Shown piece by piece: positions 1 to 64,000 of a stretch of 64,000 nt of DNA. Position 1 is the first letter of the stretch. Each line of letters opens with the position of its first letter. This DNA is from Octopus sinensis (lineage: Eukaryota), in assembly GCF_006345805.1 (NCBI RefSeq), contig NC_042999.1:131812001-131876000 (forward strand), in the 5' to 3' direction. A program made the translations under genes and the position numbers. The notes beneath the pieces are model-generated. The model was not told the origin of the DNA, searched no databases, and was given only the letters and a program-made list of their open reading frames with translations.

Positions 1-242
1 CAAGAATACACATTAAGAAAGGTTAAGAAAAAATATCCTAAAACTCAATGAGCTTTTAGATAGATTATCTCTCTTTTGACTTCTGGAAAATCTTTTGCCC
101 AGATATTTATTTACTGATATTGTCAAAATTCTATTTCAATTGTTTTCAACTCATCAAATTGAGCCAAATCAAAATTTTAAACAAGCACTAATGGAAAGTA
201 TTCAGTGTTGATTTCAAATAAACAACTAAGATATATGTAATA

Positions 243-264
243 GATATAACCAATAATAATAATA

Positions 265-358
<94 letters not shown>
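243..358. repeat. (TAA)n / (TA)n compound microsatellite
   Basis: Directly visible simple repeats; they produce the spurious ORF 188..379. Confidence 0.95.
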
Positions 359-359
<1 letters not shown>

Positions 360-804
360 TTTAAAATCATTGTAATCATTGATGATGGATTCTAAGATTT
401 ACTTCATAGTACATGCAATAAAAATAGATACCCATAAGCTGACACTAGTTATATATATTACAGAATAATAAGACCTAAAACTTCCTTGTTAAAAACATAT
501 TGCAAATATGTAAACCTTAGAATGACGATTGTAATTTACAAATTTGACTGTAAAATTTAAAGTTGCAAATTTCATAATTCCAACAGTTGCATTAGGTAAA
601 CAAGTACAGCATTCTTTTATAAACTTACATACTTCTAAAACAAGGAGAAATTATGACACACTACACCACACACCATAAAACTAAACTAGATAGGCAAACA
701 AACAAAATATTTCCATACTTTATAGAATTCTTCACAGAAATAGAAGTCTAACTATGAAAGCAACATTAATATTGCAACACAAGGCTACAGTTAACATACA
801 GCAC

Positions 805-1517
805 CAGTGGTGGCTTGTAGATAAAATTAGTGTAGATGCTGCTTCAGAAAATTTTTAGCTGTTGTTTTAATATTGTGTAATATTGTGTAAGTAAACAAAC
901 ATATAAAAAGAAAATCTATACATAAACTTGATCGGTTTGCGTTTTAGCCACTGCCAGGTATTGTGTTTAATTCGTTTACTGAACACTGATGTGAATTCCC
1001 CCTTGTTTTCCAAAAATCCCACCTAAATCACAAAATAAGTGGGGCAAATGTGCCCTATTTTTCAAATCCTGGCAGCAACACTGAAGCTGGAAGTAGGATA
1101 ATAATCTAATCCTACACTTTATCACATTTAAGAATATAAACAGGCTTTTAAGTACAACACACATGGAGTCAAAAAGAAACACTACCTTTCATCAGAATAC
1201 AAGAGTCGGTACTACCGTTCATGCAGTGCTCTCTCTCTCCCTTGTGTGAAGCTTCCTATCTCGAATATGTGAGCATACGCACAACAGCCAAACACCATGT
1301 TGCTGGAACTGTGAAGCGCACAGTTCTGTACCAGGAATTTTGTATTTTTCCTCATAAACTAAGGGATGGTAACTGACATTAAGCTTAAGGATTATATAAT
1401 GTACAAGAATATAGAAATAATTAAAGAAAAAAGAACTCATATTGAATGTTATCGATAATATCGAGTGGAAATAGGGGGTGCTGCAGTTCTACAGTGCCTA
1501 TACATGAGCTGCCACTG
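805..1517. mobile_element. Non-autonomous DNA transposon, hAT-like termini
   Basis: Imperfect terminal inverted repeats CAGTGGTGGCTTGT (805) and ATGAGCTGCCACTG (ends 1517); differences are consistent with CpG decay of CAGTGGCGGCTCGT. No clean TSD found. Confidence 0.45.
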
Positions 1518-2004
1518 ATACAAATATGGTCAAGTTCTAGCAAGAAAATCTCTACAGATATAAGGAGCCCACTATAAAAAGGAAAGCAAAAACCTCTTCA
1601 CATCCTGAAGATGAGACTGAGATAACTTGGAAATTAATAAAGAGCAATTTGGAAGCTTTATTGTGCAGTATGAAACATAAGAATCTGATACATATATACG
1701 AGAAAACCTTAATAAAAAGATTAAATTGGAGGGAAAAGCTGTTCCCCATATATTTCAGGCATACACACACATGTTGATATATATGTATGTATGTATGTGT
1801 GTGTGTGTATATATATATATATTATATATATACATACGATGGGCTTCTTTCAGTTTCCATTTACCAAATCCACTCACAAGATTTTAATTGGCCTGAGGCT
1901 ATAGTAGAAGACTTGCCCAAGATACCATGCAATGGAACTGAACCCAGAACCATGTGGTTGGGAAGCAAGCTTCTTAGCACACAACCACACCTGCTTCTAT
2001 ATAT

Positions 2005-2040
<36 letters not shown>

Positions 2041-2430
2041 GGAATGGTGAACCTCAATGCAAATAAGGCTATGAATAATAGCATGTAAATATATTGGGTT
2101 AAAAACTCTTTGGATAGAAAAATTTGAAGGCTGTCCATGGGACACAAACCCATATTTCCTGTAAACATAACAGATGTTCTGCCATTGGACCAAAGCAATC
2201 CTTTGAATTCCTCCATTTTAGAAATTCTATTCTTACCTGTGAGATTTGTATGTTGTTGACATCATAAGAAATCAGAAACTTTGAGAAAACACAAAATAAT
2301 TTTTTGTAGAAACAGTGAATCTTAAAGCATATAAAACTATAAATAATTGGGCTAAAATCATTTTTTGGATAGAAAATATCAAAGGCTGACATAAAAAAAA
2401 ATATGTGTATATATTAAAGATATATATTCT

Positions 2431-2465
<35 letters not shown>

Positions 2466-3044
2466 TGTTATCTATGCTTGCATGGGTTGCATTAAACTAC
2501 ATTGGAGCAAAGTTTCTATGGCCAGATGCTCTTCCTGATGCCAACCCTCACCTGTCTCCAAAAAAGGTAGCAATCTATCAAACAATGAACTACCTGGATT
2601 TGGTTTTATGGTGAGCTGCAAGCAATGGAACAACAAGGTTATCATTTACAGTCAGCAAACAAAATTGAAGATGAAGGGAAACACAAACTCTCTCTCTCTC
2701 TCACACACACACATATACATGCACACACACTGCTATAGACTTCTTCACCTTTTGTTTCCCAGTTTCACTTCCAAGGCATTCATGCAATGGGACCAAGTCC
2801 CCTGACCGTATGGTTCAGAGATGAACTTCTTAATCACACTCCCATGCCTGCACCTGGATGATGGGGTCTGATGTTGAAACCCCATGAAACCCCCTAGAGC
2901 ATCCACAAGATGTATTTTAAAATTATGTATATTATTTTCTGTTTTTAAACATAACATTTGTATTCAGTTTCTCCTTAATACAAAATAAAATTACTTAATT
3001 CAGAACATTTCAAATACTTTTTTTTTTCATCTATTTTTGAACAG

Positions 3045-3647
3045 GTTTACCCTACCGAAATAGTGCAAGGTTACTGAAAACAAATGGTGCTTATCCAACA
3101 GAATATGTGTCTGATAACGAACCAAATCAACCTGTATTGAGAAACTTTTCACACAGATTACCTGACGACAAAGTGCAAAGGCCTACAAGAAGCTATCCAT
3201 ATGAAAATGCTGCTCTTTCTGGATACAATAATGAACTTACTAGGTCACTTCAAAGATCAAACATATCTAAGTCATTCTCAGTAAAATCTGGTTCTTCAAA
3301 ATCTTCTCTTAAAAATAAAGGCAGTAGTCGAACAGGTTCTCTATTGTCACGGAAATCTCAGAATAACAGTCCGCGGTTAGCCAAATCAACCACGAGCACA
3401 GTAATTAGTGAACACAACAGCTCTGAACTATTGTTTCCACCTTCTCACTCTGGCCTGGACAACAGTAATAATGATCTCAGCATACATGCCAAGGTCAATC
3501 CATTACTAGATCTTGAGTTTGATGCTGAATGTTCTGTATCAAATCCTGATCAAACAGATAATGTTGAAATTTATGCCCAGGAAAAATCAGTAGATGAACA
3601 GAGTTGCATTGAAAGCATAAGTGATGTGACAGAATCAGAAACAAAAG
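3045..3647 (+). CDS. Internal 603-nt coding exon of an unidentified gene (Ser/Lys/Asn-rich, probably disordered)
   Basis: Acceptor tttttgaacag|GT at 3045; open frame (G)LPYRNSARLLKTNG...SDVTESETK, covering ORF 3107..3688; phase 1-1 if the donor AAAG|GCAAGT at 3648 is used. No family recognised. Confidence 0.75.
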
Positions 3648-4835
3648 GCAAGTTGGTGATTTATTACAATTTATCAGTTTTCTTTTAATATTTTAAAGGC
3701 AATGACTTGGTAGAATCATTAGCATGCCAGGCAAAATGCTTTGCAGCATTTCATCCAGCTGTATGTTCTGAGTTCAAATTCTGCTGAGGTCAACTTCACC
3801 TTTCATCCTTCCAGGGTTGATAAAATAAATACCAGTTGAGTATTGGAGTTGATGTAATCAACTTACCCACTCCCCAGAAATTGCTGGCCTTGTGCCAACA
3901 TTTGAAATCAATATTTTAAAGGCAACGAGCTGGAAGAATCGTTATCACTCCGGGAAAAATACTTAGCAGCGTTTCAACTGTCTCATTGTTCTGAGTTCAA
4001 ATTCTACTGAGGTTGACTTTGCCTTTCATTCTTTTGGATCCATAAAATAAGAGCCAGTTGAGCATTGGGGTTGATGTAAAAATATTGTGCCAAAATTTGA
4101 AACCAATATTTCAAAGGCAGTGTGCTGGCAGAATCAAAGTTACTGCAGGGGATGTTGTGTATAATGTAAGGGCAGCAGTGGAGGAAGTGCTTAACCCTTT
4201 AGCCTTCTGATTACTCTGTCAAATGTAATGCTTATTTAATTATTTAAATTAATCATGCATTATCTCATAGCTTTGGGTTGGTGTCAGCAGTTAGATCTGG
4301 TCACTTTGAACATAAAATAGGGAAAATATTTTGGTCAGATATGGCCAGTTCAAATGCTAAAGTGTTAAGAAGTCATGGGTGTTTGAGAGTAAGTAATAAA
4401 CTGTGAGTTGTACAGAAAAATGATTTGTATAATAGTTCAGTACACACTAAAATTTGTACTTTTTCTTGGACCACTGACAAATTTATTAGCAGATCAGAAC
4501 TCTTAGTTTAGTAATAAATGTTGTTAGTTCAAATTTAGTGTGGTGCTACAAACACATCCATAAATAAATGACCCAATGATGATTGCAGAGATCAAACCGA
4601 TCAGAATGTTGTGTAGATATGATTATTGGCAATCTTTCAAGTCTAAAGAATAGTCAGAAAAATTCAAATTATATTAACAAGTCAACTCAGACATTTAAAC
4701 ATTTCACAAAATGTCACTAATATTTCTATACGTCATCACACAATTTCTCTGCCAGTTTCTAGCATGGTACTTAAATCAAAAATCAATATTTTTATCAGTT
4801 CTAATTCAATAATTAAATATTTGATTGTATTGCAG

Positions 4836-4919
4836 GTCAAAAAGTAACCACACAAGCATTTGAGTTTCTTGACAGTTACTTATCTGATGATGATGCAGAT
4901 AAACAGAAAGATACTATAA
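4836..4919 (+). CDS. 84-nt internal exon, copy A (GQKVTTQAFEFLDSYLSDDDADKQKDTI)
   Basis: Acceptor attgtattgcag|, donor |gtgagt, phase 1-1 and in frame with the 3045-3647 exon; paralogous to 6408-6491. Confidence 0.8.
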
Positions 4920-6407
4920 GTGAGTTGTTTTTAATATATCCAGAGTTTAAGACAGAATCATCTTTTATGTCTTGAGTTCAAATCTCATCGAAGACCAACT
5001 TTGTTTTTCATTTCTGTTGAGTGAATAAAATAAGTACCAATCATTTCCTGCTGATATTTGTTCCTTTAGATTAAACATTTAGGCTGTGTGGTAAGAAGCT
5101 TATTTCCCAATGACATAGTTCTGGGTTCAGTCTCACTGCATGAGCAAATGTCTTCTACTATAGCCTCCAGCCGACTGAAGCCTTGTGAGTGAATTTAGTA
5201 GAGGGAAACTGAAAGTAGGCCATCATTCATGTGTGTGTCTTTGTGTCTGTGTTTGTCACCCACCACCACTTGATAACCGGTGTTGATGTGTTTACATCCC
5301 TGTAACTTAGCAGTTTGGCAAAAGACACCAAAAGAATAAATGCTAGGCTTAAAAATATCTAGTCCTAGGGTCAATTTGTTCAACTAAAACTTCAACGTGG
5401 TGTCCCAGCATGGCTGCAGTCAAATTACTGAAACAAGTAAAAATATATGTATGTATATATTAGCATATTTACTTTAATACTATTACTTTCTGAATTCAAA
5501 TTTTGTTAAGTTCGATTTTCATCTTCCTGGGACAGGTAAAACATGTTCTAACATATATACTTCTTAGGTATGAAATCAAAGAATAGGTCATTCAACTTGC
5601 TAGAAACAACCAAATTTCTCTCAACCTACACTTTACCATCTGAAAAAGGGAAAGGCACATTGGAGAATGTAATCTCAGACACACTCAAATAAAGAGATGC
5701 TCTTGGTTGGAAAGTTTCTGATCATAGGTCTGTTCCACTAGGGTTGGACTGCACAGTAACAACTTCACATTCCTCACATAACTAAAGCTCATATCTTCAT
5801 GCAACTAACACTGAGCACAATTCCTGGGGAAAGTGGCCCATCCCTGCTAAGTGGTATTTATCCATCATTGCATTGCAATATATACAAGACTAGAATGCAG
5901 TGAGCTGGCAGAATCATTGCTGTGCTGGGCAAAATGCTTAGTGGCATTTCATCCATCTTTATGTTCTGAGTTCAAATTCCACCAAGGTAAATTTTGCCTT
6001 TCATCCTGTCAGAGTTGATAAAATAAATACCAATTTAGTACTGGGGGTTGATGTAATAAACTTACTCTCAGCCCTGGAACTGCTGGCCTTGTGCAAGACT
6101 ACAATACCATTATGCATCTGACAGCCTGCAAGCTACTTGCTTCCTAAATTGCAGCAGAGCCTTCTGATCCCTGACCCAGAGTGTCTCTATCAACTTAACA
6201 GAATCCTGAACTAAGATAATTCTATAAATAGTAGTCTTGCTGAAGAAGTCTCCTGTTTCAACTTCAGCTATATATTGCTCTCTCTCAACAAAACTCCTCA
6301 CAAACTCTTATTCTCTTTTCCCTGAGTTATACCATTACATTACACACAGCTGCTACATGTGAGAATGTCTTTCATCACAACATTTCAAACATCTCATTGT
6401 ATTGCAG

Positions 6408-6491
6408 GTCAGAATGTAACCACACAAGCTTTTGAGTTTCTAGATAATTATTTATCTGATGACGAAGTAGAAAAACAGAAGGATAATACAT
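6408..6491 (+). CDS. 84-nt internal exon, copy B (GQNVTTQAFEFLDNYLSDDEVEKQKDNT)
   Basis: Acceptor attgtattgcag|, donor |gtaagt, phase 1-1; 69/84 nt and 21/28 aa identical to copy A by hand count. Confidence 0.8.
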
Positions 6492-7311
6492 GTAAGTTTT
6501 TTTGTAATATATCTTTGTTTTTGCAAAACACATACAAATTCCCCCACTACATATATATGCTTCTGTGTGTGTGTGTGCGTGCGCGCGTGCGCAAGTATGT
6601 TCGTACGTACACAAATATGTGTGTGTGTCTGGTAAAAAGATGACTTGACATGCTACATATGTTTCAATAGCATGGTAATTTATTCATGATTTGTGCATTA
6701 TGTAATCTGAAATCACCTGCCATCTTAGCAGGCATCTGAACTGTCAGTAGAATAAAAACTTCTTCACCACATGACATAAGTGACTAATGTTACTGCTGAG
6801 ATTGAAGTTGCAGAATACCCAATATCATTCAACAATTGATCTTAATTTTGAGATTGGATGATAAAATGGAAATATTAAATTAGTAACTTATTAGTATTCC
6901 AGTAGTGTGAGCTGCTTCCCAATTACATGATTGAAGCTTCCAAGCTAATAACCATTATCAACTGGATCCCCACCAACTGATAAATATATATATATATATA
7001 TATATATATTTGGAAAAAGAAAAAGAGTAACTTCACTGGTAGTTTAATTTATTATTTTATATGTTTATAAATGTATACATACACATGCAAACACATATAT
7101 ACAAACTCATGTGCATATGTTCTTTTTTATGTGTATGTTATTGCTTTAATTGCAATCTACAAACTAAAATGTAAAATTTATATTATTAAAAAAAATTTTT
7201 AATAAAAAATTAAACTGATTAGAACTACCAATGAAGTCTTTTTTCAAATATAACTGTACCAAGGGTCTCACACAATTTCGAATATATATATGTGTGTGTG
7301 TTCACATACAC

Positions 7312-7376
<65 letters not shown>

Positions 7377-7395
7377 TTATATATATATATATATA

Positions 7396-8424
7396 TCTTT
7401 ATATATATAAAACTGAGAATGTGTGTGTGTCTGTCTGTCTGTGTGTTTCCCTAAAACTTGAGAACTACACAACCAATTTCATTCAAATTTTACACATGCC
7501 TTACTTAGGGTCCATGTAGTTTCATGGGCAAAAAAAATGTTCAACTTCTTGCCTAGAGCGAGCCCATAGCAATATCATATCTTCTCCACTATTTCAGTAT
7601 TACGTGTTAAAAGTGAAACAAAAACATTTCTTTATTTTATGTCAGATACTTTCACTTTAACAATAAAAATAATAATTACAATTGAATTATATGTAGTAAG
7701 TAATAATTAAAATCAAACTAAAGTATAATATAATCGTAACATAACAAAAGTAAAAGTAACAATTGGTATAAAATTGCATCAATGACTTGAACTTGAATAA
7801 GTGGTTTCCCATGAATGGGAATAAATTAAAAATAAAATTAGCGTGCAGAAATGAAATAGTCCAGATGGATAATAAAAAATTAAATTAAAGAAAAGACTAT
7901 TGTCTATAAAGTATACAATGTAGAGAAAAACGAAGATTTGAACACATGGAGGAAAGCACCTTCGAAAAGTGTCATGATGTGACTATGAAAGATATCTAAC
8001 CAGAGGCGGTAAATTCGCCACAATAGAAGCAAGGTTCGAGTCAACGGAGCGTGCAAGGGAGTACTCGACTCAAACTTGCAAAGTGGAAATATTTTACCTT
8101 TATATCTGGGACATAGGACGTCCCGGAAAAAAATTTTTAATGCCCTCCCCCCGAAGTAGAGGTAGGCTGGATTGTAGCCACACTTCTATAGAAGAGGGAG
8201 GACAAGATACAATTGATCGAAATTACAAGAGACGGACTAACAATTCTAGTCTGTTATATATTTTGAGTATTGTTATCACTAGCAATATCAAGATATAACT
8301 TTGTATTTTGTATTTTATGTGTAGATGTATATATATAGATGTACATGTAATATGTACACATATATATATACATATATACATGCACTAGCACTATGACCTG
8401 GCAACGACGGGTCTTTAATGCTAG
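7396..8424 (+). mobile_element. Non-autonomous Helitron-type element
   Basis: Starts A|TC-tttatatatataaaa...gtgtgtgtctgtctgt; ends with hairpin GACCTG-gcaacga-CGGGTC (8395-8413) followed by CTAG|T (8421-8424). The 5' part is repeated at about 18537-18820. Confidence 0.6.
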
Positions 8425-8451
8425 TATATATATATATATATATATATACAC

Positions 8452-9676
8452 ACAAGATAAGAAAATGGAGAAATACATCTAAATCAAATATCAATTACCA
8501 GACAATACTCAATCACATACTTTATTAGACCACCACATAAGAGACTGTAGGGTTAAATATAAAAAGCAGAACAAATCAGTGTACATAAAGGAATGTACAT
8601 AAAAAAGTGTACATAAAAGAGTAAGTTGTATAATAAGTAGAATATATATAAAAGAGAATATAAATATAAGTGTAGGTTACATCTTACAGCTGTTTCGACC
8701 ATGTAGATAAGTATGTCTCATTTACCAATATTAGCCCTTTATGGTTGGTCAATATATAGATATAAATGAGACATTTACAAAAATATCATAAGGCCTCTTC
8801 GGAGATTATGTAATATAACTCAGTCTACATATATACCCACATGGGTGTGGGTGCATACCCACAATACAACATATACATATGAGTGCATATACTCACACTC
8901 TTATACATATAAAAATATATATACATTTACATAATGATATAAATAAATAATATAAATTAGTAAACATATATATGTGTTCCACATTCAATGTCTCAGTTTT
9001 TCGACTTAATATTGTGATAATAAACATACACAAATTAGTACCTAGATGCAAATATACATAGTCAATAGTACATTATATTACTTCATAATAATTTCTAAAG
9101 TGTCATTAAAGTTAGCATCATTATCGTTGTCAATACCGAACACATATATATGTTTACTAATTTATATTATTTATTTATATCATTATGTAAATGTATATAT
9201 ATTTTTATATGTATAAGAGTGTGAGTATATGCACTCATATGTATATGTATATGTTGTATTGTGGGTATGCACCCACACCCATGTGGGTATATATGTAGAC
9301 TGAGTTATATTACATAATCTCCGAAGAGGCCTTATGATATTTTTGTAAATGTCTCATTTATATCTATATATTGACCAACCATAAAGGGCTAATATTGGTA
9401 AAATGAGACATACTTATCTACATGGCCGAAACAGCTGTAAGATGTAACCTATACTTATATTTATATTTACTTATATTTATATTCTCTTTTATATATATTC
9501 TACTTATTATACAACATTACTCTTTTATGTACATTCCTTTATGTACACTGATTTGTTCTGCTTTTTTATGTTTAACCCTACAGTCTCTTATGTGGTGGTT
9601 TAATAAAGTATGTGATTGAGTATTATCTGATAATTGATATTTGATTTAGATGTATTTCTCCATTTTCTTATCTTGT
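8452..9676. mobile_element. Long inverted repeat (arms 8452-8979 and 9138-9676, 158-bp spacer) with a hammerhead-like motif in each arm; probable Penelope-like element remnant
   Basis: Arms are near-identical reverse complements. Motif ATCT-CCGAAGA-GGCC...GGCC-GAAA-CAGCTG-TA-AGAT at 9317-9443 (+), mirrored at 8681-8806 (-). The inverted repeat is certain; the PLE assignment is inference. Confidence 0.7.
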
Positions 9677-9847
9677 ATTAGTAATTTGTGGTAAATCCTT
9701 TTACATTTGCCCATATGATACAGTAATTGAATTGATTGCATCGCAATCATTAACATTTATGTATTAACTTTGTTGGGTACTTCACTAGCAGTATATTGGA
9801 TATATGTTATCCCATGGAGGGTTGCAATTACAACCCCTATCTTAATT

Positions 9848-9885
<38 letters not shown>

Positions 9886-12569
9886 GACTTACAGTTTCCA
9901 GCCACCATTTCCATTCACAAAGCATTGGTTGGTCCAAGAACAATGTAGAAAATCACTTAAAACACTTGCTCACAGTGTCAAGAAACAGGATAGAACCTGA
10001 GACCACATGATAACAAAATGAACTTTGTATCCACTCAGCTATGCCTGTAGTTAAATAATTTATTAAGAGGAATGCAAAAATCTTGCACTTTTCCTACCAG
10101 TTTTAGTGTAAGTGTGTGTGTGTGTGTGTGTGTCTGTCTGTCTGTCTGTCTGTTGATAAGTGTGTCAAGCAAGAAAACAAGCATTTGAAAGTTATTTCAT
10201 GTGTTGGGCAGTTATTTTCATTATGTTTTCTGAAAATTATAATTATTTGAAATAATAATATTAGCTGTGCTTCAGTATTGTACCCATAAAAAGATTGATA
10301 AATTCATTTCTATCAATAATTATTGATTATTTATTTGAACTCTTTCTAAAATTCTGATTGATAACCATTTGTTTGTTTGTTTGTTTGTTTAATTAGATGA
10401 ATCACCAAGATAATAGTACCAGCTACTGAGACAATTCACTTTCATCTTGATTTGGTATCAAGCCAAAGTCCAGGAATTGGCTGAGTTACCCATAGTCACT
10501 CGAACCTGTATTGTTGCAGTTCAATGCAGAATGTGATCATTGAATTATTTTAAATTTTTCTGTCTGCTTCATATGACATTGGACGCAGTGTAAAGATTAT
10601 AATTTCACAACCCGGTTTGATGGTGACTTGTCTGAACAATACATTGGTTGATTATAATATTGGCCTTACATACACAACAGGAAGATATCATTACACATCA
10701 CATACTGAAATAACATTTGAAGCGTGAAACATTTTGAACATTTTTACATTGCAAACATGTCATTATACTGTATATATACATATATATATATGATTTAATA
10801 AAATAAATTTGTCATCTGTGTATATAGATGTGTGTATGTGTGTGTGAGAGAGAGAGCAAGTTATTAAATAATCTTACATTCCAATGTGTCACTACACTGT
10901 ATATAAAGAATGACTTATCAAACAGAAATTCTTTATATATGTGTATGTGTATGAATATATGTATGTATATATGTTTATAAATGTATACATACATGCACAA
11001 ACACATATATAAAAACTATGTGCATGTGTGTTTTTTTTTTACATCTGTGTTATTGCTTTAATTGCAATCTTTGAACTTGTGTTGCTGTTCTTGGAAACTT
11101 TTGTTTACAATGTTTGTCTCTGTAATCAAACTAAGCAAATCAATATATATAACTCTTAATATTTCTCTCTCTGGAGAATATTCTTGGTAAATACTTCTTT
11201 TTTACTTTGAACAATTCCAACTCTTCAGCTCTTTGGAAGCTTAATATTTTTTTCCCAATGTGTTTGAGACATAAGCAAAAATATTATACATATTTATATT
11301 AATATTTACTAAATATATCTATAATATTCCATTGGGTTGTTGAAATAACAGCAACAGTGCATGATAATACATTAACTGTATATTTGGAAATATAGAACTA
11401 GCTTTATAGGAATAACCGACAAGGTTTACAATAAATAGCTGATAATTCAGTAAACTGCTGCAGAAAATGACAGTTATTAATTCCTCAAAGTATCAAAATC
11501 TCATAAGTCTTTTTCCCCCTTCAGTAAAATCCTGGAACTGCTGTAAAAGAAAACACAGATGACATTTTGCATATTGCTAATGTTATCTTTCAATCTTTTT
11601 TTTTCTTTATTATTTAGTAGATTAAAAAAATATGTAACCCTTTTGATACCAACCTGCCAAAAACTGCCCTTATTTCTATGGTACAAACTTCCTGTTTTGA
11701 CTGTTTTGAAATGATCTAAATTTAAACCTTCCATCAAAATTTCATGTTCATTTATATTCCAGACACCAGCTTAATTATGATAAAGTTAGTTTACTAAATT
11801 CTTCCATTGGTTTCAAAATCAATTGAAATAAAGGTAGAGTATTTGAACGGAAATATTGGAACAAAGGGGTTAAAATATTAAGCTCTTTCCCATATTATTT
11901 TGTATCCTGCCATTTATTGTTAGAGAAATCAAATGAAGACTTCAGGGCTTCCATAATATCCATCATATTGCTGATATAAACCACATCAAAAGTGATCTGG
12001 TGAAGTATATTGACAAATGAAACTGCTATCCTTTACCAGAATGATGAGTAATAATGCACATAACAACTCATTTCTGTATCTTGTATTTGAATGACTGTCA
12101 AATAAATCAGTATTTTGTGTGAAAACCTGCTCACTATCAAATCATTTAGTGCTGTTGGAAGGAGTTATGATTACTATTATTATGACTTCCAAATATAGGG
12201 AGTAGTTAAATCACTTGCTCTCTTTAAACTTTAAACTAACTGTTGCCATGTAAAACTGTTGAAAAATGTAATTTACTTCAGTTCAACCTTAATGAGGGCG
12301 TTAAAATTGCTCAAACATTTTTGTAACTCAAGATTTTCATAAAATGTCTGTATGACCAAAACAAAAAGAATTAAAAAAATTTACAGAAATGTTTGTTTTT
12401 GGAGTTATTTTTGCATTTCATTTCTATTGTTCTATTTTAAATAATGTCATCTGAAAATTCTGTATTATGTTAAATACAACTTTAATTTTTGGGGGGTTTT
12501 TCTTTGAAACTTCTTGATTCTAGGTTTTATTTCTAAATTTGGAAGTTCCTTTCTTTTATGTTTGACCAA

Positions 12570-13085
12570 ATGAGCTATGAGAACTAGGTCATTAGCATAC
12601 AGGAGTTCTCATGAATAACCAGTCTTAAATTCCTCTGTTATGGCTGGAAGGACTCTAACAAACTGAAAATGATTAAGAATTAAATCCTGATGGATACCAC
12701 CCTGCACCCTAAATTCCTTGTTGAACTAATTCTTATTGAAGGCACCTCCATATTTGTATAGCAGTCATAAACCATTTTTCTATCCCTAGTTTTCTTAACA
12801 ACCACCCTACTACAGTGTAAGGAACTCTGTTAAAGAGCTTCTCATGACAAAGGTGGGTGTCAGTGGTACTCCATTCTAGCATAAACCCAAACTGCATCTC
12901 ATCTGGACTTTTTTTTTTCTAAGCAGTTGTGTTATAACTTTTTCAGTAATTTCATAATCTAATCCATCAGTTTTATACCTCTGTAGTCACTTCTTTCTAA
13001 AATATTTCTTTTACCCTTGTAATCATTAAGGATAATACATCTATGCCATCATTGGATATGACACTTTCCTATATTATCTGATTGG
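12570..13085 (-). mobile_element. Degraded RTE-clade LINE reverse transcriptase fragment
   Basis: Minus-strand motifs RGIKLMD, DEMQFGFM and ELLYANDLVLIA, with stops and frameshifts. Confidence 0.75.
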
Positions 13086-13537
13086 ACATGCATGTGATTA
13101 GCATGCAACCTGCCTCCCTGGGTATCTCAAGCAGTCTTGGGAAGCATTGTACTGGAGAGGATCTGTCCAATCCATCTAAGCATGGTAAAGTGGTTGCAAA
13201 AATTTATGGAGACTGGGACACATAATCAGCTATACCCGATTTATCAATATCTCCTCATATCACAGCTTTGCGATGTTCCTCTACCTTTAAATCGAGTATA
13301 GCTGATTATGTATGGAAAAATGGAGACCACCTCCCCCTGTGGGATGAAGTTAAAATAATAGACAGAGAACGCCACTGGAAAATATGAAAACTAAAAGAAG
13401 CAGCACATATGCTAGGACACAACAACCTCCTAAGCAGACTGAGTGCAGATATGAATAGCATATGAGAACCAGTATTAAGGAAGGATAGGAAAATATTAGA
13501 TTCATAATCCCTAAAAATTCACTCCATAATTGCCCAC

Positions 13538-13811
13538 GGGCATATGGCATAGTAGTTAAGGCACGAGCTACTAACCCCAAGATTCCGAGTTCGATCACAG
13601 ACAGTGACCTGAATAATAATAATAATAATAATAATAGCATAAAAAAATACCTTAGGAATGAGAACCCAAGTTTGAAATTTCCCCAAGACACCTGATGAAG
13701 GCTGGAGGGCATATCAGCTGTAACATTGTGTTAACAACAAACAAGATGAGGACAAATATCTGTCAAATGTAAATAATGTTCATAATTCCTCATCTCTTAA
13801 ATATAGAACTG
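13538..13811 (+). mobile_element. tRNA-headed SINE-like element with a degenerate minimal hammerhead motif in its tail
   Basis: A-box-like TGGCATAGTAGTTAAG and B-box-like GAGTTCGATC, internal (AAT)n, then ACAC-CTGATGA-AGGCTG..CAGCT-GTAACATT-GTGT (13688-13731). Confidence 0.55.
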
Positions 13812-16800
13812 TACAAACCTATATTGCTCTCCATAATCCTCACACATTACTCCCTTTTCTATCACTCAACATTCATCACATCTCCCAGTAGTCATGCTCT
13901 CTCTCATCACTCCCTCACTTCTAATAATCCTTCTGCTATCTCTGTATTTCCCTTCCATCATTCTTCTATCAGCTTTCTGGTGGTGGTGTTAGAGAGGAAT
14001 CATGGGGTAGTTAGGACTCTTTAGTCTTGCAGGGAAGACTAGCTGATGCTAGGAAGGGCATCCAACTGTAGAAACTGTATCAAAAATGGAATATACAAAT
14101 GAGACATGGTCCTTGACCTGTTTGGGAGGACAATAACTCTGAGAACTGAGCCAGACTGACTTGCTCAGACCATGCTAGCATAGAAAGGAGAAGGGGTACT
14201 GTTGCTGAGGAAGATAATGTGCATCCAGTTGTAGAAAATTTGCCTCAACACATCTTGTCCAACCCATGCAAACATGGTAAAGTGGACATTAAAATGCTGC
14301 TGCTGCTGATCATACACTTCCCCCAAATTTAGTGTCCTGTGCCAGTCTTAGAAATCAATATAACTAACCGAAGCCAGAGTGTCCCTTCAAATTTGTAATG
14401 GTTATACAATAATTAGAGATCTATACAATGTTGGGCCACTGCTATAAGTTAATTGCGAATTTAACACTGTTTATATGCATTTTATGATGATGGCAAGGAA
14501 GTGGAGGTGAATTGTGATATAAAGAGAAGAAAGAGGTGACAGATAAGGATCAGATAAAAAGATAGAAGAGAGGAAGATAATGATGACAGGGATGATAATG
14601 AGAAGAAGAAGGATGATGATGATGATGATAAGGATGACGATGATGATGATGATGTAAAAGATGAAAAGGAGGAGGTAGACAAGAGTGAAAAAGATGATGT
14701 TGAGGGAGATATCCTTGACTAACATGTATTGTCTTTGTGAAACAAAAAGAAATGTTTGCCAAACAAACTTTGGAGAGAGAGAGAGAGAGAAATAGTAAGT
14801 GAAATAAAAGTGAGGTAGGATGTGAGATAGTGAAAGAGAAAGGGAGAGTTGAAAGTATGATCAGCCATTTAAAGTGTGTGCATAAAGAGAAGAGTGTGAA
14901 TAATGAAAAATTAAATGAAACTTTTCAATAATAAGACAAAAAAATACAGATGATATATAGGAAGTTGTAAACAATGTAGTCCTCAAAAGACCTGGATTAT
15001 TTCAATAGTGAATATAATCAATGATGAACATAATAATGTAGGTATGAAGCGTTTCAAAGATGCATACATTGACTGCTAGCTTGATAAAAGTTCTCAGATT
15101 TAAGATACGTGTATAGTTGATTAAATATCAGTACACAACTGGTATCTAACTTCATTAGAGCACAGACGGTTGATAGGCAAAGTCAAGGCCAATGAAATGT
15201 TTATATATAGAAATTGTTTCCCCAAACATCAGTGAAGCATGCTATGGTATAGATCCATATATAGCTCAGCTGTCTAGCTGCTGTTGTATATTATAGGTAG
15301 ATGTAGATAGGCAGGGGATGGGGTGATATATTTAATGCATGAAGCTTTAATAAAACTATTCAAGATAAATTTGTGTAGAGAAAAAGATATAATTAGTTGT
15401 GATTAATAGACATTTTTTTTTTTCAGTAAATATGGGAGATAACCCCAGACATATTTTTGCCATTTTGGTAGTTTCTGCAATGATTCCTGGAGCTCATAAC
15501 ATACCTAAGATATACTGTTTGAATAAAATACAAGTTGCTTATAGCCAGAATGCTATTGTTTAATGATTAGCTCGATTATGTATTGATCTGGGACTAAATG
15601 GCACAATCACTTCAGCTACCAGAAATCATGCTAGTTTCTGGTAATTGAAGTAGTTTCATTATGGTTGTTATGGAGTGGTTATGTCACCTAGTCCCACATA
15701 AGCTTCTCAATAGAACTCACCTTTATATATGGATTTGGATACAAGTTTCAGGAATGTTTGGCCTCATGACTAGCACAAACTGATTAGATTTTGGGATCAA
15801 TCCAATACCAGACAAGCCTTCTGGATTATTTTTCCAGTTTTTTTTTTACTTAATGTTTGTGAGTAGTTGGGTTCATTTTTAGTATTCTCGTTTGTGAGAG
15901 CAGTCAAGTTTATTTCAGATATTCTCAATGCTCTCATAATGCAACACATTGTAATTTAAGTTCAAATTGAAAGTGTGAAACTATTTTCATTTTCTAATGA
16001 AACCTGATAGTTGTAGAGAAATGTATTTGAAGTAATTATAGCTGGTTATTGAAATAACATTGAAAATATGTAAATGAAAATAAAGTTTAATTGATGAGAT
16101 TGTTCTGGTCTTAACATCAGTTGGTAAGAATAGAAGTCATTTGACGACACCTTTTTGCTTGTAATTGGCTATCCTGTTGCAGGTTCAATACATGGGATAT
16201 TGAAACGATACCCATCTTGTCCCTTTCACAGAAAAGCATAATAAGAAGGATGAGTCTGTGAAACATGTTTAAGGTTGTTATCTCAAACACGAATGAGAAT
16301 ATCATGATTTTCATGGAGATCACCAACCATAAGGATGGCTACTTCATTAGATGTGGGCTCATTAAAACAGCGTAAAATGATCTTTACTATAGTTTACTAT
16401 AGATGTAAGGAACGCAGAAACATACTCATAGAATTGATAATATTGGAAACAGCAAAATGTACACATATGAAGTTCAAGTGAAACGAAATGTAGTCAATAT
16501 AGGTGCAAAACATACTTTTTGTAGCATAGTTATGCTATAAAAAAATGGAAAGTCACCAATTTAGCAAAAGTTAATATGCATCACCAATGTAAGAAAGTAC
16601 AGAAAGTCAACATTTATTTGGAACATGTACTAAATGTTATAAAATTCATGATTTAATATCACAGTGAAGAAAATGAAAGTCCAAGAAAATTCAGAAAACA
16701 TATTCAATTTTTCATTAAAAAATTATTTATTTTACAATTTTGAAATGAACACTGAACCAAGTATATAGAAAAGAAGATGCTGTTGTTGTAATGTTAATTT

Positions 16801-18536
16801 AAAATATTTGCTGAAAGATGTATGTAGCAAGATATAAATTAATTTGACATTACTGCATATTTTTTGACTGTGTAATGTTACAGGCTATAGAATAAATTCT
16901 GACTAATGCAGTAAAAAGGTTGTGCAACATTGATACTAGTCATGAGCAAGCTTGGGAGGACTGTTAAAAATTATCTTGAAACTGGTTAGAAGGAGTGGAA
17001 TAAAATTTCTGTAATTACATTGAAAGAGCTGCTGAGGCGTTCTACTTCGCCAAGTTCCGAATTTTTTATAATAATCAGAATAACATTTTTTCTCAGATAT
17101 ATTTGCAAGTATTTTGAGTGGTATTAAATCAGCCAAATTTTCATGTTGATAGTACTTCAAAGTAAATGCTGTTATTCGTTTAATGTCCAGGCCACAACTA
17201 AACTTGCAATATTGGTGTGTTTCACTGTTGGGCGGGAAAAAGTTACATACATAAACAAACACACACATACATAAACACACACACACACATTAATGCACAC
17301 CTGAAGCCTCTCTCTGTCCCTGTGTGTTGGTCGTCACAAAAATGTATGTAAACTGACAGACACATAAACCATTACACACATATGCTTGTCAGTCATCAGC
17401 CTAATGTAGGTAACAAACGCACAAACACACTCACATAGAAAATGTGACGTCATTGTAGTTGTAGTGGTGCTATAAAATGTTGTTTATGATAGGTGACTAA
17501 AAGAAAAATGACAATGTTAAATTTTTGTAATGCAAATATGTGTATGAAAATATAGTTTAGTTGGTAGCCAAAAGCCTACTGAATTTTTTGATATCCCATA
17601 CGTCAAAATCGGCAACTCAGTTTTGGAATGCATAAGGAACATACATTCACATACAAACACATACAAATTCTCTCTTACACTGACACTTTAACAACAATTT
17701 GGAGTAGTTTGTTATATTTGACTCAAGTCAAAAATCTGGTACCATACACCACTTCTTAGCATAACATGATATATATATATATATAGCTGAAGGATTAAAA
17801 TTAATCAAAGGACATACTAAGTATGTCTACCTACTTAGTATGTCTTTTGATTAATTTTAATCCTTCAACTATTTAATGCTTGTTTGGACATGCAATCACC
17901 TATATTATTGATTCTTTTATTATCATTTTTAATTGTTACACTAGATAATAACAGAGTCAATAATATCTTTGTGTGTGTATATGTGTGTGTGTGTGGCAGG
18001 CTTCTTTCAGTTTCCAGCTATCAAATCCACTCACAAGACCTGGGACTCTAGTAGAAGACTTGCTCAAGGTGCCACACTGTGAGACTGAACTCAAGACTAC
18101 GTGGTTGGGGAGAAGCACCTAGTATACTTTTATAAAATTAACAGCATCAATCAAGACCAAAACATGTCTGTAGTTGTCACATATATTAGTATCGTCTGCA
18201 AAAATATCATAATACATTTGATATTTCAGGAAAATCATCATCATCATCATCATTTTAACATCCACTTTTCAATGCTTCCATTGCTCAGATGGAATCCATC
18301 AAGGCAGATTTTCTATGGCTTAATGTCCTTCCTGTCACCAACTCTCACCTGTTTCTAAGCAAAGTATTCTTCCCCCAAAGCCAGACATGTTTTCATGGAA
18401 GACTGAAAATGAGGGACACTACCTGCATAATGATGATGCTCATTTTATATTTATTGCATAATGTCAAAACAAAGGGACACAAAATCACATATACATATAT
18501 GAGGGGGTGCTGAAAAATTCCTGGTTTAATCTATCT

Positions 18537-18820
18537 CTCTATCTATATATATAAAGATGAGAATGTGTGTGTCTGTCTGTCTGCCTGTGTGATTCCCTAA
18601 AACTCAAGAACTACACAACCAATTTCATTCAAATTTTACATATGCCTTACATAGGGTCCATATAGTGTCATTTTCAACTTCTTGCCTAATGCAAGCCCAG
18701 AGCAATCTCTTATCTCTTCCACTATTTCAGTATTATCTATCAAAAGTGAAACAATAACATCTCTATTGTAATGTGAGATAATACTTTTACTTTAATAGTT
18801 TCACAATTAATATTGAAACT
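18537..18820 (+). mobile_element. 3'-truncated copy of the Helitron-type element at 7396
   Basis: Shares tatatatataaa-..gagaatgtgtgtgtctgtctgt..ccctaaaact..aactacacaaccaatttcattcaaattttac with 7400-7650. Confidence 0.65.
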
Positions 18821-19045
18821 ATTAAAGTGAAACTATTATCTTACATATATACAAGCATGCATAAATACATACATACATACATACATACATACATTATGGC
18901 TGCCCCCTTGTTATCGAGTATGGCCATTGCACGAAGCTTAACTGTTACTGGTGCTGTGATCGAATGTGACATTTTAGGCCAGCTAAAGATCTACAATGTC
19001 TTGTACAGAATTGGCAACTAATACCTTTACCAATACATACATACA

Positions 19046-19077
<32 letters not shown>

Positions 19078-19389
19078 AGAATGTCTGTCTGTCTGTGTGA
19101 ATCCCTAATGCATGGATTTCCTAGACAGAAACTGAAAGAAATCAATTGTATATGTATGTATATCTGTCTGTGTTTCTCCCTCATCACTGCTTGACAACTG
19201 CTGTTAGTTTATTTACATCCCCATAACTTACTGGTTTGACAAGAAGAGACTGATAGAATAAGTACCAGGCTTATCAAAATATTAAAAAACACTGCGGTTG
19301 ATTCATTCAGCAAAAAATTCTTCAAGGCAGTGTCTCATATCTTTGTTTGCTCACTCAGTTGTACCTATCAATCTATCTTTCTGTGTATG

Positions 19390-19420
<31 letters not shown>

Positions 19421-20109
19421 CACACACACACATAGACATGTATGTATATGTGCATATTTATATCGCTTATATAAAAGTCAATGTCTTTATGTAGGTTCCT
19501 GTGTTACTTATAGATTCGAAAACTACTGCACTAATACTAATGAAATTTGGAACACAAAATCCAAGCCTAGGGAGAAGGGTAATGCTGTGTTTCATATAAT
19601 TTCATGGACCAAAATTACTGAATGGATCCTTATGATATTTGGAACTTAGATTCAATGCATAAAGGAAGGTATAATGCAGTATGTTTGGTTAGAATTTGAG
19701 GTAGCTTAAAGGGGGCAGAACCCCCATGAAAATTCATAAATTTCCAATGTTGATGAAATTTCAACCATAGGTAATTGACACACATCAAGAGGTATTCCCA
19801 AAGTTTCTGCTTCTTGTGAGGATTCTAAAACCCACTAATGGGGGCCTTAACTCCCAAATTTCAATCATTTTTTTATAATCCAAAACTAGGTCAAAAGTAC
19901 TGAATGGATATTTAAGAAATTTGGAAATTATATTCTATGCATAAGGACAGATGTAATGCAGTATATGTTTGACAGTGAGGGGGTATAAATGAGGCCATAA
20001 TCCCCATGAAAATTCATCTATTTTTGCTGTTGATGAAATTTTAACCATAACCCTTCATATGGTCAGAGATTTAGGGGCATCCTCATCAAGAAATTTGATG
20101 AGAGGGAGG

Positions 20110-22392
20110 AGGAGCTACAGAAATTGATAGAATTGATATTTTGAAATGTTAGTCTTATACAGCACCAGTATTGAAGTGAAGGTATTGGTAAATGATTTAC
20201 AGTCAATGAGAATTTTTCTGTTTCCTTGCAATAACATATTTGAATAATTTAATTTTGTGAATATATTACAAAGAAAAAGGATATCGCATCTTGCAACCAT
20301 CAATGAAGTGGATAGTGGAGTATCTTCAAAGAAAGATATGATTATATGGAAAAGTTCAACAAAGCATAAAATACAGTTTCCTTTTGAAGCCATCGAACTT
20401 CGGTATGGTATAAGAGTTTAGTATAGTCCTTGTCATTTCTCAGACAGTGTTGACAGAAAATTCCATCAGGTAAGGACTTCAATTTGCTTACAATCTTGAT
20501 AACTAACTGTAGCGCATCATTCACTCAACCATTCATATTGTTTGCCACTAAATGCTGCTGGTGTGCCAAGCAATGAACAGTTAGTATCTGGTGGGAAATT
20601 TCACACTTCAGGAGAAATGAAAAACCTCTGTATCTTCCTATCATTGAAGGGGCTCGATCAGATACACAGGCAAGAATATTACTGAGTGGGATATTATGTT
20701 CAAAAAGAAAAGACTTGAGTGTGTGAAAAATAGTTCCACCTTTTGAATCAAGCAGCAATTTCTCTGTGAAGAGCATTTCCTCACAAGGTTGAAGGTCTTC
20801 ACTGAAATACTGAACATATACCGTCATCATTGATTGTCCACAACAGTCGACTCACCCACTTGTATAGAAAATTCAGAACGCTGGAGTATGTTAATGAGCT
20901 GATGTTTGCCATCGTTGGCCATTTCATCGTTGCTTCGAGAAACTGTGTTATTACTAAGTGGGATCTTCTTTATAATGTTATCAGGTTTTCGTGTATAATG
21001 GATGACAAAACCTCTTTGATAACTCAGCAAAGTAATGTTTCTCCAATTGTGTAAGACTTTCTAGACTTAGCAACAAGCCATGGAATATTGTACGATGCAA
21101 TCAACCCATCATTCTCCTGTTTACTAGCTTCCTGGAGTAGCGTGTTGAATGTTTGTGTTTGCTTTTTGAAAGAGGACCTCAATTGCAAAAAGTATGATAA
21201 CGGCTTGTCCTTCTTGTCAGAATGCTTTGCTTCAAAGCGATACTTCAAGTGTGAAGGTTTCATTGCTTCGTTGGTCAATGTTTGATGGCAAAGAAGTCAT
21301 ATTGGTAACTGATAGTTCTGAGGAGCGAAATGCACCAATCCGATCATGGCCGTTGCCAGCCTCGCCTGGCACCTGTGCAGGTGGCACGTAAAAAGCACCC
21401 ACTACACTCACGGAGTGGTTGGCGTTAGGAAGGGCATCCAGCTGTAGAAACACTGCCAGATCAGACTGGAGCCTGGTGCAGCCTTCTGGCTCCCCAGATC
21501 CCCAGTCGAACCATCCAACCCATGCTAGCATGGAGAACGGATGTTAAATGATGATGATACATAATCACTACTGTATTGTTGACAAATTTTCTTGACTGGA
21601 GGCATCAGTAAAGTGATAATGTGAAAACAGGTTTCCACAGATGGTGTCAGAAAGGCAGTGTGGTATTCCCGAAAAGAAGAAGTCGATAGAGCAGAGTCAG
21701 ATAACATGTCTTTAATGGAGCAAATATGGATCTAGTTCATTTGGCTGCAAACATTTCAAAAACTAAAGTTTATCAAAATTTTTTTAATTTGGCCCATTAA
21801 TGTACCTTTCCAAGCTAAATTGCTGGAGTTATTCAACTTTTTCCAGAAAAACGTAATAAGTTTGATCATTTTCATCCAGTCAAGAAAAACAGTTCCAAAG
21901 CTGTCGTTTTGTCAACATCCTGAAAATAGCACTTGTGTTTTGATATGAAACTGTAGAAATATGCACAACATATAACCCCCTCATAACTTTTTTATTTGTC
22001 TGAGTTTTCAGAAAACATTTGCAAATTTGTATTCTACGTGCAGGACTTCATACAATTATGCCAAAAAAAAAAAAATTGGTGGCACATGATTTAAAGCCTT
22101 GGCCTATTTGGCTGGCATTTTTAGCAAATATGACAACCATCTCAATGACTGTGCGACAAAAATATTCAATGAATAAACAAGTCTGCTTTTATAATACAAA
22201 GGGATGTCTCATGCAAGTAGTCAAATCGATAAAAGTGCATCCTTATTCTAGACATGCCTAGATATAAGTAAATGCAGACTGAATTTCTAAAAATTCTTTG
22301 TCACCCACAAAATGTTCACATCACCCACCATTTTCTAGAAAGTCCACCATCGCCCACCTGTAAGTTGAAATTGCCCACTTTGGGAAGCTATG
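20110..22392 (-). mobile_element. Fragmented hAT transposon, Buster/Charlie (ZBED5/FAM200-like) transposase pseudogene
   Basis: Consecutive minus-strand ORF pieces: MPPVKKICQQYSSDYV; LLCHQTLTNEAMKPSHLK..KHSD; IPLSNNTVSR; FSIQVGEST; VSDRAPSM; HCLAHQQHL; HTEVRWL. 5' terminus CATAGCTTCCCAAAGTGGG at 22392 flanked by gtcTAagg (nnnTAnnn). Split by a SINE at about 21330-21559; 3' end not found. Confidence 0.85.
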
Positions 22393-22428
22393 GTCTAAGG
22401 AGTCATGCAGTAGGACTGAACCTAAAAT

Positions 22429-22770
22429 GGTAAATTTCAATACTTTCACCCGCAGGATTTTCACTAAGAAAAAAATAACTCGGATTTTTTTACATGGAAT
22501 CAAGTACCCTGACCTCCTAATATGTTGCAAATCCCTTATTTTTGTTCAGAAAAAAAGTGGGGGAAATCAGCCCCTATCCTGGAATCATTGGAAATTTTCT
22601 TTTTCCATTGAATGAACTATGGTGATCTCTTAATATGCCACTTCCTTTTTCCAAACAAAAATAAGGGGTTTGCAACATATTAGGAGGTTAGGGTACTTGA
22701 TTCCATGCAAAATATCCAAGTTTTTTTTCTCTTAGTGAAAATTGTGCGGGTGAAAGTATCAAAGCTTACC
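22429..22770. mobile_element. MITE with ~132-bp TIRs starting GGTAA (Merlin-like)
   Basis: Arms 22429-22560 and 22638-22770 are reverse complements; flanks cctaaaat / cccaaaac resemble an 8-bp TSD; inserted in a minus-strand SINE. Superfamily call is inference. Confidence 0.6.
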
Positions 22771-24699
22771 CCCAAAACAACATGGCTGAGAAGTAAGCTT
22801 CTTAACCACACTGCCATAACTGCATCTTATAATAGATATAAAGAGTAGTAATGGCCACAATATTAGTCCCATGGTGACTCTCATTTCCAGCATTTTATCA
22901 TTAGAAAATATGTTACTGTATTTTATTACAAACCTATGATGGAGATTATTTGGGGGGAAAAATTAACTGTATATGATGTACTCTTATTTTTAGAAGGTTT
23001 TGTAATTTTAAAATCCATCAAGCCAAACATGTTGGGCATGAGAAAGATGACCATATTGTAAAATTATTCTTTGAACTAATTCTAAGATTATAACATTATT
23101 GTTATTATTGCCTTTTTTTCTCTGAAGTAAAATTTGAAATCTAAATCCAGCTTCTGTAAACATTTATTTCAAATATCATAATGAGTACAATTTTCAATTT
23201 CTGTCAAAGTTAGCATGTTATGCTTCTAAGATGGCGAGAATAGTATTAGCAAATCATCATCATCATTTAGCATCCATTTTCCATGTTGGCATGGATTAAA
23301 TGGTTTGACTGAAACTAGTAAGCCAGAGAGTTGCACCAGACTTTAGTCTGTTTTGGTTTGATTTCTATGGCTGGATGCCTTTCCTAGTGCCAGTCACTTC
23401 ACAGAGTGTACAAGGTGCTTTTAAGTGTTACCAGCATGAGTGCCTTTTACATGTTACTGGCATGGGTGCTTTTTACATGTCACCAGCCTGGCAATGATTA
23501 TTATTTCAGTTAGCCTGACGTGTCTTCTCAAACTCAGCAAATCGCCAAAAGTCTCAGTCACTTGTCATTGTCTCCATGCTACTCAACATCATGTGTTATA
23601 TAATTACATGAAGACAGTTTTTAAATTGTCAATATTTAAAGAAGCAAGTTGTGGTACTAATGTATTGAATGAAATATCAGAGTTATAAATGTCAAGACAT
23701 GTCTTTGTTGTAGTCACCTATCTCTTTTACAGTTAGTTACATTGACACCTGGCTGAACTAGCCTTTGTAACTTTTCTTGTTAAATCCTTTTTATGGTAAA
23801 CTCAACCTACCGAAATAGCAACGAAATTTCCCTCAGACCACACCCTACCATCATCTTGTAATAATTGTAATAATGTCTTTCACATTCCCTATATCATTGA
23901 TGCACTCATTTAAAAAAAATTTTTAAGCAGCACCCGTTTGTAATATTTCGTCCAAGTTATTCTTTTGAGCTCCCACGCTACTCAGAGTTCATTCATGAAA
24001 AGCCTATATATCCTTCCCCTCTTTGTGAGATCTGCTGTAATGGTTAGATTACGATTCGCTGATGAGGCCTAATAAGAGTAAAACATGTCTGGGGTTATCC
24101 CCGTACTGTTAAAGATGAGACTCATTCCCCTTTGGATTCTATATGTAATTAAAATATCTGAGGTTGTCTTCCCTACCTTTTTCAACTCACAATTAGTAAT
24201 TTGTTTCATGACATTTTTTTTTACCTCTGAAGATGTAACTTTTACTAATTAAATTGTCTCAATTCGTTACATCAAGTATGTCAGCGCTTACTTCACTATT
24301 ACTATCATCGGTTTAAAAATAAAGGTTTCTAGTTCGAATGCAGTCCGATATTGTATACATTATCCATAAATAAAACACATGATGATATGTAAATTCCGCT
24401 TTCGGGTTTGTATTAGCTATAGCATACAAATTAGGGAGGAGGGTATATTCGGTTGAATTGAATATGATTTAAATTGGACGGGTACCTTATTTTATGAACT
24501 ACGGAAGGATGAAAGGTAGAGTTCATCTCGAGGGATGTGATGTAAATGTTTAAAAAATGTTTTATAGCTAAAAATGAGACTCGTCCGACAACTTACAATC
24601 CGTGTGAACTCGATTAATACAAAACATGAGCAAAATAAAAAATAAAATTTATTTCAACATGTCATATATATATTTCTAGAAAAGATATAAATTTAAAAT

Positions 24700-24832
24700 A
24701 AACATTTTCGGTCATTACGTCAAATTTGTCGTAAGTTAGTGCTACGTAACTATAATCCAGAATAGATGTTTAACTCGAGCTGACGGATATAACTTCCGCT
24801 GTCTCCTCACCACATGAAATTTCTCTTCACAT
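24700..24832 (+). promoter_or_regulatory. Probable ERLIN promoter and non-coding first exon
   Basis: Locally CpG-retaining, TE-poor sequence; ETS-like ACTTCCGC at about 24792; strong donor CACAT|GTAAGT at 24833; nearest upstream donor candidate for the acceptor at 29669. No transcript evidence. Confidence 0.45.
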
Positions 24833-27800
24833 GTAAGTTTTTTTCTCTCTAGTTTTAAATATTTATTTCTTATTTCTTCCATGTGTCATTTATATTCTAC
24901 ATACACACATATTGGTCACATTAAACTCCCCAATATTATCATATCACGTCCGTTTTCTATTATGTCGTCTGTAACATTTTTCATGTTTACCGGTCTTCTG
25001 CTATTGTTGTCTCGTTAATTATATTGTTATCTAAACACCAATTAAACACTAACTAATGTTATTGCTGTTTGTTTTATGTGTGTCCCATATTTTAGTATGC
25101 AAATGAAGATATTACTTATGTACTGTTTTCCTCTATCTTCTCGAAAGTTTGTTATAAAGAGGCTAGGGTGTTATTTTTAAAATACCAATTACTTTCTACA
25201 TTCACATGAACGAAGTACCGAATTTGGAACGATAATATCGATACATGTAAATGGGGACCTTCCGTCTTAGGTACAAATAATCTAAACGCCTCCTGAATTT
25301 ACTAAAATAGCATTACATGGAATAACAATGGAAGAAGGCTATAAATGCATTGTAAGGCTATAAATACGTTGTTTTTGTGAACATGACACCTGCTGATCAG
25401 AACATAAATATATATACAGTTGATGATATTCCATTTCCCTTTTATGGTGTTTGTGTGCAAAATATGTTCATTGGGCTCTACAAAAAGCGTGTGGTTTACG
25501 GGTTTGGAAATTGTTTATAGCTACGGCCTACTATCCGTTAAAATGCAGATGCCAAGCAACACCTGATTAATAAAGTTGCAACACTTCAATCAGGGCCACA
25601 TAAGAGACACATTTAAGGCTGTGACGTTCCACCATTCCCAGAATCCAGTGGCCCTGTCGATAATCATCACTCTAACCCTAAACTATGTAATGCATTTCTA
25701 TTACATTTTTGGATTTTAGGTACTTAAGATGTAATATCCTGTTACAGATTTATAATCCGAACATCAGAATATTGATAAATATCGTTTAAATGATCCCTTT
25801 TTTTAGCTATAAACCTTCCCACCGCAGTTTTATATCTAAAAATTTATTCGCATTTTAGATACGTTAATCACAATTGTACGACCCATATTTTGTCACTGAA
25901 TTGACATCTGACATTCTATTACACTCTTTTGTACAACAGTAGATATAATTTTAATTGAAATGCTATACAATATCGCTCCGCAGTTTTACTCAGACTATAC
26001 ACACCCAACCGCAAGTACATGGTTATGCACCAATAACATGCAACATCACTGTGTGGATGTTGTCTTATATGTTAAAGTTAGCTACACATTGTCACTCAAC
26101 ACGAAGTTTTGATCAGAAGCCGAAATTATTACAATCAATCTATTAATTCTTTATTTTTTTCTTATTCTTTACCTGAAATTCTGTATGACTGAATTCTATT
26201 TTAAAAACCTCCTTTTATGTTAATTCCTTTTGTGCTGTTTTTGATGGAAATTATAGTACTATCTTTCTTTAAGATTTGAAAGTTTTAAGTTACTAACTCT
26301 GAATTAAAATTATTGATTTTTTTTTTAAACGTTTTATTTTCTCTAAACTTGACATATGGCTATAAAATTTTTACTTTATGGAGTAAGATTGATTGGACAC
26401 TTTCCTACAACCAACCAATCAACCATTATTTCATATACTGTAAGCCCAAACAAAACATTTGTATGATCTTATTATATAAATGTTTCATACACGATTAACC
26501 ATAGAGTAAAGAAAGATTGAATAAATCATATATGAATCCAAGAAATTTTAAAGTCCTATTCTATTGCAGCTGGTTATTTATGTTATTTAGTGATACAAGT
26601 CATGCTTGGTTTAACATGTCTTTTCTCATGTATTTACTTCTCAAAGTTTTATTTCTATTTATAATAATATGGATCACAAAAAAAAATGCAATCCCCAATT
26701 TCGCTTATTCTGTTGAGAATCAGGACAGCTGCTCAGATTCTCAACATCGCATAAGATTGCAGAAATCTGATTGAACTTTTTTCACTACTAGCACTGAGGA
26801 TGATCTTTTTCTAAACTTTTTATGAATATCAAAACTCAGGCACTATAAGTTCTTTTATTTTTTTTACTTGTTTCAGTGATTTGACTCTAGCCATGCTGGA
26901 GCACCACCTTGAAGGGTTTTAGCCAAACAAATTGACTCCAGGACTTGTTTTTCAAGTCTAGTACCTTTTCTGTTGGTCTCTTTTGCTGACTCATTAAGTT
27001 ACAGGGATGCAAACACACCAACACTGGTTGTCAAGCAGTGATGGGGGTTGGCAGACACAAAGGCACACACACACATATATATATATATATCTATATATAC
27101 ACACGATGGGCTTCTTTTTCTACTTGTATTTCTTTCAGTCTTTTTCTCTGTTCTTTTTTTCTTTCTGAATATCTACTCTTTTGATAGCCTTATAATTTTA
27201 CCATTAACTATCAGAGAATCAACTTAGAAATGTGACTTCTGTTACTATTATGAGTCTAGGAGGCCTGGTCTCTCCTAACAGCAAATGACTACCTCATGGA
27301 TAATGGGGCTCTGAGTTCTATGAAACAACTTCTCTGTGATACTGACATGACATAAGAACACCACAGCCTAGCCTCAACAGTTTAACATCACCTAGCTCTT
27401 AAATGCCACTCTATTGCAAGCATTTAGACCATGCGTCCAGTTTAAAGGTCCAGTCTCTTGACATACAAACTCCCTGTTTGCCAAAGTATTGGTAGAGAAA
27501 GGTTTTGTAGTTGATGATATGGCACTGGCCTGAAACTATAACAGCTTAAAAGGCTGCCCCATTGATGATTAATCTTGTATTCTATTCTATTCTCATTCAG
27601 ATTGTGACTAGTGAGTACATCAATTCAAGAGCTTATCTTTATGACATTTCCATTTGTGATTTTCAGATCAAAGTGGTGATTCATGGGAGCCCATGAGTTG
27701 GCAGCTCCTTTTCTTCTACCACCATGAACCATATAGACAAAATTGATTAACAATCAAATTGTTAGACAATTTTCTTTTTTTCAGCACACCAGCTTTAATC

Positions 27801-27963
27801 TTATACACTGTCTAACATGCAACCTCTGCATTATCAATCTCTCAGACACAAATTTTTCACCTTTTATCATTAACCCAAACCTGTTGTCCATACCATACTT
27901 TCATCATCATTGTTTAACGCCTGCTTTCCATGTTGGCATGGGTTGGATGGTTTGACTGAGGTC

Positions 27964-28210
27964 AAACCATTTAAGGCGGCAAGCTGGCAGAAACATTAGC
28001 ACGCCAAGCGAAATGCATAGCCGTATTTCGTCTGCCGTTACGTTCTAAGTTCAAATTCCGCTGAGGTCGACTTTGCCTTTCATCCTTTCGGGGCCGATAA
28101 ATTAAGTACCAGTTGTGCACTGGGATTCGATATAATCGACTTAATTCATTAATTTGTCTGTCCTTGTTTGTCCTCTCTGTGTTTAGCCCCTTGTGGGTAG
28201 TAAAGAAATA
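27964..28210 (+). mobile_element. Young copy of the dominant SINE family (aaggcggcaagctggcagaa...gagttcaaattc...gcctttcatcctttc) with a 15-bp TSD
   Basis: TSD GGTTTGACTGAGGTC at 27949-27963 and 28211-28225; CpGs retained. Older copies at about 3690, 3915, 5900, 33780, 41700(-), 44040, 45835, 47930, 52790, 57600(-), 59530 and 60620(-). Confidence 0.85.
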
Positions 28211-29681
28211 GGTTTGACTGAGGTCTGGCAAGCCAGTGGGCTGCGCCAGGCTCCAATCTGATACTTTGTATTTCAAAATCATTCTGAAAGGTAATGCTTG
28301 CATATATATAGAATTCACTCTCTTTGCTATTCACTTCTATTGTCTGAATAGCTGCCACAAAAACTCAAGAGTTAATATGAGACAAATTTTCCTTCTTCAT
28401 TCTTCTAACTTCCTTCACTGTATCTATTAATCTGTTAGTAGTTGTTTGACTCTCATCCTGCATTGATATCCATCTTGCTTCACACCTCTCTATAAAGTCA
28501 GGTAGCCTCAGTATTACACAACTCCTCCAATACAAACACAAACAATTATTACGTAAATCCATTTAACACTCCCCAGTGCAGTTATGCACTGATATTCTCT
28601 CATAGAAATGTCATGCATACAACATTACAAGAATTACTTCCCAAAGACTGGCTCTTACCTTCAGAACAAGAAAATAAACACTTCAGCTCTGATCACTCTG
28701 TAAAGTTTAAGTAAGTGTCATTAACACAGTGTTCACATGCATTGGGCAGTGTTCTACAACATGCACAAGCATCCTAGATCACATTTAGAAGGCTATTTGA
28801 CTTTTTAGCTAAGACCTCACCAACACATAACAATCACTGAGCGATACATTGTTTCTTTCTGTATTCTACTTCTACTACTATAGTGGCCTCTTCTCTTCTG
28901 GGCTGTCTACCTGAACACACACATTTACATGACATGCTCATTTCTCCTCTTGCTACTCTTATTGTCTCACCTTCCAGACTTTGCAATAAACACCTCCCAT
29001 AATCTTTCTTCCCTAAACCTGAAACTGTCTTCAGTCCCTATGTCTGTGGTTTCCAATGTTCTTGTGACCATGTCTCCTTATTTCCTTATACATAAGATAC
29101 ACAACACTTTTACTGCCAAGTGTGTTATTCAAATTTAAAATCTTGCAACACTGTAGGATGTCATGATAGACTAATCAAAACCCATGCATTAGAAGAAATT
29201 TAACCCTTTAGCATTCAGATTCTTCTGTTAAATGTAAAGCTTATTTATTCACATTGTTTTGAATTAATCACGCATTATCTCAAAACTTCAAGTTTATGAT
29301 GATATGATTGTCTATTTTTAGAAAGACACTGTAGGGTGGTGTGGGAGGTCAGATTTGGATACTTTGAACATAAAATAAGTAGAATATTTAGGCCAGATAT
29401 GGCCCAGTTTAAATGCTAAAGTTCTAATCTGAACATCAACGCCAATTAATTCCACCAGTTTAGGAGGCCCTACACAGGTCATGAACCATGCATTAGAAGA
29501 AATTTTAAAATTCTGGCTTAGTAAAGTAAGAGAATTTAAAAAGGGGGATTTCTAGGATATTTTCAAGATATATAAAAGTGTAAACATCTATTTTTAAAAT
29601 TATTTTTTTCCAATTCAGAAATTATGAAAGACACGGAAATTTTTATAATTTTTTTTTCTTTTCCTCAGAACATCCTCAAAA

Positions 29682-53757
<24,076 letters not shown>

Positions 53758-53784
53758 AAGTGTAAGTAATAATTTTAATCTCTT

Positions 53785-54140
53785 TTTTACTTGTGTCAGT
53801 CATTTGACTGTGGCCATGAAGATGAAGGGTTTTAGTCAAGGAAATCAAGCCCAGTAATTATTTTTTTTAAGCCTTGTACTTATTCTATCAGTCTTTTTTG
53901 CTGAACTGCTAAGTTATAGGGACATAAACACACCAACACCAGATGTCAAGTGGTGGTGGAGGACAGACACGTACACACATGCAACGGGCTTTTTTTAGTT
54001 TCTGTCTACCAAATCCACTCACAAGGGTTTTGTTGGTCCAAGGCTACAATAGAAGACACTTTGCCAAGATGTTGTGCAGTGGGACTGAACGAAGAACAAT
54101 GTGGTTGAGAAGCAAGCTTTTTACTACACAGCCACGCCTG
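53785..54140 (-). mobile_element. CORE-like tRNA SINE, inverted relative to the copy at 50582
   Basis: Reverse complement of the family seen at 50582-50945. Confidence 0.8.
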
Positions 54141-55031
54141 TGCCTATACTGTACATGATTAAAATATATACCAGTTTAGTGCAATATTACATGTTTTAAG
54201 TTCAAAAAGACCTCCCACCATCCCACATGCACACTCTCAAACGGAAGCAGAGGTAATGAGCTTAGGGTAGTGAAATATGAATGATAAATGCAAAAGTGAA
54301 GTATGATCTGTTGGTGTTTTAGTTTCATAAATGGACAAAGTTGAAGTGAGTTTATCAATTAACTATGCTGATACAAAGATGTAAGTAATAGAGATTTGTA
54401 ACTATTAAAATGGTGAGTTTCAGTATTGGTAGACTAATATACGAAATACCTTGTAACATTCCCTTTGTGTTTTTGTTTCAAATCCTGGAAGGATCAACAT
54501 TGCCCTCTTTCTTTCTGCTAAAAACCTCTTTAGATATTCCTGGTACTCAAATGAACTGGATGTCTCCAATAATGTGTGCCCTACTTTTGAAGTTAAAATT
54601 AATTGGTACTAATTGGTAGAACTCCAAATAAAATATCTTGTATTTTGTTAACATTGTATTGCATTCTGGGTTTGACTTAGCCTTTCACACTTCCTGGGTT
54701 GATTAACCCTTTAGCTTGAGATTACTCTGTCAAATGTAATGCTTATTTATCTACTTTGTTTTGAATTAATCCTGTATTATCTTGTGTCTTTGAGATTTCA
54801 ATGATGTGATTACTTATTTTCAGAATAACATTGTAGAGTAGGTGTGAGAGACAGGATATAGCCAGTTTGAACATAAAACATGCAGGATATTAGGGCCAGA
54901 TATGGCCTGTTTAAATGCTTAAGTGTTAAATAGTTACCTGACAAATACTAAGATCAATATAATTAAAAATAATCCCCCCCCCCGCCAAACTTCTGCTTGT
55001 GTTAAAAATTATCATTATTATTTGTTTTCAG

Positions 55032-55830
55032 GTTCACATATCAAATTCCAAAGTAGGAGAATGCCTGCTAAGCTGACAATTTATTGAGAGAGAATCCCTG
55101 CTCAATCTAAATTATAAAATCAAAGAAGAAGGAAAAAAAAGCATTTTTTTTTTGTACTTAACATTTATCAGAATGAGTGGATTGAAAATGTGTTAGAAAA
55201 CAATGATAAAAGTCTTTTAATTAAAAGTTATATGGCTGTGGATTTTGGAAAGAACATCTTAATGAAAGGATATTTTGTTTCTGTAAGAAAATGTTTGAAA
55301 AGCAAGTCCTTGTTGAGTTCAGCTTTAGAACTCTGAGTGATTGTCAAGTACACTTAACTTGTTTATCTTTCATTTCTTCAGCATTTCTCATTTTAAAACT
55401 TCTTTCCTTTTTTGCTTATCAACAAAACTAACATTTTGTCATTCCTAACATTTTGAAATAACACTTGATAATGGGTTCTGAATATTAATATTTTTTTCTT
55501 TGTTACTCTTGTACTCTTTGTCTTCTATGGTATTGTTCAAACTGTGCTATTGTAATGTTTTTACATTTATGTTCCTGATAAATTGATTTTTTTTAAATAC
55601 ATTAAATGGTATTTTGTGTTAAATTTAATAAGTTATGCTGTGGATTCTCCATTTAAAAGAAGAATGGTACTCTGTCAATTTGATGAGAAAACTCTCTCTC
55701 TCTTTTCTCTCTTTTTCAAATTGACAGATGCCTACATTGAAGCTAAAATATGTTCAACAAGTTGTCTACTAAATATGTTCATCTTTTTATATTTTTCCTT
55801 CAGTTTCATAATTTCAAATAAAAAAAACCA
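55032..55830 (+). other. Candidate terminal 3'-UTR exon of ERLIN
   Basis: Acceptor attatttgttttcag| at 55032, TE-free AT-rich sequence, AATAAA at about 55817; would pair with the donor at 53762. Inference only. Confidence 0.35.
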
Positions 55831-56009
55831 ACATTTAAAAAAATTTGTTGTTATTACTGAGATTATTCATTCATCTTCCTCTGGTAGGCACATACTTAAC
55901 TCTATTTTCAACTCCATTTAAAGAAATTATTTTAGATTTGAGCAGTTCATCTTTATCATGATGCTGTCTTATTTTCCCATACTTGCATGCTCTGAAGGGG
56001 TTGAACTGG

Positions 56010-57110
56010 TCTTATTCAGCAAATTACCTTACTTTGTGTTGCTATGCATTGTAATTTTTGTGAGATTCAGCCTCTTGAAAATTCTTTTTGTCTTGCTCAG
56101 TTTTCTTCTTCCATTAGTTCCTTCTGCTTAGATTGCTTAGCACGTTTTTTTACCTAATTGTCATCTGCCATGCACATCATGTGTCTGCACCAGCTCAAGC
56201 TTCTCTCTTACATATTGCATTGATATGGTATTTTCTGGCATACAATTCGACCTAGTGTATAGTGTAAACATGTATAAACATTGCCTCCCTCTTTCCAAAT
56301 CCTGTTGCATTTCACATGGACATTTTGATCCTCCAGAGTTGTCTTAGTCTGTCAGTTGACCTACCTTTTTTAGCTGTAAAGTTTAATCTGATATATTTTA
56401 TACCCAGTTTTTTCTCTTGACTTATTTTTTCTCCATTGTTGATGCACACTAATTTTAACATTCAGATTACTATGTCAAACATAATGCTTATTTATTCACA
56501 TTGTTTTGAATTAATCCCGCACTATTTCATAGTTTTGAGATTTCAATGGTGTGATTGTTTATTTTTAAAATGGCATTGTAGGGTAGGTGTGAGTGGCCAG
56601 ATCTGGCTGATTTGAAGATAAAACAGGTAGAATATTTTGGTCAGATATTATCTGTTTAAATGCTAAAGGATTAAACATCCAGCAGAACATGCTTGCCTCA
56701 TTTGCTTTTCAGCCTTCATATAGCTTTCTCATCCAATGCCCCTGTTTTCTGCCATGCATTATTGCACTTTTTGTGCAAGCATATAAGTGACCCTTCATTT
56801 GGAAAAGGGGTTTCTTTGTTAAAGTAATAGCTCCTTGAACTTTTTCCACTCTTTTCTTGCCTGTGATTTGAGAACAGCCACCTCTTCTGCTAATTAGATC
56901 ACTTAAGTAAAACTCCATTCTGGAGCCTTCGGTGAGTACATTACCACTAACTCCTGTTGTGCATCTGCCACATGCAAAGTATTTCTTCTTTACTTGCATC
57001 CCTTGTGCACCCATAGTTTTCATTAGATATGAACTTCGCACAAATTCCTTTTCTGCATATCAAGCATAGCCATCTTACTTGCTAACTAAAACTTTCGTCT
57101 TGGCTGAGAT
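56010..57110 (-). mobile_element. Degraded RTE-clade LINE 3' ORF fragment, interrupted by a piggyBac-type MITE
   Basis: Minus-strand FYLSDLISRRGGCS and KGHLYACTKSAIMHG resemble the RTE YLGD.IS..GG and KG.LY..CVRSAM.HGSETW motifs. Confidence 0.7.
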
Positions 57111-60100
57111 TACTTTGAACTGTTTTAATTCTAGATTTTAATTCCTCACTTGGAATTCTTTCTAAATATTTAATATGAGAACTAGGTTATCAACATTTCT
57201 ACAAACATCTGATCTTAAAAACTCTTTTGTTATGCCTGTATAACCATGATTTAAACAATTATTGCACAAATACATGTTTTACTTAGTAGTTTTCATTTTA
57301 GAAATTTCTGTTCTTAAACTAATCATCAGGGCAAAGGAGGGGCAGAATCTGTAGACCATCAGACATAATACTTTGTATTTAATTACACCCCTTTACACAC
57401 TGAGTTCAAATCCTGTTGAGGTTAAATTAAAAAAAAAATTTTTTTTACTTTCTGCAATTTTCTATAGGTCCATAAAATATATCTGTCATGTTTTGTAATT
57501 GATATGATCAACTATTCTTTCCTCCCCTCAGGTTTGTGCCCCTAGAGAATTTTGTAAATCTGACTGATATCTGTAGGAAAATAAACTACGTAGTAATAAT
57601 AAAGATTTCAAATTTTGGTATAAGGCTGGCAGACTTTAGGTGGGGTAAGTCAATTACCTCAGCCCTTGTTCTCAGCTGGTATTTATTTTATTGACCTTGA
57701 AAGATGAAAGCCAAAGTTGTCAGCAGAATTTGAACTCAGAACATAATGAGTTGGAAAAAATACCACAAGGCACTTTATCCAATGCTGTAACATTTCTGCC
57801 AGCTTACCCCTTATAATATAATAATAATATTCATTTTGCAATTCTTAACTGCTATTTTCTCTAAACCTTTTCTTTTTTGTTAAATATCATAATTCTGCTT
57901 GTTTCTCCATTACTTAATCTATCTGTAATGCTTCTACATGATTAGCTTAAGGAGGAGGGAAAGGTTAGTAGTGAGTGAAATGTGTAATTTTTTCTTTCTC
58001 CATTACTTAGCCCATCAGTAACACTTTTATGTGATTAGTTGAAGGGAAAGGCAAAGAGAAACAGAGGGTAAAGCGAAGGGTGAGAGAGAAAGAGGGAGAG
58101 TGCTGTGCATTAAGTCTATAAAATTGTCCTTAAAGTATATAAGGTGCATTAAGTAATCATCATATTCCAATTTCCTTCACTTTTCAATGATTAGCAGATG
58201 AGCAACTATCTTTTGATACAGACACAACACAGGCAGTGTTTTCAGGTTTTCAGAAATAACCCAATAAATTTACCATTAATTCCGTGAAATATTCACAGGC
58301 CCCACAAGTAGTAATTATATTCTTAATCTTTTTAAAGATATACAAGTGTTAGTGGATAAGAGCAATGTTATCCTTAGCTTAGAAATAAGGATTCTTTGTT
58401 CAAATTTTTGTCTTGTGCTATATACACATCTAGCTGCACTGCACTTGATGATAGTTTAAGATTTGACCAATGTAAACCTGGTATTGTAAATTTTGAAATA
58501 TTTCATCATTAACAATGTTAATAAGCGTCAGGTTATAAACATTAAAAAAAAACAACTTTTGAGTGTCCTCTTAACAGGAGCTCGAAATAGTAACTGAATA
58601 TCTCTCAAATTTCACCATACTGCTTTGAGAGTTAAGGACACAATGTGCATCTAGGGTCACATTATTTTAGACATTCAATTAAGTCAGGGATGATCATGGT
58701 TGGAATGTCTTGATTATACCTGATGTAGAATTACATGCTTTTTTTCTGTGAATCTTAAACATTAAAAAAACACATTTTAAGATCAATTTTTACATATTAA
58801 ATGCTTATTTCTTTCCCTCCATATAGGTATGAATATGATAGATTAGGAAATATTAATATTGTCATATGAATTGGTTTTATAATGAATTTAATTTAACTAG
58901 TGTTGCTGTGCTAGTGTGAAAAGGCCTTGCTTGGGTTTTGAGCTTCACTTTTAAACAAATAACCCTCATTTAATCAAAAGATAATTATCATTTCCTCAAA
59001 TAATATTATTTATGAAAATGTGCTATTTTTCAACCGTTCTTTTTGCTATTCACAGGTTCGGTTGCCTTTGGATAATACATTCATCAAAGGAAATTGTTTT
59101 TAGTCTGCCAGAGTTATTTCCCCCTGTTTTTAATGCGGTTTATTGGACAAACTTGTTAAGATTGATTCAAACTTTATTTTAAATGCATCATAAGCTGTAC
59201 AATAAGAGAGGAAGGTGATCAGGTCTTGCTGAAACATGAATGCCATTGATGTGTGTAAATTGTGAGGAATTTGTATGTTCTGAAATGGATTTAAAGCTCC
59301 AATTTCATTACAACAACTTTATAATGTAAACTGTTATAAACAGTTTTCAGATTTTTATCAATCCTGAAATTGAATTGCAAGGACACCTAATTCCAAGTAT
59401 ATGACTCAATTATTAACAGAAGCCTCCACTCACATACAGTGGGAAAGATCTAATGTTCACAATGGCTCCATTTTTCAGGGAAAATTCTTGACATGAAGAG
59501 AGTATATTTTAAAGAACCATGAAGATGTTGAGCTTGCAGAATTGTTTGTACAACAAATATGCTTTGGGGTATATTTTCTGGCTCTTTACATTCTGAGTTC
59601 AAATCCTGCCAAAGTCAATTTTGTCTTTCATCCCTTTGAGGAGTGGGCAACAAACTAAAGTACCTGTTTAGTGGGATTGATGGTATCAACTAACCTTGCC
59701 ATCAAAATTACTGGCTGTACCTAAACAAGTAACCACTATTATTAAGAACCATCTACAGATGTAGCATTATATTGTATAAGTTGATCTTTATAATGAGTGA
59801 AATAAATTTGATTTAGCAAAACATAATACTCAAGTTGAAGATTGATTTAAGCTTAGTTTAGTATCCACAACCACCTAATCTTTGGATGCTTTTAATAGAA
59901 TTTGTTCTGTTGCAAATATTTTGACCACTCACATTTTTCTTGATTTGTTGATGCTCAGGTTTATTATCAGCTTCACATGTTGATCGTACTCGTCTAAGAT
60001 GGTCTTATAAGGTCATGAGTTTTGATCTTGAGAAGCAGATTAAATAAAATTATATTGAAGCCTTTGACATTTAAATTGGCCACATCTGGCCCAAATATTC

Positions 60101-63100
60101 TATCTAATTTTGGTTTTCAAATTTGGACCTGACTTCCCACATGTACCCAATATTGTCATTCTAAAACTAAATAATCACGTCTTTGAAATCTTGAAGTTAC
60201 ATGATAATGCAAAATCAATCCAAAATAATGTGTGGCCTGGTGCAGCCTTCGGGCTCCCCAGACCCCAGTTGAACCGTCCAACCCATGCTAGCATGGAAAA
60301 CGGACGCTAAATGATGATGATGATGATGATGATGAATAAGCATTACATTTAATAGAGTAATCTAATAGTAAAAAGTATGAGACTATTTTCATACAGTTAC
60401 CAAAATTTTTAGTGATGAAACATTTGTTTTAATATCTAATTTTTACCTCTACACAACATTTCAATTGAAGACCAGATCCAATCAGCATCAAGGTGTTTTA
60501 AACCTGGATATATACATAGTACCAGATGAGATTTTAATTAGGAAACATTTATTTTTAAATTAAGGGTTTTAATACTTATCCACTATACCACTAAAGTACA
60601 CTTAATATTGGTTTCAAATTTTGGTACTAGGCTAGCAATTTCAGGGGAGTGGGTAAGTCAATTATATCACCCCTGTGCTCAAATAGCACTTATTTTATTG
60701 ACCCCTAAAAGGATGAAAAGCAAAGTCAACCTTAGTGAAATTTGAACTCAACACAAAGATGAATGAAATGTGGTGAAACGTTTTGCCTGATTCTGTCAAC
60801 TTGTCACCTTAAGTACACTTACTATTACATTTTAATAATTTAAAGTAACATTTTAGGTTATGCAAAGGAAAAACCGGAGGCTCAGAATAGAGGAAGACTG
60901 AAAAGACTTAACGAAAACATATTTAGTATGATAAATGGAAACAATATATCACAACAGAATGTAATTGATAGAGGATTGTATTGTAAGTTTATAAAAATCA
61001 AAGAAGCAGTTTTTATTTTTGCTAAAACCCAGTTAGTTTAGTCCTCTCATCAGCTTCAGATATGACTGTCTTTACTAGAAAAATGAATTTAAATAGCCTA
61101 AAAATGTGTCTTTAAATGTACTAGCATTACTGACAGCGGATAAGAGCATTACTACCCAAGAGTAGGAGTTTTTGAGTTTGAATCTAGTATGAATATGAAA
61201 CTTGATGGTCAAGATCAAAATGAACTTTAAAAATGAGCTTTGATAGTCAGAAAAAGGGTAATTTTATTAACAATAAACCATTTTAGATGTTTAATTACTT
61301 GTGTAAGATAATTTAAATTGCTAATGGGACTAATGCAATTAGTATCTCCCATGTTAGTTGTCATTTCACATGTCTTTTGTTTTTACGCATGCAAAAAAAA
61401 ATTACCAAGTTTTCTCTTTCAGTAAAGAATAAAAATACTCTCTAAGAAATTGTATTGTGTTCTATAATCCACGAATTTATTCAATCGATGAGATTACGAT
61501 GCCAAGAACTGGTTATTTTTAATGACTATTTTCATAAATACGCAAAATTAAACAGAGTTACCTGAATTGATCAAGTGTCAGTCCTACCCTGCATGAACTT
61601 TATATTACCTTGAGTGTTATGCAACAGCAATAACTCTCTATGACCACAAACCACTTTGCTGTAAAATGGTCACTTGTAAGTAGAATTCACCGTTATAAAC
61701 AAGAATGTTTTTTGTTAGCTTATAATGAATCTCTGCATGGCGAAGCTATGAAACCTAGAGACTAGGTAAGGGGGAACAACTCTAGCAATTTTTTATTTGC
61801 AAAAAATAAATAAAATATGTAAGATCATCTCAAGAAGAAAACAGTAGCATTAACAGTTAAAGCAAACTTGCCTACTTAGACAAAGATAACATTATCATGA
61901 ATTACAATTTATATAAAGTTAATGTATGTAGTTTGATAATTTGTTTTTAACAGTTGATAGGAAAAGACACTCGCGTATTTCAAGTGTTTGTATTTCACGA
62001 AATATCTAAGCTGCGGAGAACATTAAAAATATACGGTTTGCAGCATCTTTGTATCTTTATTACAGGTATATAGCCTAAAAGAAGAGGGGACAATAGGAAG
62101 ACAGGCAACACAAAACGTGGGGTACATAAAATGAAAATGTGTATGTGGAAGACACATCTTAGCCGTTCAAAACACACCAAGACTGCTAACTTCACTTAAA
62201 GTTTATTGTTACGTATCAAAATTTTCGACGCACGAACTGTAATCTGTTCTCTAACATAATTTCACTGCATCCTGTGCAGTGAAATCATATCAGTGACCAC
62301 CAGGACGCTGAAAATTTTGATGCATAACCAACGTTAAGTGAAGTTAATGGTCTGCATGCTTTCGAATGGCTAGAATGTGCTTTCCACGCTGCAATCAATT
62401 TTGTTTCAATACACGATTCCCAAATGAAATTACTTGCCTGACAAGTACACCTCCGAAACAAAAAATATAATTTTGCAGTAATAGCTTTAACAGTCTAGTA
62501 ACAGTTAACACAAATAAACAACCAAACAGTATTTGATAGACAAGACAAAATTAATGACAGCTATTTCAGCTGCTGCGTTTATCTACCATAGTCTACATAC
62601 AGATCTTCGTTGAGAAGATTCAGTTTCATTTTTGAAGACAAGCGTTTCATTAACCGTTTTGTAAAATCAAAATTGGGGAACTCCCCAATCTTTTCTGTTT
62701 GGCTTTCACTTTTCAACTTCAAATTTGTTCCAATGGATTTAAAATTTGCTATATTTATATAGTTTTTAAATACTAATTTGGGAAATTTATTTTTGCCATA
62801 AAGTAATAAATCATGAAATCTCTAATATACCTTTAATATTTTCCCCTCCCTTATTACTAAAATATTCTATGAAAGGTCCGTGAAGGAAATCATCTACTAT
62901 ACTTAGAGCTGCTATCAGAAATTGCTCCCCCTAAAAGTGAAATCGTGTAACCCAATTATATATCTGTAATATCGTTCCCTCTTTTATCAATTAACTATTT
63001 TATGAAAGGTCCATGGTGAAGATCACTCCACTCAATACACTGAACTGTTATTAGAGATTACTGCTCCTATTTAAGATATTAACAACTTTTAGAATAAATT

Positions 63101-63722
63101 AGTTGAGATATTAAGAGCAAGTCTTGTTAGAAAAACACGAGGAAACAACAGTTTTTGTTGTTTCTACGAACAAAACACTCTACTCTCCTATTTCTTCTGA
63201 CAATTCAGCCATCTTATCCCCTACCAAAGAAGTTCTCAGACGTTTGTAGCATTTTCTTTCCAAGGACTTTTTCAAGCTGAAATTTATTGTTTGCTTGCTT
63301 TATTGCAATAATTATCTCTAAGAATGATATATTAATTAATTAACCAGCCAACATTGGCTAATAATTATTTAATGACGGAGGTTTTTCAAGGGTTGACTTA
63401 CCTAGTATTCACAAAAATAAAAATATATTTCAAGTGACTGAATTACTTAATTCATTTAAATTTCGGAGATATTCCTATGTTCTATGTATTTTTCGACTAA
63501 ATATTCTCTATATTGACTTCTATAGTGTTTGGAATATGTTCTGATGTTATGGTATGTAACCTCATCCATTTCTTTTTAGATAGATTTGTAAGTTAAAGTG
63601 AGAGTTGTAAGGGAGGCCAATCCATGACACAATTTCACTCAATCATTCAAGGTTATTGCCCCTGAATTTGTACTAAACTAAAGCTAAAAATAACAACATA
63701 GCTTTGTTTGAAACGATGGCTG

Positions 63723-63848
63723 TACGCATGCGTAAGTTTCAATATTTTCTAAGTTCACTTTGACGAAAAATGGCGCTTTACGTGAAGTTGTTATAGAATC
63801 TGTCCAACTTAGTGTGGCTTTCTTCCAAACACCTCTTCTGTTCTCCAA
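63723..63848 (+). promoter_or_regulatory. Probable promoter and non-coding first exon of the next gene
   Basis: Palindrome TACGCATGCGTA (63723-63734, NRF1-like), AAAATGGCG (63767-63775, YY1-like), donor CTCCAA|GTAAGT at 63849, CpG-retaining neighbourhood. Confidence 0.5.
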
Positions 63849-64000
63849 GTAAGTACTACCATCATATTCTCATGCGTATTCTTTTTCAAATGTACTTTCT
63901 TTCTGTACTGATCGTTGTCTGAAGTGTCGTCAATCAGTCAACTAAACTAAACACAGCAAGGTGTAAACATTGTTTAGTAAAACTAAGAAGAAAGACAGAA

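What the first reader, a model, noticed from the sequence alone, without database searches (positions are those of the whole stretch)
4836..6491. Tandemly duplicated 84-nt exons under apparent purifying selection (repeat module or mutually exclusive pair)
Seen: two symmetric phase 1-1 exons 1.5 kb apart, with 15 differences in 84 nt (7 synonymous, 7 non-synonymous, 1 in the split codon). The core VTTQAFEFLD.YLSDD has five synonymous changes and one replacement. Splice flanks are also homologous (attgtattgcag; gt[g/a]agtt.ttt.taatatatc). Inference: a short aromatic/acidic linear motif in an otherwise disordered protein was duplicated and both copies kept, either included together to double a binding motif or spliced alternatively. 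I cannot name the gene.
Basis: partly seen in the sequence, partly recalled or inferred. Interest (0 to 1): 0.7.

Follow-up and report, generated by a model that had tools for sequence, protein, structure and literature searches.

The report
Duplicated motif exon in octopus gene
An octopus gene for an uncharacterised membrane protein carries two tandem copies of the 84-base exon encoding its most conserved C-terminal motif; both copies have been kept under selection and all gene models include both, which makes this a real but fairly ordinary exon duplication.

Summary
Window 4836-4919 and 6408-6491 are two 84-nt phase 1-1 exons with 15 differences (7 synonymous, 7 replacement, 1 in the split codon). 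Only one reading frame is open in both.

The window is Octopus sinensis chromosome CM016861.1. The gene is LOC115209825, an uncharacterised 426-aa single-pass membrane protein with a disordered tail. The annotated protein contains both exons in tandem and ends exactly as I derived from the window.

The exon encodes the most conserved block of a mollusc-wide orphan family, G-K-x-V-T-x-x-A-F-x-F-L-D-x-Y-L-S-D-D-E. A, F, F, L and Y are invariant in 31 proteins. Gastropods, bivalves, cuttlefish and squid-like transcripts have one copy. The Sepia pharaonis genomic locus has one 90-nt phase 1-1 exon. Only O. sinensis/vulgaris, O. bimaculoides and Argonauta hians have two.

dN/dS is 0.05-0.16 for every pair of copies, so both are constrained.

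All gene models include both exons, and no skipped isoform exists in the protein collection. None of the three checked mechanisms that force mutual exclusion applies. Best reading: a constitutive two-copy docking motif. No transcript reads were available, so alternative splicing is not excluded. The binding partner is unknown.

The parts
3045..3647 (+). Coding exon 4 of LOC115209825 (603 nt, phase 1-1), encoding the disordered cytoplasmic tail. Coding exons 1-3, which include the membrane helix, lie upstream of the window.
   Evidence: The acceptor is tttgaacag|GT at 3044/3045 and the frame is open to 3647. The translation is identical to P0040 residues 163-366. It is homologous to Argonauta L001 15528-16107.
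3648..3653 (+). GC-type 5' splice site (AAG|GCAAGT) of the intron between exon 4 and exon A
   Evidence: The same GC donor is present in O. bimaculoides. Argonauta has GTAAGT at the same position.
4815..4835 (+). Upstream intronic flank of exon A that is still homologous to the flank of exon B (ends ..attgtattgcag)
4836..4919 (+). Exon A (coding exon 5), 84 nt, phase 1-1, first copy of the motif: (G)QKVTTQAFEFLDSYLSDDDADKQKDTI(S)
   Evidence: It is present in P0040, P0047 and P0001. dN/dS against the Argonauta copy A is 0.107, p=9e-4.
4920..4940 (+). Donor gtgagt plus the downstream flank of exon A that is homologous to the flank of exon B
6387..6407 (+). Upstream intronic flank of exon B, homologous to the flank of exon A
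6408..6491 (+). Exon B (coding exon 6), 84 nt, phase 1-1, second copy of the motif: (S)QNVTTQAFEFLDNYLSDDEVEKQKDNT(Y)
   Evidence: It is present in P0040, P0047 and P0001. dN/dS against the Argonauta copy B is 0.082, p=1.6e-4.
6492..6513 (+). Donor gtaagt plus the downstream flank of exon B that is homologous to the flank of exon A
10397..10413 (+). Coding part of the terminal exon: AT GAA TCA CCA AGA TAA, giving (Y)ESPR and the stop codon. The 3'UTR follows.
   Evidence: The acceptor is ttaattag|AT. It is homologous to the Argonauta terminal exon GT GAA TTT TCC AGA TAA. The annotated CDS of L012 ends at the base equal to window 10413. P0040 ends ...DNTYESPR.
10741..10983 (+). 3'UTR segment still alignable with the Argonauta locus
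   Evidence: blastn against L001 19342-19453, 76% identity, E=2e-12

Best explanation
The penultimate coding exon of a mollusc-specific single-pass membrane protein (O. sinensis LOC115209825) was duplicated in tandem in the octopod lineage. This exon was already a symmetric phase 1-1 cassette. It encodes the family's invariant C-terminal motif: an amphipathic A-F-x-F-L-x-x-Y-L helix followed by an S-D-D-[DE] acidic stretch that fits the CK2 kinase consensus. Because the exon is 84 nt long with phase 1 at both ends, the copy was in frame at once. Both copies are spliced into the main mRNA, so the cytoplasmic tail ends with two docking motifs 28 residues apart instead of one. Both have been kept by purifying selection. 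Shown here: the duplication, where it occurs among molluscs, the constraint on both copies, and joint inclusion in every gene model. Inferred: that the motif docks a conserved cytosolic partner and that two copies raise valency or avidity. The partner is unknown.
For: The exons and the gene model were read directly from the window and match the annotated 426-aa protein exactly, including the A-B junction codon AGT and the ending YESPR. The first 12 kb of the window (all that was compared) are 100% identical to O. sinensis GCA_006345805.1 CM016861.1. Two copies are present in O. sinensis/vulgaris, O. bimaculoides and Argonauta hians. One copy is present in 30 other mollusc proteins. The 55-kb Sepia pharaonis genomic locus has one copy, a 90-nt phase 1-1 exon followed by a mini terminal exon. 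Lottia has the same phase-1 intron in front of the motif. Across 31 family members the invariant residues are P, V and W of an N-proximal block and A, F, F, L and Y of this motif. dN/dS is 0.05-0.16 for all six pairs of copies, with Fisher p from 0.003 to 1e-5. Synonymous sites are near saturation (pS 0.47-0.67) and the introns are unalignable beyond about 25 nt. Models from RefSeq (O. sinensis, O. bimaculoides), UniProt A0A0L8GFK2, ENA (O. vulgaris, two isoforms) and the DDBJ A. hians annotation all contain both exons. Ten hypothetical isoforms lacking A, B or both are absent from a collection of about 15 billion proteins. Joint inclusion keeps the frame. The A-B intron is 1488, 1127 and 714 nt in the three species, and the introns flanking A and B that were read use GT-AG or GC-AG sites. 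AlphaFold2 predicts only the membrane helix (residues 3-32) and a helix at 386-409 across motif B, where pLDDT rises to 54-74 against about 45 elsewhere.
Against: No spliced reads or transcript contigs from any octopod could be examined. The only octopod Logan contigs hold unspliced exon 4. The gene models are not fully independent of each other: the A. hians annotation used Octopus proteins as homology evidence. Quartet site patterns do not resolve one-to-one orthology of the copies, with 5 sites for orthology, 6 for grouping by species and 2 for the cross pattern. A single ancestral duplication is therefore the parsimonious reading and is not proven. The GC donor in front of exon A belongs to a class that I recall, from memory, as enriched among alternatively spliced introns. 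The structural support for a helix is of modest confidence. No partner, solved structure or known motif class could be matched.
Confidence: 0.7

Rival explanations
1. Regulated alternative splicing. A and B would be used as mutually exclusive or cassette exons, giving isoforms with one motif variant (S/N at motif position 13, DDDA or DDEV after it) or with one versus two motifs. The annotated two-exon form would be only one of several.
For: The pair meets the sequence criteria used to nominate mutually exclusive exons: neighbouring exons of the same length, same frame and clear homology. Both exons are symmetric, so skipping either or both keeps the frame and creates no stop codon. The intron in front of A has a GC donor in both Octopus species. 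About 20-25 nt of intron on each side of both exons has stayed similar, which could reflect shared splicing signals.
Against: Every available gene model joins A to B and none of the skipped products is on record. None of the three checked mechanisms that force exclusion applies. The length is divisible by three. The A-B intron is 714-1488 nt, against a steric limit of about 50 nt. There is no sign of a U12-type site. The motif core is nearly identical in A and B, so swapping them would change little. Hatje et al. note that many similar neighbouring exons are not spliced exclusively (PMC5740500).
Confidence: 0.15
2. Octopus and Argonauta acquired the second copy independently, or the copies are being homogenised by gene conversion. 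In either case the pair would be younger, or less independent, than a single old duplication implies.
For: Within-species A-B distances (15 and 13 differences) equal the between-species distances (13, 14, 13, 19). Informative sites split 6 for species grouping, 5 for orthology and 2 for the cross pattern. Both Octopus copies share CAA where both Argonauta copies and one decapod transcript (L002) have CAG; Sepia pharaonis also has CAA, so this site does not polarise the change.
Against: The order, phase, 84-nt length and AGT junction codon are the same in both lineages. The 3' half of the exon and the upstream flank of A favour A-A and B-B pairing. The roughly 15 freely varying sites are near saturation, so a star-like pattern is expected anyway. 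This rival changes the dating but not the conclusion that both copies are constrained.
Confidence: 0.12
3. One copy is a decaying pseudo-exon that annotation pipelines include only because it resembles its neighbour.
For: No read-level evidence was available here. Homology-based annotation can propagate such an exon.
Against: Both copies keep an open frame, intact AG/GT sites and 85% protein identity between Octopus and Argonauta (my count from the peptides printed). The preceding exon keeps about 59%. dN/dS is 0.107 for A and 0.082 for B on the orthologous comparisons, both significant.
Confidence: 0.03

Closest known systems
Tandem exon duplication that creates an internal protein repeat. 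The phenomenon was surveyed by Letunic et al. 2002, as cited in Ivanov and Pervouchine 2022, PMC9013439.
   Same: The exons are adjacent in one gene, of equal length and phase, with significant homology that extends a few bases into the introns. Both are retained in frame. That survey reported tandemly duplicated exons in about 10% of animal genes.
   Different: Here the duplicated unit is not a folded domain or structural repeat. It is a 28-residue segment carrying a short linear motif at the end of a disordered tail, in a family with no described function.
Mutually exclusive exon clusters derived from exon duplication (for example Dscam1, tropomyosin, 14-3-3 zeta; PMC9013439, PMC5740500)
   Same: They share the origin by tandem duplication, the same length and frame, and conserved splice-site flanks.
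   Different: All gene models join the two exons. Joint inclusion is in frame, the intron between them is long, and no enforcing mechanism was found.
Transmembrane adaptor proteins of vertebrate immune cells (LAT, PAG/Cbp, NTAL). This comparison is from memory and concerns architecture only.
   Same: The extracellular end is very short, with one membrane helix and cysteines just after it (FYFCCG). A long disordered cytoplasmic tail follows, studded with conserved Tyr- and NPx[FY]-type short motifs in the wider family.
   Different: There is no sequence homology and no Pfam match. The family is restricted to molluscs at the sensitivity reached. Tyrosine phosphorylation and palmitoylation are untested.
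LC3-interacting regions of ER-phagy receptors (FAM134B DDFELLD, TEX264 FEELD). These sequences are recalled from memory and serve only as a lead.
   Same: The core F-E-F-L-D fits [WFY]-x-x-[LIV] followed by an acidic residue.
   Different: The residue before the aromatic is an invariant Ala, not an acidic or phosphorylatable residue. The family also keeps the second Phe and a Tyr four residues after it invariant (AF.FL..Y), which a LIR does not require. The pattern fits a longer amphipathic helix better.

Membership tests
Tandem exon duplication | Neighbouring exons of one gene with significant sequence homology | tested here: met
   127 nt at 83.5% identity, E=3e-33, and the only such pair in the window
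Tandem exon duplication | Same length and same intron phase, so that both can be translated in frame | tested here: met
   Both are 84 nt and phase 1-1. One shared open frame exists. The same holds in O. bimaculoides and Argonauta.
Tandem exon duplication | A single-copy state in outgroups | tested here: met
   One copy in the Sepia pharaonis genomic locus and in 30 other mollusc proteins
Mutually exclusive exon cluster | Homologous neighbouring exons of similar length in the same frame (the candidate criteria of PMC5740500) | tested here: met
Mutually exclusive exon cluster | The exons are never joined in mature transcripts | tested here: not met
   This was tested at the level of gene models only. 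All models in four species join A to B, and skipped isoforms are absent from the protein collection. Read-level data could not be examined with these tools.
Mutually exclusive exon cluster | A mechanism that enforces exclusion (frame incompatibility, steric hindrance with an intron under about 50 nt, U2/U12 incompatibility) | tested here: not met
   84 is divisible by 3. The A-B intron is 714-1488 nt. The splice sites are GT-AG or GC-AG. Competing RNA structures were not tested.
LIR/AIM (Atg8-family binding motif) | Core [WFY]-x-x-[LIV] | tested here: met
   F-E-F-L is present in both copies
LIR/AIM (Atg8-family binding motif) | Acidic or phosphorylatable residues directly N-terminal of the aromatic, and a conservation pattern explained by the four-residue core | tested here: inconclusive
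   Position -1 is an invariant Ala. The second Phe and a downstream Tyr are also invariant. The definition of the motif is from memory.
FFAT motif (VAP binding, EFFDAxE) | Conserved Asp at position 4 and a small residue at position 5, with an acidic tract upstream | tested here: not met
   The corresponding position varies among D, E, N and K across the family, and the acidic tract lies downstream, not upstream. The definition of the motif is from memory.
Any curated protein family (Pfam-A) | A match above the gathering score | tested here: not met
   Twelve family members gave only sub-threshold hits to membrane-helix models
Mollusc-wide orphan family of LOC115209825 | N-terminal membrane helix, the LPKV..GLW and YHSQ blocks, a phase-1 intron before a C-terminal AF.FL..Y[LIM][SD]D motif | tested here: met
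   Profile searches gave E from 1e-16 to 1e-159 for gastropod and bivalve proteins. The exon plan is shared with Lottia.

The most novel reading that the evidence does not exclude
The AF.FL..YLSDD[DE] block would be a so far undescribed docking motif of a mollusc-specific membrane adaptor. Octopods would tune its valency, either constitutively (two motifs) or by tissue-specific skipping of A or B, which are both symmetric exons. That would make it a lineage-specific regulatory change in a membrane adaptor protein of unknown tissue expression.
Probability: 0.2. Interest if true: 0.5.

Novelty: new member of a known kind. Interest (0 to 1): 0.3.

Why it matters
The finding gives a clean, datable example of a short linear motif being doubled by duplication of a symmetric exon, with both copies then held by selection. 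It also points to an unstudied protein family conserved across molluscs. The duplicated segment is the family's most conserved part, so it marks the place to start when looking for the family's function and binding partner. It does not change any general picture: tandem exon duplication is common, and both exons are already in the public gene models.

Tried and rejected
- **Short-tail protein search.** A word-index search with only the 81-aa tail returned nothing and did not even recover the Argonauta protein. This is a limit of the tool and carries no evidence.
- **Family and structure databases.** Pfam gave only sub-threshold membrane-helix hits. A profile of the motif against PDB sequences gave nothing below E=0.4; the hits were buried helices of GST and a methyltransferase.
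- **Literature.** A full-text search for six gene and protein identifiers found no paper.
- **Read-through idea.** I suspected that the Argonauta ending SEFSR was read-through of the exon B donor. I rejected this because a real terminal exon lies 1 kb downstream. The apparently contiguous Sepia tail was also a coincidence of reading through the donor: the transcript maps to a terminal exon 7.9 kb away.
- **Known motif classes.** I rejected FFAT and the AP-4 YX[FYL][FL]E motif because the positions they require vary in the family. LIR was left as a lead only.
- **Orthology of the copies.** Quartet analysis of A and B between Octopus and Argonauta was unresolved at 5:6:2 informative sites.
- **Extra copies and RNA genes.** There is no third or degenerate copy in any of the four genomic loci. 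The window has no tRNA and no Rfam match.
- **Not attempted.** I did not run a fold search, because the model is disordered. I did not date the Octopus-Argonauta split, because the papers I read gave no figure.

Full report
**Observation.** Window 4836-4919 and 6408-6491 are each preceded by ...attgtattgcag. They are followed by gtgagt and gtaagt respectively. Each is 84 nt, and they differ at 15 positions. Of the three forward frames only the one at offset 2 is open in both. It gives QKVTTQAFEFLDSYLSDDDADKQKDTI and QNVTTQAFEFLDNYLSDDEVEKQKDNT. The homologous stretch is 127 nt long (4815-4940 against 6387-6513) at 83.5% identity, E=3e-33 in the window. It is the only such pair there. Beyond about 20-25 nt on either side, the two units share nothing except copies of an interspersed repeat.

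**The gene.** The open frame of the upstream exon (3045-3647) ends one base into a codon at a GC donor, AAG|GCAAGT. This fits the phase of exon A. A protein search with that exon plus both copies found an Argonauta hians protein, P0001. It is 400 aa, named 'uncharacterized protein LOC115209825', and carries both copies in tandem at its C-terminus.

- A later profile search recovered P0040, the 426-aa product of Octopus sinensis LOC115209825 (XP_029634244-6). It is identical to O. vulgaris CAI9720050.
- Its sequence from residue 163 onward is exactly what the window encodes. This includes the A-B junction codon AGT (Ser) and the ending ...DNTYESPR.
- That ending comes from a terminal mini-exon I had located independently at 10397-10413, by homology to the Argonauta terminal exon.
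- Window 1-12000 is 100% identical to GCA_006345805.1 CM016861.1.
- Coding exons 1-3, which include the membrane helix, lie upstream of the window.

**The family.** A profile of the two cephalopod proteins, searched against 1.84 billion representatives, found 13 proteins. A 12-sequence profile searched through the word index found 27.

- Every hit that carries a source name is from a mollusc and is labelled uncharacterised or hypothetical. The gastropods are Lottia, Patella, Haliotis, Gigantopelta, Littorina, Babylonia, Batillaria, Pomacea, Aplysia, Physella, Bulinus and Plakobranchus. The bivalves are Crassostrea, Ostrea, Saccostrea, Pecten and Argopecten. The cephalopods make up the rest. 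Ten hits are unnamed transcript contigs whose organism I could not check.
- No member has a Pfam domain.
- All share a very short N-terminus, one membrane helix followed by Cys and basic residues, the blocks LPKV..GLW and YHSQ, a long variable tail, and a C-terminal block G-K-x-[IV]-[ST]-x-x-A-F-x-F-L-[DEN]-x-Y-[LIM]-S-D-[DE]-[DE] about 20-33 residues from the end (58 in one member).
- Over 31 sequences the invariant residues are P, V and W of the first block and A, F, F, L and Y of the last. The duplicated exon therefore encodes the best-conserved part of the protein.

**Distribution of the duplication.** Counting AF.FL in 33 proteins gives two copies in O. sinensis/vulgaris, O. bimaculoides and A. 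hians, and one copy everywhere else.

- At the genomic level, O. sinensis, O. bimaculoides and Argonauta each have exactly two copies. They lie in the same order with the same 84-nt length and phase, and the A-B introns are 1488, 1127 and 714 nt.
- The 55-kb Sepia pharaonis locus has one copy. It is a 90-nt phase 1-1 exon, followed after 7.9 kb by a terminal exon encoding (G)KS and the stop codon. I checked this against a transcript contig.
- Lottia has the same five-exon plan and the same phase-1 intron in front of the motif, but there the motif lies in the last exon.
- The order of events follows from this. The coleoid ancestor already had the motif on a symmetric internal exon. In the line leading to Octopus and Argonauta that exon was duplicated, and the product was in frame at once.
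- Whether this happened once is likely but not proven. Informative sites split 5 (A with A, B with B), 6 (by species) and 2 (cross pattern). All pairwise distances are 13-19 differences. This is what near-saturated free sites, or some gene conversion, would produce.

**Selection.** For all six pairs among the four Octopus and Argonauta copies, pS is 0.47-0.67 and pN is 0.06-0.11. dN/dS is 0.05-0.16, and Fisher tests give p from 0.003 to 1e-5. The orthologous comparisons give 0.107 for A and 0.082 for B. Each copy keeps 23 of 27 residues between Octopus and Argonauta, while the preceding exon keeps about 59%.

**Together or alternative.**

- Every model I could retrieve contains both exons. These are three RefSeq transcripts in O. 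sinensis, RefSeq and the older UniProt entry in O. bimaculoides, two O. vulgaris isoforms that differ only at the N-terminus, and the A. hians model.
- I built the ten proteins that skipping A, B or both would give in these species. None exists in a collection of about 15 billion sequences.
- The usual ways of forcing mutual exclusion do not apply. The length is divisible by three, the intervening intron is far above the roughly 50-nt steric limit, and the splice sites are ordinary.
- Hatje et al. also note that many similar neighbouring exons are not spliced exclusively (PMC5740500).
- Against this, the models are partly interdependent, because the A. hians pipeline used Octopus proteins. No octopod transcript contig was available; the only Logan contigs hold unspliced exon 4. 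The intron before A has a GC donor in both Octopus species.
- I put joint inclusion as the main form at about 0.8.

**How it probably works.** AlphaFold2 with the family alignment predicts only the membrane helix (residues 3-32, pLDDT above 90) and a helix at 386-409 across motif B. There pLDDT rises to 54-74, against about 45 elsewhere. On a helical wheel, A, F, F, L, Y and L fall within an arc of about 160 degrees, and E, D and S fall opposite (my arithmetic from the sequence). The nearly invariant S-D-[DE]-[DE] fits the minimal CK2 consensus S-x-x-[DE] (established knowledge). The likely mechanism is a short helix that folds on binding to a conserved cytosolic partner, with an adjacent acidic and possibly phosphorylated stretch. 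In octopods two such sites sit 28 residues apart, which gives bivalent binding. This part is inference. No partner or solved complex could be matched. The known motif classes I considered (FFAT, AP-4, LIR) either fail or do not explain the conservation pattern.

**Verdict.** It is a new example of a well-known kind of event in an unstudied gene. Tandem exon duplication is reported in about 10% of animal genes (PMC9013439), and both exons are already in the public gene models.

Noticed in passing
window 3696-3895, 3919-4082, 5894-6094, partial 4959-5041: Copies of one interspersed SINE-like repeat (66-80% alike) lie in the introns on both sides of exon A. The same family matches many other places in the window and a site just downstream of the Argonauta gene (L001 19179-19306).
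   Followed up: partly
window 8452-9676: A near-perfect palindrome of about 1.2 kb (arms 94-100% complementary, centre near 9060) lies in the last intron. It sits inside a segment of about 2.4 kb (about 7395-9855) that has no counterpart in the O. bimaculoides locus. It may be a foldback element or an assembly artefact.
   Followed up: partly
window 3648-3649: The intron after exon 4 uses a GC donor (AAG|GCAAGT) in O. sinensis and O. bimaculoides. Argonauta has GT at the same site.
   Followed up: yes
window 48519-49472 (+): A 317-aa ORF with a partial reverse-transcriptase domain (PF00078, E=1e-8). It is probably a retrotransposon remnant.
   Followed up: partly
window 40510-40918: A minisatellite with a 30-nt unit, 13.6 copies at 93% identity. 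It is open in several frames, which explains the repetitive ORFs listed there.
   Followed up: partly
proteins P0004-P0046 (the family, not the window): Gastropod and bivalve members carry further conserved short blocks that cephalopods have lost or changed: NPx[FY], ATDSMKL, NKTDD, HYxYxGxIYAVP, and an SPxxSP tail after the motif. This suggests an adaptor-like tail with several docking sites.
   Followed up: no
window 6520-6640 and 6977-7420: Long (GT)n/(GC)n and (TA)n/(CT)n microsatellites begin about 80 nt downstream of the exon B donor (GT/GC tract near 6570-6630). They produce the spurious long ORFs that overlap exon B on both strands.
   Followed up: no
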